Shown one piece after another: positions 1 through 64,000 of a stretch of DNA of 64,000 bases. Position 1 is the stretch's first letter. Each line of letters starts with the position of its first letter. A program made the position numbers and the translations under genes. The DNA comes from Clostridia bacterium (GTDB taxonomy: Bacteria; Bacillota; Clostridia; JAAYHZ01), in the NCBI GenBank assembly GCA_050950825.1, contig JBMNIH010000003.1:352001-416000 (forward strand), written 5' to 3'. The notes below the pieces were generated by a model. The model was not told where the DNA came from. It did not search any database and was given only the letters and a program-made list of their open reading frames with translations.

Positions 1-1467
<1,467 letters not shown>

Positions 1468-1484
1468 CGGCAACCATTATATAA

Positions 1485-2957
1485 TTAATCGGATAAGATA
1501 TCAATAGCTTTTCGCAATTGTTTGTCTGCATCTTGCTTCATTTTCGCTACATCCCGGTTTAAAGCCTTTTGTGTCTCGAAGTTCAAGCTTCCTGTCGCCG
1601 TCAGCCCATTATCTTTTTGGTATTGTTTGATGATCTCGGAAGCTCTTTCATCCAACGTGTCGCTGTTCAATTCCGTTTGGTATCCCGCCGCTTTCAAAAT
1701 GTATTTGGCCAACAGGATTTCCGGCCCCTTGTCGCCCGGATTATACTCTTTCACCTCGTACAAAGTGCTTAAGGACTCAATATTGACATCGTTTTGGGTC
1801 AAAATGTTCAAAATAACCTTGTGAGGTCTTACGCCTACGTTGTTAATCCTTCTTCCCGCAGGTGTCAAATATTCTCCTACCGTTAACTTCAAATAGCCCA
1901 TAATGTACCGTTCGGGAACAAAAATACCGTATTCGAACAAGTCGTAATAGCTGATCATCGGTATCTTGGTAGCATCGTAGCAAATTTTAAAGGCTTCATA
2001 ATTGACAATGGGAATCAGCTGTTGAAAAACGGATTTCCCCCAAGTTTTTTCACCGATCACCGTGCCGCAGTAGGTATCTCTTATGGCTCCGGCCAAAAGC
2101 TCCGAGGAGCTTGCCGTATACTTGTTCACCAATACCACCAAATTATACGGATTTTCCGTCAAGTCGTTGGTATATACGATATCTTGAACGCGGTCCGATT
2201 CATAGTCCAACACGGATATAACACCGCCCGGCACGAAATGCTTCGCCACGTTGACGGCCGCTTGGACGCTTCCTCCTCCGTTGTTCCTCAAATCCAATAT
2301 GATATTGTCAATTCCGGCTTTTTTTACTTCCTCCATAGCCCTGTCAAAAAATACATCGGCATCAAAGGAAAACGTAGAAATTTTTATGTACGCGATACGG
2401 TCGTCGATAAATTTCAACGTCACCGGATTGATGACAATATGCTTTCGAACCACATCAAAATACAAAATTTTGTCGCTGCCGCCTCTTTTCACTCCGATTC
2501 TTACCGTGGTTCCGCTTTTTCCTTTAATATAATTTACCGCAACGGTGGAAGTCATTCCGGTCAGGTCCTTATCGTCGGCGGATACGATAACGTCCCCTAT
2601 CATCAAACCGGCTTCCCTTGCCGGAGAATCCTCTAAAAATTCTACAATCGTGATTCCTCCTGCAATATCCGATACCATAATGCCGATTCCTTCAACGGAG
2701 TTTTCCAACTGCTGAAAAAGAACCTCGGCTTCTTCCAAATCGTAATATTCCGTAAATTCGTCAAGGCTTTCAAACATGTTACGAATCATCTTCTCGTAAA
2801 CCGCTTGGTTGTCCAGATCCCCTTTATACATATCGACGATCATGTCAAAAACCGACTGTATGTATTCTCCCCCGTCGGCTGCCGATACCGAGATAGGCGT
2901 GACAAGAATCGCCGCAATTACGACTATCGTCAAAACAGAAGATAAAAACTTTTTCAT
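1485..2957 (-). CDS. S41 family C-terminal processing protease (PDZ domain, C-terminal peptidoglycan-binding domain)
   Basis: Signal peptide; PDZ motif GIGI; LDLRNNGGG, TASSSE and TWGKS motifs; YQKDNGLTATG PG-binding motif. Confidence 0.9.
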   Translation of the reverse strand: MKKFLSSVLTIVVIAAILVTPISVSAADGGEYIQSVFDMIVDMYKGDLDNQAVYEKMIRNMFESLDEFTEYYDLEEAEVLFQQLENSVEGIGIMVSDIAGGITIVEFLEDSPAREAGLMIGDVIVSADDKDLTGMTSTVAVNYIKGKSGTTVRIGVKRGGSDKILYFDVVRKHIVINPVTLKFIDDRIAYIKISTFSFDADVFFDRAMEEVKKAGIDNIILDLRNNGGGSVQAAVNVAKHFVPGGVISVLDYESDRVQDIVYTNDLTENPYNLVVLVNKYTASSSELLAGAIRDTYCGTVIGEKTWGKSVFQQLIPIVNYEAFKICYDATKIPMISYYDLFEYGIFVPERYIMGYLKLTVGEYLTPAGRRINNVGVRPHKVILNILTQNDVNIESLSTLYEVKEYNPGDKGPEILLAKYILKAAGYQTELNSDTLDERASEIIKQYQKDNGLTATGSLNFETQKALNRDVAKMKQDADKQLRKAIDILSD

Positions 2958-3147
2958 GATAAAATGCTCCCCCTCCGGTTTTCTTAAGTTCAACCTTTCA
3001 ATTGTCAAACCCCACTTTTCCATTATACCGGTAAACTCAAGGAATTGAAATAAATAGATGTTAAAACATAATAAAAATACGACGCACCTTTACAAGCGGC
3101 ATCCCCGTTACGTAAACATGCATCGTATTTTCGGGTTTTTCTCAAAT

Positions 3148-3588
3148 TCAGTTTTTGGTTATTTCTCGAACGCTTAAATTAAAATCGTTTTCTACGTATT
3201 GGTTGTCATCGATACGAATGTGATAAGCCACCTTAATGGAGCCTCCCTCGTCACCGATATCCACCTTCATGTACTCCGTAAATACATCCACGGTAAAAGC
3301 GCCTTCCCGGATATCGTAGTGGGAAAAATGGTTTAATCCTTGCTCGAAAACAAATTGTGAATTCACTTTCCCGCTTCTGGTAAGTGTGACCTTGTTTTGA
3401 TTTACATGAAGCACCGTCTTCGTTCCCTCCATGCCGGTCACTATACTTTCATCGTATTCAACAAAATACTCCTGGCCTTTTTTTATGTATTTTCCTTCGG
3501 TAATAAGCTCCATATTTTCCCGAAGTGTACCTCCGGTTCCGCTTACCGATATGATCACGTCTTTTCTCAAAGTTAGAACCTCCGTCAC
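3148..3588 (-). CDS. DUF1934-like beta-barrel protein
   Basis: 146-aa ORF with YDES..GMEGTKT and VTLTRSG..SQFVFEQG patterns. Confidence 0.75.
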   Translation of the reverse strand: MTEVLTLRKDVIISVSGTGGTLRENMELITEGKYIKKGQEYFVEYDESIVTGMEGTKTVLHVNQNKVTLTRSGKVNSQFVFEQGLNHFSHYDIREGAFTVDVFTEYMKVDIGDEGGSIKVAYHIRIDDNQYVENDFNLSVREITKN

Positions 3589-3660
3589 GATTATGTGCCC
3601 TACATCAGGTAATACTCTACTTCTTTTTTAAAATGATGTCAATAGAATTAATTACCCAAA

Positions 3661-4731
3661 TCAATACTCCGTTTTAAAGCTCTTTACATAATCGTACCTA
3701 TTAAAACCGTATTCGATCAAACGTGTAATCAGTTCCTTCCCGTTGATCCCTTCTTTTTCCCAAAGCTTGGGATACATGCTGATGGAAGTGAAGCCGGGAA
3801 TGGTGTTAATTTCATTGATACAGACCCTTTGCTCCTCCGTATTCACAAAAAAGTCGATTCGTGCAAATCCGCTGCAGTCCATGGCTTTGTATGCGGCAAC
3901 GGCATAGTCCTTTACTTTTTGCTCTAAGCCCTTATCCAATCCGGAAGGAATAATAACCTTCGAGTCTTGGCTTATATACTTGGCATGGTAATCGTAAAAC
4001 TCGTTACCGGCAATGATTTTTCCGGTCCCGGATACAAGGGGTTCTTCGTTCCCCATAACGGAGATTTCAATTTCCAAGCCTTTGATATATTCTTCCACCA
4101 ATACTCGGCCGTCGTATTGCAGAGCCAATTGAAGGGCGGCGGACAGCTGCTCTTTGTCATAAACCTTCGAAACTCCGACGGAAGAGCCTGCATTGGCCGG
4201 CTTGACAAAACAAGGATATTCGATCGCTTCCTCGCATGCTCGGATGCATTCGTCGAGTTTTTCTTCAATATCCCTTTTCAATAAGGTTACGTATTTCCCT
4301 TGGGGTATCCCTACCGTTTCGAAGACCGCTTTGGCTATGCTTTTGTCCATGCAGCCGGATGAAGCCAAAACGCCGCATCCCACATAAGGAATGTCAAGAA
4401 CCTGTAAGAAACCTTGAATGGTTCCGTCTTCCCCGTTTTTCCCGTGAAGAACGGGGAAAACGATATCAATATTCTTCAATTCCTTGATGAATTGCTCCGT
4501 TTTATACAAAGGCTGCGGACCTTGTTCCGCTTCCTTCACCCAAGACCCGTTTTCAATATTTTCCGTATTGCCTTCATACAAATACCATACTCCCTTTTTG
4601 GTAATTCCAAAAAGACGAACATCGTATTTTTCCCGATCAATGTTGCGAATTACAAAAACCGCTGAACGGCATGACACTTCGTGTTCGGTGGACATTCCAC
4701 CGAAAAGAACCGCTACGTTTGCTTTTTTCAT
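3661..4731 (-). CDS. ddl: D-alanine--D-alanine ligase
   Basis: FGGMSTEHEVS, HGKNGEDGTIQG, KPANAGSSVG and NEINTIPGFT motifs. Confidence 0.96.
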   Translation of the reverse strand: MKKANVAVLFGGMSTEHEVSCRSAVFVIRNIDREKYDVRLFGITKKGVWYLYEGNTENIENGSWVKEAEQGPQPLYKTEQFIKELKNIDIVFPVLHGKNGEDGTIQGFLQVLDIPYVGCGVLASSGCMDKSIAKAVFETVGIPQGKYVTLLKRDIEEKLDECIRACEEAIEYPCFVKPANAGSSVGVSKVYDKEQLSAALQLALQYDGRVLVEEYIKGLEIEISVMGNEEPLVSGTGKIIAGNEFYDYHAKYISQDSKVIIPSGLDKGLEQKVKDYAVAAYKAMDCSGFARIDFFVNTEEQRVCINEINTIPGFTSISMYPKLWEKEGINGKELITRLIEYGFNRYDYVKSFKTEY

Positions 4732-4741
4732 ATAAATCCTT

Positions 4742-5245
4742 TCAATAACAATCGATGATTTCTCCGATATAGAATACGTGGTAATCCTTTTTCGGATAAT
4801 GTCTTTTATCAATTTCTTTATTCAGAAAAGTCGGATCCATGGCCTGCCGGTACAGGATCTTGCACTCGTATTGGGTTTCGCATCCTTCCACCACAGGTGC
4901 ATTCACCGATCTTCCTTCTCCCTTTTTCAATCCCGCCAATTCGAATTTATCTCGGTCGCGGCCGGATACCGTACCGCAAATTTGCAAAGCCTCCTTCATC
5001 TCGTCAGCCTTCGGCACGCCCACAATAAAAACGTCGGAATTCGACAAAAGCTCGTGGGTATATCGGGTAGGCCGTACCACCACGTTTAAAACGGGTTTTC
5101 CCCACATGACGCCGATGAACCCCCAGCCGATGGTCATTACGTTGTCCCTTTCTTTATCTCTTGTACACAAAAACATTCCTTTCGGCATTTGCAGATTGAA
5201 ACGATCGGATAATTCGCCTAAATCTTTTAATTTCACCTCAATCAC
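4742..5245 (-). CDS. Flavin reductase family (flavoredoxin-like) protein
   Basis: NVMTIGWG, VRPTRYT and CGTVSGRDRDK motifs. Confidence 0.88.
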   Translation of the reverse strand: MIEVKLKDLGELSDRFNLQMPKGMFLCTRDKERDNVMTIGWGFIGVMWGKPVLNVVVRPTRYTHELLSNSDVFIVGVPKADEMKEALQICGTVSGRDRDKFELAGLKKGEGRSVNAPVVEGCETQYECKILYRQAMDPTFLNKEIDKRHYPKKDYHVFYIGEIIDCY

Positions 5246-5324
5246 CGCTTTCCCAAATGATTTTGTCAGCTCATATTATATACCATTCGGCAGGGGAATG
5301 AATCATTTTTGCCGGTTGATTTTT

Positions 5325-5951
5325 CTATGCTCCGCCGTCCAAAACCAAGCTTACGGATCGGGGAAACGGATTGTCAAACTTGAAATGCCCGGCATATTCT
5401 TCCCGAAGCTCTCCGTTGATCTTAAATACTACGGATTGAATATCCTTCAATTCGGTGAGGGAGTTTACAATGGAATAGATGGTCAGCGCCTCTAATGTTT
5501 TTCCGCCTGGATGATTTTCCACAAAAGCATCGTTTAAGTTCACAATGGCCTTATCTCCGTCGATTTCCACCGTGTCCAGCAAAGCACTGTCTTCCGGTAT
5601 GACGGCTTTTAAATCCGAATCGGAAGGACCAAGCAGCAATTGGTTCACAATAGCCGTAGCAAGGCTTGCGGTGCTTTTGGCCGCTTCTTCAATGGGAATG
5701 TACCGAACCTCCGTGGCAAGTCCCGTCAAATCCTCGTTACCGAAATACAGATAAACGGGAACTCTCTGAGGCTTTAAGGTTTCATTGGATACGGCGGATA
5801 TCCCGCTGACAGGAGCCGTTTCTTCCCCCCCTAGAGTAAAAACAAGTACGGCCGTCACCGCGCAAGCGACAATCAGCAATCCGGCCAGATAGTATTTCAG
5901 ATTTTTTCTTAAGTTCAACCGGGCCAACCGATTTTTTAACATTTTTATCAT
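5325..5951 (-). CDS. GerMN domain-containing membrane-anchored protein
   Basis: N-terminal TM helix; LYF, LLLGP and IYSIVNSLTE GerMN pattern. Confidence 0.85.
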   Translation of the reverse strand: MIKMLKNRLARLNLRKNLKYYLAGLLIVACAVTAVLVFTLGGEETAPVSGISAVSNETLKPQRVPVYLYFGNEDLTGLATEVRYIPIEEAAKSTASLATAIVNQLLLGPSDSDLKAVIPEDSALLDTVEIDGDKAIVNLNDAFVENHPGGKTLEALTIYSIVNSLTELKDIQSVVFKINGELREEYAGHFKFDNPFPRSVSLVLDGGA

Positions 5952-6084
5952 CCTGCCTTTCTACCGATAATATTGGAATCATGTCAAAGACTATCTAATT
6001 ATTATGCCTTCCCCTTCCCTATTATTCTTTTAAAAAAGGACAGGAATTTATAAAATTTACGGCAGGATGAAAAAATCTAAAAAA

Positions 6085-7881
6085 TCAAGCTGCGGACTCC
6101 CCTTCCTCCGGCTTATCGATGTAGTAGGAGAACTGCGCATTTTGGTATTTTGTCAGCCATTCCTCATAAGTCATATCTTTTTTCAAGTTCGCATAGATGG
6201 CTTCCCAAACCCTTCGATCCGAACAGTTGTAATCCCAAGAACAAACCCCCGCCAAGTTATACTTAAGCACCAAGGAGGTCTTGTAGTTTAAAGAGTTCTC
6301 GTCTTCGATCCACATTCTGTACAAGGAATCCCCTTCTCGGTATTCCAAATAGAATTGCTTGCTCACGTCGTCCCAAGTGATGGATGCGCCTTCGCTGGCT
6401 TTTGCAATGTTCCGCATACCTTGGATGGAAGGTGTTTTTGCGGTTTTGACCGAAACCTTGCCGTCGGTTGTTACGGTTTCCTCCCAAAGCCTTGAATAAA
6501 ACGGTATGCCTAAAAGCAGCTTTTCATTGGGCACCATTTCCAAGGTCCTTCTCAGGCGGTTTTCCACCCATACGTATTGGGCTACGGAGCCTGCAACCGG
6601 GCTGCCGTGCCAGTGCTGGTCGTAAGTCATCAGCATGACGTAATCCATAATTTCGCCTAAGGCTTGGTGATCATAACACAAGGAATAGGTATCGCTTCCG
6701 TCCGGTACGCCTACGTCGATGGATACCGTCAGTCCCTGTTCTTTTAACAAAGGCACCGCTTCTCGCATTAATTGGGTCAGCATATCCTTGTCTTGCTTTA
6801 ACACGTTTTCAAAATCAAAATTAATCCCGTCCACTTCGTATAAAGAAGCAAAAACAAGAAGCTGCCGAATCAGGTTTTCCCGCGCTTCCGTGCTGTTTAA
6901 AAGCCGGCTTGTTTCTTGGGCGTCGGAAAAATTGTTTACCACCATGGCCCACACCTTGTATCCCTGTTCATGGGCCCATCTTGTGTAATTCAGGTCGGCT
7001 ATGTTTTTTAAGTTTCCGTGTTCGTCGATCACCTCGAACCATCGAGGAGACAAAACGTCCAATCCGTCAATTTTTTCTACTCCGGTCATGTCGGGTGTGC
7101 CGGAATACATGCTGTGCCAGGACAAGCTGATTTTCCCGGTTTCCGGTTTCCAAGAAAAATCCCGAGGAGGAACGTAAGGTATATGGATCACGGTTACCCA
7201 ACTGACACCCACGTCATCCTTTTGAACATACCCTACGGTCCCGTTGTCCAGCCGTACTTTGTACCAATCCTTGTATTCTTCAAAAACCCTCATGGTATCG
7301 CCGAAGCTCAATACGGCCAGCACTTCTCTTTTAATAGACCGGCCGTTTCTTAAATAGGCTTTTTCGGTGATCACGCGAGCTTCTTGGACCATCCGGTTCA
7401 AATAGTCAATGATAACAATATCGCTTTCACGGACATAGCGGATTTCGATGCTGTAAAATTCTTTTAAAAACTCGATGGGTACGTATACCTTGTTATTGAT
7501 CTCCGTAACCGGTATATCCAATTTCACCGGATTGTTGTTGATATAGGCTTGGAGCTTTTCCGTTTCCATTCGTATGACTTTGTCTTTCGTGGTCACGGTG
7601 AGTTTTTTCTCTTTGGCATCCCACAGGATATTTTTATCGATATAGGTGCGAACGGCTTCCACGGGCAACAGAATGCGGTCTTGGTAGAATAGCGGATTCA
7701 TGGATTTCGGCGCTTTTTCCGCTCCTACCATTAAGATGGTTTCGGTATGATCAAAAGGATCGATCATGCTCGTGACCGGCACATATCGATCCACATACGC
7801 TTGGTATACGGTTTTAACCGCAAGATAAGACCCTCCGGCAATAAAAACGAGAAGAAGAATTAAAACAAGTGCTTTTTTCAC
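6085..7881 (-). CDS. Glycoside hydrolase family 18 protein with copper-amine-oxidase-N-like and SH3b domains
   Basis: DGINFDFE catalytic motif, MTYDQHW; SH3b pattern WYKVRLDNGTVGYV. Confidence 0.9.
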   Translation of the reverse strand: MKKALVLILLLVFIAGGSYLAVKTVYQAYVDRYVPVTSMIDPFDHTETILMVGAEKAPKSMNPLFYQDRILLPVEAVRTYIDKNILWDAKEKKLTVTTKDKVIRMETEKLQAYINNNPVKLDIPVTEINNKVYVPIEFLKEFYSIEIRYVRESDIVIIDYLNRMVQEARVITEKAYLRNGRSIKREVLAVLSFGDTMRVFEEYKDWYKVRLDNGTVGYVQKDDVGVSWVTVIHIPYVPPRDFSWKPETGKISLSWHSMYSGTPDMTGVEKIDGLDVLSPRWFEVIDEHGNLKNIADLNYTRWAHEQGYKVWAMVVNNFSDAQETSRLLNSTEARENLIRQLLVFASLYEVDGINFDFENVLKQDKDMLTQLMREAVPLLKEQGLTVSIDVGVPDGSDTYSLCYDHQALGEIMDYVMLMTYDQHWHGSPVAGSVAQYVWVENRLRRTLEMVPNEKLLLGIPFYSRLWEETVTTDGKVSVKTAKTPSIQGMRNIAKASEGASITWDDVSKQFYLEYREGDSLYRMWIEDENSLNYKTSLVLKYNLAGVCSWDYNCSDRRVWEAIYANLKKDMTYEEWLTKYQNAQFSYYIDKPEEGESAA

Positions 7882-7926
7882 AACATGACCCCACTGTATA
7901 TCCGTTATTAATTAATAAAACAATAC

Positions 7927-8430
7927 TTAAGATATGAAAACGTTTCTCGGAGCTTTTTTTCGGAAATCCTGCAGCATTCTTTCGTTCGGTTCAAAGAAAA
8001 GAATGGTTCTTTCTCCTTTGTAAGGAGCAACCAAAAAGTATACGTCCTCGGATTCCATATGGGAAACCGCTTCGATCTTTTTTTGTATGGACTTGTATTC
8101 ACCCGTGTACTTTTCGCTCTTTAGCTTGGCCAAAATCTCCAAGTCCTTGCCTTCAATGGATAAAAGTCTTATTCTCTTTCTCTTGGCGATAATTTTATCC
8201 ACGTCCAAGTCGCCGTTTGTTACCGAATACTCGTATTCGACATGCCTTGCGGATATGAGATAAAACAGCCCGTATCCGATTCCGATTACCAAAAGCGGCG
8301 TCAGCATGCCCAAATTTAAAAACACCGTTAAAAATATCAAGAAAAACGCCGCTACTATCAGGCCGACGACAATTAAAAGATCTTGCATATCATAACGTTT
8401 TTTCACAATTTTCTCATTGAAAATATCCAT
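7927..8430 (-). CDS. Conserved membrane protein (DUF6106-like)
   Basis: Two TM helices followed by EYEYSVTNGDLDVDKIIAKRKR and FFEPN. Confidence 0.75.
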   Translation of the reverse strand: MDIFNEKIVKKRYDMQDLLIVVGLIVAAFFLIFLTVFLNLGMLTPLLVIGIGYGLFYLISARHVEYEYSVTNGDLDVDKIIAKRKRIRLLSIEGKDLEILAKLKSEKYTGEYKSIQKKIEAVSHMESEDVYFLVAPYKGERTILFFEPNERMLQDFRKKAPRNVFIS

Positions 8431-8553
8431 ATATAATTAATCCCCCGAATCATTTGAATCTGGAAGAATCGAAAAGACATTCGCTTCTTGCGATTATTAA
8501 TCATTATACATGATTTGAGAAAGGTTGTCCGGTAAAAATATATCCTTCATCCG

Positions 8554-9471
8554 TCAAGGCCGTAAGTAAAGCTTTTCTACCGTTTCCTTGTCCACAACTC
8601 CGATTTCTTCAAAGGTTGCGTTCGAAGCGGCGCAAGCCGTGGCAAAGCGCAGCATGTCGAAAGGCTTGTACCCTCTTTGTAGTCCGACGGCCAAGCCTGC
8701 CGTCATGGCGTCGCCGCAGCCGATGGTATTGACCGCGTTCACGGAAAAAGCCTTCATAAAATGGATTTGATCTTCAAAGGACAAAAACGCTCCTTCCGAT
8801 CCCATGGAAACGCATACATACGAAATGCCTTTTTCCCGAAGACGTCCGCAATATTCCGCTATTTGTTCCTTGCCGGGCTTTTCATTTCCCATTAATGCAC
8901 CCATTTCCCGAACATTGGGCTTGATCGCCGTCGGACCTGCTTCGATCCCCTTTTCGAGAGGTTGTCCGGATGCATCCAAAACGGTGTATTTTCCAAGATC
9001 CTTCGCAAAAAGTATGAGCGTTTTGTAAATATCCGGATCAACGCCCTTCGGAAGGCTTCCGCTTAACACAACCACCGAAGCCTCCTCCACGGCTTTTTTT
9101 GCCGTCTCGAAAAATTCATCGATTTTTTGAGGCGGTATCAAAGGCCCCGGTTCGGTAATTTCCGTTTCTTTCCCGGTTTTCAAATCCATAATGTTGACGG
9201 TGGTTCTGGTTTCTTGGTTTTCCAGCCAAACCGGTTTCGTCCGGACACCGCGGCCGTCCAAGTCGGATATAATGTATCGGCCGGCGGCTCCTGCGAAAAA
9301 GCCGGTAAGACAAACCGGCTCCTCCAAAGCGGCAACAACCTTCGCTACATTGACCCCTTTTCCTCCGGCGGAAACAAGAATCTTTTGCCCGCGGTTTAAC
9401 GTCCCGGTTTTCAATTCCTGCACATACACGATGCGGTCCAAACAAGGATTCAAGGATACGGCTAATATCAC
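8554..9471 (-). CDS. 1-phosphofructokinase family (PfkB) hexose kinase
   Basis: LNPCLD, AGGKGVNVA, SGSLP, IKPN and TIGCGDA motifs. Confidence 0.92.
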   Translation of the reverse strand: MILAVSLNPCLDRIVYVQELKTGTLNRGQKILVSAGGKGVNVAKVVAALEEPVCLTGFFAGAAGRYIISDLDGRGVRTKPVWLENQETRTTVNIMDLKTGKETEITEPGPLIPPQKIDEFFETAKKAVEEASVVVLSGSLPKGVDPDIYKTLILFAKDLGKYTVLDASGQPLEKGIEAGPTAIKPNVREMGALMGNEKPGKEQIAEYCGRLREKGISYVCVSMGSEGAFLSFEDQIHFMKAFSVNAVNTIGCGDAMTAGLAVGLQRGYKPFDMLRFATACAASNATFEEIGVVDKETVEKLYLRP

Positions 9472-9499
9472 GATATCATCTCCACGGATTCCATATTTT

Positions 9500-10837
9500 T
9501 TAGCTTCTCGCCACTTGGATCATAATGGCACATTCGATTCGTTTTTTCTGCAAGGTGCAGGCAATCTTATCCGGCTTGAAAATATCGCCGTTGGTATAAT
9601 AGGCGTTGGCATGACAGCCTCCGGAGCAAAAATATTTCGCCCAGCACCCTTTACAGTCTTCTTTTCCGAATACATGGGCGGAGGCAAACTTAAGCTGCAT
9701 CTGCCTGTCGGTAATTCCGGTTTCCAAGTCTCCGATGGCAAATTCCTCTTGCCCTACGAACTGATGGCAAGGATAGATTTTCCCGTCGGGAGCAACGGCT
9801 ACATACTCGGTTCCGGATCCGCAAGCGGTAATTCTTTTGGAAAGACAAGGTCCGTCGTAAATATCGATATTAAAATGATAGAACCGGTAATCCGTATCAT
9901 CTTTTGCGTACTCAATCGCAAATTTTTCGTATTCTCTTAAAATATCATCCAAATCTTCTTCTTTAATATGGAAGGATTCCCCCTTCCCGGTCACGGGCTC
10001 GATGGAAATTTCACGAAAACCCAAAGAACGGATATGGCGTACGTCCTCGGAAAAGTCCTTGTTCAAAGACGTAAAGGTACCTCGTATGAAATACGGTTTG
10101 CCTTTGCGATTATCCGTAATCTTTTTGGCGTTTTTCACGATTTGCTCGTAAGTCCCTTTTCCGGCTGCGTTCTTTCGCATCCGGTCGTTCACGCTCTTTC
10201 GGCCGTCCAAGCTGATTACGATATTTCCCATATGCTCGTTCAAAAATTCCGCTTGCTCTTCCGTAACGTGGACGGCATTGGTGGTCATGGTGAAGAAGAA
10301 TTTTTTCCCGAATTTTTCTTCCAAGCTTTTTCCGTATTCTACCGCCGCTTTCACAACGTCAAAATTCATTAAAGGCTCTCCGCCGAAGAAATCCACCTCG
10401 ATGTTTTTCCGCCTCCCGGAGTGCTCGACCAAATAATCCAACGCCTTTAAGGCGATTTCCTTGGACATTAACGATCGGCCGGTTTTGTAATCTCCCTTCG
10501 AGGCAAAGCAATATTCGCAGCGGAGATTGCAGTCATGAGCTACATGAAGACATATGGCTTTAAGCCCTTTGTAAAGGCTTAATTCCGGGTCCAAAGCAAT
10601 TTGGGGGTCCTCCGAATACAACACCCCTTCATCGTAAAGCTCTTTAATCTCCTGCCAGACGTCGGTCAAGCGATCTTCCGTATTCCTTCCTTTGAAAAGA
10701 CTCAGTACCTGCTCCTTTGTCGGCATCGTATCAAAGGCATTTAATATTTCATAAGTTATATCATCGGTTACATGAATACTGCCGGAGTTGACATCCAGCA
10801 CGATATTGTAACCGTTCATTTTATAGGTATGTATCAT
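9500..10837 (-). CDS. scfB: SCIFF/ranthipeptide radical SAM-SPASM maturase (CteB-like)
   Basis: N-terminal RRE region (IVLDVNSGSIHV), CNLRCEYC CX3CX2C motif, DFFGGEP, SPASM cysteines (CGSG..YPCHQF..CKGCWAKYFCSGGC). Confidence 0.9.
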   Translation of the reverse strand: MIHTYKMNGYNIVLDVNSGSIHVTDDITYEILNAFDTMPTKEQVLSLFKGRNTEDRLTDVWQEIKELYDEGVLYSEDPQIALDPELSLYKGLKAICLHVAHDCNLRCEYCFASKGDYKTGRSLMSKEIALKALDYLVEHSGRRKNIEVDFFGGEPLMNFDVVKAAVEYGKSLEEKFGKKFFFTMTTNAVHVTEEQAEFLNEHMGNIVISLDGRKSVNDRMRKNAAGKGTYEQIVKNAKKITDNRKGKPYFIRGTFTSLNKDFSEDVRHIRSLGFREISIEPVTGKGESFHIKEEDLDDILREYEKFAIEYAKDDTDYRFYHFNIDIYDGPCLSKRITACGSGTEYVAVAPDGKIYPCHQFVGQEEFAIGDLETGITDRQMQLKFASAHVFGKEDCKGCWAKYFCSGGCHANAYYTNGDIFKPDKIACTLQKKRIECAIMIQVARS

Positions 10838-10867
10838 TTTCCTTCTCCAAAACATTTATTGTCTGTC

Positions 10868-10900
10868 CATTATACATGACTTTGCCTTGCAGGTAAAGTA
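10868..10900 (-). promoter_or_regulatory. Putative sigma-A promoter for scfB (extended -10, TG-TATAAT)
   Basis: Minus strand reads GTCATGTATAATGG about 30 bp upstream of the start codon, downstream of a terminator hairpin at about 10933-10968. Confidence 0.55.
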
Positions 10901-11010
10901 TCGGAAAATCATGCCGGAAAACGGTATAAAAAAAGAAACACAATCTTTTAAAAAAGATCATGTTTCCTTGTAGGATCTAAGCCAAACTAATTTTATCAAT
11001 AGTTATTTTA

Positions 11011-12304
11011 TCAATAGTTTTTTCTTGCGTATTCGTCGGCCTTGTCAATCATAGCCTGGTGCTGTTGGTCTACGCGATTGGTGCTATGGGTTTTGCTCAT
11101 ATAGAAGTGAACGTCGAAAACGCCGTGCATGTTATTTCCTTTTACCGCGTCCAAGTTATCCCCGTATCCGTAGGCCGCCGCTTCGATCATAGACCTTGAC
11201 GGCGGAAGGCTTGTCATCCCGCCCCGCATGAGGCATTCCCGCCATGGAAGCCGCAATATAGGTATCGCCTACGATAAGGATAATGGCTCTTCTTTCCCAA
11301 CTGAAGCTGCCGCCAAACACGCTTTTCATAATGGCGGTATCTTGAGCCGTTAACGTTTCGGTATCGGCATGATTGTAACCGAAGGTTCTTTTGACCTGAA
11401 ACGTTTTACCGGTGTCGATATCCAAAACGGTAGCAACCGTTCCGATTTTGAAAATGTTTTGCGCTTGACTCCAAGGAATCTTAAAAGTATTGTTGGACGG
11501 AGAAGAATAGCTTGCAGCCAAAGCACTTTGGCCGGTTACGGTCGTGACTTTTCCGGCGATAATGTCTTGAATCAACGAGTAGGTTTCCGCACCTACCACA
11601 CCGTCGCTCACTTTACCGTACTTGTATTGAAGATTCTTCACCGCTTGCTCCGTATAGGAACCGAAATAGCCCGTACACGTACCGGAAAAATAGCCGATTA
11701 ACTTCAAATTTTCTTGTAAGGCTTTTACTTCCGCTCCGGACATTCCTTTTTTCAAAACGACGTTCCGATATGTTTGTGCCGTAAGAGCTCTTTTGATTGT
11801 TTCCGCCGTTTTTGACCCTACCACACCGTCACTGTACAAATTATATGCTCTTTGGAAAGCCTTTACGGCATTTTCGGTTGCTTCTCCGAAATACCCGGTT
11901 GCATTACCGCTAAAATACCCTAACGCTTTCAAGTCCTCCTGCAATTGAGAAACATCATCGCCGGATAAGCCTTCCTTTAGGGTTCGGCTATAGGATTCAT
12001 TTCGCTCCAGCAATGAACGGATTAAAGACAACGTCTGAGACCCTGCGATTCCGTCTTGTATGTACCCGTTACTACCTTGCAGTTTTTTCACCGCTTGTTC
12101 TGTCACATCACCATAATATCCCGTGCACTCCTCTTGGAAATACCCCAATTTCTTTAAATCTCTCTGGAGCTGCACTACTTGTTCCCCACTCATTCCTTTT
12201 TGCAGGAGAGTCGATGCTGATACTTTGGAACCGATCGGCACTGTCAGAAGCACCAAGGATAAAATACAGGCCGCGGCTCCTTTCGCTTTTAGCATTCGCG
12301 ACAA
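11011..12304 (-). pseudogene. Secreted protein with three peptidoglycan-binding repeats; single-base frameshift near 11174 (real lesion or sequencing error)
   Basis: ORF 11156..12304 has three PG_binding_1 repeats; removing one C from GGCGGCCTAC joins it in frame to YGYGDNLDAVKGNNMHGVFDVHF... of ORF 11011..11256. Confidence 0.75.
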
Positions 12305-12458
12305 CCCCCTTGTATATAATTGTTGTCCATATTATAGCACAATAGGATAACCTGCGAAAGTTTCTAGGGGGGTGAAAAATTTTCCATGCAGATTCTTAAT
12401 CGTTTTGAAATATGTCTGTAATATTTCACCCGAATTTTTCCGGATCCGAAAAATATGT

Positions 12459-12487
12459 AAGGCAAAAGCGCTAAATGCTTTTGCCTT
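12459..12487. terminator. Intrinsic terminator
   Basis: AAGGCAAAAGCG / TGCTTTTGCCTT inverted repeat downstream of the CAP-domain gene. Confidence 0.6.
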
Positions 12488-12530
12488 GCTGTTTTTGAAG
12501 GGTTTTAAATCTCCTGAAAACCGGTTTACG

Positions 12531-13337
12531 TTAATTGCCGATAAATTGCTGAACAAACACTTTTCCGTACCGGTCGCTCTTGCATATGCCGATGCCGATA
12601 TACTTGTAATCCGGATTCAATATATTGCTTTTGTTACCTTCCTTCTTCATCCATGCCTTGAATGCGCCTTCCACCGTTTTGTTTCCGGCAATGTTTTCAC
12701 CGGCGGAACGAAACTCCAGTTTATGTTCCTTCATCATATCAAAAGGTGAACCGTATTTCGGAGACTGATGAGAAAAGTAGTTGTTTTCCACCATGTCATT
12801 GGCTTTCAATCTTGCCGTTTCCATCAACGTTTCATGAACTTCCAAAGGAGGCAGCTTCGCTTTTGCTCTTTCGGCGTTGACCAAATCGAGCATGGCCTGT
12901 TCGTCCTTGCTCAGCTTGAGTTTCTTTAACACCGGCTCGTCGTCTTCCGTGTTACCGTCATCGCCCCCGGATTTTTCGGAATCGTTCTTGCTTGCCGGAA
13001 CTTCCGCACTTACTTCCTCTTCCAGCATGACGTAGTTGCTGTTTACCGTTCCTAAGCAACCGGTATTTTCGTCATAAACCGCATACCATTCGCCTATTTG
13101 TGCCAAAACCCACACCCTGTCTCCGGCTTTCAATACCTGCAGCACTTCGTAATCGGTAGAGGGTCCTTGGCGTACATTTAAATAATCGGCAACTACGACT
13201 CCTACGGATGAAGTCATTCCCCTGAACACGGGTAAATCAACTTCTTGATCCGCATTTTGTGCCATTGCCGGTAAACCCGTTAAGGTCACTGCAATGCTTA
13301 GAAGCAGCAGTAATAAGAAAAGAACTTTTTTGTTCAT
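12531..13337 (-). CDS. Secreted SH3b plus CAP (SCP/YkwD-like) domain protein
   Basis: LNVRQGPST SH3b motif; LVNAERAK, YFSHQSPKYGSPFDMM and AGENIA CAP motifs. Confidence 0.9.
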   Translation of the reverse strand: MNKKVLFLLLLLLSIAVTLTGLPAMAQNADQEVDLPVFRGMTSSVGVVVADYLNVRQGPSTDYEVLQVLKAGDRVWVLAQIGEWYAVYDENTGCLGTVNSNYVMLEEEVSAEVPASKNDSEKSGGDDGNTEDDEPVLKKLKLSKDEQAMLDLVNAERAKAKLPPLEVHETLMETARLKANDMVENNYFSHQSPKYGSPFDMMKEHKLEFRSAGENIAGNKTVEGAFKAWMKKEGNKSNILNPDYKYIGIGICKSDRYGKVFVQQFIGN

Positions 13338-13459
13338 ACCATCCCTCCGTTATACAAATTTGGTACAAATTGTTCGTCCAAATATAGTATTGACAATATA
13401 TAGAATATTATTAGCCAAAATTTGAAATTTTTTCACACGGAGGGATTTTTCAAATATTT

Positions 13460-15160
13460 TTATTCTCCCTTAACGAAGGCGATCGCGGATTCGATGGCTT
13501 CTTCCGTCGTAAGCTCGGTAAATCCGTCTTCCTTCCTCAGCTTATACTCCACTCGACCTTCCTTCGCTTTTTTACCTACGGTTATTCGAACGGGGAATCC
13601 GATCAGGTCCGCATCCTTGAACTTGACTCCCGGTCTTTCGCTGCGGTCGTCCCAAAGAACCTCCACGCCTTTTTCCGTAAGCTCGTTATAAATTTTTTCC
13701 GACAGAGCTTTTTGTTCTTCGTCCTCCATGCTTACCGTCACAATCACGACATGGTAGGGAGCTATGGATACCGGCCAAATAATGCCGTATTCGTCGTGGT
13801 TTTGCTCGATAACGGAAGCCATGGTACGGCCTACGCCGATTCCGTAGCAGCCCATGATCATCGGCTTTTCTTTTCCGTTTTCATCTAAAAAGGTGCAATG
13901 CAAGGCTTCGGAGTATTTGGTTCCTAACTTGAAGATATGTCCTACTTCAATGCCTCGCGCCACACTGATTTTGGCTCCGCAGACGGGGCAAGGATCTCCT
14001 TCCGTAATCGTTCGCAAATCGACAATTTCCTTCGTCTCGAAATCGCGGCCGAAATTCACGTTTTTGTAATGGTACCCGGTATCGTTCGCCCCGGTAATAA
14101 AGTTTTTCATGTAGGGGATTTCCAAATCCACGATCAATCTTGTTTTTAATCCTACGGGACCTGCAAAACCCACTTGGGCTTTGGTTTCTTTTTGTACCGT
14201 CTCTTCGTCGGCCAATGCCAGCTCGTTGCATTTCAGATAATTCTTAAGCTTCGTTTCATTTACGTCCCGATCTCCTCGAACCATAACGGCTACCGTTTGG
14301 TCGTCGGCTTTATACAAAAGAGTTTTTCCGAATCGAGAGGGCGTACAGCCGAAAAAGCCTACCAAATCCTCAATGGTTTTTACGTCGGGCGTAGCCACCT
14401 TTTCCATGGGGGCAAAAGGCGAATTGTCTTCTTCGGGAACCGGCTTGCATTCGGCCTTTTCATCGTTGGCCGCATAACCGCAGGCCTCGCAAAAAGCCAA
14501 TACCGATTCGCCGATTTCGGATTTCACCGTAAATTCTTCGGAGCCGGAGCCTCCCATGGCGCCACTGTCGGCTTGCACCACGGTGTAATCCAGGTTTAAC
14601 CGGTCAAATATTCTGCAATATGCGTCCCGCATAGCCTGATAGGATTGATCCAACCCTTTTTCGTCACGGTCGAAGCTGTAAGCGTCTTTCATAACGAATT
14701 CTCGGCAGCGCATAACGCCAAAGCGAGGACGGATTTCATCTCGGAACTTCGTTTGGATCTGGTAAAGAGTGATGGGAAGAGATTTGTAGGATTTAATTTC
14801 GTTACGTACGGTCGTGGTAAACACTTCTTCGTGGGTCGGCCCTAAGCAAAAGTCGCGGCCGCCGCGATCCTTCAATCGGAACATTTCGGGACCGAACACT
14901 TCCCATCTGCCGGATTCCATATATGCTTCGGCAGGCAACAGAGCGGACATGATCAATTCCTGCGCTCCGCTTCGGTCCATTTCTTCACGAATAATATTTT
15001 CAACTTTTTTTAAAGCCCTTAAGCCCAAAGGCAAATACGAATAAATGCCGGATGCCAATTTCCTCATCAGCCCTGCTCTTAACATCAGCCGGTGGCTGGC
15101 GATTTCCGCTTCGGCAGGCACTTGCCGTAATGTGGGCATGAACAGCCTTGATGCTTTCAT
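13460..15160 (-). CDS. proS: Proline--tRNA ligase
   Basis: [40 protein letters not shown]; editing insertion present. Confidence 0.98.
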
Positions 15161-15184
15161 GATTACCTCCTGGTTTTTCATATA

Positions 15185-15420
15185 TAAATAAAGCCCCTTG
15201 TATTAAAATTTATACAAGGGGCGAATTAGCCGCGGTACCACCCTTCTTGAAACACGTAAAAATACGTGTTTCCACTCCTTCGCATTATCGCTGCGTAAAC
15301 GTCGGTTATTTCATAAACCGCTTCTCAGGGGTGGGAAGACGTATAACTCGTAAGAAAAACTCTCACCTTGCTTTTTCTCGCTGTATTACGGTACTTATAC
15401 TCTATTCCCCGTCATCGAAT
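15185..15420 (-). promoter_or_regulatory. T-box riboswitch leader (Pro) with terminator
   Basis: Minus strand has T-box AAGGGTGGTACCGCG, terminator GCCCCTTGTAT/ATACAAGGGGC-TTT, and a stem I with candidate CCC (Pro) specifier in GTCTT-CCC-A. Confidence 0.92.
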
Positions 15421-15539
15421 GAACAATATCAATTTTTATCAATATATACGAATCATAAAATATTGTCAAATATATTCCCGCTTATTCCTCAAAAAATCGG
15501 AGTTTATGCTATAATGGCGAAAAAGGAGATGAAAAAAAC

Positions 15540-16028
15540 ATGATCAAAGTGGGAATCGGTCAAGACAGCCACCGTTTCGAAGAAAAGCCGTCGGGAAAAC
15601 CCTTGGTGTTAGGAGGCCTTATCATACCCCGGCATAAGGCTTTAGACGGAAACAGCGACGCCGACGTGGTTTTGCATGCCTTAACCAATGCCATTTCTTC
15701 GGTGACCGGCGTAAATATACTAGGGAAAATCGCAGACGATATGTGCAAATCCGGTATTACGGACAGCAAGGCTTACGTTAAGGAAGCTTTAAAATACATG
15801 AACCGTATGACCGTCTCCCATGTGGCCATCTCCATTGAATGCAAAACTCCGAAGCTTTTCGACCATATTCCTTTGATGAAAAAATCCGTAGCGGACCTTT
15901 TGTCCATATCTCCCGATTCCGTAGGAATTACCGCAACATCGGGAGAAGGCCTTACGGCATTCGGGCAGGGCTTGGGGATTCAAGCCTTTTGCATCCTGAC
16001 CGTATTGTGTACTCCCGAATCCGTATAA
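15540..16028 (+). CDS. ispF: 2-C-methyl-D-erythritol 2,4-cyclodiphosphate synthase (divergent type)
   Basis: GIGQDSHRF, LVLGG, SDADVVLHA, GITATSGEGL..FG. Confidence 0.92.
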   Translation: MIKVGIGQDSHRFEEKPSGKPLVLGGLIIPRHKALDGNSDADVVLHALTNAISSVTGVNILGKIADDMCKSGITDSKAYVKEALKYMNRMTVSHVAISIECKTPKLFDHIPLMKKSVADLLSISPDSVGITATSGEGLTAFGQGLGIQAFCILTVLCTPESV

Positions 16029-16032
16029 AAAA

Positions 16033-16758
16033 TCATAAATCTTCGGATAAGATGACTTCCAATAATCTTTCGGCAATCGTAAAATCCTCCGGGGTGGTGA
16101 TTTTAATATTGTCGTGGGATCCTAAAACAACGGCTACCTTGTATCCCGCCATTTCGGCAAGGGTAGCGTCATCGCTTCCCTGAAGGTTTTTAGCAAAGGC
16201 TTGCTCGTATGAATCCAAAATGATTTCTCTTCGAAACACTTGGGGCGTTTGCATCGCAATCAATTCTTCCCGGTTCAAGGTTTCCGTAATGAATCCGTTT
16301 TGATCCGTTCTTTTTACGGTATCCTTCACCTTGACGCCCAAGCAAGCGCTTCCTACGGACAAGGCTTTATCGAATACTTTGTAGATGTCGGCGATGCGGA
16401 CCAAGGGGCGTGCACCGTCATGGACCGCAACAAGGGTGGTTTCGGGATCCGTTTTTAAAAGTCCGTTATACACCGATTCCTGCCTTGTGGCACCGCCGTA
16501 AGCAAAAGTAATTTTATCATTGTATTTTTTAATTTTTTCGTTTTCCAAAACCAAGCGGTTGAAATAAAAAAGGTCGTCTTGGGAAATGGAAACGATGACT
16601 TGCTTGGTTTGCGGCAATTGCAAAAAGGGAAGTATGGAATGAACAAGAACAGGCTGTCCCTTCAAGCCGGCATACACTTTATTCATCTTCAAGCCGGCTC
16701 GCGTTCCTCTGCCCGCAGCCACAATAACCGCACTGACGGAAAAATCCCTATTCATCAT
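16033..16758 (-). CDS. ispD: 2-C-methyl-D-erythritol 4-phosphate cytidylyltransferase
   Basis: AAGRGTR, GGATRQESV, VHDGARP, QTPQVF, NIKITTPED. Confidence 0.96.
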   Translation of the reverse strand: MMNRDFSVSAVIVAAGRGTRAGLKMNKVYAGLKGQPVLVHSILPFLQLPQTKQVIVSISQDDLFYFNRLVLENEKIKKYNDKITFAYGGATRQESVYNGLLKTDPETTLVAVHDGARPLVRIADIYKVFDKALSVGSACLGVKVKDTVKRTDQNGFITETLNREELIAMQTPQVFRREIILDSYEQAFAKNLQGSDDATLAEMAGYKVAVVLGSHDNIKITTPEDFTIAERLLEVILSEDL

Positions 16759-16759
16759 T

Positions 16760-17803
16760 CTAACTGCCTTTAACTCTCGAGAATATCATTCGACCGGCGT
16801 TGGTTTGAAGCACTTTGGTAACCACCACGTCTACGCTGCTGCCGATAAACTTAATACCGTTTTCAACAACCACCATGGTTCCGTCTTCCAAAAAGCCGAC
16901 GCCTTGTTTTTCTTCCTTGCCGGACTTGATGACCTGGATGCTCATTTCGTCTCCCGGCAAAGCGATGGGTTTTAGAGCGTTGCACAATTCGTTTATGTTC
17001 AAAACCTGAACACCTTTAAACGATGCGATTTTATTCAAGTTGTAATCAAGGGTCAAAACTTGGGCATTGATCTCGGAAGCGTACCTTAAAAGGGCGCTGT
17101 CCACTTCCTCGTCCTTGTCCATATAGACCGTAGGTGTGTCCAGATAAATATTGCTGTCTTCCTGCATCGAGTTTAAAATATCCAATCCTCTTCTTCCTTT
17201 GCTTCGCGTCAAATCGTCTTTCGAATCCGCTATATGCCTTAACTCGTTCAATACAAAGGAGGGAACCACCAGTCTTCCTTCGATAAAGCCGCATTTGACC
17301 AAATCGCCGATGCGGCCGTCGATAATGACGCTGGTATCGATGACCTTGGGTCTGATTTCCGACTGGTTTCTTTTTTTGAAGGATTCAATAAAGTTTTCGC
17401 TCTTTTTGGTAATGGAAACCGCCATTCCCAGAACACCGAAAAAGATATTGAGCAATACGGCAATCGGCATGCCGACCACCGGGATTCTGTAAATGGGTAT
17501 GGATATTAAATTGGCAATGATTAATCCGGCTATTAATCCGAGTGCCGTAATAGACACTTCGTAAATGGTCATTTTATGCAGAATTTTTTCTGCTTGCGAA
17601 TACAGATTGTCGATTAATTGAACCAGATTGGATCCGAATATGAAAAAAACCATTGCGGTTATGATGCCGGCCAATACATACAGTGCGATTTGAACGGTGC
17701 CTAACGCTTCAAAGTCCACGGATTTGACAAAGAACCTAACTAACGAAACGCCGGTAAAAGCACCGATCAGTGCAAATAAATATTTAATGATTCGGTCGAG
17801 CAT
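16760..17803 (-). CDS. PIN/TRAM domain membrane protein (YacL-like)
   Basis: Four TM helices; DTSVIIDGRI, RGLDIL, GVGFLEDGTMVVVE and LQTNAGRMIF motifs. Confidence 0.93.
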   Translation of the reverse strand: MLDRIIKYLFALIGAFTGVSLVRFFVKSVDFEALGTVQIALYVLAGIITAMVFFIFGSNLVQLIDNLYSQAEKILHKMTIYEVSITALGLIAGLIIANLISIPIYRIPVVGMPIAVLLNIFFGVLGMAVSITKKSENFIESFKKRNQSEIRPKVIDTSVIIDGRIGDLVKCGFIEGRLVVPSFVLNELRHIADSKDDLTRSKGRRGLDILNSMQEDSNIYLDTPTVYMDKDEEVDSALLRYASEINAQVLTLDYNLNKIASFKGVQVLNINELCNALKPIALPGDEMSIQVIKSGKEEKQGVGFLEDGTMVVVENGIKFIGSSVDVVVTKVLQTNAGRMIFSRVKGS

Positions 17804-17838
17804 GATGTATCTCCCTGTATCTTTTTTCTTTTCATACA

Positions 17839-18330
17839 TTAGCCTTTTGCTTCGTCGCACAGCTTATGCTGAATCCTGTTTTCCAGCTCTTCCATGTTAA
17901 AGCCTGCGGCTAACATCAATTCGCTGTACAATATCTTTTTTGCACTGTTTAACATCTTCCGTTCCCCGGTAGACAATCCTTTTTCCTTTTCACGCACCAT
18001 TAATGTGTTTACCACATCCGCCACTTCTTCGATGTCTCCGGTCTTCAACCGGTCCATGTTTTCACGGTACCTTTTGTTCCAGTTGGTATTGTCGTCAACC
18101 TTTTTAGGCGAGAAGAAATCAATCACTTGATATGCGCGATTTTTAGAAATAATACTCCGAATACCGATTTCATCCGAATTGGAAATAGGAATCATGACCT
18201 TCATGTCTCCGAAGGGCATCTTTAAAACATAGTATTCCTTTACTTCCCCTAATATCTCTTTCTTTTCGATTTTCTCAATTTCACCCGCTCCGTGGAGAGG
18301 GTATACGATCTTGTCTCCAATTTCAAACAT
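17839..18330 (-). CDS. carD: CarD family transcriptional regulator
   Basis: MFEIGDKIVYPLHGAG, NWNKRYR, LSTGERKML. Confidence 0.93.
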   Translation of the reverse strand: MFEIGDKIVYPLHGAGEIEKIEKKEILGEVKEYYVLKMPFGDMKVMIPISNSDEIGIRSIISKNRAYQVIDFFSPKKVDDNTNWNKRYRENMDRLKTGDIEEVADVVNTLMVREKEKGLSTGERKMLNSAKKILYSELMLAAGFNMEELENRIQHKLCDEAKG

Positions 18331-18463
18331 ATTATCCTCCCGCAGTAATATATTTAATCCTATCCATACATCATTTACTGCCGGATTACCATTAAACATT
18401 CTTATTATACCTTAATCATGGCAAAATGTCAAAATGCCACAAAATCGTACACCCGAAGCTCTA

Positions 18464-21247
18464 TTATTCTTCCGCCTTTTCCAAAGTTACCGTCTCGCTC
18501 TTTGCTTTGGAAGGGAACGTAAAGGTATACCACTTGACAACGTATTGTTTATCACCGATCAAGCCGATCAGCGCTTGGTCCTTCCAATTGTTGAAGACGT
18601 GGATACCGTCACAGCCTGCCTTGTACAGCTCATAGGCTCGTTCCAAGTATTGATCCAAGGTTACATAGCTGTGTCCCAAGTCCACTTGAACGCCTTTTTT
18701 GATTAAATCTTCCTCCTGCTTGGTCATATCGTGACCGCCCAAATAGTGGTTAATTCCCCCGTACAACAAAACGTCGCTGCCTTTTACCAGCTCTACGAAG
18801 GGCGTAATGTCGTAAAAGTTCTCATACCCGACGGTAGAAGGAATCAAAATATCGATGTATCCTTCTTGGATCCAGGTTTTTAAATCGAATCCGTATTCTT
18901 TCCAGCCGGTTTCGGGAATACGAACGGATATTTCTTTGTCCGGCAGCTTCTCTCTTAAAGTCCTCAGAAATACATTGTAAACGGAAGCTTTCCAAGCAAT
19001 CCATTCTTCTTTTTGGGCCTCGTTCATTTCTTTTCTCGGGTCAAATCCGTATTCTTCGATGAAGGGGTCTACCAATTCGTCTTCGTAGCCTAAGCAGTCC
19101 GGATAACGGTTAAAGTCCAAATTCACACCGTCCACCCCTTCGAAGGATGCCGCTTCGACTAAAATATCGATTATGAGATTGCGGATCGTTTCCGAAGCGT
19201 AGCTGATGTTTTTCGTATACTCTCCGTATGCATTCTTGATCCGATAATCGGCGTATTGATCGTAAACATTGCCGTTCAGCCAAGGATAAGCATTCGGATC
19301 GTAAAAGGCGTTCATACGTAAGGAAGCGAAGGTTTTAATGCCGTATTCGTCGGCTCTTTTCGCAACCTCTTGGACGGGAATGATGTCTCTATTTGAAAAA
19401 TACGTAATTTGATTTACTCCCGTTTTGTCTATATCCCGCATCAGATGGTCTTTTGCATATTCGCTGATGCTTTCGAAGGGTTTTCCCACAATACTGCTGT
19501 TGTGATTCAATGCGAAGGTGGTGCCCAAGCAAAATTCAAATATCCCCACATCCTTGTCTTTATAAATATCCACGGCTCTTTGAAGAAGAGACGATAAATC
19601 CGGATAATAGCCGGAGCAAAAATCCGAATACCCGTCGTTGTTGAAGATCGCCCGCTTTACCCCGTCGGAGGAGGAGTTATAGACCGAAACTTCTTCGTCG
19701 CTTAAGCCTACGAATTTAATATAGGCAATACGAGCTTTTTTCGGACTTGCCGCCTTCAGCTTTAATTTTTGTCCCGTAAAATTCGCCGCTCCTAAGAAGA
19801 CTTCCTTTAAGATGCCGTCTCCCGTTTCGTATTTGGGCAAGAAGATGGTTTTTTCCACTTCGATTTCCCGATAGCCTTCTCCAAGATCCGCCGCAACGGC
19901 TTGGGTTCCGTTAAAATATCCCATCACAATGCCGAACCAGCCTACCGCATCTACCGGGATTTCAATCTCTTCGGAGGAGGCCACGCTGTCAAGGAAGTAA
20001 TACTCCTCTTCATTGCCGTTGTATTTGTATTTATATAGCTTCCAATTCTTTTCTTTGTAACCTTCGATAAACTCCATTTGGTCAAACAAATAGGTTTTTC
20101 CGGGAACCGACGCGATTTTTCCGCCCTTCGGTACCGATTCCGTGCTTGCGGGAATATAGATTTTTCTGTTGAATTCGTGAATAATGGTATTGTCACGTAT
20201 TAAGAAAGCCTTTAAATCATAGATCCCGGTTTGGTTGTTGGAATTCATATGTACATAAGCGTAACCGGCGGACAGTACGGATCCGGTTTGAGATACCACG
20301 TCTTTTCCCGACATTAAGTAAAGGTCCACACGGGTTTTTCCGTCCGAAATCCATTCTTTTTGAATGTTGGTTACCCTTGCGGTTATCAAAATATCCTTGC
20401 TGTCGGATTTCGGCATGACGTTGACAAAGGCAATCTTCGGATCGCTTTCGATCCAATCCGGTATTCCTTCCTTGCTGAATCCGATGTGGTCGATAATTAC
20501 ATGGTTCTTCCCTTTTTCAATGTTTAAAGGTACGTTCCTTATATTAATGCCGTCCGGTGCGTCGGCGACAGTCCAAGGTCCGTCAAAGCTTCCTACGGGT
20601 TGATCGTCTACCAAAACGAACATCTTCGACACCCCGTTATAGATAAAGCGCCAGGTGTGAAATCCTTTGTAGTTTTCTACGCGGATGGGAGTTTGGGTAT
20701 TGTTATTTCCCTGCTGCCCGTACACGTTGCCGTTTCCGTTTATCGCGATATAGAATCTTTTGTTGGCGGCAAAAATGTCAAACACAAGACCCCTCCATTC
20801 TTTGTTGGCGGAGGGAACGATCAAATCCTTAATATCCATTCGAATTTCGAAAATCCACGGTCCGCTTCCGATATCCACGCTCTTGCCGACGGATGCATAG
20901 GTTCCGGTTTCCTTGTCCGCGTAAATACCGAAATAGCCTTCTTCCACCTGCAAGCTTTTGTTGTCCAAGGTAGAATCGCCGATAATCACTTGATCGGACA
21001 CGCCGGAGGTTCTCCATTCGAATTCGGCAAGAGAATCGCAAGGATCAAAAAACAGATAGGGCATTTCCGGGTCCTTGTAGCTTATGACTTCCATATTCTC
21101 CGTCTCCTTTTCGGTTGTTGTTTCAACGGACGTTGTTACGGTTGTTTCGGTTTCCTGATAGGTATCCTGCTTTGGACTGCAGGAGGACAATAGAAACAGT
21201 ATATATGTAAATAACAATATCAGCGGAATTATTGATGATTTTCTCAC
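18464..21247 (-). CDS. Large lipoprotein with C-terminal glycoside hydrolase-like (GHL10-type) TIM barrel
   Basis: Lipobox LSSC and T/E-rich linker; IFNNDG, ASLRMN, DGVNLDFNRYP and GCDGIHVFN patterns. Confidence 0.65.
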   Translation of the reverse strand: MRKSSIIPLILLFTYILFLLSSCSPKQDTYQETETTVTTSVETTTEKETENMEVISYKDPEMPYLFFDPCDSLAEFEWRTSGVSDQVIIGDSTLDNKSLQVEEGYFGIYADKETGTYASVGKSVDIGSGPWIFEIRMDIKDLIVPSANKEWRGLVFDIFAANKRFYIAINGNGNVYGQQGNNNTQTPIRVENYKGFHTWRFIYNGVSKMFVLVDDQPVGSFDGPWTVADAPDGINIRNVPLNIEKGKNHVIIDHIGFSKEGIPDWIESDPKIAFVNVMPKSDSKDILITARVTNIQKEWISDGKTRVDLYLMSGKDVVSQTGSVLSAGYAYVHMNSNNQTGIYDLKAFLIRDNTIIHEFNRKIYIPASTESVPKGGKIASVPGKTYLFDQMEFIEGYKEKNWKLYKYKYNGNEEEYYFLDSVASSEEIEIPVDAVGWFGIVMGYFNGTQAVAADLGEGYREIEVEKTIFLPKYETGDGILKEVFLGAANFTGQKLKLKAASPKKARIAYIKFVGLSDEEVSVYNSSSDGVKRAIFNNDGYSDFCSGYYPDLSSLLQRAVDIYKDKDVGIFEFCLGTTFALNHNSSIVGKPFESISEYAKDHLMRDIDKTGVNQITYFSNRDIIPVQEVAKRADEYGIKTFASLRMNAFYDPNAYPWLNGNVYDQYADYRIKNAYGEYTKNISYASETIRNLIIDILVEAASFEGVDGVNLDFNRYPDCLGYEDELVDPFIEEYGFDPRKEMNEAQKEEWIAWKASVYNVFLRTLREKLPDKEISVRIPETGWKEYGFDLKTWIQEGYIDILIPSTVGYENFYDITPFVELVKGSDVLLYGGINHYLGGHDMTKQEEDLIKKGVQVDLGHSYVTLDQYLERAYELYKAGCDGIHVFNNWKDQALIGLIGDKQYVVKWYTFTFPSKAKSETVTLEKAEE

Positions 21248-21376
21248 GGTGACATTTCTCCTTATTTCTTAATGGAAGTATTATACCACTTACGCTTTGA
21301 AAAGCAAAATGAAGGCGGGTTCCGGCTTTGGATTTCCTGTGGTATAATAGACCTTCGGAAAGGCAGATATTTTTTC

Positions 21377-23317
21377 ATGAAATATATTACGATAAAGAAT
21401 TTGACATTTTCATACGGCGACAACGTCATATTCAAAGACGCTTCGGCGGACATATTCGGCGAATCGAGAATCGGGGTTGTAGGACTGAACGGTTCCGGAA
21501 AAACAACCCTGTTTCACCTTATTCAAAAAAAGCTGGAACCGGACGAAGGCTCCATTACCATTGCTCCCGGCATTACCGTCGGCACATTAGAGCAAGACCT
21601 TCAGCTCAACAAGGACTTGACCCTTTGGGAAGAAGGACTGCGGGCATTTGAGGATGTGATTCAAATAGAAAAGCAAATGGAAGAGCTGAATCAAATCCTC
21701 CACAAAACCGAAGACCCGGAGGAGCAGGTTCGGCTGATCAAGCAAATATCGCGCCTTTCGGAAGAATTCGAGAGCCTGAAAGGATACGAATACATATCGA
21801 GGACAAAAGGCGTCCTGCAAGGCTTGGGTTTTAGCCAAGAAAATTTTTCATTGAAGGTATCGGCACTAAGCGGAGGGCAAAAAACCCGCTTCGCTTTGGC
21901 CAAGCTCTTGCTGTCCAAGCCGGATCTTCTTTTGTTGGACGAGCCTACCAACCATTTGGACATCGAATCCATCGCTTGGTTAGAAGACTTCTTAAAAAGC
22001 TATACCGGCGCTTTTATGGTGATCTCCCACGACCGCTACTTTTTAGACAAGACCGTCAACGGCATTATTCATATTGATAATAAAAAGCTAAACGAATACA
22101 ACGGAAACTATACCGAATTTATTCGAAAGAAAGAAAAGCGGTACGAAATACAAGCTCGTCACTACAAAATACAGCAATCGAAAATATTGAAAATCGAAAA
22201 GTTTATCGAACAGCAGCGGCAATGGAATCGGGAAAGAAACATTATCGCCGCCGAAAGCCGAATGAAAATGCTGGAGAAGATGGAGCGAATCGATAAACCC
22301 AATTTGACGGAGCAGAAAATTTTAATCCGCTTGAAAACCGATGTGGTATCCTCCAACGATGTCCTGTGGGTGGAGGATTTGTCCAAATCCTACGGCAGCA
22401 AGCATTTGTTTTCCCATTTGACCTTCCAAATCCGAAGAGGGGAAAAAGTTTTCGTCACGGGACCCAACGGCTGCGGAAAATCCACGCTGTTAAAAATCAT
22501 ATCCGGAAAGATCGAGCCGGACGAAGGGGAATTTCATATAGCAAAAACGGTGAAAACCGCCTACTTCGACCAAGAGCTTGAAAATTTGGATCCGGACAAT
22601 ACCATTATCGACGAGGTTTGGGCGGGTAATGAAAAAGTCACCGAAACCCAAATTCGAAACCTTTTGGCGGCCTTTTTGTTCAAAGGAGACGATGTCTTTA
22701 AAATCATTAACACCCTAAGCGGCGGCGAACAGACAAGGGTCAGTATTGCAAAGCTCCTTTTATCCGATGCGGATTTTTTGATATTGGACGAGCCTACCAA
22801 CAACTTGGACATCTCTTCGAGAGAAGTATTGGAAAACGCCTTAATGGAATTCGAGGGAGCGGTTTTATGCGTATCCCACGACCGATATTTTGTGCAGAAA
22901 ATCGGGACAAGATTTTTAAATTTCACGCCCCAAGGCATCACGGATTTTACCGGCGATTATGAAGCATGGCAGGAACGATTGGCACAAGAAAAAGAGCGCA
23001 CGGAAAGCCGGAAGACGGAAAAATCCCAAAAAGCCTTGGACTATTTGCGACGAAAGGAACTTTCAAGCGAGTACCGGAAAATAAAGAATGCGATGGAGCG
23101 CTTGGAAAAAGAAATCGAAGAAATCGAGGAACAAATCCGCCTGATTGAAACGGAAATGTCCGATCCGGATTATTCGTCCGACCACGAACGCTTAACCGAG
23201 CTGCAGGAGCGGTTAGACGAACAATCCGGTATATTAGAGCAAAAGTATGAGGAGTGGGCATCCAAAGAAGATGCGTATCGTTCATTTCTTCAGGAACACG
23301 GCGATATCATTGTTTAA
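21377..23317 (+). CDS. ABC-F family ATPase
   Basis: Two ABC domains (GLNGSGKT/LSGGQ/LLDEPTNHLD; GPNGCGKS/LSGGE/LDEPTNNLD), no TM segments, coiled-coil C-terminus. Confidence 0.95.
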   Translation: MKYITIKNLTFSYGDNVIFKDASADIFGESRIGVVGLNGSGKTTLFHLIQKKLEPDEGSITIAPGITVGTLEQDLQLNKDLTLWEEGLRAFEDVIQIEKQMEELNQILHKTEDPEEQVRLIKQISRLSEEFESLKGYEYISRTKGVLQGLGFSQENFSLKVSALSGGQKTRFALAKLLLSKPDLLLLDEPTNHLDIESIAWLEDFLKSYTGAFMVISHDRYFLDKTVNGIIHIDNKKLNEYNGNYTEFIRKKEKRYEIQARHYKIQQSKILKIEKFIEQQRQWNRERNIIAAESRMKMLEKMERIDKPNLTEQKILIRLKTDVVSSNDVLWVEDLSKSYGSKHLFSHLTFQIRRGEKVFVTGPNGCGKSTLLKIISGKIEPDEGEFHIAKTVKTAYFDQELENLDPDNTIIDEVWAGNEKVTETQIRNLLAAFLFKGDDVFKIINTLSGGEQTRVSIAKLLLSDADFLILDEPTNNLDISSREVLENALMEFEGAVLCVSHDRYFVQKIGTRFLNFTPQGITDFTGDYEAWQERLAQEKERTESRKTEKSQKALDYLRRKELSSEYRKIKNAMERLEKEIEEIEEQIRLIETEMSDPDYSSDHERLTELQERLDEQSGILEQKYEEWASKEDAYRSFLQEHGDIIV

Positions 23318-24023
23318 AGAAATCGTCGATGCCCGCTTTTACGGCTTCCGCAATTTTTTGTCTGTACTCGCTGTCCTGAAGCCTTTTTTCCTCTTCTTGG
23401 TTCGATAAGAATCCGCACTCGACAATGCAAATGGTTTTCGTGTTGTTTTTAAGAATAATCAGCTCTTCTTTGGTACCCTGGGGCTCTCGCTTGTTAGTAG
23501 GATCCACGATTTCCCGGATACGATTTTGAATGCATTCCGCAAGTCGTTTGGAATCGTTGCTTTTTACCGGGTAGAAGGTCTGCGCCCCGTAATATTTCGT
23601 TTGATCGAACTTATTCATATGAAGGCTGACGATGATGTCTGCGTCGGATTCATCCATCATTTTTCTTCGATTATTCAAATCTTCTCTTCTTTTAGCGGTA
23701 TAGCCGGGAGTACCGTCAGGATACTTTAACACATCGCTGTCTCTTGTCATGAGGACTTCATAGCCCTGATCCTCCAACAGCGCTTTCAATTTGAAAGCGA
23801 TATCCAAATTCAGATCTTTTTCTTTGATTCCGGAATAATCGCTTACCGCCCCCGGGTCTTCTCCGCCGTGGCCGGGGTCCAGCATGATCTTAATCGGCCT
23901 GTAAGAGATGTTCGAAACGGGGGACGCCTGCTCGGATGCATAGGTTAATCCGTAAATCGATACGGCCAGCAGCAAAACAAGAAGTACCAATACAATATTA
24001 TGTTTTCTGATAACAATAAACAT
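23307..24023 (-). CDS. cwlD: N-acetylmuramoyl-L-alanine amidase (CwlD-like)
   Basis: LDPGHGGEDPG, EKDLNL, SLHMN, YYGAQTFY, VECGFLSN. Confidence 0.85.
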   Translation of the reverse strand: MFIVIRKHNIVLVLLVLLLAVSIYGLTYASEQASPVSNISYRPIKIMLDPGHGGEDPGAVSDYSGIKEKDLNLDIAFKLKALLEDQGYEVLMTRDSDVLKYPDGTPGYTAKRREDLNNRRKMMDESDADIIVSLHMNKFDQTKYYGAQTFYPVKSNDSKRLAECIQNRIREIVDPTNKREPQGTKEELIILKNNTKTICIVECGFLSNQEEEKRLQDSEYRQKIAEAVKAGIDDFFKQ

Positions 24024-24090
24024 GCAATCACCAACCCATCCAATCTTTGTACTAGTCTATTCAACCGTCGGTCGGTTCATGCATAAGTTT

Positions 24091-24897
24091 TCAGAAAAGG
24101 TCCACTTGTCCTCCCAAAGCTTTTATACAGTGCAGAATTTCATAATAGGTTTCTCGGGAAAGCTCGGCCTTATGCCTGTTCAGATAGCCGAAAAGAAAAG
24201 CAATTCCCCGCCTGTCGTTAAATTCCGCTATACACAAGGCTCCGATATCCTTGTTTTTCATTCTTAAAAAAGCGGATTTTAAGCAGTTGAAAACCTCCGG
24301 ATTTTTTTCGACCTTGCCTAATTGGGACAAGGCTTGGAGCATGTATTCCATGTTGTTGTTGATCTCCTCCGCCTTGTTTATGCACTCCGTCATGGGCATG
24401 ACGGCAGGCTGTCCCATCTCCAGCAGCCCTTCCGTTGCGCTTTCGATAAACAAATCCTCTTCCGGAGGAAGCTTTTCAATGTATGAAATCAAGGATGGGA
24501 TATACTCCGTTCTTTTCAATCTTCCTAACGCTTTTGCCGCCTGTATGCTTAAGTGCACGTCGGGATTGCCCTTTCGCTCCATCATCTCGAAGGCATGGCT
24601 TGCCAAATATTCGCTTGCCTGCAGATCAAAACGGCTCATCGATTCCAATACCGCTAAGGGAATATCGAAATCTCCTTTGCAAAAGCTTTCATAAACCTTG
24701 ATTATTTCTTGAAAATCAAGGGTGTTTAAAAAATCCCGAACGGTTCCTTTGTCTTCGGAAAGGGGCAGCTTGGCCCATTCCTTTTGACATTGCATAAGAA
24801 TTTCATCGAATTCCCGCGTATCAAAATCCGTATCCGGATGATCTTGGTAAGCTTTTTCGCAAATTCGGTAGTATTCATTTATTAAAAAGTCGATCAT
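24091..24897 (-). CDS. Hypothetical alpha-helical (HEAT-repeat-like) protein
   Basis: 268-aa ORF with AAKALGRLK and YIPSLI HEAT-like segments. Confidence 0.6.
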   Translation of the reverse strand: MIDFLINEYYRICEKAYQDHPDTDFDTREFDEILMQCQKEWAKLPLSEDKGTVRDFLNTLDFQEIIKVYESFCKGDFDIPLAVLESMSRFDLQASEYLASHAFEMMERKGNPDVHLSIQAAKALGRLKRTEYIPSLISYIEKLPPEEDLFIESATEGLLEMGQPAVMPMTECINKAEEINNNMEYMLQALSQLGKVEKNPEVFNCLKSAFLRMKNKDIGALCIAEFNDRRGIAFLFGYLNRHKAELSRETYYEILHCIKALGGQVDLF

Positions 24898-24921
24898 TTG
24901 CTAAGCCCTTTCTAGTACGAA

Positions 24922-25443
24922 CTATTCTTTTTTACCCAAGAAGCGTGCCATCGGATAGATTCCGTAATAGCCCATCAAATACCCTGCTCCTGCGATTATA
25001 GGGACGATTAGACAAACCAAGAAGAAGGATAAGGGCGTGTCTCCGGTCATTTCCACAAACGCATGCAAGGGGCCGAAGATCAATTTGACAACCAACAGCT
25101 TTCGGGCGTTGAAAATGTCTTTCGGAAAAATTACGATGCTATTTAACAGAGCAACCAAAAGATTCGGTATCATGGCAAACAATCCGTAAACGAATCCTTT
25201 ATACGGGTACGGGTGCAAATCGTATTGGGGAATCACTTCTTTTTGGGCAACCTGCTTCATTCTTGAATATATCATCATCATCATCATGATAAACCATACC
25301 AAGCTGTAGCCGATAAGCCAAGGCCGAGCCGTTTCCGGAGTGGCGATCAACAATACCGAAATCAAGAAAGCGCAAAAGAGAAAAACCGTGGTTATATAGT
25401 CAACAAACACTCTTGCCGCCGTTTTAAAAAAATATTTATTCAT
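24922..25443 (-). CDS. Hypothetical membrane protein
   Basis: 173-aa ORF with about four hydrophobic segments. Confidence 0.7.
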   Translation of the reverse strand: MNKYFFKTAARVFVDYITTVFLFCAFLISVLLIATPETARPWLIGYSLVWFIMMMMMIYSRMKQVAQKEVIPQYDLHPYPYKGFVYGLFAMIPNLLVALLNSIVIFPKDIFNARKLLVVKLIFGPLHAFVEMTGDTPLSFFLVCLIVPIIAGAGYLMGYYGIYPMARFLGKKE

Positions 25444-25582
25444 TTCACACCTACTGAAAAGGGATTTTACTAAAGGGATTATATCACATACAAGTACGAG
25501 GGCACAACCAAAGGAAAAACGAAAAGGACGGCGAGAACCGTCCCTTTATTCATACCATACAACCGTTTATTAAGCTCGAATA

Positions 25583-26893
25583 TTATTTGCCCTTTTGCAT
25601 TTCGTCAACCGCTTCCAGTACCGCATCGGCCATATATACCAATTGGTCTTCGTTTAAGCCGTACAGCGGCAAGTGAGTAAAGCGTCTGTTGAATACTTCT
25701 TCGGTAACGGGGCAGGTTTCCGCAATGGCCGCTTGGTCGTAGCCCAATTCACGGACGATGTCAAAGTAGTACAAGGGTCCGAAGTGCGGAATATTCGTAA
25801 CGCTCTTTTCGGACAGCTTCTGCTTCAACACTTGAACGTCTCCGCCGGCTTTGTCCGGATCGATTTGCAGCAGATAGAGGTGGAAAGAAGGTTTGATCTC
25901 ATCATTACCCAAATCTTGCGGAATAATCGCCGGATTTTCGGCAAAGCGCTTGTTCAAGTATTCGGCGGCTTTTCTGCGTTCTTCCATAATCTTATCGTTA
26001 CGAGCGATTTGAAGCTGCAGACCCAAAGCCTGAATTTCCGTGGTGGAGCAGTTGCCCGCTACGAAAGGACCGTATTTTCCTTTAATCGCTCTTACGTCAT
26101 ACAGCCAATTCTTAATCTTTCTTGAAAAGTCCGCGCCTAAGAAACGAGCACGCTTCAATTCATCGCGGAATTCTTCGATATTGGTGGTCAGTATACCGCC
26201 TTCTCCGAAGGAGGTAATATTTTTAACTTCGTGGAGGCTGAATGCGGTAAAGTCTCCGATGGTACCGACCTTCTTGCCCTTGTATTCGGCTCCGAATGCA
26301 TGAGCGGCATCTTCGAGAACCGTAATGTCATGCTTTTTCGCCAATTCCAAAATAGGATCCATATCCACGGGATAACCGCCCAAATGAACCGGTACAATCA
26401 TTTTCGTTCTCGGAGTGATTTTGCGAGCCACATCGGCAGGATCCATATTCAATGTTCTCGGATCCACATCGGCAAATACGACTTTCGCTCCTACTTCCAA
26501 AGGATAAGCCATGGTTGCGATAAAGGTAATGGCGGGAACAATCACTTCGTCTCCGGGTTTAAGATTTGCATACTTGAATGCAATCTCAAATCCTTCGGTA
26601 CAGTTGGTCACAAACAAGCTGCCTTTTGATCCAAGATATTTGTCTACCATTTCTTCCGCTTTTTCTACCTGTGTTCCTAAAGACAATTTTCCCGGAGGAG
26701 AAGACACTTGGGTGAGTTTTTCCACTTCCTCGGCAATCTTGCCGAGGATTTTTTCATATTCTTCTCCCTCGCCTTGCGCAAGGAAGCGAATAACAGCCAT
26801 CAAGTCCTGTGCATTGTAATTCTCACCTACTGCAGCCCAGGGTACACGAGTTGCTCCGGTATTGTATCGAAAATCCGACGCTTTTTTAACCAT
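25583..26893 (-). CDS. DegT/DnrJ/EryC1/StrS family PLP aminotransferase
   Basis: GDEVIVPAITF, VHLGG, LEDAAHA, FSLHEVKNITSFGEGG (PLP lysine). Confidence 0.92.
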   Translation of the reverse strand: MVKKASDFRYNTGATRVPWAAVGENYNAQDLMAVIRFLAQGEGEEYEKILGKIAEEVEKLTQVSSPPGKLSLGTQVEKAEEMVDKYLGSKGSLFVTNCTEGFEIAFKYANLKPGDEVIVPAITFIATMAYPLEVGAKVVFADVDPRTLNMDPADVARKITPRTKMIVPVHLGGYPVDMDPILELAKKHDITVLEDAAHAFGAEYKGKKVGTIGDFTAFSLHEVKNITSFGEGGILTTNIEEFRDELKRARFLGADFSRKIKNWLYDVRAIKGKYGPFVAGNCSTTEIQALGLQLQIARNDKIMEERRKAAEYLNKRFAENPAIIPQDLGNDEIKPSFHLYLLQIDPDKAGGDVQVLKQKLSEKSVTNIPHFGPLYYFDIVRELGYDQAAIAETCPVTEEVFNRRFTHLPLYGLNEDQLVYMADAVLEAVDEMQKGK

Positions 26894-26961
26894 AATACGC
26901 ACCTCTTTATATTTTTTTAAACCATTATTGATTTCGAAGTGAATAATTATTATAAATTATA

Positions 26962-28111
26962 TCAAGTTCGACATGAATAATCAAGTTTTATCCGTCGGTA
27001 CGGACTTGGTCTGCCGGGTATCCTCCGTATTCCTCCACAAGGTAATTTGATACGTTTCCGCTCCGTTCCCGGCGGAACCTGATCTCCTGCCGATTGAACT
27101 AACATTGGGCTCGTTTTCCTAAGATCCGGCCATTCTCTTACATGCGCTATGAATTCCTTTTCCGGGGTTTGCGGCAGCCACTTTTCAGGAGATACGCCCC
27201 CGAAAAGAATAAGATTCTCTCCCGCTTGCATCCTGATTTGTAAAGGGGTTAAATCTCCGCAAGGAGCGGGAGTACATGCATCGGCCACATCCACGCCGGT
27301 TTTTGCCACAAGTCCTAATATTCCGTTCAATCGGCCGTCCAAATGAGAGGATACCGTTTTCCCTGCGGCATGAAGCCTTTCGGCAATATTTTTGTAATGC
27401 GAAAAGCTGTATTCCATAAAGATATCCGGAGACTGAATATCCGAGGATAAATTGTCTCCGAAGAAAATGTGAGGTGCCGGAGATTTTGCATAGATATCCG
27501 TCAATTCCGGGTGCTTTTGGTTATAGATATCCACATACGCTTTAACGGCCTTAGGATCGTCGTAAAGAGCATATACGGTATTTTCTACCCCCATGTAATA
27601 GGATATGAGAGAGCCGAATCCCGTGTATCCCATGCTCGGAAAACCGAGGCCGACATCTTTGCCCGCTTCTTCAATCAAAGTCCAATTTTCATAACAAGGC
27701 TCGTATACTCGTCTTTACACGGCATAGGTGAGAATTTTTAAATCCTCCAAGGACTCCACCATGCGTTTTTTTCACATCCCAAGAAAAGCTTATCGGATTC
27801 CATTTCCGTATCATTTGCAAGTTTCCGACGGGCGTGATGTATTCTTCGATCGCCAAGCCGTTACGGATGCCTTTTTCTCTTTTAACGCCGTCGATATAGG
27901 TTTCGCGGTGAAGCGAGCCTACTTCGATATACCACCCGGCTTTTACTTCCTTATGCAAAGCCAACATTCCTTGGGTTCGGTTGGAAATATTGAATAAATC
28001 CCACGGTTCCCCGGATTGAGACCGATACCAATGTCCCAAATCGGCAAACCAAGGCACCCGATCCGGAGTCTCCCCCTTTAAAACCTTCATCAATCTTTCT
28101 CTTTCATTCAT
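26962..28111 (-). pseudogene. Uroporphyrinogen decarboxylase/MtaA-like family pseudogene
   Basis: MNERERLMKVLKGETPDRVPW start; extra A in a 7-nt run (27766-27772), in-frame TAA at 27715-27717 and a further 3' disruption; HLDGRL, LFGG and GDQVPPGT motifs. Confidence 0.8.
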
Positions 28112-28125
28112 AACAAAATTTCCTC

Positions 28126-29283
28126 TCACCGCAAAGCACGGCACTTTATTCTTGCATATTCAATCCGTGTATTGTTATGATTTTTTCCTGCATACCAATA
28201 AGCAAGAAGCTCCGAATCGTTTAAACGAAGCAGCGAGGGATGTCCCACGGAAAACCGGTACATCTCCTTCCAAGCGTCTTGCATACTGACATTTTTACTG
28301 TCCTGCCCCGTTATTCGATAATCCAAGACGATTAACGACTCCTTGCACGGCTTCCCGTAACCGGGATAACACCGTACCGTGATCACGGGATTTAAGCTTC
28401 TGTCGATATCGATCGTAAAAAGACGGCCGTCAGGAAGTGAAGCGGGTATACCCGGCTGGCCGTAGATTCCGGTGTCGGTAAATTCGCTCCAAGTCCCCCC
28501 TCCGTCCAAGCTGATTTTGGAATGGATGTTTAAATACCGCTTCCTTTTCCCGTCCAGCGTCCGGAAATAATCGACGATGGATTTCCCGTCCGCCAATACA
28601 TTCGGCCTTTGGTCCCAATAATACATATCCTGAACGTTAGTAACGATAACCGTATTTCCCCATGTTCTCCCTTGATTCTTCGAAAAGATCATGGCGGACC
28701 GATGCACCCATTTCGACGGATCTCCAACGGCTTTGTTTACTTCAAAATGACATACAAGGGTTCCGTCTTTCAACCGAAAGGGAGGACCGGTCAACGGTAC
28801 CGGCTCGTTGTCGGGCAAAACCTTCATCAAAAAGGGCTCGCACCAAGTTTCTCCGCCATCTTCCGAAAAACTGTAGTAAATCTTGGTATCCTTTAGGGTT
28901 TCCGTTTCCTCGTCATAATAGGGCAAGGACAGGTTCGAGGCATCCGTCCAATTGAGGACCATCAGCACCCGATTTCCTCCTAAAGACAAAGGATATCCCG
29001 CACGGTATTGCCCGGGCACCTTGATTTCCTTCGGCAAAGGAATCGGTTCAAAAGGATCGGACCAGGTCTTTCCTTCGTCGTCGGACCGCATTAACATGCA
29101 ATAAGTCGAATCATTATCCTCCTTCGTTTTCGAAGCTTTGAAGGAAACCAACCATCTTCCGGAGGGTAGCTTTTCAATACAAGGGAAGGTAATGCTGTTA
29201 AATCTTTCGTCATGGACGGGCTTCGGTATGACGCCTTTTTCGACGATTTCCATTTCCCCTTTCTGCATGCACCTTGTTTCCAT
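28126..29283 (-). CDS. BNR/Asp-box sialidase-fold (GH33-like) protein
   Basis: Asp-boxes SDDEGKTW, SEDGGETW, SKNQGRTW, SLDGGGTW. Confidence 0.85.
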   Translation of the reverse strand: METRCMQKGEMEIVEKGVIPKPVHDERFNSITFPCIEKLPSGRWLVSFKASKTKEDNDSTYCMLMRSDDEGKTWSDPFEPIPLPKEIKVPGQYRAGYPLSLGGNRVLMVLNWTDASNLSLPYYDEETETLKDTKIYYSFSEDGGETWCEPFLMKVLPDNEPVPLTGPPFRLKDGTLVCHFEVNKAVGDPSKWVHRSAMIFSKNQGRTWGNTVIVTNVQDMYYWDQRPNVLADGKSIVDYFRTLDGKRKRYLNIHSKISLDGGGTWSEFTDTGIYGQPGIPASLPDGRLFTIDIDRSLNPVITVRCYPGYGKPCKESLIVLDYRITGQDSKNVSMQDAWKEMYRFSVGHPSLLRLNDSELLAYWYAGKNHNNTRIEYARIKCRALR

Positions 29284-29294
29284 TAGCTTCTCCT

Positions 29295-30446
29295 TTATTT
29301 CATCAACCACTTTTCGTCAAAGACGGCAAAATCCAAATCGCTCGTGGCGGGATGCACCGCACGATAATGGCTGATACCTAATAAAATCCGTCCGTCTTCA
29401 AGCTGTATCATTCCGTGATTACTCAATTGGTTGGTACCGGTTTCATTGGCAATCATTTTCGGCTCGCTCCATGTACGTCCGCCGTCCTTCGATACGGTCG
29501 CCACAAGAGGATACCGGGGATGCTGCGTCGTTGAAGAAGCGTTGTTCCGGACCGCCAATAAATTTCCGCTTTGAAGTCTGATCATACGGGTTATGGATTC
29601 CGGTGCCGTTAAAGAAGAAGGCTCCGACCTGCTCCAGGTTTTACCTCCGTCTAAAGATACGGTTTGGTACACATAGCCGCCCTTGGTTCGAAACAAGCCG
29701 AGGATCCGATTCGGTTCGGTTTCGGCCAATTGTATTTCCATGACGCCTCTTAACGTATCCACGGTAATTTCTTCGCTTCTTGTCCAAGTTTGCCCGCCGT
29801 CGTCGGATAAAAGGCATGCTCCCGTATAATGCTGCTTCGGATTATCCAAATCTCCTATACAATCCGGATCCAAGAACGTAAATGCCGCCACTATTCGACC
29901 GTTTTTTAGTTGGATCAGGCTGTCAATCCCGCCGTAAAACTTGGTGACCGGCAATTCCTTCCCTCCGGATACCCGGTCCCAAGGCAATTCTTCGCCCGCG
30001 TCAAAGGTATGACCTTTGTCTTCCGAACGGCGAATAAACAGGCGCGTGGTGCTTTGAAAATAGTTGCTGCCCTTAACTAAGCGGTGCAGCTTTTTGTCTA
30101 CTTCGATGTGATGTCTTGTTCTTGTGTGCAGCATAATGGCCTTATCGGAATCGGAAAGGCGTAGCATATGGATAAAGCCCGGAACGCCGCCTAAATAATC
30201 GGCCATAAAAACTTGGGGGTCGGACCAAGTGACGCCGTAGTCTTCCGATACGGAATAAAGGACGACGCCGTTTCCGGAGCATTCGTCAAAATCATAGGCG
30301 TGCCAATACAAAAGTACCTTCCCGTCTTCATACGAAAAAAAACTCGGACCTTGGTGATAGTCGCTGCCGATTCCCCCGCGAATAAATTGATAATAGGACA
30401 GTTCCCCGGGTTTATAGGGCATAGGCTTAATATCGGTAATTTTCAT
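29295..30446 (-). CDS. BNR/Asp-box sialidase-fold (GH33-like) protein
   Basis: Asp-boxes SEDYGVTW, SDDGGQTW, SLDGGKTW, SKDGGRTW. Confidence 0.85.
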   Translation of the reverse strand: MKITDIKPMPYKPGELSYYQFIRGGIGSDYHQGPSFFSYEDGKVLLYWHAYDFDECSGNGVVLYSVSEDYGVTWSDPQVFMADYLGGVPGFIHMLRLSDSDKAIMLHTRTRHHIEVDKKLHRLVKGSNYFQSTTRLFIRRSEDKGHTFDAGEELPWDRVSGGKELPVTKFYGGIDSLIQLKNGRIVAAFTFLDPDCIGDLDNPKQHYTGACLLSDDGGQTWTRSEEITVDTLRGVMEIQLAETEPNRILGLFRTKGGYVYQTVSLDGGKTWSRSEPSSLTAPESITRMIRLQSGNLLAVRNNASSTTQHPRYPLVATVSKDGGRTWSEPKMIANETGTNQLSNHGMIQLEDGRILLGISHYRAVHPATSDLDFAVFDEKWLMK

Positions 30447-30476
30447 GGGATCCTCCTCATAAAAAAATATGTTCTA

Positions 30477-32804
30477 CTACAGCAGCCTCTGAAAACCGGT
30501 ATGGTGTACCGGTCCTTTCAACATGTTTTCAATCCGGTCTTCCGTGATACATTGGGATAGGATTTGAAAGACATCATCGACTGCATGCTCGTATAAGCTT
30601 AAGACATCTTCCGTGTGGGCTAGGGTAGTGCTGAATAGCGTCCCGGCTAAAAATCCTCTTTCCAGCATCAATTGGGTAAATAAGGTTTCCATCTCCCTTG
30701 TCTTCGGATGACGAAAAGAAAACTTGGCTAAACAAGGATAACCGCTGTCTAACGACAAAGGCAAACCGTGTTTCTCCCCGTATTTTTGCCATATAGCCAT
30801 CACTTTTTCCCCGATTCGATTCACTCTGTTTGCCACATCCAATCGTTCCAACTTATTGATCGTGGCAAGAGCGGCGGCAGGACCGATGCCTTCCGTCCAA
30901 TAAGTACTGGATATGAAAGAAAGATTCGCTCCTTCCATTGCTTCCTTCGTACCGATTACGGCCGCTATGGGATGACCGTTTCCAAGAGCTTTCGCAAAAA
31001 TAGCCATATCCGGATTGACACCCAGTCCCAAATGAGAACCGCCGAAATTTCTTCGCCATCCGATGGTAATTTCGTCGAAAATCAATAAAATGCCTTTCTT
31101 TTTCGTTTCTTGGCGTATGTACTCCAAATAACCTTCTTCCGGGTCATGATAGCGGCAAGGCTCCATAATGACGGCTGCAAGATCCTTGCCGTATGCGTCC
31201 ATTACACGGTCAAAAGCCTTTTTGTCTCCATGCGTAAAGGTGACCGCCGTTCCTCTTAATTCCGTCGGCACCCCCAACGGGTCAAGTCCTTGCAAAAGAT
31301 GTCCTTTTAAAGCATCCTCTTCTCTTAAATTCGCCGCCAAATACCAATCGTGCCATCCGTGGTAACCGGATATGGCGATTCCGGATCGATTCGTTGTTGC
31401 CCGGGCAATACGTACCGCGATGGCGCCGATTTCTCCCCCGCATCTTGCGAAACGAACTTTCTCGGCCCAAGGATGGATGGCGCATAATCGATCGGCCAAT
31501 TCCACTTCATCGGGAGAGTTTAGGGTACACATGCTTCCCAATCGGATTCTTCGGATAACCGCATCGGAAACGTCCGGATCGTTATAGCCTAACAAACAGG
31601 TGCTGACACCGTTTATGGACATGTCGTAATAATGTCGGCCGTCCAAGTCGATGATTTCACAGCCCCGTGCTTCTTTGTAATAGGCGGGCCATAAATCGGG
31701 AGCAAACATTTCGGGGCGTTTGCTTAAAAGCTGCACTCCTCCCGGGATGATTCTTTTTGCATGCTCATAAAATGTTTGTGTTTTGTTCTTTTTTTCATTT
31801 GGGGGATCAAGAAGATTTATGGCGTTAGCGTAAAAAATGTTTTGAATGTCTTCGGAAGAAAGTCCGAAATAACCGGCGGCTTCTTTCAAGGCTCGCAAAG
31901 ATTCCAAAGCCACAATAGCAGGACTTTTACAGTTCTTCGCGTTTTCATAATCGCAGGTGTCGGGCTGCAGCCAGAAGAATCCGTCCCCTAACGTTACGCT
32001 TCGACCGATAATCTGTGATATGGGAAAATCGCTTCCCCATAAAAGTCGTGTCGGTCCGAATTCCTGCAAGATCGCCATAATCGGAGAAGCTTCGCAAATG
32101 CCGGACATATCAAACCAAACGTTTTGTATTCCTCTTAAAAAAGTAACTCCTTTACGGGTGTTAGGAGAATGAAATCCTCTTCCTGCATGGGCTAATATGA
32201 GTTTTACATGGGGATAACGGCGGCATATATCTTGAATCATAGAAAGATTTTCATCATCCGCCAAGGCTTTGTCCTTAACGATATGAAGCGTTACAACAAA
32301 ATTTTTACGATTCGCTTCTTCCCATACCCACTCCGGTACAAATGAATTTATAGATCCTTGGTCCTTCGGCTCATGATTCCCGTAGAAATAATAGGGTTTA
32401 AAGCCGCGAATACAAGGATGATCAAGATACTTTTCTATATACTCGGGCATTTCTTCGGTCATGGGAACCAACAGCAAGCCTCTGCTGTCCGGATTATCGT
32501 TTAACTCTTTGATAAGAAATTCATTGGCTTCCTCGATATCCGAAACCGGATAAGGCATGAAAAGCCCGCCTTGAAGATTTTTTCCGAATACGGATTTCAT
32601 GCAGGATTGCCATATGGCGATACCGGTGTTTTCGGGACACCCGGCTAAAAAAATCGATTCGGGTACGGAATCAATGGAACGGCGGTACACATGGGCATGT
32701 ACGTCAAAGATTTTTGCAGGAAAAAAGTCGATTAGATCTTCCAAAATCGCTTGGGGGTGAGGGTTACCGATACTTTCGGGATAAAAGCTGCATAGATTTT
32801 TCAT
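30477..32804 (-). CDS. Fusion of amidohydrolase-2 and class III PLP aminotransferase (GSA-aminomutase-like)
   Basis: N-half has DVHAH, LILAHAGRG and LLWGSDFP; C-half has IPGG, GYHGWHDW, LIFDEIT and FAKALGNG. Confidence 0.85.
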   Translation of the reverse strand: MKNLCSFYPESIGNPHPQAILEDLIDFFPAKIFDVHAHVYRRSIDSVPESIFLAGCPENTGIAIWQSCMKSVFGKNLQGGLFMPYPVSDIEEANEFLIKELNDNPDSRGLLLVPMTEEMPEYIEKYLDHPCIRGFKPYYFYGNHEPKDQGSINSFVPEWVWEEANRKNFVVTLHIVKDKALADDENLSMIQDICRRYPHVKLILAHAGRGFHSPNTRKGVTFLRGIQNVWFDMSGICEASPIMAILQEFGPTRLLWGSDFPISQIIGRSVTLGDGFFWLQPDTCDYENAKNCKSPAIVALESLRALKEAAGYFGLSSEDIQNIFYANAINLLDPPNEKKNKTQTFYEHAKRIIPGGVQLLSKRPEMFAPDLWPAYYKEARGCEIIDLDGRHYYDMSINGVSTCLLGYNDPDVSDAVIRRIRLGSMCTLNSPDEVELADRLCAIHPWAEKVRFARCGGEIGAIAVRIARATTNRSGIAISGYHGWHDWYLAANLREEDALKGHLLQGLDPLGVPTELRGTAVTFTHGDKKAFDRVMDAYGKDLAAVIMEPCRYHDPEEGYLEYIRQETKKKGILLIFDEITIGWRRNFGGSHLGLGVNPDMAIFAKALGNGHPIAAVIGTKEAMEGANLSFISSTYWTEGIGPAAALATINKLERLDVANRVNRIGEKVMAIWQKYGEKHGLPLSLDSGYPCLAKFSFRHPKTREMETLFTQLMLERGFLAGTLFSTTLAHTEDVLSLYEHAVDDVFQILSQCITEDRIENMLKGPVHHTGFQRLL

Positions 32805-32865
32805 AAACCTATCTCCTAACCGTCGAAGTAAGTTCATAAGACAATATCGACATCTCTATCTTTCC

Positions 32866-32906
32866 AAGAAGTCCGTTTCGTTGTCAAGACGAAACGGACT
32901 TCTTTT
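32866..32906 (-). terminator. Intrinsic terminator after the solute-binding protein gene
   Basis: AAGAAGTCCGTTTCGT / ACGAAACGGACTTCTT perfect inverted repeat. Confidence 0.75.
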
Positions 32907-32938
32907 ACAACTTTATTTTACATCTGTCTAAATTGTAA

Positions 32939-34777
32939 CTAATTTGCGTCTCTGTATTCTTTAAACGTTTTTATATCGCTGCCGTTCCAAATCTCAACCC
33001 ATTCCTCCAATCCTGCAGCATAAAGCCGGTCGATATATTGCTCCCATTCGGTGTTGATATTGGCAATTTGTCCGCTCCATACCCTGGATGAGAATTCGTT
33101 ATGAACGGTTGATATTTGATCAATGGTTTCTTCTCGCAGTTCTTTGAATTCTTCATATCGATCCGCAGGCATGGTAAAGGCGTTATAGAACTTCTCCGGT
33201 CGCAGCCACAGCTTCTCGTTGTAATACCCTCCGTGTTTTTCCCAGTAGTCGATGAATTGAACACAATGAGCATCGAAGTTGTAAACGACCTTGATATCGG
33301 TTATAAAATTGTTGTTGCCGAATTGGCCGAAGGTTTTCGTGCCCTTACCTGCATATTTTGCAGGTATCTTATCGGCTTCCGTAAAAATAACCGGGCTTTT
33401 AAAGGGCTCGCTGTACCATTTGTAGTGAACGCCTTCGATTCCCCATTTATACCGCAGCCAATCTTCACCAAAGTACGCATACTCCAGTAATTGGAACAAA
33501 CGAATCATTTTTTCATCCGAGATATTGCCTACTGTATAACACCTCTCATCCCAATTAAAGGGAGTGTAAGGTAAGTATTTGCCGCTGCCCGGACAGGGGG
33601 TAATAACAAAGGTCGCATCCGGATCGGTATTGTCAAGAATATTTGCCGGCGGCCATTGGTCCCCGTCTCCGTATCCCAAACCTAAGACTCTAGGAGCGCC
33701 TAATGTGTTCATAAAACCGGTTTTTGCCGTATTCCATATACCTCGAAGCTCCAGCCAATAATCCATTTCGCCCGGCACAAACCGCATATATCCTTTGTCA
33801 ATCATCTCGGTTAAAAAGACCAAGCTGTCACGATACGGAGCGTATGCTATGTAGGGAACATAATCTCCGGTAATTGGATCCTTGTAAAAATGGTTCATGT
33901 CTTTTGTAAAACCGAACATAACGTAAGAAAGATAGCAGTCATACCACGAGTTGGCAAAACCGGATCCGAACGTATCGTCTACCCCGTTTCCGTCGGGATC
34001 GTCCTCCGTAAAGCCTCTTAAAATTTCTCGTACGTCATCTTCCGTAAACACGGTGGTAGAGTAATATACTCTTTCATTCCATGCCTCGGGTTTAATAACG
34101 CTGATCATAGGCTCCAGGTTCTCGAGTGTGTAGCCGAGAGTTTCCAGCCAATCCAAACGCCACATCGGTACGAAACCGTCTACATACGCCGAGCTTGTAT
34201 TCATACTTATGCCGTAATACTCGTCTTCCGTTCCTTCTACCAAGTTAAACTTAAAACCTAAAGGCTCGTCCACAAGCATTTTGTAATAACTTGGTAAATA
34301 CTGTCGAATCATGTCCAAAGGTATGGTTCGTCCAAGTCCGTTTTCATACAAGTATTTTCCCGAGGTATAGTAGAACCCCCAGTCCGGAACGTCTCCTGCG
34401 GCCAGCATCATCTGTACTTGCTCCATGTTGCTCGAATCAATCAGGATGTTCCACATTTTCAAGTCCACATTGAACTTTTCTTCGAGCTCCAACTCATCCC
34501 ATCGGCCTTCCTCATACAGATGGGATGAATAGGTACCTACCAGCCAGTTAATTACCATTTTTTCTGCAAAAGGATTGGCATCCGCCGTCGTTGTTTCCGC
34601 TTTTGTCGTTGTTGTCTGCGCCTTTGTTGTTGTCTGCTTTGCGGAAGCGGTTGTTACGACCGTATCTTCCGGCGATGTTTCAACAACCTCGGAGGTTCCG
34701 GAGCATGCCGCCATACTGAAAATGATGGCAAGCAACAGTAAGAACGATAAAGACTTCTTAACCGAATTCATCTTCAT
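32939..34777 (-). CDS. Extracellular carbohydrate-binding lipoprotein (ABC solute-binding protein, LplA-like)
   Basis: Lipobox MAAC, Thr-rich linker; MLAAGDVPD, RLDWLETLG, DPDGNGVDDT, WGIEGVHY. Confidence 0.85.
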   Translation of the reverse strand: MKMNSVKKSLSFLLLLAIIFSMAACSGTSEVVETSPEDTVVTTASAKQTTTKAQTTTTKAETTTADANPFAEKMVINWLVGTYSSHLYEEGRWDELELEEKFNVDLKMWNILIDSSNMEQVQMMLAAGDVPDWGFYYTSGKYLYENGLGRTIPLDMIRQYLPSYYKMLVDEPLGFKFNLVEGTEDEYYGISMNTSSAYVDGFVPMWRLDWLETLGYTLENLEPMISVIKPEAWNERVYYSTTVFTEDDVREILRGFTEDDPDGNGVDDTFGSGFANSWYDCYLSYVMFGFTKDMNHFYKDPITGDYVPYIAYAPYRDSLVFLTEMIDKGYMRFVPGEMDYWLELRGIWNTAKTGFMNTLGAPRVLGLGYGDGDQWPPANILDNTDPDATFVITPCPGSGKYLPYTPFNWDERCYTVGNISDEKMIRLFQLLEYAYFGEDWLRYKWGIEGVHYKWYSEPFKSPVIFTEADKIPAKYAGKGTKTFGQFGNNNFITDIKVVYNFDAHCVQFIDYWEKHGGYYNEKLWLRPEKFYNAFTMPADRYEEFKELREETIDQISTVHNEFSSRVWSGQIANINTEWEQYIDRLYAAGLEEWVEIWNGSDIKTFKEYRDAN

Positions 34778-35250
34778 TTCCCCCTTTTTAAACAAACAAC
34801 CTATTTTGAATATTTTGCTTTTCTTATACTGTAATTGATTAAAGCTCATTATGAAATGGTAGAATAAGACAGTTTATTCAGATTCATGTCCTATTTTAAC
34901 TAAATTATTAATGTTATATATTTTTACTATTTGCTATTTATGATAAAATAATATTGCCTGTTAGCGAAGAAAGAAGGGACGGATTCCAAATCATGATTAT
35001 CAATGGAAATCCAATCATTTCGGATTCTATCTTAAAATTTTCGGATAGCGAAATTCATGTGGATATCGAGGGAATTCGTTTTTATATACTTTTAGACAGA
35101 AATTTTTTCAGCAGAAAACACATTTTATCCTTCCTTCGGCACAAGCACGGAGCTATTGAAATCTTCTTTGTTCGCGACGGTCAAGGGGAAATGAGCATCG
35201 GTAATAAAACATATGAGCTGTCGAAAAATAGAATCTATATCGTCAATAAG

Positions 35251-35322
35251 TGTTTACGCTGAGTTAAAATGTCCAAAAACTGATGGAATTGCCTGTCCAG
35301 ATATTGCTGGTATATAATGGCC
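35251..35322 (+). repeat. Left end of the transposon with three 24-bp-spaced TGNCC repeats
   Basis: TGTCC at 35270, TGTCC at 35294, TGGCC at 35318. Confidence 0.75.
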
Positions 35323-35405
35323 ATATACATTCTATAGAAAGAAAAAAGCGTCCTTGTTTCAATGTGATACTGTTACAGCAGTAGCACCAAGGACGTCCCC
35401 AAACT

Positions 35406-35935
35406 ATGATCATTATATCAAAATATGAACTAGAAGAAAAGGCAGAAGAACAAGTTTTTATGTAAGAAGTTTGGAGCAGTTTCTATGTCCCTGCTGCAGG
35501 AGTAACCGTATGAAGGTTGTAGGGAGCAGGCCCAGGAAGTACCTGCAGGAGGATGCCTCGCAAGTGATATTGATAATACGCAGGCTGCGCTGCCTGGAAT
35601 GTAACAAGATACATCACGAATTGCCCGATATACTGGTTCCATACAAACGGTACAAAAGCGAATGCATAGAGACAGTTGTAGCAGAAGATAACAACACTCC
35701 GCTAGCAATAGCATGTGATGAATCTACGCTATACCGGTGGAAAAAGTGGTTTAACTCTTTAAGCAGGTATTTTGCAGGTTGCTTGCAGTCCATAGCAATA
35801 CAGCTGGGAAGAGAAACTGAAGAAGCTTCAGGACCAATATCCGTCCTCCATAGGATATGGTTTTATGTTATCGCCACTGCTGGCCGAGGGCCTGGATCCT
35901 GCAAAAGCGAAAGAGATCAAAGCCCGTATATGTGA
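35406..35935 (+). pseudogene. Zn-finger/HTH accessory protein (DUF6431-like), frameshifted and apparently 3'-truncated
   Basis: ATG at 35406 (MIIISKYELEEK) stops after a T5 run (35455-35459); adding one T gives FYVRSLEQFLCPCC...RRLRCLEC..HHELPDILVPYKRY. Confidence 0.7.
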
Positions 35936-37172
35936 ACAAACCGGTATATCAGAGCGTACTCTCCGAAGATATGTGGCACAATACCGGGAAGCCGGATTCG
36001 ACGGTTTAAAGCCTAAAGGAAAGAGCCAAAGAAAAACAGAGGATGCCATACCATCCCATGTATTGGAGCAGGCTATTCTTCTGCGCAGGCAGGTTCCAAG
36101 CCGTAGCGTATCACAGTTGATAAACATCCTGGAGTGGGAAGGAATTGTAGAGCCGGGCCGGATAAAGCGCAGCACACTGCAGGAGCAATTGGCAAACCGG
36201 GGGTACAGTGCAAGACAGATGAAAATGTACACATCAACGGGAGTAGCAGCGCGCAGGTTCCAACATCGGTATCGCAATAAGCTCTGGCATTCGGACATCA
36301 AGTATGGCCCTTATCTTCCTATCGGCAGGGATGGAGAAAAAAAGCAGGTGTTTTTGGTTCTCTTCGTGGATGATGCTACCAGATACGTTCTTCATGGAGA
36401 ATTTTATCCCACCCTGGATAAAGTCATCGTAGAGGATTGCTTCCGGAAGTCCATTCTTAAGCATGGTGTGCCCGAAGCCGTATTTTTTGATAACGGCAGC
36501 CAATACAGGAACAAGTGGATGACACGGGCATGTGCAAAAATGGGCATTCGTCTGCTCTATGCCCGCCCCTACTCGCCGGAAGCAACCGGCAAAGTTGAGA
36601 GGCTGAACCGGGTAGTGGATTCCTTTCTTACAGAGGCCGCTTTGGAGAAACCACAGACCCTGGAAAGGTTGAACGAGCTGTTCCAGGTATGGCTTACCGA
36701 ATGCTATCAGAACAGGCCCCATTCCGCCCTGGTGAATCACATGAGTCCGGAGGTTGCATACCGAAGTGATACGAAACCCCAAAGGTTTATTGACCCGGAC
36801 GTCCTGGCTCAGGCGTTTTTGCATTTTGAGGAACGCAAGGTGGATAAAGCAGGCTGTATCAGCTTCAACGGCCAAAAGTATGAGGTTGGCCTTCCCTTTA
36901 TTGGCTGCACCGTAGATGTGATCTATGATCCGGCATACACCGACGAGCTTACCATTGAGTATGAAGGCCATAGCCCATGGAAGGCTAAGAAGCTGGTAAT
37001 AGGTGAACGATCCGGTCGACGGCCTGATTTACCGGAATATCTTACCACCGAAAAAGCGGAGGCATCCCGCTTGCTAAGAGCAGCCAAAAAGAAGAACGAG
37101 CAGCGCATAGAACAGTACATGCCTGCCGTCTCTTACAGAAACGTGGCCAAGGGTGGTGAGCAGAATGTTTGA
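35865..37172 (+). CDS. DDE-type transposase/integrase (HTH, rve core, Mu-like C-terminus); N-terminus probably clipped
   Basis: HTH (TGISERTLRRY); DDE triad in WHSDIKY, FFDNGSQY, GKVERLN. Confidence 0.92.
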   Translation: MLSPLLAEGLDPAKAKEIKARICEQTGISERTLRRYVAQYREAGFDGLKPKGKSQRKTEDAIPSHVLEQAILLRRQVPSRSVSQLINILEWEGIVEPGRIKRSTLQEQLANRGYSARQMKMYTSTGVAARRFQHRYRNKLWHSDIKYGPYLPIGRDGEKKQVFLVLFVDDATRYVLHGEFYPTLDKVIVEDCFRKSILKHGVPEAVFFDNGSQYRNKWMTRACAKMGIRLLYARPYSPEATGKVERLNRVVDSFLTEAALEKPQTLERLNELFQVWLTECYQNRPHSALVNHMSPEVAYRSDTKPQRFIDPDVLAQAFLHFEERKVDKAGCISFNGQKYEVGLPFIGCTVDVIYDPAYTDELTIEYEGHSPWKAKKLVIGERSGRRPDLPEYLTTEKAEASRLLRAAKKKNEQRIEQYMPAVSYRNVAKGGEQNV

Positions 37173-37965
37173 AGCCTTTTATGGGTTTAAACGCACACCC
37201 TTCACACGTGATATTCCTACTGACCAGCTTTATCAGCCCATCATACCGGAAGAGACATTAGGGCGCCTGCAATATGCTGCAGATCGTCAGTTGTTCGCTG
37301 TTGTTACCGGGGACTGCGGTACCGGCAAAACCACAGCTATCCGCCGTTTCCGGGATATTCTGGACTCTTCACGATTTCATGTTATGTACCTTGCCGATTC
37401 CAAACTGACGCCCAGGCATTTCTACAAGGGTTTACTGGAGCAGCTGGGGTGTGAGGCAAAATTCTACCGTGGAGATGCCAAACGCCAGCTGCACCGGGAA
37501 ATTGAGCTTATGAAGGGAATCCATAAACTGCAGCCTGTTGTCATAGTTGATGAAGCTCATCTTTTAGACCGAGAGATGCTGGAAGAGGTTCGTTTCCTGC
37601 TGAATTTCAAGATGGACTCAGAAAGCCCAATGGCTTTAATTCTGGTGGGACAGTCAGAGTTGTGGGATAAATTCCAGCTCCAGGCATATGCCGCCATCAA
37701 GCAACGTATTGATATTCAGTGCAAACTGAATCATTATGATCGGGCTCAGGTGGGTGAATACGTACATAGACATTTAGAGTATGCAGCTTGCGACAGGGAA
37801 ATTTTCTCTGAAGCGGCGTTGGATGAGATATTTAAGTATTCCAGCGGCTCTGCCAGGCTCATAAACAAGCTTTGCACCCATTGCCTGCTGTTCGGTGCTC
37901 AAAATGGCCGCAAAATCATTGATGACCATATGGTAAAGCTCGTGATACAGGGGGAATTGGCGTGA
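37165..37965 (+). CDS. ExeA-type AAA+ ATPase (transposition regulator, MuB/TnsC/IstB analogue)
   Basis: Walker A GDCGTGKT, Walker B VVIVDEAH, LILVGQ, QRI; overlaps the transposase stop. Confidence 0.92.
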   Translation: MFEAFYGFKRTPFTRDIPTDQLYQPIIPEETLGRLQYAADRQLFAVVTGDCGTGKTTAIRRFRDILDSSRFHVMYLADSKLTPRHFYKGLLEQLGCEAKFYRGDAKRQLHREIELMKGIHKLQPVVIVDEAHLLDREMLEEVRFLLNFKMDSESPMALILVGQSELWDKFQLQAYAAIKQRIDIQCKLNHYDRAQVGEYVHRHLEYAACDREIFSEAALDEIFKYSSGSARLINKLCTHCLLFGAQNGRKIIDDHMVKLVIQGELA

Positions 37966-38288
37966 TACAATTCCACTGTTCTTATCAATGGGATGATGGT
38001 AGTAAAGACATATGGCATGGTACTGTTAGCCAGGTTATTAATTTCGGCAGCCACTATGAGATTTTCATTTTAAGCCGGAGCAGCTTGCGGGTACTGGTTG
38101 GTCAATCAACCTCAGGGTTGTTTGCCTGTCTTCCTGATTGTAGCGCAGGGTGCCATTTGAGTACCCTTAATGATACTTTCTACAACAGTGAGAAGTTGAT
38201 TTATGCTTTAGGAAATGTTGTAGACGGTATGACAATAGCTTATGCTTTCAAAGCATTGGAACCATTTTTAAACTTCAATAACGACTAA
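37962..38288 (+). CDS. Small transposon-encoded protein (DUF6618-like)
   Basis: 108-aa ORF coupled to the ATPase by a GTGA overlap; W.G, GCHLSTLNDTFYNSEKL pattern. Confidence 0.7.
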   Translation: MIQFHCSYQWDDGSKDIWHGTVSQVINFGSHYEIFILSRSSLRVLVGQSTSGLFACLPDCSAGCHLSTLNDTFYNSEKLIYALGNVVDGMTIAYAFKALEPFLNFNND

Positions 38289-38295
38289 ATACATA

Positions 38296-38320
38296 GCGGA
38301 TAACCTTTTAGTTATCCGCT
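38296..38320 (+). terminator. Hairpin at the end of the transposon operon
   Basis: GCGGATAAC-CTTTTA-GTTATCCGC inverted repeat. Confidence 0.6.
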
Positions 38321-38335
38321 CATGCCTTCGCTTTA

Positions 38336-38407
38336 TTGGCAGTTATACCGTCAACTTTTGGTCAATTAACAACATCTATTTCGGGACAATTTGAGCTAGC
38401 ATTAACA
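38336..38407 (-). repeat. Right end of the transposon with periodic repeats
   Basis: Reading inward from the end: TGTCC at nt 20, TGACC at nt 44, TGCCA at nt 67. Confidence 0.75.
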
Positions 38408-39130
38408 ATAAAGGATCGTATCATTGCCAATCAATCCATAATACGATCGAAGGATACTCCTTTCAGTTTCGTTATGAAGTACAAAAGCCTGCGGAATCCG
38501 TCTTCGCTCACAGCGAGCGCAATCTTTTTCTTGAAAGATTAAACCGACTCCGGGACTGCGTCCTTGAGGATGAATACGACTGCTGCGATACCATCGAAAA
38601 AATTCATCAAGAGATGAGAGAAATGAAATTCGGGTTTTATAACAAGATCCAGACGTATTTTGCACAAATGATCATTCATATATTGCGGATGTATCAACCG
38701 AAAAATCCGGAGAAAATCGAGCTTGAGAAAAAGAGCCCGGAGCAGTCACGGACGGAAATCATCGACAACTTCTTCTATGACAATTTTGATAAGCGATGCG
38801 GTATAGATGATCCGGCATCCCTAGTAGGCGTGAGCAGCAGACAATTAAACCGAATCCTTAAAGAAGAATACGGTTATAGCTTTAAGCAAATCATCATGGA
38901 AATGCGAGTGGAAGTGGCAAAAGATTATCTAATCCAAACGGACGTCACCGTATCCGACATCTCCTACATCGTCGGATATACCGAACCAAGCAACTTTTGC
39001 GCCGTATTCAGAAAAGCGACAGGCAAATCTCCCGGCGCCTATAGGAAACACCGTAGATAACGGTATTGACAGTTCTACAATGATGTTTCGATAAAAAAAT
39101 AAAACCCACGGAAACATGTTCCGTAGGATT

Positions 39131-39205
<75 letters not shown>

Positions 39206-39206
39206 G

Positions 39207-39281
39207 TGGAGCGGGTTACGAGATTCGAACTCGCGACTTTCACCTTGGCAAGGTGACACTCTACCGCTGAGTTAAACCCGC
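39207..39281 (-). tRNA. tRNA-Gly(GCC)
   Basis: GCGGGTTTAACTCAGCGGTAGAGTGTCACCTTGCCAAGGTGA...GTTCGAAT...CCA. Confidence 0.97.
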
Positions 39282-39284
39282 AAG

Positions 39285-39360
<76 letters not shown>

Positions 39361-39363
39361 AAA

Positions 39364-39440
39364 TGGCGACCCGGAAGGGACTCGAACCCTCGACCTCTAG
39401 CGTGACAGGCTAGCATTCTAACCGACTGAACTACCGGGCC
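39364..39440 (-). tRNA. tRNA-Asp(GTC)
   Basis: GGCCCGGTAGTTCAGTCGGTTAGAATGCTAGCCTGTCACGCTAG...GGTTCGAGT...CCA. Confidence 0.97.
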
Positions 39441-39444
39441 ATAT

Positions 39445-39520
39445 TGGTGGGCGCTACAGGGATCGAACCTATGACCCCCTGCTTGTAAGGCAGGTGCTCT
39501 CCCGGCTGAGCTAAGCGCCC
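39445..39520 (-). tRNA. tRNA-Val(TAC)
   Basis: GGGCGCTTAGCTCAGCCGGGAGAGCACCTGCCTTACAAGCAGG...GGTTCGATC...CCA. Confidence 0.97.
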
Positions 39521-39606
39521 TCGGTACTGTCCTCAAAAGGACAATTCCAAGTATACAAGAAATGATATTTAATGTCAACTGCAAAATTTTGAATTTTTCT
39601 TGTCAC

Positions 39607-40482
39607 CTAATGCTTTATAATATCCAGCAGCTCTTCTTTTGTAAATTGGTACTTCTTGTTACAGAAGTTACATTGGGTCTCAACTATATCTTGCGTATCT
39701 ATTATATCCATAATCTCTTCTTTGCCAAGAGCCAATATGTTGGTTTCCATCCGGAATCGAGAGCAAGTGCAGCGATATTCTACAGGACTTGTATCAATGA
39801 TCTTCATGTCTAACGAACCTAAGATCATTTGCAAGACATTTTCGATAGTATCCCCTCCGGATAGCAGTTCCGAAACGGCCGGATAAGTATAAATCTTCTG
39901 TTCAATCAAGGAAAGGGTTTCCTCCGTTGCTCCCGGCATCAATTGAATAATATACCCTCCGCAGGAGGTAAAGGTACCTTTTTTATCGATGGTCTCTCCC
40001 AAACTGAAGGCCGTGGGAATTTGCTCGGAGGTTACAAAATACGAAGCCAAATCATCGGCAATCTCTCCGGAGACCAAATCCACATAACCGGTATAGGGTT
40101 CCTTTAACCCGATGTCTTTTACAACATACAAAAACCCGGTATCTCCCACGATTTTCGACATATCGATCTTTCCGTTGGGCTTATGATACAACGGCACATT
40201 GGGATTTCCTACGTACCCTCGTACGGCATCTCTTGTATCCGAAACCACCACAATACCGTCGATAGGCCCGTTGCCTCGTACTTGTAGGGTCAACTTATCT
40301 TTTTCATTTTCCATCATCTTCGTCATTAAAGCCGTTGCGGTTAAAGCTCTGCCTAAAGCCGCAGCGGATGCCGGCGACAAATGATGAATATCCATCGCTT
40401 TTTGTACCGTATGCAAAGTCGTAGCACCGTATGCCCGAACCGTGGCATCCGCTGCAAGCACTCTTACGATATAATCTTTCAT
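39607..40482 (-). CDS. hslO: Hsp33 redox-regulated chaperone
   Basis: ALGRALTA, LVSGEIADDL, SEQIP; CTC and CNFC zinc motif. Confidence 0.96.
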   Translation of the reverse strand: MKDYIVRVLAADATVRAYGATTLHTVQKAMDIHHLSPASAAALGRALTATALMTKMMENEKDKLTLQVRGNGPIDGIVVVSDTRDAVRGYVGNPNVPLYHKPNGKIDMSKIVGDTGFLYVVKDIGLKEPYTGYVDLVSGEIADDLASYFVTSEQIPTAFSLGETIDKKGTFTSCGGYIIQLMPGATEETLSLIEQKIYTYPAVSELLSGGDTIENVLQMILGSLDMKIIDTSPVEYRCTCSRFRMETNILALGKEEIMDIIDTQDIVETQCNFCNKKYQFTKEELLDIIKH

Positions 40483-41231
40483 TTGTTTTTCTCTCCACTC
40501 TTTCTGACAATATAAAATACTCTTTCGCTATTCTCGGTATAAGGGTTAAATGTAAATTCGTCGAACATCCCTTCGCAAACAAACCCCGCTTTCGTGCAGG
40601 CTTCCTTCAAATCCTCAAGATCAAAAGCGGTTTCGATTATCGTGTCCTCAAACTTTTGATATAAATCGTTTAATTTTTGAAACAACACGATATCAATGAA
40701 GGATCTTCTTTCATTCGGATCGTATTCACACTGCCAAATGCATGTGAAATCTTCTTCATCTACATAGAAGACATTGTCGCCGTAAATGTTCTCCAGCTTG
40801 TGCAGGGTATTCACGTCGAAAATCAAAAGTCCCCCCGGATCCAAATAATTATAACATAAACGCAGCATTTTCTTAACATCTTCCATATCCTGAAGATGAT
40901 TGACACTGTCCAACAAACAAACAATAGCGCCTACCGTTCCGTAAAGCTCGAAGGAAGTCATATCCTGCTGCAAGAACAGTATGTTTTGCCCTGCGGCTTC
41001 CGCTTTTTGTCCGGCTTCCGTCAGCATTTCCTCCGAGATATCCACGCAAATCATTTCGTACCCTTTTTTAGACATGATAATAGCAAAAGAACCGGTACCG
41101 CAAGCAAGCTCCAATACCAAATCGGGCTTACATCCGTATTTGTTGAAAAGCCGTGTCACATAATCCGCCCATTTTTCATAATCCACGTCTTCATTAAGCC
41201 GATCATAAACTCTTGCAATTCCGGTATACAT
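40479..41231 (-). CDS. Class I SAM-dependent methyltransferase
   Basis: VLELACGTG, VDISEEML, CLLDSVNH, GGLLIFD. Confidence 0.92.
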   Translation of the reverse strand: MYTGIARVYDRLNEDVDYEKWADYVTRLFNKYGCKPDLVLELACGTGSFAIIMSKKGYEMICVDISEEMLTEAGQKAEAAGQNILFLQQDMTSFELYGTVGAIVCLLDSVNHLQDMEDVKKMLRLCYNYLDPGGLLIFDVNTLHKLENIYGDNVFYVDEEDFTCIWQCEYDPNERRSFIDIVLFQKLNDLYQKFEDTIIETAFDLEDLKEACTKAGFVCEGMFDEFTFNPYTENSERVFYIVRKSGEKNK

Positions 41232-41262
41232 AATGCGTATTTTTTACCTCGTCTTATGCTTT

Positions 41263-41418
41263 TTATCCTTTGAATCTTCTGCTAATAATCCCGCCGATTC
41301 TTCCGGATTCTTTTGCGGTAAGGCTATCCCAACCGCTTTTTTCTACCTTCTCTAACAAGCCAAGCTCTTGGGCTACCTTGTATTTCATGGAGGAACGATC
41401 CTCCTTCTTTTTCTTCAT
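41263..41418 (-). CDS. Small acid-soluble spore protein-like (alpha/beta-type SASP family), 51 aa
   Basis: Not in the ORF track; manual translation MKKKKEDRSSMKYKVAQELGLLEKVEKSGWDSLTAKESGRIGGIISRRFKG; GGAGGTGAGG RBS. Confidence 0.88.
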   Translation of the reverse strand: MKKKKEDRSSMKYKVAQELGLLEKVEKSGWDSLTAKESGRIGGIISRRFKG

Positions 41419-41492
41419 TTTTCCTCACCTCCAAAGCTAATATGTGCCGGTCGAACAACAATTATACTTAAAAGGCGAGTACATACATTCTT

Positions 41493-42719
41493 TTAAGGTG
41501 CCAGCTTCCCTTTCATGATTTCCACCGCCGCATGGAACTGGAGATCCTCCTGTCGAGGGATGGAAGAGATGGGGCTGTCTTTATACGTTCCTTGAATTTC
41601 CACCTTATGGTCCGGTGTAATGCCTACGTCCTGAACGACATTTCCTTTGGGCGTATAATAGCCTGCTATGGTCACTCGAAGCCCCGAGCCGTCTTTCGTA
41701 GGAATAATCGCTTGAACGACACCTTTACCGTAGGTTTGGGTACCTACAATAGTCGCTCTTCCGTTGTCCTGGAATGCGCCGGCCAATACCTCCGAAGCAC
41801 TGGCACTTCTTTCGTTCACCAATACCACAAGAGGGATGTCGATATGGGCTGCGTTGGACCTTTCATACTCCCGATTGCCGTCTTTATCTTCGGTGTAAAG
41901 AATGATTGCTTCCGGCAAGAACATATCGGCAATGCTCACCACTTGGTCGTAGCTTCCGCCGGGGTTATCCCGTACATCTATAATCAACCCTTTAATGCCC
42001 TTTTTAAGCAGCAAATTAAGCTCGTTATAAAAATCCATGGCAACCATGGTATCAAACATGGTAATTCGAATATACCCTATCAGGTTATCAATAATCTCGG
42101 ATTTTACACTGGGAATATGGACCTTTTTCCTTACCATCTTAAAATCCAAATATTGAAATTCCGAAGGTCTGTAAACGGTAACGACAACCTCCGTACCTTC
42201 TTCTCCTTTAATCAGATTCACTACAAAATCGGCTTCTTCCTCGGTAACGTCGTCGCCGTTGACCTTAACGATCAAATCGCCTTCTTTGATTCCCGCCGCT
42301 TTTGCAGGACCGCCGCCTACCGCTTCAATAACCTCCAAGATGCCGTCTTTGGTTTCGGAAACGATCAGTCCTACACCTACATAGCTGCTGGAGGAATACT
42401 CGCGCAATTGCTTCATTTGCTCTTTGGTATAGTAGATGGTATACGGATCCTTTAATCCTGCCGCTAATCCGGCAATGGCTCCTTCGAACATTTCCCTTTC
42501 ATCGATATCATAGTAAAAGTTTTCCTTAAGCAAGTTCCAAACCTCGGAAAACTTAGCGACATCCGACTTTGTCAATTCGTCTTTATTAAAATATAAAACA
42601 TATTCGTTCCGAGGATTATACAAGCTTCTCGTATACGAATATGTCAGCGCCGAAGAAATCAGTGCCGTCGCAAGAACGAGCACAAGGACGAGTGCCCATC
42701 TGGGTTTATTGTTCAACAT
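41493..42719 (-). CDS. S41 C-terminal processing protease (CtpA/CtpB-like)
   Basis: DPYT, PDZ, DVRDNPGG, SASASE, TYGKG. Confidence 0.93.
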   Translation of the reverse strand: MLNNKPRWALVLVLVLATALISSALTYSYTRSLYNPRNEYVLYFNKDELTKSDVAKFSEVWNLLKENFYYDIDEREMFEGAIAGLAAGLKDPYTIYYTKEQMKQLREYSSSSYVGVGLIVSETKDGILEVIEAVGGGPAKAAGIKEGDLIVKVNGDDVTEEEADFVVNLIKGEEGTEVVVTVYRPSEFQYLDFKMVRKKVHIPSVKSEIIDNLIGYIRITMFDTMVAMDFYNELNLLLKKGIKGLIIDVRDNPGGSYDQVVSIADMFLPEAIILYTEDKDGNREYERSNAAHIDIPLVVLVNERSASASEVLAGAFQDNGRATIVGTQTYGKGVVQAIIPTKDGSGLRVTIAGYYTPKGNVVQDVGITPDHKVEIQGTYKDSPISSIPRQEDLQFHAAVEIMKGKLAP

Positions 42720-42886
42720 TATGCCTCCAAATGCTTTTAATTGATAAATACATTATACGCTATTTTATTGTCAAAAAAAACAGTTCATGCCTAAATTTCG
42801 AACCGGGCACCTTGAAACATAATAAAAATCCCCTGTTCGTTTCGGATACAAGGGATTTTGTCTACCGCAGTTATATAACAATCGAT

Positions 42887-44014
42887 TTATTGCTTCTTGA
42901 AATAGTTCATCGGATCGACAGGATCTCCGTTAATTCGAACTTCAAAATGGAGATGAGGTCCTGTAGCTACACCGGTACTGCCTACAAGAGCGATGGTTTG
43001 CCCTTTTTGAACATATGTACCTTTGCTTACCAGCAATTTGCTGCTATGGCCGTACAAGGTGGAGTATCCGCCGCCGTGGTCGATGATGATATAATACCCG
43101 TATCCGGATCCGTATCCGGAGAAAATTACGGTTCCGCTGTTAGCTGCAACGATAGCGGCTCCGTAGGGACCTCCGATATCCACTCCGGTGTGCATCCTGT
43201 AATCGCCGTATACGGGATGGCGTCTCCATCCGAACTTCGAATGAACGGTGTAGTCCGAAGGCAACGGCCATGTGAATGTTCCTCCCACATATTTGCCGCT
43301 TGTCTGCATGTTCTTGATTTGGGCCGCCAAGTTGCGAGACTCTTGTTCCAGCTGGTCTTCTTGAGAAGACAGCGATCTTATTTGTTCTTGTGCTTTGCTG
43401 ATGTTTTCCAGCAATTCCGCTCTTGTAATTCGTAAATTATCCAAATCCTCTTTGGTTTTATTGATGTCAGCAACCAGTTGGGTATAGTCCCCGTCCAACA
43501 TGGCTCTTTTTATTTCCAACTCTTTTCGAGCGACATCCAATTCCATGATCACTTCATTGTCTTTTTGAGCAATCCATTTATAAAGCTCAAGCTTTTCAAA
43601 AAACTCCGACAGATTTCCGGACTCCGCCAGCAAATCGAATATGGTTTTATTGGAGTTTTCATACATGACTCGCAGTCGTTCAACCGCTTCCTCTTCCCGT
43701 TGCTTCAGGTTTTCTTCCGCTTCGGCTATACTTGCCTGTACCTCGTTGAGATATGCAATGATATTTTGCAAATCTTGAGTCAGTTCATCCAACTGTTTCT
43801 CTTTCTCATCCACGTTGCCCTTTAATTCTTCCGCTTCTCCCAGCAATTCTTGGGCTTTTTGTTGCTGCTGCGCTTTCTGCTGTCGTATGGTTTGGATTCT
43901 GTTGTCTACGTTTGCCTTGCTGTTTTCCAAATCTTTGACAGTGGCACCCAGTGCAGTCATCGTATGTACTATTAAAATTAAGAAGGTAATCACAATCGTA
44001 TATACTTTTTTCAT
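42887..44014 (-). CDS. Coiled-coil M23 peptidase (EnvC-like murein hydrolase/activator)
   Basis: Signal peptide, long coiled coil, HTGVD and TGPHLHFEVR motifs; downstream of ftsEX. Confidence 0.92.
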   Translation of the reverse strand: MKKVYTIVITFLILIVHTMTALGATVKDLENSKANVDNRIQTIRQQKAQQQQKAQELLGEAEELKGNVDEKEKQLDELTQDLQNIIAYLNEVQASIAEAEENLKQREEEAVERLRVMYENSNKTIFDLLAESGNLSEFFEKLELYKWIAQKDNEVIMELDVARKELEIKRAMLDGDYTQLVADINKTKEDLDNLRITRAELLENISKAQEQIRSLSSQEDQLEQESRNLAAQIKNMQTSGKYVGGTFTWPLPSDYTVHSKFGWRRHPVYGDYRMHTGVDIGGPYGAAIVAANSGTVIFSGYGSGYGYYIIIDHGGGYSTLYGHSSKLLVSKGTYVQKGQTIALVGSTGVATGPHLHFEVRINGDPVDPMNYFKKQ

Positions 44015-44028
44015 TTTTATTTCCCTTT

Positions 44029-44925
44029 CTATAATTTTAAGTATTTACTCATCGATACCATACTGCCGAACACACCGATACCCACACCGAAAAAGGTGAA
44101 GATAACCGATAAAACCATGCTTATATCCGAGATCTTAACAAACTTGAACATGTTAAAAAAGGTGCTGCCTTGCGAATAGTAGTAGATCAAAAATTGTTCG
44201 TACAAATACAACACCAAAAATATGGATAAAATCGCTCCAATAACACCCAAAATCATTCCTTCCAAAATAAACGGCCATCGAATGAAATCTTCCGTGGCTC
44301 CTACGTATTTCATAATGGCGATTTCATTCTTTCGAGCCATTACCGTAAGCTTCACCGTGTTGGATATGATGGTGATTGCAATGAAAGAAAGCAAAAGAGA
44401 CAAGGCAACCGTCACCACTTTCATCCAACCGCTAATTTTCGATATGACGCTGACCATCTCTTGAGAATAGTCGGCCTTATATATGCCCGGTATCTCCCTG
44501 GCCTTTCTGCTAATCTCGTCCGAAAAGGAAGCGTCCTCTAAAGACAAAACAAAGGACACGGGAAATATTTCTTCCCCGAACCCTTGCAATAACCGATCAT
44601 CGTTTCCCAACATTTCGACCGCTCTTTGGTAGGCTTCCGCTTTGGTTACTACCGTTACGCCGGTAACCCCCTCTATTCCCCGAATACTTTCATAGGCCGA
44701 GTCGATTTCTTCCTGTGACATATCGGGATCGCAATAGGCTACGATTTCCGGCAAACTCTTCATTTGTTCGCTGTTATAGCGAAGATTCACCACGACAGCT
44801 GCCGATAAACCGGCCAACACCAGCGTGATTAATATCATCATTAACGAAATGCCTGACATGATTTTATTTTTCAAAATGTTACTAAATCCTTCTTTGAAAA
44901 CGATCCATATCATGTTAAGCTTCAT
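44029..44925 (-). CDS. ftsX: Cell division permease-like protein FtsX
   Basis: ISNTVKL..ARKNEIAIMKYVGAT..FIRWPFILEG. Confidence 0.94.
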   Translation of the reverse strand: MKLNMIWIVFKEGFSNILKNKIMSGISLMMILITLVLAGLSAAVVVNLRYNSEQMKSLPEIVAYCDPDMSQEEIDSAYESIRGIEGVTGVTVVTKAEAYQRAVEMLGNDDRLLQGFGEEIFPVSFVLSLEDASFSDEISRKAREIPGIYKADYSQEMVSVISKISGWMKVVTVALSLLLSFIAITIISNTVKLTVMARKNEIAIMKYVGATEDFIRWPFILEGMILGVIGAILSIFLVLYLYEQFLIYYYSQGSTFFNMFKFVKISDISMVLSVIFTFFGVGIGVFGSMVSMSKYLKL

Positions 44926-45601
44926 TTTTGTAAAACCCTCTTAAATCGTCTCGAACGATTCGGCCCTGCGAAAGCTCGATGACTCTTTTGTTCATTTTAT
45001 TCACCATATTCGTATCGTGGGTGGCAACAAGGACGGTAGTTCCACCCTCGTTGATTCTGTCCAATAAATACATAATGTGCTCCGATGTATTCGGGTCCAA
45101 ATTCCCCGTAGGCTCGTCGCAAATTAATAATTGAGGCTTGTTTACAATGGCTCGAGCCAACGCCGCCCTCTGTTGCTCTCCTCCGGACAGCTGCCAAGGG
45201 TAGCAGTCCATTTTATCTTCCAGCCCCACCATTTTCAGCACAACCGGAACCCTCTTTACGATATCCCTTCTGTATGCTCCGATTATCTCCATGGCAAAAG
45301 CCACGTTATCGAATAAAGTCTTCTTTTCCAATAGCCTGAAGTCTTGAAATACCACGCCGGTACTTCTTCTTAAGTAAGGAATCTCGCTTCGAAACATGGA
45401 GGTCACGTCTTTGTTGTTTACAAAAACATCTCCGCTTGTAACCTTGATTTCACGTATCAGTATCTTTATCAGGGTAGACTTACCGGACCCGCTGGGACCG
45501 ATTAAGAAAACGAATTCTCCGGGCTTAACCGTCAACGAAACGTTATCGAGGGCTACCGCGCCGTTCGTATAAATTTTTGTAACATTATGCATCTCTATCA
45601 T
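44915..45601 (-). CDS. ftsE: Cell division ATP-binding protein FtsE
   Basis: GPSGSGKST, VFQDFRLL, LSGGEQQR, DEPTGNLDP. Confidence 0.95.
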   Translation of the reverse strand: MIEMHNVTKIYTNGAVALDNVSLTVKPGEFVFLIGPSGSGKSTLIKILIREIKVTSGDVFVNNKDVTSMFRSEIPYLRRSTGVVFQDFRLLEKKTLFDNVAFAMEIIGAYRRDIVKRVPVVLKMVGLEDKMDCYPWQLSGGEQQRAALARAIVNKPQLLICDEPTGNLDPNTSEHIMYLLDRINEGGTTVLVATHDTNMVNKMNKRVIELSQGRIVRDDLRGFYKNEA

Positions 45602-45789
45602 CTGTAATCTCTATCCCTGACATTCACTTTAATATAGGCTTTATACAAAGCCTTTCTATGTTTTTCTATCTATACCACAAAAAATATATTTGACATAAAA
45701 ATAATTTCAAAAAATTTCAATGGTATCATTATACACATTTTCAACCGCTACATCAATAAAGTTCAGGGGATTGTTACATAAATGTTAAA

Positions 45790-46884
45790 TTAGTCGACTT
45801 TTTTCTGCTTGTCGATATAGGATAAATACTTGGATACCAGCATGGCGATTTTAAAAATCACCGCATCGTTAAAATTCCGTACATCCAAACCGGTGATTTT
45901 CTGTATCTTTTGGATTCGATATATGACGGAATTTCTATGCACGAACAGCATCTCTGCCGTCTTGCTGATATTAAAGTTGCATTCAAACAACCCCTCAATG
46001 GTTTTAAACATTTCTTCGTCAAAGGTTTTGTATGTTTCTCCCGGAAAGACCTCCTCCAAAAAGATTCGGCAGGACTCTTCCGGCAGCTTGTATATCAAGC
46101 GTCCGATCCCTAATTTGTTGTAATCGGCGATCTTTTCTTTTCCTTCGAAAATTCGACCCGTAATGTCCGCCATAACGGCGTTTTGGTAGGACTTTTTCAA
46201 ATCCGTTAAGGAGACGGACTCGGTTCCTATGGCCACTCTCGTATCCGCCATTAATTCCGAACTGACGTTGTCTTTAATCATGTAGGCGATATCCGTTACG
46301 TGTCTATGCTTGCTTGTGGATTTTAACGAGTGGACCAGAATATAGTTGCTTGAATTCACGATAAAAACACTGCTGTTGGACCGGTCCGGAAACATGTTTT
46401 TTAACACGCTTAAACAAGCGCTGTCGTCCGCCCCGGGAACCGAAATGTGAAACACGATACGGCGCATTTCCACAGGGATACGAAGCTCTCGGGCTCGATT
46501 GATGATTTCATGCTCGGAAAGATTCTCCATGATAATGCTTCGAAAAAAAGAAGATCGATCCAATCGTGAAAGACAGAATTGGTAATAATTCAGCACGCTG
46601 ATAGAGAACAGATTCAGAAGCTTTTCCGCCGTTTCCGAAACGGAATAGATATAGGTCAGAACAATGATTTTTCGCCCCGAATAAACCTTGCAAAATGTAA
46701 TACCGCCGACGGTAACCGTTTTATCTGCGTTTTTCAGGATCTCTTTTAAAATGGTATCCGGAAGATTGCTTCCTACCTTGCCGGAATCGGAACAAGCTAA
46801 AACCGTTCCGTCCGGATCCACAACCCCGATTTCATCCTCCACAATTTCCATTACTTCGTGTACTAAGTCCTGATACGATTGCAT
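45790..46884 (-). CDS. CdaR/PucR family transcriptional regulator
   Basis: LGIGRLIY and C-terminal HTH NISKTAEMLFVHRNSVIYRIQKI. Confidence 0.88.
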   Translation of the reverse strand: MQSYQDLVHEVMEIVEDEIGVVDPDGTVLACSDSGKVGSNLPDTILKEILKNADKTVTVGGITFCKVYSGRKIIVLTYIYSVSETAEKLLNLFSISVLNYYQFCLSRLDRSSFFRSIIMENLSEHEIINRARELRIPVEMRRIVFHISVPGADDSACLSVLKNMFPDRSNSSVFIVNSSNYILVHSLKSTSKHRHVTDIAYMIKDNVSSELMADTRVAIGTESVSLTDLKKSYQNAVMADITGRIFEGKEKIADYNKLGIGRLIYKLPEESCRIFLEEVFPGETYKTFDEEMFKTIEGLFECNFNISKTAEMLFVHRNSVIYRIQKIQKITGLDVRNFNDAVIFKIAMLVSKYLSYIDKQKKVD

Positions 46885-47007
46885 ACTAAAACCTTTCGAA
46901 TTTATGATACCGTATATTATATCACATACAACAAAGACACACAAAAGGCATACTCTTGTGTGTCTTTTTTGATAATGAATGAAATTTTTCCTACCTTGTT
47001 CTACATG

Positions 47008-48189
47008 TTATACCGGCAGAACTTTTTCGGTTTTTGCGTCAAAGATGTGCAATCTTATAGGATCGAATACCATCTTGACTTCATCGTCCGGCTTAAACTT
47101 GTTCGAAGGATCGACGCGGGCCGTAAAGTCTACGTCGCTGATCTTCAAGTAAAGCAATGTTTCGGCACCTAACGCTTCTCTAACGTCTACAACGCCTTCC
47201 ACTACCGCATCCGGGAACTGCTGGAAGAAACGAGGATCGTCTTTAATGTTTTCGGGACGAATACCCATGATAACTTCCTTGTCGATATAGCCTAATTCTT
47301 CGATCTTGGATGCTCTTTCAGGCGGCAAATAGATCATGGTCGGCTTCACTAATTTTTGTTCCGCTGCTTGTGCTCTGCTCTGCAGTACGGAGCCTTCCGC
47401 TTCTCCGAAAATTAAGAATACGCCTTTTTCATCTTTGCGAACGCGGGTCTTAACAAAGTTCATGGGAGGGCTTCCGATGAATCCGCCGACGAATACGTTA
47501 ACCGGCTTTTCGTACAGTACTTGAGGGCTGTCTACCTGTTGAATGAATCCGTCTTTCATAACAACGATACGAGTACCCATGGTCATAGCTTCCGTTTGGT
47601 CGTGGGTAACGTAGATGATGGTGGTCTTTAATTTTTGATGCAGACGGGTAATTTCAACACGCATTTGGACTCTCAATTTTGCGTCCAAGTTGGAAAGAGG
47701 TTCGTCCATTAAGAATACTTTCGGTTCACGAACGATGGCACGACCTAAAGCAACACGCTGACGTTGACCACCGGACAGAGCCTTGGGCTTTCTGTCTAAC
47801 AGATGTTCAATTTCAAGAATTCTTGCAGCTTCATAAACCTTCTTCTTTATTTCATGCTTCGGTGTTTTTCTCAATTTCAAACCGAAAGCCATATTGTCGA
47901 ATACAGTCATATGAGGATACAGAGCATAGTTTTGGAAAACCATTGCGATATCTCTATCTTTGGGTTGAACATCATTAATCAGTTTATCCCCTATATAGAT
48001 TTCACCGGCTGTAATTTCTTCAAGACCGGCAATCATTCTCAACGTTGTGGTTTTTCCGCATCCTGACGGTCCTACCAAAATCAAAAATTCTTTGTCGTCG
48101 ATATCGAGATTGAAATCGTTAACGGCCATAACACCGCCGTGTGCGGATTCGTATTTCTTGTAGACGTTTTTTAGCTTAACACTTGCCAT
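47008..48189 (-). CDS. Sugar ABC transporter ATP-binding protein (MsmX/UgpC-type)
   Basis: GPSGCGKTT, VFQNYALYPHM, LSGGQRQR, TOBE-like C-terminus. Confidence 0.94.
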   Translation of the reverse strand: MASVKLKNVYKKYESAHGGVMAVNDFNLDIDDKEFLILVGPSGCGKTTTLRMIAGLEEITAGEIYIGDKLINDVQPKDRDIAMVFQNYALYPHMTVFDNMAFGLKLRKTPKHEIKKKVYEAARILEIEHLLDRKPKALSGGQRQRVALGRAIVREPKVFLMDEPLSNLDAKLRVQMRVEITRLHQKLKTTIIYVTHDQTEAMTMGTRIVVMKDGFIQQVDSPQVLYEKPVNVFVGGFIGSPPMNFVKTRVRKDEKGVFLIFGEAEGSVLQSRAQAAEQKLVKPTMIYLPPERASKIEELGYIDKEVIMGIRPENIKDDPRFFQQFPDAVVEGVVDVREALGAETLLYLKISDVDFTARVDPSNKFKPDDEVKMVFDPIRLHIFDAKTEKVLPV

Positions 48190-48540
48190 TATGTACCTCC
48201 TGTACAAATAAATTAAGATTAGCCTGACTATGACACTATACTACAAATCCATATCAATAACCGGTATAAAACTTAACAAAAAAGGTCACTGTCATTTAGA
48301 TAATATGCATAATATTTTCGTATTTTCATGCAAAACGACCGGTTTGCGCCCGTTTTTACGCAGGTACCGGTTGTTTTTTCACACGGTTTTTACATTCTTT
48401 TTCCACTTCCCTTTTATTCCCTTCCTCATGAAAGCGTACCGATTATGTAGAGTTCATATCCCGCAAATCCGTATTTGCACCCCCTATCCCGTATGATATA
48501 ATATCGATAAATATTGCAAAAGAAGGTATATAAGAAGTTC

Positions 48541-50799
48541 ATGAAAGTACTTCATATCATCGGAGGGGGAGACATTGGCGGGGCGAAGGCCCATGTTCTT
48601 TCTCTGGTAAAAGAATTAGGCAAACAAATCGATGTCAAATTGATCAGCTTACGTCACGGCCCTTTTGCCGACGATGCCCGAAAAATGGGCATCAACGTGC
48701 AGGTGGTAAAGACGGGAAATATTTTCCGTGACCTTCGCATTGTGCAAAAAATCATCGAGGAGGAAGGGTACGAAATCCTTCATTCTCACGGCGCAAAGGC
48801 CAATATGTTTTCCGTTATTCTAAAAAGAAGAACCGGAATAACCACCATTACCACCGTGCATAGCGATTATCGTTTGGACTATTTGCACAGTTTTTGGAAA
48901 CGAATCACTTACGGCACCGTGAATGCCATCGCCCTGCGTCGTATCGATTTTCATATAGGCGTATCCAATCAATTTAAAAAGATGCTGATTGAGCGCAATT
49001 TTGACCCGGAACGCATATACACCGTGTATAACGGGATCGACTTTGATATACCGAAAAAGCATTATGAACGAAAAGACTTAATTGAAAGCTTCCGGTTGCC
49101 TTTAACCGACGACGACATTATTGTGGGAATTGCCGCAAGGTTGGAGCCGGTGAAGGGAATCGACACGTTGATTCAAGCCGCCGCTATCGTGAAAAAGCAA
49201 AATCCTCGGGTAAAAATCCTTATCGGAGGAGACGGGGACCAGCGAAAATACCTTCGTTCGCTTGCGGAATCCTTAAATCTTTCGGATACGGTTTTCTTTT
49301 TAGGCTGGCTGAACGACCCTTACCGGTTGATTGCCGTCGCCGACATCAGCGTTTTGACATCCATCAGCGAAAGCTTTCCCTATTCCATTTTGGAAGGCGT
49401 TCGCTACGAAAAACCCACCGTAAGCTCCGCCGTAGGAGGAATCCCGGATTTAATCGACCACGGAGAAAACGGCTTCTTGTTTACTCCTCGGAATGCGGAG
49501 GAATTGGCACAACATTTGCTGCGCCTTTCGGGGGACGAAGGCTTACGAAAAGAAATGGGGCATAGAATCTATGAAAAGGCCTCGCTTCATTTTTCATTGA
49601 AAAATATGTGCCGCACCCAAATTGACATCTACGAAAAAATACTTCGTTCCGACAAAAAGGCTTTTGTAAATAAAAAGGCAAAGGATTTCGACTGCATTCT
49701 TTTAGGCTACTACGGATACAACAACATCGGTGACGACGCTCTTTTGTCTTCCATATGCAGCAATCTAAAACGCTTAAAACCGGATATCAACATTTTGGCG
49801 TTGTCGAAAAGTCCGTCTCAAACCCAAAAAATCAATCAAATCAACGCCATATACCGCTTTAACATGTTCAAGGTGTTGAAAGCCATGAAAAACACAAAGC
49901 TCTTTGCATACGGAGGCGGTACCCTGATTCAAGACAGCACCAGCACCCGTTCCTTGTTGTACTACTTGGCCTTGATGTATGCCGCCAAAAAAATGAATTT
50001 AAAAACCATGCTTTATGCCAACGGTATCGAACCGATTAACAAGAACATCAACAAGAAGCTTACGGGAAATATATTGAACAACGTGGACATTATTTCCCTT
50101 CGGGAAGAAACTTCTTTGAAAGAGCTGCAAAAACTGAACATCACCAATCCGAAAATCGTGGTAACGGCGGATCCGGCCATTACCTGTTCCGGTATTCCGA
50201 AAAACGAAATACCGAAGATCTTTAAAAGAGAAGGTATTCCTACCGATCAACGATACGCAGGCTTTTCCATTCGCTACTGGAAAGGATACGGTAAGAAGCA
50301 TATCGTCATGATGGCTCGGCTGGCGGACTTCCTGTACGAGAAATACGGCCTTTTGCCGGTATTCATTCCCATGCAGCATAAGTATGTAGACGATTGCAAA
50401 ATCAGCCGTGAAATTATCTCCAAAATGAAAAATCCGGGCTATATCGTAAGCAGCCGTTATTCCGTATCGGAAACCATCGGCATCATATCCGCCATGGATT
50501 TGGTCGTCGGTATGAGGCTCCATTCCCTCATATTTGCGGCAGCTCAAAAGGTCCCCATGATCGGCATCGCCTATGAACCGAAGGTGGATTGGTTCTTAAA
50601 GTACATCGGCTTGGAGGAATACAGCGCAGGTCCGGCTTCTAAAGCCGATATAGATAAGCTGCTTTCCCTCAGCAGCAAAGCTTTGGAAAACAGGCAAAAA
50701 ATCATAGATACATTGGAACAGGTAACACGGCAATTGTACGACAAATGCTTATACAATGCCGAGTTGGCTATCGAGCTTATGGAGGATGATTCTATTTGA
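48541..50799 (+). CDS. csaB: GT4 glycosyltransferase fused to polysaccharide pyruvyltransferase CsaB
   Basis: N-half GT4 (ARLEPVKG, SESFPYSILE); C-half GYYGYNNIGDDA, GGGTLIQDSTSTRSLLYY, GMRLHSLIFA. Confidence 0.88.
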   Translation: MKVLHIIGGGDIGGAKAHVLSLVKELGKQIDVKLISLRHGPFADDARKMGINVQVVKTGNIFRDLRIVQKIIEEEGYEILHSHGAKANMFSVILKRRTGITTITTVHSDYRLDYLHSFWKRITYGTVNAIALRRIDFHIGVSNQFKKMLIERNFDPERIYTVYNGIDFDIPKKHYERKDLIESFRLPLTDDDIIVGIAARLEPVKGIDTLIQAAAIVKKQNPRVKILIGGDGDQRKYLRSLAESLNLSDTVFFLGWLNDPYRLIAVADISVLTSISESFPYSILEGVRYEKPTVSSAVGGIPDLIDHGENGFLFTPRNAEELAQHLLRLSGDEGLRKEMGHRIYEKASLHFSLKNMCRTQIDIYEKILRSDKKAFVNKKAKDFDCILLGYYGYNNIGDDALLSSICSNLKRLKPDINILALSKSPSQTQKINQINAIYRFNMFKVLKAMKNTKLFAYGGGTLIQDSTSTRSLLYYLALMYAAKKMNLKTMLYANGIEPINKNINKKLTGNILNNVDIISLREETSLKELQKLNITNPKIVVTADPAITCSGIPKNEIPKIFKREGIPTDQRYAGFSIRYWKGYGKKHIVMMARLADFLYEKYGLLPVFIPMQHKYVDDCKISREIISKMKNPGYIVSSRYSVSETIGIISAMDLVVGMRLHSLIFAAAQKVPMIGIAYEPKVDWFLKYIGLEEYSAGPASKADIDKLLSLSSKALENRQKIIDTLEQVTRQLYDKCLYNAELAIELMEDDSI

Positions 50800-51524
50800 A
50801 AAAAGACATTTTAGGGCTAAATATTGACGACGTGACCATGGAGGAAGCATTACAAATCGCATTGTCTTTTACCGAATCGGATTCCGCCAAAACCGTTTAT
50901 ACTCCCAATGCGGAAATCGCCATGGCCGCTTTAAGAGACAGCGAGTTTTTGGAAATTTTAAATCGGGGAGATCTGGTTATTCCGGACGGTGCCGGAGTCG
51001 TGCTGGCCTCTAAAATCATCAACAATCCACTAAAGCAAAAGGTAGCCGGTTTCGATTTGGCTTCGGCCATGTTGAAGAATCCCGAATTTTACGACAAAAC
51101 CTTTTTCTTCTTTGGCGCCAAACCGGGCGTAGCGGAAAAAGCCGTCGAAAAAACCAAAGCCGTAAACCCGCATTTGAAAGTAGCGGGAGTGCAGCACGGC
51201 TATTTCAAGGAAGAGGAAACGCAAGAAATCATCGATAGAATAAACCTGCTCAAGCCGGATGTCCTTTTTGTAGGTTTGGGTGCTCCAAGACAGGAAAAGT
51301 GGATTCATGCCCACAAAGATCGGTTAAAGGTGAAGCTGATCATGGGAGTAGGGGGAACCATCGACGGTTTGGCAGGAGAAGTGAAGCGGGCACCGGCATT
51401 TTTCATAGATCACCATCTGGAATGGCTGTACCGATTGATCAAGCAGCCCAAAAGATTCATAAGAATGCTGAACATTCCCGCATTTTTATGGGAAGCGGTA
51501 AAATACCGCGGGAAAACACGATAA
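50796..51524 (+). CDS. WecB/TagA/CpsF family glycosyltransferase
   Basis: TPNAE, IPDGAG, GLGAPRQEKW, GVGG, LEWLYRL. Confidence 0.94.
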   Translation: MKKDILGLNIDDVTMEEALQIALSFTESDSAKTVYTPNAEIAMAALRDSEFLEILNRGDLVIPDGAGVVLASKIINNPLKQKVAGFDLASAMLKNPEFYDKTFFFFGAKPGVAEKAVEKTKAVNPHLKVAGVQHGYFKEEETQEIIDRINLLKPDVLFVGLGAPRQEKWIHAHKDRLKVKLIMGVGGTIDGLAGEVKRAPAFFIDHHLEWLYRLIKQPKRFIRMLNIPAFLWEAVKYRGKTR

Positions 51525-51549
51525 GCATGGAAACGGAAAGGAAAAATAC

Positions 51550-51855
51550 ATGGCAAATACAATCAAAACGAAGATAAGGCAGCCTCTAAAAAAGGATATA
51601 CTTGATGCGATTCGGAACAAGTTTTCCGAACTCTCCGTGGAAGAAGACGGTATATATGCAATCACAAGAGGGTCTTCTTTGCATGATTATCTTCTAAAGC
51701 TTACAAAGGAGACAAACGAGGAGATTATTGCCGAACATTCATCGAGTACGGATCGATATAGTACGATCTATGTAGAAAAATACAAAAACGGCGAAAGCGA
51801 AACCGTGGAAACAAAAACAGCCGATATTACATATCACGACATTTCAGAATCATAA
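51550..51855 (+). CDS. Hypothetical protein
   Basis: 101-aa ORF with AAGGA RBS, followed by a terminator. Confidence 0.6.
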   Translation: MANTIKTKIRQPLKKDILDAIRNKFSELSVEEDGIYAITRGSSLHDYLLKLTKETNEEIIAEHSSSTDRYSTIYVEKYKNGESETVETKTADITYHDISES

Positions 51856-51883
51856 AGAATTTTTATACAAGGTCAAACCGTAA

Positions 51884-51920
51884 AAAAATCGATGCAAGAG
51901 CACGACTTGCATCGATTTTT
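51884..51920. terminator. Bidirectional terminator
   Basis: AAAAATCGATGCAAG / CTTGCATCGATTTTT between convergent genes. Confidence 0.85.
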
Positions 51921-51946
51921 GATTTATCTATTTTATTTTTATCTTC

Positions 51947-52774
51947 TTATGCTTCCTTTCGGTCGCATTCTCCAAAATGGATAATTTCGATGGTATTGAT
52001 CGGACACTCTTCCACGCATTTGCCGCAGTTTTGGCACTTATACGGGTCGATAACCGCTAAGCTGCCGGACATGCTGATAGCGTTGTATTCGCACACTTTT
52101 GAGCATCTTCCGCAGCCGATGCAGCCGTGACGACATATCTGCCGAACGGCAGCTCCTTTGTCTCCGTTGGAGCATGTTACGGAAACCGTGTTATCGGCAG
52201 GCAGCAAACGAATAATCTTTTTGGGGCAGGTTTCTACACACAAATTGCAGCCGGAACAGATGGTTTCGATAACCACCGCCACGCCTTTGTGAATCTTTAT
52301 TGCATTCAAGGGACAAACCTTTGCACAATCTCCGAATCCCAAACAGCCGTATCTGCAAGAGGAGTCGCCTGCATGAAGCTGGGAGGCGGATATGCAGGAG
52401 GGTACGCCTTCGTACTCGTACTTTTTCGTGGTAATTCCCTCAAAGCCTGCGCACATAACCCTTGCCACCTTCTTTTCCATCGCTTCCGCTTCCACGCCCA
52501 TAATTTCGGATATTTTCTTAACGACGGCATCCTTTCCTACCGTGCATAAATTTGTTTTCGCGCCCTCGTTAACCACCGCCGTAGCGTATGCAACGCACCC
52601 GGTATATCCGCAAGCGCCGCAATTGGCACCCGGCAGTACATCTATAATTTGTTCGATTCTTTCATCATTGGCAGCCAAAGCAAACTTTTTGGAAACCGCG
52701 GCCAAGCCTATGCCGAAAACCAATCCCAATCCGCCTACAATCGCCGCAGGTACTAAAATATTTACAAACATCAA
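51947..52774 (-). CDS. rnfB: Rnf complex subunit B (polyferredoxin)
   Basis: LPGANCGACGY and multiple CxxCxxCxxxCP motifs. Confidence 0.95.
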   Translation of the reverse strand: MMFVNILVPAAIVGGLGLVFGIGLAAVSKKFALAANDERIEQIIDVLPGANCGACGYTGCVAYATAVVNEGAKTNLCTVGKDAVVKKISEIMGVEAEAMEKKVARVMCAGFEGITTKKYEYEGVPSCISASQLHAGDSSCRYGCLGFGDCAKVCPLNAIKIHKGVAVVIETICSGCNLCVETCPKKIIRLLPADNTVSVTCSNGDKGAAVRQICRHGCIGCGRCSKVCEYNAISMSGSLAVIDPYKCQNCGKCVEECPINTIEIIHFGECDRKEA

Positions 52775-52795
52775 GTTTATACAAACCTCCTTTCA

Positions 52796-53377
52796 TCAAC
52801 CGGCAAACAATCCGCTAAAGCCCATAAAGGCCAAAGACACAAAGGCTGCCGCTACCAAAGATATGGGAAAACCTTTAAAGCATTCCGGTACATCGCATAA
52901 TTCCAAACGTTCTCGAACCCCTGCAAATATCAATATGGCCACCATATAGCTGACCCCGGCGGAAAATCCGAAAACAATGGACTTGATAAACGTATAATCC
53001 CTTTGGATGTTCAAAATGGATACGGCCAAAACGGCGCAGTTGGTGGTAATAAGGGGAAGGTAAATCCCCAATGCTTTATACAGCCGTGGCAGCGTCTTTT
53101 TCATCACAATTTCCACCAATTGAACCAATGCGGCAATAACCAATATAAAGGTAATGGTTTGAAGGAACATCATATCTAAGGGTGCCAGTATATAAGTATA
53201 AACCAGCCAAGTAACGGCGGAGGCTACGGTCATAACAAAGATGACCGCACCGCTCATCCCTACGGAGTTGGACAAATCCTTCGAAACACCCAAGAAGGAA
53301 CACACGCCTAAAAATTTGCTCAATACAAAGTTTTCAACAAATATTGTGGCGAATATGATAATCAATATTTCTTTCAT
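52796..53377 (-). CDS. rnfA: Rnf complex subunit A
   Basis: FLGVCSFLG, LGIYLPLITTNCAV. Confidence 0.95.
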   Translation of the reverse strand: MKEILIIIFATIFVENFVLSKFLGVCSFLGVSKDLSNSVGMSGAVIFVMTVASAVTWLVYTYILAPLDMMFLQTITFILVIAALVQLVEIVMKKTLPRLYKALGIYLPLITTNCAVLAVSILNIQRDYTFIKSIVFGFSAGVSYMVAILIFAGVRERLELCDVPECFKGFPISLVAAAFVSLAFMGFSGLFAG

Positions 53378-54042
53378 GCTACACTCTCCTTCTCACAGCT
53401 TCTTCCTACACAGTTCATAGGACAAGAGCCGCAATGACGTATAGGGGTGGTTCGATTGGTAATTTTATTAATTAAAGCCATTAAGAACCCGAGAATCATA
53501 AACCCTCCCGGCGGCAGCAAGAAAATAAGTATGGGCTTCATTTCGCCGGTAAGGAAGGATTTACCGAAAATCGATCCGGCTCCCAATATTTCTCTGACAG
53601 ACCCTATTAACACCAGCGATACGGTAAAACCGATTCCCATGCCTATCCCGTCTAAAATGGAATCCCAAACCGGATTCCGGTTTGCAAAGGATTCCGCCCG
53701 AGCCATGATAATGCAGTTTACCACGATCAAGGGTATGAACAAACCTAACGATTCGTCCAATGCAGGGAAAAAGGCTTTTAAAATCAATTCGATAATGGTC
53801 ACAAATCCTGCTATGACCGTGATGTATGCGGGAATTCGGACCTTATCGGGTATGATCCTCCTTAATAACGATATGATCATATTGGATCCTACCAAACAAA
53901 ACGTAGTTGCCAAGCCCATACCCAAACCGTTTTCCGCCGATGTGGTGACGGCTAACGTAGGACACATTCCCAATACCATTCGGAATATGGGGTTTTCATT
54001 TAATATTCCGTTCTTTATAATCTTAAATCCTTTCATCATCAA
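53374..54042 (-). CDS. rnfE: Rnf complex subunit E
   Basis: LGMCPTLAVT, FIPLIVVNC, VREILG. Confidence 0.95.
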   Translation of the reverse strand: MMMKGFKIIKNGILNENPIFRMVLGMCPTLAVTTSAENGLGMGLATTFCLVGSNMIISLLRRIIPDKVRIPAYITVIAGFVTIIELILKAFFPALDESLGLFIPLIVVNCIIMARAESFANRNPVWDSILDGIGMGIGFTVSLVLIGSVREILGAGSIFGKSFLTGEMKPILIFLLPPGGFMILGFLMALINKITNRTTPIRHCGSCPMNCVGRSCEKESVA

Positions 54043-54605
54043 ACCCCCTTTTCGATATAATGATTCAATGCCGCATTGACGGCTCTCGTCAAAGCATTGG
54101 ACGTAACGGTGGCGCCGCTTAACGCATCGATTTCATTCGCTGCGTTACCGCCTTTTTTCGTAACCTTCAAATTGGCTTCTCGAGCACCGATAAACCGGTT
54201 TACAAAGTCGGGCTTTGCCGCTTCTCTTCCTACACCGGGGGTTTCGTTGTTGTCTCCCACCACAACGCCGCTTACCGCACCGGATTTGTCGATACCCACG
54301 ACTACGACGATATCTCCGCCGTAACCGGATGTTTTCACAAGATATACGCATCCCGCAACCTCTTGGCCTTTAAAGCCTTTATTGACTTCAAGAACGGTTG
54401 CTTGGAATTTTGCATCTTTTTCATTCAGTACTGTCGTTTCAAAGGAATCCGCAGCCGGCAAAACCTTTGCCATATATTCTTGTTTCGCCTCTTCTTCCAA
54501 AGCGGCAATGCGATCCTTCGTTATATCATTGACGGCGGATACGATCCCTACCGTCACAAAGCATACGGCTAATAAAACGATTGCAGGTTTTAAAAATTCT
54601 TTCAT
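54039..54605 (-). CDS. rnfG: Rnf complex subunit G
   Basis: GYGG, ETPG, DALSGATVTS (FMN-Thr motif). Confidence 0.95.
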   Translation of the reverse strand: MKEFLKPAIVLLAVCFVTVGIVSAVNDITKDRIAALEEEAKQEYMAKVLPAADSFETTVLNEKDAKFQATVLEVNKGFKGQEVAGCVYLVKTSGYGGDIVVVVGIDKSGAVSGVVVGDNNETPGVGREAAKPDFVNRFIGAREANLKVTKKGGNAANEIDALSGATVTSNALTRAVNAALNHYIEKGV

Positions 54606-54607
54606 CT

Positions 54608-55564
54608 TTATCGACCTCCGAAATTTTTCGGTATGGTATAACGATCAATCAGCGGAACCAGCATATTCATAAACAGGATGGAGAAAGCCACACCTTCCGG
54701 CAAAGCGCCGTACAGCCGAATAACCGATGTCACCAAACCGCACCCTACGGCAAAGATTATGGCACCTTTTTTCGTCATAGGCGAAGTCGTGTAATCCGTT
54801 GCCATAAAGATGGCACCTAACAGCAAACCGCCTGCGATCAAATGCGTGAACGGATCTCCCGTAAATAAACCGTTCCCTCCCAGCATCCATGTTAAAAAGG
54901 CCACGGTACCCAAATAGAAGACCGGAATGTGCCATGTTATAACGGTTCTGGCCAGTAAATAGATTCCGCCTAAAATCAGCGCAATCGCCGATGTTTCACC
55001 GATACATCCGCCGATGTTGCCTAAAAACATATCCAAAAAATCCGGCATTGCCGACACGGCCTCCGCATCCTTCATAATGGCTAAGGGCGTAGCCGTAGAG
55101 ATAACGTCCGTTCCGGGCTCCACCCAGGTGGTCATTGCTTGGGCAAAGGAAACGGTTAAAAATACTCTTGCACCTACGGCGGGATTGACAAAATTTTGCC
55201 CGATTCCGCCGAACAACTGCTTAATGATGACAATGGCGATAAAACATCCGAGTACAGCCATCCATACGGGTAAACCCGGCGGCAGGCTCATGGCCAACAG
55301 CAATCCGGTAACGATGGCGGAGCAGTCGCCAATGGAAGCCGGTTTTTTACGAATTCGAACCGCAATATATTCAAATAAAACACAAGAAACGATGCATACG
55401 GCTATTAACAATGCCGCCCTAAGACCGTGGTAATAAATACCCAATAACGCGGCAGGCGCCAATGCGATAACCACATCCAGCATGATTCTTCGTGTAGAAA
55501 TGTGATCCCTTATGTGGGGAGATGCCGAAACGAGCAACTTCTTTTCCATGTTTATTTTTTCCAT
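54608..55564 (-). CDS. rnfD: Rnf complex subunit D
   Basis: SPH, KQLFGGIGQN, STATPL, GCIGETS, FMATDYTTSP. Confidence 0.95.
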   Translation of the reverse strand: MEKINMEKKLLVSASPHIRDHISTRRIMLDVVIALAPAALLGIYYHGLRAALLIAVCIVSCVLFEYIAVRIRKKPASIGDCSAIVTGLLLAMSLPPGLPVWMAVLGCFIAIVIIKQLFGGIGQNFVNPAVGARVFLTVSFAQAMTTWVEPGTDVISTATPLAIMKDAEAVSAMPDFLDMFLGNIGGCIGETSAIALILGGIYLLARTVITWHIPVFYLGTVAFLTWMLGGNGLFTGDPFTHLIAGGLLLGAIFMATDYTTSPMTKKGAIIFAVGCGLVTSVIRLYGALPEGVAFSILFMNMLVPLIDRYTIPKNFGGR

Positions 55565-55566
55565 GT

Positions 55567-56886
55567 TTATTTTCCCCCTTTCACCTTCGGCTGCTGTCTG
55601 ATCAAAGTCTTGCCCATACGTATGGATTGCACCAGGTATCGCTTAGCCGGGCAATTGTACGTGCAGCTGCCGCATTCGATGCAGTCCATAATATGGTATC
55701 GGTTCAGCATTTCCAAGTCACGTCTTCTTGAGAAAAGATCCAGATTCACCGGCATCAAGGACATAGGACAGCGGCTCACACAGCGTCCGCAGCGAATACA
55801 CGGGGTTTCGTTAGGCGGGTCTCCCAATTCTTTTCCGAGAGCCAATATGGCGTTGTTTTGCTTTAATATGGGTTGATCGATGTTGTAGTTGGCTATACCC
55901 ATCATCGGACCGCCCATAATAACCTTTTTGATTTCCTCCGTTATTCCGCCGCAAAAAGCAAGCAGTTCGCGTATGGAGGTACCCACCACCACTTCCACGT
56001 TTCCGGGATTTTTCACCGCCGTACCGTCCACGGTCACTCTTCTTTTCACCAAAGGCATGCCGGTTTCCAAGTACTTGGAGATAAAGGATACGGTGGTAAT
56101 ATTTAATACGATGGTTCCTACATCGGAAGGAAGCCCTCCTGAAGGAACTTTTCTTCCGGTCAACGCGGAAATCAGCATTTTCTCGGCTCCTTGCGGATAC
56201 CTCGTAATTAAAGGCTGAACTTGAATTTTCGTACCCTTTGCCGCTTGGCTTAAAATCTCAATGGATTCGGGCTTATTGTCTTCCACGCCGATAATGAGAT
56301 TGGGAATTTTCAAAAATTCCCCGATGATCTCCGTCCCTCGAATCACATGCTCCGTATGCTCTAACGCTTCTCGGAAGTCCGACGTGATATACGGTTCACA
56401 CTCTACGGCGTTCACAATCAACGTATCAATATCCGCCTCGTTGGGCAGATTCAGCTTCACGTGGGTAGGAAAACCGGCTCCGCCTAGTCCAACCAAGCCG
56501 GAGGCGCGGATAGCCTTGACAAATTCATTCAAATTTCCTACCTTCGGAGGCTTTACATCCTCGTGTATTTCGTTCTCACCGTCCGATTCAATAATCATAA
56601 CCGGAACGTTTCTGCCGTCGTAAGTCAATATGATATCCATCTTCGCAACCTTCCCGGAAACACCGGAATGGATCGGCGCGGAAACATATTGATCCGAATC
56701 TCCGATAACCTGACCGACCTTTACTCGATCGCCTTTTTGTAGTACAGGCTTACAAGGCGCTCCAATATGCTGCTGCATAGGAACTGTGATCGTTTCAGGA
56801 GCCGGCATCACGACGGTCGGGCTATGAGCGGTATTCTTAATGTGAGGAAGCGTAGCACCCTGTTTAAATGTCTTCTTTCTTTTCAT
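55567..56886 (-). CDS. rnfC: Rnf complex subunit C
   Basis: QHIGAP, GLGGAGFPT, ECEPY, YPQGAE, GGPMMG and two 4Fe-4S motifs. Confidence 0.96.
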   Translation of the reverse strand: MKRKKTFKQGATLPHIKNTAHSPTVVMPAPETITVPMQQHIGAPCKPVLQKGDRVKVGQVIGDSDQYVSAPIHSGVSGKVAKMDIILTYDGRNVPVMIIESDGENEIHEDVKPPKVGNLNEFVKAIRASGLVGLGGAGFPTHVKLNLPNEADIDTLIVNAVECEPYITSDFREALEHTEHVIRGTEIIGEFLKIPNLIIGVEDNKPESIEILSQAAKGTKIQVQPLITRYPQGAEKMLISALTGRKVPSGGLPSDVGTIVLNITTVSFISKYLETGMPLVKRRVTVDGTAVKNPGNVEVVVGTSIRELLAFCGGITEEIKKVIMGGPMMGIANYNIDQPILKQNNAILALGKELGDPPNETPCIRCGRCVSRCPMSLMPVNLDLFSRRRDLEMLNRYHIMDCIECGSCTYNCPAKRYLVQSIRMGKTLIRQQPKVKGGK

Positions 56887-57061
56887 TCCGATACCTCTTT
56901 CCTAAAACAATTGAAATAAAATTGGTTATACTGTATACATTGTACATTCGCTTTTAAAAAAAATAAAAACGCCTGTTTGTGAAAAATTCGTCAAAAAAAA
57001 GTGCTTCCCTTGCAGGTTGCACTTCCGATGGTCTTACAAATTCGAACTTTTTTCTTCATCA

Positions 57062-57433
57062 TCATCTTATCCCCATAGGTCTTGCGAGATATACGACCTT
57101 GTCACCGTCGCATATGTCTTCGATAATAGGCAAACCCTTATAACGAACCAACATAACCGTATAGCCACGGGATCTTAAACCGTCCCAATGGTAAATAACA
57201 AGGTTTCTGTTGACACCATGTCGTCTTATAAAATACCTTAAATCCTTCGCGGAATTTACATCGGATACATCTATAATTTCAGAGAACAACCTCTTAATAC
57301 AATCATTTTCTCTGTTTGGCATATATTCTTCACCGGATATCAAAGCTTCTATTTTCTCCGGGGAATAATCCTTAACGGCTATAATATAAGTATCCTTATA
57401 CTTCTTCTGTTTTTGTTTCAGCCAAAATCCCAT
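57062..57433 (-). CDS. Hypothetical protein
   Basis: 123-aa ORF with GGGGG RBS-like sequence; no motif recognised. Confidence 0.55.
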   Translation of the reverse strand: MGFWLKQKQKKYKDTYIIAVKDYSPEKIEALISGEEYMPNRENDCIKRLFSEIIDVSDVNSAKDLRYFIRRHGVNRNLVIYHWDGLRSRGYTVMLVRYKGLPIIEDICDGDKVVYLARPMGIR

Positions 57434-57585
57434 TACGCTACCCCCAAATTATAGTTTTGAACTCACCACAATGGATATATATATTTACACACAAATCATT
57501 ATAGTACATCCGGTTCCATTTCGCAATATGTAAAATACGTAAAATCGATAAAATACTTGGCAATTCTGCTTTACGGCGGACAAAT

Positions 57586-58368
57586 CTATCGTTTATCCAG
57601 CCATGCATTCCAAAACTCCAACCGACCCAAGCGAATCTTTTTAAATCCGATCTTTTGATATATACGCTTCGCCTGCTCGTTGTATGCATAAAGAAAAACC
57701 AAAGAATCCGAGCGGAACCGATGCTCCTTCAAAGCATGCCGAATAACGGCAGTGGCATAGCCCTTGTTGCGGTACTCGGGTACGGTATATACATTATCAA
57801 TTACGGCCGTGTTAAATTCATTCATGACAACAAAGGATGCCGCCGATACCGGCTTTCCGCGAACACAATACACCCATAAATCGTATCCCGGCTTCGAGGA
57901 AAGCTTTTCTACTACCATTCGGTTGTATCGTCCCTCGTCGTCGTCGGAGAACATGGACAAAATTTCTTTTCCCGGCCTTCGGACTCTTTCTACGTTGCTT
58001 GAATAGGAGCCTTCCGGGCGAACATTTTTCGGGTAATAGAAAAACGATCCGTCCGGATATCTGCCTATCGCATACCCTCTGCTTTTCAAGGGCTCCGCCA
58101 AAACATCGTAAGCCTTTCGATGAAAGGATGTGTAAAGAACCGGCATTAAGCCCCTGCCCGTATAAAATGCGGTGATATCTTCGATGATCTTTCCCAAATC
58201 TCCCGAGTGGTCTGTTATCACCGCATGGTTGCACATATGGGAGCTCGGGTAGTCTTCATCGTGGTAAAGCAAACCGTAAGGCCGCCGAACCGTTTTGGAA
58301 ATCAGCGCCGGGTAATAAATATGGCTTGATGCGATTTTTGAAGCAAGAGTATTTGTAAACAAAACCAT
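57586..58368 (-). CDS. GNAT family N-acetyltransferase
   Basis: VYTVPEYRNKGYA acetyl-CoA motif; AKRIYQKIGF. Confidence 0.9.
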   Translation of the reverse strand: MVLFTNTLASKIASSHIYYPALISKTVRRPYGLLYHDEDYPSSHMCNHAVITDHSGDLGKIIEDITAFYTGRGLMPVLYTSFHRKAYDVLAEPLKSRGYAIGRYPDGSFFYYPKNVRPEGSYSSNVERVRRPGKEILSMFSDDDEGRYNRMVVEKLSSKPGYDLWVYCVRGKPVSAASFVVMNEFNTAVIDNVYTVPEYRNKGYATAVIRHALKEHRFRSDSLVFLYAYNEQAKRIYQKIGFKKIRLGRLEFWNAWLDKR

Positions 58369-58383
58369 ATACGCAAAACCTAT

Positions 58384-59211
58384 TTAAGGAAGCTCGAATA
58401 TTTCGCACAGCTCTTCCTGTGTAACGTAAGCGCCGTATTCGGATACTTCGAAGGCCTCAAAGCTGATCAATTTTTCTTTCGCCTTATCGCCGTAAATCTT
58501 TTGATATGTCTTCATGATTTCCGGATTCATAAGGTTTTTGGATCGATTCAAAAGCCACTGCCTGCACCACTGCAGCCGTCCCTTTTCGTCTTTAGGAACC
58601 TGATCCAATTCTCCGTCTAACCAAGGCAGCCATTCGAAAAACTGGGATTCGTGGCAGTACAGCATCTTTGCTTTTTCATCCAAATATTCTTCCGTGTCTA
58701 TAACCACGTCCGGCTTGAACGGAAGAGGCTTTTTAAATCCGTCAGCCATATATAAAATGACGGGTTCATATTCCAATGCCGGAACGTCGGGAACCGTCAA
58801 AGGCACTCTCAACAAAAAAGAGGCGTCTTGCACCAAAAGCCCCGTATTACGGTGGTCCGTATGGTAGTCATTGGTCCGGTGGGTGACAATGATATCCGGC
58901 TTGAATGAACGAATCAGGCCGATTAATCGATTTCTATTTTCCAAGGTGTTTTGCAAATCACCGTCGTTGTTGTCCATAACATGATATTGGATACCGAATT
59001 CTTCCGCTACTTTTCTTGTTTCCAAAAAGCGTCTTTGCTTTAATTCGTCTCTTTTCATTACATGATGCCCGGCGTTCCCGTTTGTAGCGGAAACATACAG
59101 AACGCTTCCTCCTTTACGGAGAATTCTTACGGCGATCCCTCCGGTTTTGCTTTCGCAATCGTCCGGATGGGCCCCGATAACCATTAAACGAATGCCTTGC
59201 TCCTTGATCAT
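58384..59211 (-). CDS. PIG-L/LmbE family deacetylase
   Basis: GAHPDD, TNGNAGH, DYHTDHR, HESQF. Confidence 0.92.
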   Translation of the reverse strand: MIKEQGIRLMVIGAHPDDCESKTGGIAVRILRKGGSVLYVSATNGNAGHHVMKRDELKQRRFLETRKVAEEFGIQYHVMDNNDGDLQNTLENRNRLIGLIRSFKPDIIVTHRTNDYHTDHRNTGLLVQDASFLLRVPLTVPDVPALEYEPVILYMADGFKKPLPFKPDVVIDTEEYLDEKAKMLYCHESQFFEWLPWLDGELDQVPKDEKGRLQWCRQWLLNRSKNLMNPEIMKTYQKIYGDKAKEKLISFEAFEVSEYGAYVTQEELCEIFELP

Positions 59212-59407
59212 ATTAACCCTCCAATAAAACTTAAGCGGTAAAGTATTTGCGATTATTATAGCACACGTATCCGGTGTTTTCCGAAGGTTTTTTGCTTTCG
59301 AGAATTCCTGCCTTTTTAACATATTTACAAGAAATATAAAATAATGTTTGAGTAAAACCCGTTCAACCGGTACAATGATTTAAAAGAAGTTTTTCGGAGG
59401 AATTGCA

Positions 59408-59866
59408 ATGGAAAACAACGAAATCACGAATTATGAAGGATTCGGCGGCACGAATACCGGTTTTACCGATATTCGGTGCAGCGTTCCGACCGGTGAATTG
59501 ATCCAATTGGCAAACTGGGCAAAATTTCGCGGTATCTTGGACATTATAATGGGAGCCTTATGCTGCTTGGGTATCGTAACGGCCGTTTTCGGAATTCCTC
59601 TTCTTATAGGCGGTATTAAAGTACTCGATTCCGTTTCGGCACTGAAGCAAGCCATAAAAACCGACAACCATGAAAAAATGACGGATTTTTTCATGAATCA
59701 AAAAAAGTTTTTCGTATTTAACGGTGTCTCCAATATTATTTATATTGCTCTGTCCCTATTGGCGCTTATCATATCTCTTGGAATCTTTGCGATGTTTTTA
59801 CGTGAATTTATTACCGATCCTAAAATAACCGATTTTTTTAATCCGGAATACTTTTCTTCTTTTTAA
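59408..59866 (+). CDS. Membrane protein (DUF5362-like)
   Basis: WAKF.GIL.II.GAL.C...GIP pattern with three hydrophobic segments; GGAGG RBS. Confidence 0.7.
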   Translation: MENNEITNYEGFGGTNTGFTDIRCSVPTGELIQLANWAKFRGILDIIMGALCCLGIVTAVFGIPLLIGGIKVLDSVSALKQAIKTDNHEKMTDFFMNQKKFFVFNGVSNIIYIALSLLALIISLGIFAMFLREFITDPKITDFFNPEYFSSF

Positions 59867-60024
59867 GATAAATCACGGTTTTGCTTTATTATCAACGATT
59901 TTTACTGTATAATGGTACATAAAGAGCAAAAAGGGTAATAAATCGAGGTTAAGGGTGACAATCACATTTTGTGATTCGATTTACATAAGGTCATTCAAGT
60001 GTGATGGAAAACAGGGGTGATAAA

Positions 60025-61314
60025 ATGGAGTTTAAAATGGAACTAAATCAAGATGAAAGAGACATTCTGGAAGGCAAGCAAGGTGAAACGCTACAGAAAA
60101 TAATGAAAACCGTCGTGGAATACGGGGAAATGTTCGGCGCAAAAAGATTAGTCCCGCTGACGGGAGCGTCTCATTTGGTTACGTCATACGGTATGCCGCA
60201 GTTAGAAGCCATGTATGACATTATGGACGAAATGATCAAAAACGGTATCAAAGCAAAAGTGCCTTTTACCGTCGGCCCGAGGCCTTTTGATCATGAACGA
60301 GTGAAAACGGATGGCGGAGAAAAACGCTCTCTCAAACAATTATACGGAAAACAAAAGGAATTGGAAGAAAAATTAAAGGCTTTAGGCTTAAGAGACGACA
60401 AAGCCTTTACCAACACGCCCTATGTTCCGGAAGTTAATAACAAACCGAAAGAAGGGGACATATTGGCATGGTCGGATCCTTCCGCCGTAACGTTTGTCAA
60501 TTCGGTATTCGGTGCACGAACCAATCTGAATCCTCCTTTAATCGATCTGTTCTGTGCCGTATTGGGAAAAGCGCCGGAGTACGGATTGTTGACCGACGAA
60601 GGCCGAAAAGCCACATGGAACGTTGTTATCAATACCAGGAAGGCTCCCAATCCTCAAATATTGGGACATGCAATCGGTATGAAAGCCCAAGGGCAAATAC
60701 CTTACATACAAGGTGTTGACACCTTCTTCGGAAGAAAGATCGAAGAAGACTTGTACGACTTTATTCAAGAATTGAGCGGTGTGCTGGCTCAATTCGGAAT
60801 CCATCAGTTCCATATCGACCACACCACGCCGGAAGCGATAAACCAAGGCAAGAATTTAATGGCGGAAAATCCGCAAGTCTACATTGTTGACGATGAAGAG
60901 CTGGCCGATTTGGCATTGTCTTATCCTTCTCCTTGGAGAAAGCAAAAAGTAAAACCGGCCATGTGCATCATCGGTTATCCCCAATTGAACTTGCATCAAG
61001 TCGAATATTGGACCACCGTTATTTTCCGCGGCATGAAAATGCACGGCAAGCATAAGATTAACACTCCTACTTACCTATGCGTTGCTCCGGAGGTTTTGGC
61101 AAAATTCCAAACCAACTATACGTTAAAAACCCAAGTGGAAGAAGCGGGAATCCAATTTACCACCATGTGTCCGCTGGCATTCTTGAAAAATGCCAAGACA
61201 GCGAAGAAGCCCGTGGTGACGAATTCTAACGTATTGCGTATGAACGCAAACGTAAAATATTACGACGTATCCGAATTGACAAGTATCATTGCAACCGGGA
61301 GGTGTCAAGAATGA
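60025..61314 (+). CDS. Aconitase X large subunit homolog (DUF521), degenerate active site
   Basis: ILEGKQG..K.M, YGEMFGA, NSVFGARTN, PEYGLL and TPEA family patterns. Confidence 0.85.
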   Translation: MEFKMELNQDERDILEGKQGETLQKIMKTVVEYGEMFGAKRLVPLTGASHLVTSYGMPQLEAMYDIMDEMIKNGIKAKVPFTVGPRPFDHERVKTDGGEKRSLKQLYGKQKELEEKLKALGLRDDKAFTNTPYVPEVNNKPKEGDILAWSDPSAVTFVNSVFGARTNLNPPLIDLFCAVLGKAPEYGLLTDEGRKATWNVVINTRKAPNPQILGHAIGMKAQGQIPYIQGVDTFFGRKIEEDLYDFIQELSGVLAQFGIHQFHIDHTTPEAINQGKNLMAENPQVYIVDDEELADLALSYPSPWRKQKVKPAMCIIGYPQLNLHQVEYWTTVIFRGMKMHGKHKINTPTYLCVAPEVLAKFQTNYTLKTQVEEAGIQFTTMCPLAFLKNAKTAKKPVVTNSNVLRMNANVKYYDVSELTSIIATGRCQE

Positions 61315-61703
61315 GTAAAAAATTTCAAGGTAGGGTAATAGCAAAGGGCAATCTTACCGGTTCCGCCGTCGTTTCCGAGGATTTGTTGAATTTAATGGCG
61401 ATTGTAGACAACGCAGTGATTCAACATGACGTAAAAGGCAATATTCTTTGCTTGCCGAAGGCCGGGTTTACAAAATTCGGCGGCATGTTTCTTTTAACCG
61501 CATGCAAAAAAGGTTTTGCGCCTTCCGCAATGCTGTTCTCCGAAACCGTCGACGAAGAATCCGCTTCCGCCATCGTAGCGGCAAGCAATTGGCTAGGCTA
61601 TAGCCTTATTGCCATTGACCGGCTGGGAAATGAATTCCTCGACATGGTGAAAAACGACACGAAAATTGAAATCAAGGATACGGGAGAAGTCACCATACTG
61701 TAG
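61311..61703 (+). CDS. Aconitase X swivel/small subunit homolog (DUF126)
   Basis: FQGRVI..G...G.AVVS, KG.ILCLP, APSAMLFS; ATGA overlap with the large subunit. Confidence 0.8.
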   Translation: MSKKFQGRVIAKGNLTGSAVVSEDLLNLMAIVDNAVIQHDVKGNILCLPKAGFTKFGGMFLLTACKKGFAPSAMLFSETVDEESASAIVAASNWLGYSLIAIDRLGNEFLDMVKNDTKIEIKDTGEVTIL

Positions 61704-61740
61704 CCGAAAATAAAAACGAAGCAAATATCACGGATAAATA

Positions 61741-61767
61741 AAAAACCTTCAATTTTGAAGGTTTTTT
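61741..61767. terminator. Bidirectional terminator
   Basis: AAAAACCTTCAA / TTGAAGGTTTTT between convergent genes. Confidence 0.85.
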
Positions 61768-61777
61768 ATATTCCCAT

Positions 61778-62698
61778 TTATAGCTTTTCCGGATACTTGC
61801 CTTCCCTCACCATTTTGAGTATGGCTTCTTTTACTCGCGGCTTGTCTTCGGCATACGTGACTCCGTACCATAAGTCCTTGGATTTTAGCACTCTTACCTT
61901 CGCCGTACCGGAGGACAGCAACTCGTCCACCGCAAAGGGCAAGTAAAACTCGGCGGTTTCAAGGTTTCGGTCTTCGTCCGATAAGAACAAAACGAATTGC
62001 TCCTTCAGTTTATCAAAGAACTCCGGAGTAAATCCCCACATATTCATGGATACTATGGACATGGGATCTACTTCCGTCCAGTCGGAGGTTTTTTCGTCGT
62101 AATACTTGGTACCGTCGTAAAAGACTTGGATTTTCGTTCTTTCAACGATTCGGGTAAGATAACCGGATTCGTTGATGGTACAGATCCCTCTTGCCACATG
62201 ACCGTGTTCGGTCAGGGTATTTTTCAAAATATACCCTACCATACAGTAGCGATACGGTTCTTTTTGCTCGGACAAATAGTCGTGTATCAATTGAAAGGCT
62301 TCTTTGCCGTAATAATCGTCCGCATTAATAACGCAAAAAGGGTTTTTGACCGCGTTTCTTGCCGAATAGACGGCATGCCCTGTACCCCAAGGCTTGATAC
62401 GGTTTTCCGGTACCTGAAATCCTGCAGGGATATCGTGAATATCTTGAAAAACATATTGAACCGCCATTCTTTCCTCTATTTTACGGCCGATCTTTTCTTT
62501 AAAAAGCTCTTCGTGTTCTTTTTTAATAATAAATACGACCTCATCGAATCCGGCCAATTTGGCATCGTAAATGGAATATTCCAATATACTTTCGCCGCCG
62601 GGTCCGAAGGAGTCCATTTGCTTTAATCCGCCGTACCTGCTTCCCATCCCTGCCGCCATAACAACTAAAGTTGTTTTCAAACCATTCTCCTCCTTCAT
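61778..62698 (-). CDS. Sugar-phosphate nucleotidyltransferase family protein
   Basis: MAAGMGSRYGGLKQ, KPWGTGHA, INADDYYG, WYGVTY. Confidence 0.9.
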   Translation of the reverse strand: MKEENGLKTTLVVMAAGMGSRYGGLKQMDSFGPGGESILEYSIYDAKLAGFDEVVFIIKKEHEELFKEKIGRKIEERMAVQYVFQDIHDIPAGFQVPENRIKPWGTGHAVYSARNAVKNPFCVINADDYYGKEAFQLIHDYLSEQKEPYRYCMVGYILKNTLTEHGHVARGICTINESGYLTRIVERTKIQVFYDGTKYYDEKTSDWTEVDPMSIVSMNMWGFTPEFFDKLKEQFVLFLSDEDRNLETAEFYLPFAVDELLSSGTAKVRVLKSKDLWYGVTYAEDKPRVKEAILKMVREGKYPEKL

Positions 62699-62736
62699 TC
62701 GCCGAGATCAAACTTGTCTTCATTATTGTACACCCA

Positions 62737-63525
62737 TTAAGAATGTAAATCAATGGAAACCTTTCGCTTCATAAACCATCGTACCGTTTCTTCGTATGAC
62801 ATGGGACCGCCGAAAATATCCAAAGCACTTCCGATGGTGGCGTTGATTTTCCCTTTTCCGGCCTGTGCGAACTCCTCCAGGTCCAAAAGCCCGGAAATCC
62901 CGCCGGCGTAGGTAACCGGAATCCTTGCGCAGCGAGCCAAAAGAAGGGTAAGGTCTTTGTCGAAGCCAAGCTTCTTTCCTTCCACATCCACGCCGTGGAC
63001 CAAAAACTCGCTGCAGTATTCTTCCAATAGCCGTATGTTTTGCTCCGACAGCTCGAAATCGGTAAAACGCTGCCAGCGGTCCGTCACCACATAGTAACGG
63101 CCTTCTTTCTTTCTACAGCTTAAATCCAGAACCAAACGATCTTTGCCGACAAGATCGACCATTTCTTTCAATCGTTCAAAATCCAACCGCCCGTCGCGGA
63201 AGATATAGGAGGTGACGATGACGTGAGATGCGCCCTTCGAAAGATAAAACAAAGCGTTGTCCGGCGTGATGCCTCCCCCGATTTGAAGGCCTCCGGGAAA
63301 GGCGGCAAGCGCACGAAAGGCCGCTTCTTCGTTTCCTTTGCCCAGCATGATGATGTGCCCTCCGTACAAGCCGTCCTTTTGAAACAAACGGGCATAGTAT
63401 TCCGGGGGCTTTTCGGAAACAAAGTTTTCCGTCGGCTTTTCTCGGTCATCCAATGTGCTTCCTACAATTTGTTTGACTTTTCCTTCGTGCAAATCGATAC
63501 AAGGTCGAAACTCCAAAAAAGTCAC
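62737..63525 (-). CDS. hisA: ProFAR isomerase, eukaryotic (HIS6/plant)-type
   Basis: FRPCIDLHEGKVKQIVG, GASHVIVTS, LVLDLSCR, EFLVHGVDVEG, TIGSALDIFGG. Confidence 0.9.
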   Translation of the reverse strand: MTFLEFRPCIDLHEGKVKQIVGSTLDDREKPTENFVSEKPPEYYARLFQKDGLYGGHIIMLGKGNEEAAFRALAAFPGGLQIGGGITPDNALFYLSKGASHVIVTSYIFRDGRLDFERLKEMVDLVGKDRLVLDLSCRKKEGRYYVVTDRWQRFTDFELSEQNIRLLEEYCSEFLVHGVDVEGKKLGFDKDLTLLLARCARIPVTYAGGISGLLDLEEFAQAGKGKINATIGSALDIFGGPMSYEETVRWFMKRKVSIDLHS

Positions 63526-63552
63526 CTCCGCATTTTTTCTATATCTGATATA

Positions 63553-64000
63553 TTACAATTCTTCATAAAGCTTTTCCAACTCTTTTTGCAGCATTCCGTA
63601 TTCCGCAAACAATTCCGGGTTGTACTCCTTGTTCATCATCTCTTCCAGCTCCTGCAGCCGATTCTCTTTTTCCGTAATCAAGACTTCCATTTTCCGAAAC
63701 CTTTGCTGCTCCGGATCCGGCTCTTCCTGCCGGTCTTTTTTGCTGTCGGCAGAGTCCGTCTTTTTATTTTTCGAAGAGCTTTCTTTTTGAGGCTTTGAAT
63801 CCTGCCCGTTTTCCGTCCTTCTTTTTCTTTCGGCGCTGTATTGTTCATAACCGTCCGGGTAAGATACGAATCGATAATCTTTAATTTCCAAAATTCGATT
63901 CATACAATGGGATAGGAAATACCGATCATGGGATACGGCAATCACCGTTCCTTTGTAGTCGGCAATCATTTCTTCCAAACGATCCCGGGAATCCGCATCC
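63553..64000 (-). CDS. ABC-F family ATPase, C-terminal part (start lies outside the window)
   Basis: YKGTVIAVSHDRYFL H-loop followed by a coiled-coil tail. Confidence 0.85.
   Translation of the reverse strand, partial: DADSRDRLEEMIADYKGTVIAVSHDRYFLSHCMNRILEIKDYRFVSYPDGYEQYSAERKRRTENGQDSKPQKESSSKNKKTDSADSKKDRQEEPDPEQQRFRKMEVLITEKENRLQELEEMMNKEYNPELFAEYGMLQKELEKLYEEL

Follow-up and report, generated by a model that had tools for sequence, protein, structure and literature searches.

The described systems to which the element analysed here is related are phage Mu, Tn552 and the IS481 family. Mu generates a target duplication of 5 bp, and IS481 members have TGT ends and a short duplication, with which one of 6 bp is in keeping; canonical members are about 1 kb long and carry a single open reading frame (ORF). 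IS21 combines an rve transposase (IstA) with a dedicated AAA+ helper (IstB), and the small proteins InsA of IS1 and OrfA of IS3 control the transposition complex or help to assemble it. Tn552 is described as having 6-bp target repeats (PMC3276174) and subterminal repeat arrays within long inverted ends (PMC8649781), and IS21 as having multiple repeats in its ends (PMC11208146).

We focus here on an element interrupting an AraC-family gene in a window of 64,000 nucleotides, the whole stretch of DNA that was analysed, from a Clostridia bacterium (Table 1). We consider, with a probability of roughly 0.6 for the reading as a whole, that it is a damaged, AraC-inserted copy of a large, uncharacterised insertion sequence (IS) family that works by the mechanism proposed below. 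The family is related to Mu, Tn552 and IS481 and is essentially uncharacterised; what is new about it is a candidate promoter that lies within the left end, a leader hairpin supported by covariation and a conserved short ORF that lies out of frame.

Table 1. Features of the element and of its flanks, in window positions.
Feature	Position	Strand	Remarks
AraC-family gene, N-terminal part (cupin, ligand-binding)	34954..35250	+	99 codons; Cupin_2 and AraC_binding matches
Left flanking repeat ATAAG	35246..35250	.	decayed half of target duplication
Whole element	35251..38407	+	3157 bp; TGT start at 35251, ACA end at 38407; deleted version of a 3348-bp IS
Left terminal inverted repeat	35251..35314	+	starts TGTT; two 16-bp subterminal repeats
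Left subterminal repeats	35271-35286 (GTCCAAAAACTGATGG); 35295-35310 (GTCCAGATATTGCTGG)	+	putative binding sites at family-conserved positions, mirrored at right end
Inward promoter-like site TTGCCT, 18 nt, TATAAT	35289..35318	+	overlaps inner subterminal repeat
Two-helix leader hairpin	35348..35397	+	between AAAGGAAA-like stretch and first ATG; conserved
Leader ORF MIIISKYELEEKAEEQVFM, then stop	35406..35465	+	DUF6431 conserved N-terminal segment, in a different frame from the remaining gene
T5 run, proposed -1 frameshift site	35455..35459	+	would join leader ORF to DUF6431 frame
DUF6431 zinc-ribbon ORF	35471..35935	+	PF20020, E 2.9e-27; native to ~35868, then out-of-frame tail
DDE transposase	35865..37172	+	HTH and rve domains, Mu-type C-terminal region; 26 residues short of 461-aa ORF
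187-bp deletion junction	35866..35869	.	4-bp overlap (microhomology) relative to C7 and C1 copies
AAA+ ATPase, MuB/TniB/ExeA type	37153..37965	+	likely start ATG 37165, overlapping transposase stop
108-aa DUF6618-like protein	37962..38288	+	start overlaps ATPase stop by 4 nt (GTGA); optional accessory
Hairpin with perfect 11-bp stem	38295..38320	.	3' of fourth gene; found on C7 copy, coordinates converted
Right terminal inverted repeat	38344..38407	-	ends AACA; subterminal repeats 38372-38387 and 38348-38363, minus strand
Right flanking repeat ATAAA(G)	38408..38413	.	target duplication
AraC-family gene, C-terminal part	38413..39060	+	open frame with HTH_18 and HTH_AraC

The element, its borders and its relatives

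The mobile element inside the AraC regulator gene is real. First of all, its outer limits are those of another copy from this genome (G000:C7:223458-226805, the C7 copy), similarity ending immediately beyond them. Second, the TGTT...(A/T)AACA termini recur in relatives from other genomes. Third, in RNA-library contigs (run X1) similarity stops precisely at both termini (loose ends L006 2001 and 5348). The exact borders and the length given in an earlier note on this DNA are thus confirmed. The flanks, ATAAG and ATAAA, agree at four of five positions, and the site can be read either as a 6-bp ATAAAG duplication that lost one left A or as a 5-bp duplication with one substitution; under either reading, removal of the element restores the AraC frame, as the earlier note had stated. 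The 5-bp duplication with one mismatch that it had described thus holds for the flanks in the window but not as the norm of the family. Both ends were located for 46 elements, the window and C7 copies included; 27 of these have a perfect duplication, which measures 6 bp in 20, 7 bp in six and 5 bp in one, two have a 6-bp duplication with one mismatch and 17 have none, so that the typical size is 6 bp, sometimes 7, as in Tn552, rather than the 5-bp size of Mu, Tn7 and Tn5053 that had been supposed. Desulforudis and Sporomusa each carry multiple near-identical copies with perfect duplications at 4/4 sites (three of 6 bp and one of 7 bp in Sporomusa), and matching termini, multi-copy genomes and perfect duplications together establish that the family is mobile. 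Tabulated across relatives, the insertion sites are diverse, with a weak C-n-T-T-A-n bias over 27 duplications, and elements lie inside ordinary genes.

DUF6431 is encoded at 82 of 84 related loci and the ATPase at 80, all misses falling at contig ends, and the three-gene order recurs in named plasmids of Alicyclobacillus, Planococcus, Ruminococcus albus, Geobacillus and Streptomyces. In Mycobacterium a weak DUF6431 match (E 1.7e-4, below the Pfam cut-off) lies upstream of DDE and AAA genes, and for Acidithiobacillus the PLSDB table, which is incomplete, lists a DUF6431 and a DDE gene alone. Judged by these gene orders, the trio of DUF6431, transposase and ATPase is the constant core of a widespread IS family, the intact elements of which span 3.0-3.35 kb.

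The window copy lacks 187 bp that are present in the C7 and C1 copies, a loss that the earlier note had missed. The deletion takes DUF6431 residues ~133 to 165, including the invariant W139, R142, N149, N151, W153, T156 and R157, together with the first 26 residues of the transposase ORF. Through this deletion the window copy has probably lost autonomous movement, and any movement would probably need proteins from the intact 3348-bp C7 copy, at which no target duplication was found; a third copy in the genome is a remnant without ends. Between 49 and 85% of the element's sampled words are contained in 14 metatranscriptome runs, and in 4/4 assembled runs contigs span the element, the 187 bp missing from the window copy included; because RNA libraries can contain DNA, transcription of the element is unproven.

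The left end, the leader and a proposed frameshift

The two ends of the element form an imperfect inverted repeat, identical at 41 of 64 ungapped positions, and throughout the family each end has two GTCCnAAAGCTGACGG-like repeats, located 21-36 and 45-60 nt in from its terminus. These 16-bp repeats are presumed to be transposase-binding sites, and the transposase would bind the two seen at each end and cut at the TG/CA termini. The candidate promoter inside the left end is promoter-like at 10 of 12 positions (scored on the C7 copy, which is identical) and is conserved in the family alignment; one RNA-library contig begins 6 nt past its -10 box, beside adapter sequence, which is a hint only. 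The leader hairpin that follows has 16 pairs, with compensatory changes in 12. Its cells are paired in 88.7% of cases, compared with 78.0% in shuffles (0 of 500 reached the observed value) and 23-49% with a slid partner, and no matching Rfam family was found.

The conserved DUF6431 frame opens already near 35452, ahead of the ORF start. Measured against the frame of the zinc knuckle, the segment M[VI]I[VI][ST]xY[EQ]L, which an ATG opens, stands at +1 in 54 of 64 loci, at -1 in eight and in frame in two; the leader ORF is thus out of frame with DUF6431 in 62/64, always at the same U-run. GGNG lies directly 5' of this run in 36 of 37 distinct +1-type leaders. Since the N-terminal segment is encoded in another frame, a full-length protein would need a frameshift at the U-run, and the conserved out-of-frame ORF implies programmed frameshifting for DUF6431. 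The arrangement occurs in complete genomes and isolate plasmids and is therefore not an artefact of metagenome assembly. Synthesis of DUF6431 would be throttled by the shift, which would be +1 or -2 in most lineages and -1 in that of the window.

Alternatively, no shift takes place, the upstream ORF being a separate leader peptide or untranslated and DUF6431 starting at an internal TTG, ATG or GTG, in which case the protein of this subfamily would be without its N-terminal segment. We regard this as unlikely, although it accounts for part of the data. Independent initiation may occur, since 39 of 51 distinct leaders contain some GTG, TTG or ATG that is in frame with DUF6431 and precedes the conserved F[FY]V[RK]S residues, and gene callers annotate such internal starts (e.g. 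MSWL... and MFFVRS...), as for DUF6431 database proteins; in the other 12 of 51, the window's lineage among these, however, no such start exists. Furthermore, upstream of the annotated starts the amino acids of the F[FY]V[RK]S region are retained although their codons change synonymously, and the leader peptide has its homologue at the N-terminus of distant DUF6431 proteins, where it is read in frame: among 26 distant representatives, selected for a match starting at residue 16 or later, the segment is in one frame with the ribbon in 16 by strict pattern (P0292 and P0328 included) and in about 21 as judged by eye. An internal start would suit the U-run, which is imperfect in some family members (12 of the 37 distinct +1-type leaders have it broken to T4 or T5), and likewise the RNA-library contigs, which drop rare variants and in which no inserted or deleted base was found at the T-run, but the out-of-frame layout, with its invariable position at the U-run, argues for programmed frameshifting as the preferred reading.

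The RNA-library contigs are uninformative on ribosomal shifting.

The transposase–ATPase pair and the two small proteins

Pfam and NCBIfam bear out the order zinc-finger protein, DDE transposase, AAA+ ATPase and 108-aa protein, and the data support the earlier view of a real transposable element with a Mu/Tn552-type transposase and ATPase pair and two small uncharacterised proteins. The transposase matches PHROGs phrog_310 ('transposase', E 6.9e-47) and the ATPase phrog_296 ('DNA transposition protein', E 4.6e-30), which we take to be Mu-like A and B proteins. The sole PDB sequence match of the ATPase is MuB (8xvb, E 1.6e-4), and in Pfam it reaches AAA_22 with 88 bits and TniB with 25.4 bits, over the cut-off of 22.4. 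PF09299, the Mu transposase C-terminal domain, is found on many close transposase homologues, and against the family transposase profile a piece of the Tn552 transposase reaches 41 bits, TniA 12.8 and MuA 2.9. On these matches the pair is of the Mu/Tn552 kind, with a transposase core that is IS481-like. The ATPase would capture target DNA and activate strand transfer with a 6-bp stagger, the size of the duplications that are seen.

It is improbable that the element is an ordinary, catalogued IS481-family insertion sequence with passenger genes and nothing new. IS481 is the top NCBIfam model for the transposase, with 185 bits, but this lies under the NCBI cut-off of 224, and the model spans residues 18-295 alone, a further 165 residues being outside it. 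PGAP names a 30%-identical Geobacillus relative 'IS481 family transposase', and the TGT ends and 6-bp duplication agree with the IS481 traits given above; on the other hand, the 165 extra residues stay constant from one phylum to the next, as do DUF6431 and the coupled MuB-like ATPase, and all of these are therefore unlike passengers. In the parts of the literature covered, DUF6431 is mentioned in passing, once within an unnamed 'repetitive gene cassette' in 15 copies and once as a gene-table entry. The family may already be catalogued in ISfinder under IS481.

The earlier note had rightly described the 108-aa ORF as coupled to the ATPase, and all 20 ORFs in the fourth slot (17 of them credible) share the 4-nt overlap with the ATPase stop. 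Its suggestion that this gene could be a new selector or regulator fares less well by the note's own standard of conservation and indispensability, since a coupled fourth ORF was not detected in 60 of 80 ATPase-bearing loci and is otherwise swapped. That the fourth protein is a regulator or target selector acting on the ATPase, with lineages plugging different selectors into one slot, we hold to be quite improbable, even though the slot right after the ATPase is the tniQ position, the overlap is invariable, the slot is filled by at least four unrelated families (DUF6618-like, DUF5348, a 99-100-aa family and a 79-aa protein), one swap is seen within a clade of a quick transposase tree (L023, nested among DUF6618 carriers) and the model of the 108-aa protein is confident (pLDDT 94.1). 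Among the loci without the gene are multi-copy elements whose copies are identical and flanked by perfect duplications, and it is therefore not needed for transposition. Furthermore, sequence searches gave just 32 clusters, the fold matches are uninformative (the best being an uncharacterised DUF3055 protein, 6iy0, Z 7.3 across 61 residues), and between copies in the same genome the fourth protein is more divergent, at 94% amino-acid identity, than its neighbours at 98-99%. From its distribution, the fourth gene is a dispensable, swappable accessory, and its product would stand outside the core.

DUF6431 (165 aa) comprises a zinc ribbon, a helix-turn-helix-like segment and a helical tail, modelled with pLDDT 76-92 across residues 1-50 and poorly after residue 50 (mean 65.8). 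It has weak Pfam matches to Zn_ribbon_ISL3, Zn_ribbon_NrdR and the InsA ribbon, a Streptomyces homologue has HTH_23 directly after the ribbon (E 8.7e-6), and the NrdR ribbon matches the fold with Z 4.8 and rmsd 2.2 across 45 residues at 31% identity; no significant fold or sequence match to a protein with a known transposition role was found. Overall, DUF6431 resembles a DNA binder that joins a zinc ribbon to a helix-turn-helix, of the type of IS1 InsA, ISL3 or NrdR. When it was co-folded as the scored partner with transposase and ATPase (three chains and self-made alignments, unlike the calibration), it scored 0.39 compared with 0.00 for the best of three controls, a weak-class pass of a kind that misleads in the majority of cases unless the pairing was already probable. 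In the calibration 58 of 80 solved complexes passed, as did 2 of 110 mismatched pairs, and passes at 0.60 or below comprised just 7 of the 80 solved complexes and both mismatches. At least 66% of contacts agreed between runs, with partner pLDDT of at least 70, and the score fell to 0.00 upon replacing the transposase alone, the ATPase being kept. The prediction thus weakly suggests that DUF6431 touches the transposase rather than the ATPase.

The element contains no TniQ, TnsD, TnsA or resolvase, and the earlier statement that no TniQ is recognisable holds. Of the suggestion that the zinc-finger protein could be a target selector or regulator, the second part is the likelier: a DNA- and transposase-binding regulator or assembly factor fits better than a selector. 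DUF6431 would be a sequence-specific DNA-binding partner of the transposase that controls or assembles the complex as InsA and OrfA do, and would not act as a TniQ-like selector. That it replaces TniQ or TnsD as a new target selector, reading target DNA and recruiting the ATPase, is highly unlikely: although it is universal in a family from which TniQ, TnsD and TnsE are all absent, probably binds DNA and is, as a 165-aa zinc-binding protein, in our view reminiscent of small TniQ proteins, it has no Pfam TniQ or TnsD match even to E 5, its profile misses the R751 TniQ to E 10, the insertion sites are diverse with ordinary genes hit, the weak co-fold signal depends on the transposase, and its gene lies upstream of the transposase whereas tniQ of Tn5053 and R751 follows the ATPase.

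Likeness to described systems

First of all, the family resembles Tn552 of Staphylococcus aureus (p480, p271) in pairing a DDE transposase of comparable length with a downstream ATPase of ~270 aa, in the 6-bp duplication and in the subterminal repeats of its inverted ends, and the piece of the Tn552 transposase gave the top profile score among the classical elements compared. Tn552, however, carries a resolvase and bla cargo, lacks DUF6431, has ends of ~120 bp and is distant in sequence, p271 reaching just 10.7 bits; to our knowledge, no frameshifted first gene has been described for it. Second, the family shares with phage Mu the PHROG and MuB matches, the TG...CA termini, several binding sites per end (putative in the family) and a regulator gene ahead of the A gene (Ner/c in Mu). 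Mu, on the other hand, is a phage without a zinc-ribbon protein, and MuA is larger (663 aa) and hardly scores with the family profile. Third, Tn5053/Tn402 (TniA, TniB, TniQ, TniR) and Tn7-like elements likewise have a transposase and then an AAA+ regulator, and for Tn5053/Tn402 the likeness extends to the TniB match of the ATPase and to the tniQ position of the optional fourth gene; the family differs in its lack of TniQ, TnsD, TnsA, resolvase, cargo and a fixed attachment site and in its 6-bp rather than 5-bp duplication.

Among insertion sequences, IS481 provides the top NCBIfam model for the HTH and catalytic core and the PGAP label of a relative, but the score is below the IS481 cut-off and the family adds a Mu-type C-terminal region, the ATPase and DUF6431. 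Like IS21, it is an IS with an rve transposase, an AAA+ helper and repeats in its ends; its ATPase, however, is of the AAA_22/TniB/MuB type, with no IstB_IS21 match to E 0.01, and the NCBIfam IS21 transposase model gives 43.6 bits against a cut-off of 160. Finally, IS1 (InsA, InsAB') and IS3 (OrfA, OrfAB) also encode a small zinc-ribbon and helix-turn-helix protein first, and the likeness extends to the weak matches of DUF6431 to the InsA and ISL3 ribbons, to recoding at a homopolymer run, as proposed for the family, and to a promoter inside the end, for which the family has a candidate. In the family, on the other hand, the shift would fall in the N-terminus of the small protein rather than at the junction with the transposase, and its direction varies between lineages.

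The window copy and its relatives in the source genome

The element in the window is a real but defective copy of a compact insertion sequence related to Mu, Tn552 and IS481. Read directly over 34900-38800, it begins with TGT at 35251 and ends with ACA at 38407, between the flanks ATAAG and ATAAA, and it contains four ORFs in the same direction on the plus strand, with the start of the ATPase gene overlapping the stop of the transposase gene. To its left stand 99 codons that specify the cupin domain of an AraC-type protein; to its right, the frame that opens at 38413 reaches an HTH_18 domain, and excising the element together with one flank repeat rejoins both AraC parts in frame. The boundaries and the in-frame restoration of AraC reported in the earlier note are thus correct, and the gene order it gave (zinc finger, transposase, ATPase, 108-aa protein) is confirmed by the ORFs and their Pfam and NCBIfam matches. 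A boundary shifted by one base (35250-38406), with a perfect 5-bp AATAA repeat, is rejected in view of the TGTT...AACA termini conserved across the family. Left-flank DNA, as a sign of an empty AraC site, was matched in 0 of 2 genomes (same genus and same family), in a search without a positive control. Table 1 of PMC12323340 contains, on a Ruminococcus gnavus contig, a possible second insertion into an AraC gene, or a coincidence. Behind the fourth gene, about 85 bp short of the right end, is a hairpin with a perfect 11-bp stem; since a terminator scan assigned it to the minus strand, it may block read-through transcription entering the element.

Features of the window copy and their best database matches
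Feature	Position	Strand	Match
DUF6431 ORF	35471-35935	+	Pfam E 2.9e-27
Transposase ORF, HTH + rve	35865-37172	+	best NCBIfam model IS481, 185 bits (cut-off 224)
ATPase ORF	37153-37965	+	AAA_22 88 bits; TniB 25.4 bits (cut-off 22.4); resembles ExeA-like TIGR03015
Fourth-gene ORF	37962-38288	+	weak DUF6618 match, E 0.0035
Hairpin	38295-38320		

The source genome carries three copies, in the window, on contig C7 and on contig C1, and end profiles run across the genome matched termini only on C7 and on C3, the contig of the window copy. The C7 copy (G000:C7:223458-226805, locus L006) is intact, being 3348 bp long with the same termini as the window copy and encoding a DUF6431 protein of 165 aa and a transposase ORF of 461 aa. 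Compared with it, the window copy shows 100% identity over the first 619 bp and 98% over the remainder, and lacks 187 bp between 35866 and 35869; its DUF6431 protein loses the residues from about 133 on, including nine columns invariant in a 36-sequence alignment, and its transposase ORF is without the first 26 residues. Between the two copies, amino-acid identity is 94% for the fourth protein, 99% for the ATPase and 98% for the transposase. No target duplication frames the C7 copy, whose flanks are TTTTG and CTTAA. The terminator of a BREX brxL gene (BrxL_ATPase, E 1.5e-148; L006 12-1919) immediately precedes this copy, and to its right (L006 5395-7291) are a truncated tyrosine-recombinase ORF and then an IS4-like DDE transposase. 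The C1 copy (G000:C1:106617-109634, L007), from which both ends are missing (262 bp at the left and 68 bp at the right), is immobile, but its frames for the transposase (99% identical), the ATPase and the fourth gene are still open, so that it might provide these proteins in trans.

Sequences of the element also occur in RNA libraries, which may contain DNA: 14 metatranscriptome runs contain 49-85% of its sampled words, and contigs from all four runs compared cover it, including the 187 bp absent from the window copy. In one run, contigs stop exactly at the element termini. A 1524-nt contig from run X2 (record 11) joins the exact right end (L006 5348) to an internal position on the opposite strand (L006 3637), a product that copy-into-copy insertion or self-insertion would give.

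A constant gene trio, its leader and its ends

On the most far-reaching view, these elements would be a widespread, unnamed IS family whose machinery needs three proteins: besides the Mu/Tn552-like transposase and the MuB-like ATPase, it would require DUF6431, a zinc-ribbon DNA binder that attaches to the transposase. The output of this third protein would be set by a programmed ribosomal frameshift (mostly +1 or -2, elsewhere -1) after a structured leader, and the slot behind the ATPase would take swappable small proteins with an influence on target choice or immunity. We put the chance that this reading holds as a whole at roughly 35%; the third protein is constant in the family, and a recoding switch is likely.

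At least 2,609 transposase relatives (E up to 1e-10) are present among 8,000 candidates. When each species was represented by a single genome, 399 relatives were found, of which the best 80 loci were kept, and with the C7 copy and three plasmids these make 84 loci. DUF6431 lies upstream in 82 of the 84 and the ATPase downstream in 80, every miss being at a contig end. The order of the trio is the same in plasmids of Alicyclobacillus, Planococcus, Ruminococcus albus, Geobacillus and Streptomyces; in Mycobacterium, the upstream DUF6431 match is below threshold, and for Acidithiobacillus an incomplete table gives the DUF6431 and DDE genes only. A DUF6431 profile search returned 1,566 clusters at 50% identity, and the best 150 representatives are all small stand-alone proteins of 90-278 aa, so that no fusion to the transposase occurs among these 150.

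The family is abundant in anaerobic Bacillota and is found too in Actinomycetota and Pseudomonadota. A search for close relatives of the host gave a transposase match (E up to 1e-30) in just two of 40 other genomes, each around 30% identical, and phage records gave one weak match. Copies 99.6-99.8% identical to the C7 copy (L016, L017) come from metagenome-assembled genomes of one isolate series, labelled Caldicoprobacterales and Tepidanaerobacteraceae, which points to recent horizontal transfer or binning cross-talk. At locus L029, the element's final 858 bp recur in tandem immediately beyond the right end (6277-7134). A distant relative on a Streptomyces plasmid (L101) has an extra 92-aa ORF between transposase and ATPase (3835-4113), with no Pfam match and a 4-nt overlap with each neighbour. 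In the accessible portions of the published literature, DUF6431 occurs only in passing mentions; literature searches gave nothing on DUF5348 or DUF6618, nothing relevant on MuB-/TniB-/IstB-like or ExeA plus DDE insertion sequences and, for IS481 with AAA and Geobacillus, nothing relevant beyond an IS21 paper.

Downstream of the promoter, the leader forms a two-helix hairpin with compensatory changes at 12 of 16 pairs. Pairing is kept in 88.7% of cells, compared with 78.0% in shuffles (0 of 500 reach 88.7%) and 23-49% when partners are slid; no Rfam family matches the leader. A conserved ATG after the hairpin opens a segment, M[VI]I[VI][ST]xY[EQ]L..., that ends at a U-run, and relative to this ATG the zinc knuckle lies in the +1 frame at 54 of 64 loci, in the -1 frame at eight, including the window's lineage, and in frame at two. 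Distant DUF6431 proteins have the leader segment in a single frame with the rest. Residues just before the annotated starts are kept through synonymous changes, and 12 of 51 distinct leaders have no start codon ahead of the conserved residues. Immediately before the U-run, 36 of 37 distinct +1-type leaders have GGNG, and the window's lineage has AAAGG about 12 nt upstream of it; these spacings are reminiscent of the prfB and dnaX stimulators. Programmed frameshifting at the U-run is the best, if unproven, reading of this arrangement. Contigs of three of the four runs, those whose listed contigs span the T-run, contain no indels there, which decides nothing since contigs lose rare variants.

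Comparison of copies within genomes sets the family ends at TGTT...(A/T)AACA. Elements mostly measure about 3.0 kb (range 3.0-3.35 kb) and have three or four genes. Each end has two 16-bp repeats (nt 21-36 and 45-60), and at the left end an inward TTGCCT, 18 nt, TATAAT overlaps the inner one. Across 46 elements with both ends, in which copies from one genome are not independent, 27 have perfect duplications (6 bp in 20, 7 bp in six and 5 bp in one), two show a 6-bp repeat with a single mismatch, and the other 17 lack a duplication. The 5-bp duplication by which the earlier note tied the element to Mu, Tn7 and Tn5053 thus gives way to a family value of 6 bp, as in Tn552. The table of homologues' insertion sites that the same note had called for gives diverse duplicated targets with a weak C-n-T-T-A-n bias. 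In a Paenibacillaceae lineage (L059, L060, L074 and L081), the 7-bp duplications are alike (CCAATAC, GCAATAC, CGAATAT and CTAATAC), which suggests a target preference in this sublineage. A 63-kb deletion between two copies of such an element is reported in a preprint, and 15 copies are given in the JS66 preprint. The element also disrupts genes, AraC here, and annotators should therefore treat it as one unit.

The DUF6431 protein and the optional fourth gene

DUF6431 scores 94.8 bits against its Pfam model PF20020 (gathering threshold 26.6). Its alignment contains CxxC...CxxC, an HHELPD-LVPYKRY block, a DEST-x-RW-x-WF segment and a conserved C-terminal region. The structural model is confident for the ribbon only (pLDDT 65.8 overall), and the ribbon aligns with that of NrdR (Z 4.8, rmsd 2.2, 45 residues, 31% identity); weak Pfam matches are to the ISL3, NrdR and InsA ribbons, and in a Streptomyces homologue HTH_23 follows the ribbon. 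No PDB entry reached E 0.001 in Foldseek, where the NrdR ribbon ranked first (E 0.046), and a wide VIA-align search gave NrdR for the ribbon and, for residues 81-165, only helical matches of a generic kind. No TniQ chain is among the fold matches listed, an absence that is uninformative given the pLDDT of the model.

The earlier note had considered the zinc-finger or the small downstream protein as a possible target selector and proposed co-folding each with the ATPase. When transposase, ATPase and DUF6431 were co-folded as three chains with DUF6431 as the scored partner, a weak signal did appear, 0.39 against 0.00 for the best of three controls; replacing the transposase alone brings it to 0.00. 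Of 80 solved complexes, 58 reach the mark applied, as do 2 of 110 mismatched pairs, with passes at 0.60 or under comprising seven of the 80 solved complexes and both mismatches. At least 66% of contacts agree between runs, and the pLDDT of DUF6431 is at least 70. The co-fold is a weak hint at contact of DUF6431 with the transposase and not with the ATPase.

Tabulating the variable fourth gene, as had also been proposed, shows that 20 of 80 loci have an ORF sharing 4 nt with the end of the ATPase gene, with unrelated families in the slot. Three of the 20 look spurious, with TTG starts and low complexity, two of them crossing the element end; the 17 credible ones are DUF6618-like (12), DUF5348 (two), a 99-100-aa family (two) and one other. 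In a quick transposase tree, ten of the DUF6618 carriers share a clade (SH-aLRT 98) with one locus that has the 99-aa family instead, hence a swap in this slot. Judged from these loci, the fourth protein is optional. That of the window scores 18 bits against PF20323 (DUF6618; gathering threshold 27) and its relative at L080 27.5 bits, and all 32 homologous clusters have a precomputed PF20323 match. The 108-aa protein is modelled with six strands and two helices (pLDDT 94.1). Foldseek gave nothing at E up to 0.001, the ESM Atlas only noise-level scores of 0.82-0.83, and VIA-align no informative neighbour, the best being an uncharacterised DUF3055 protein (Z 7.3).

Comparison with known transposon families

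In PHROGs, the transposase matches phrog_310, 'transposase' (E 6.9e-47), and the ATPase phrog_296, 'DNA transposition protein' (E 4.6e-30), which from their annotation may be read as Mu-like A and B proteins. The sole PDB sequence match of the ATPase is MuB (8xvb, E 1.6e-4). PF09299, the Mu transposase C-terminal domain, is found on close homologues of the transposase, the window protein itself having only Mu-transpos_C_2 (E 0.12). The MuA-type transposase and MuB-type ATPase that make up a Mu-like module are both present.

Family profiles score the transposase best on Tn552 and the ATPase best on MuB, every score being low; the broken pMW2 Tn552 transposase gives 41 and 14 bits on two pieces scored separately, and p271 gives 10.7 bits. 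The p480/p271 pair of Tn552 matches the family in architecture and sizes, and the 6-bp duplication (PMC3276174) is common to both, whereas the resolvase (bin) and res site of Tn552 are absent from the window element, in which neither TnsA nor a resolvase is matched among the four genes inside the ends.

Assignment to IS481 draws on the PGAP annotation of a 30% identical Geobacillus relative and on model NF033577, whose 185 bits cover residues 18-295 only and fall below the cut-off of 224, so that the equivalog score is not reached. Elements of the IS481 family have TGT...ACA termini and a short target duplication, which are shared here, but they are single-ORF elements of about 1-1.3 kb, in contrast to the 3.0-3.35 kb and three or four genes of this family. 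Tn7-like elements and Tn5053 likewise have a TnsC/TniB-family ATPase beside the transposase, as the TniB and AAA_22 scores indicate here; they make 5-bp duplications, in contrast to this family. The absence of a recognisable TniQ noted earlier is borne out by searches for TniQ/TnsD (PF06527, PF15978), without a match on any of the four proteins, and by the DUF6431 profile, which does not match R751 TniQ. IS21, with its IstA and IstB pair, can be set aside, with 43.6 bits on the NCBIfam transposase model (cut-off 160) and no Pfam match to IstB_IS21 (PF01695) at E up to 0.01.

Systems in which a DDE transposase works together with an AAA+ regulator, such as Mu, Tn7, CRISPR-associated transposons and IS21, are the main models of regulated target capture, and such transposons serve as genome-insertion tools. 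The present family is compact, at about 3 kb. Working out the role of DUF6431 would give a function to a domain with more than 1,000 clusters and might reveal a new mode of control of a Mu-type transpososome. What is new here is the conserved leader hairpin and the out-of-frame leader segment with its proposed recoding.
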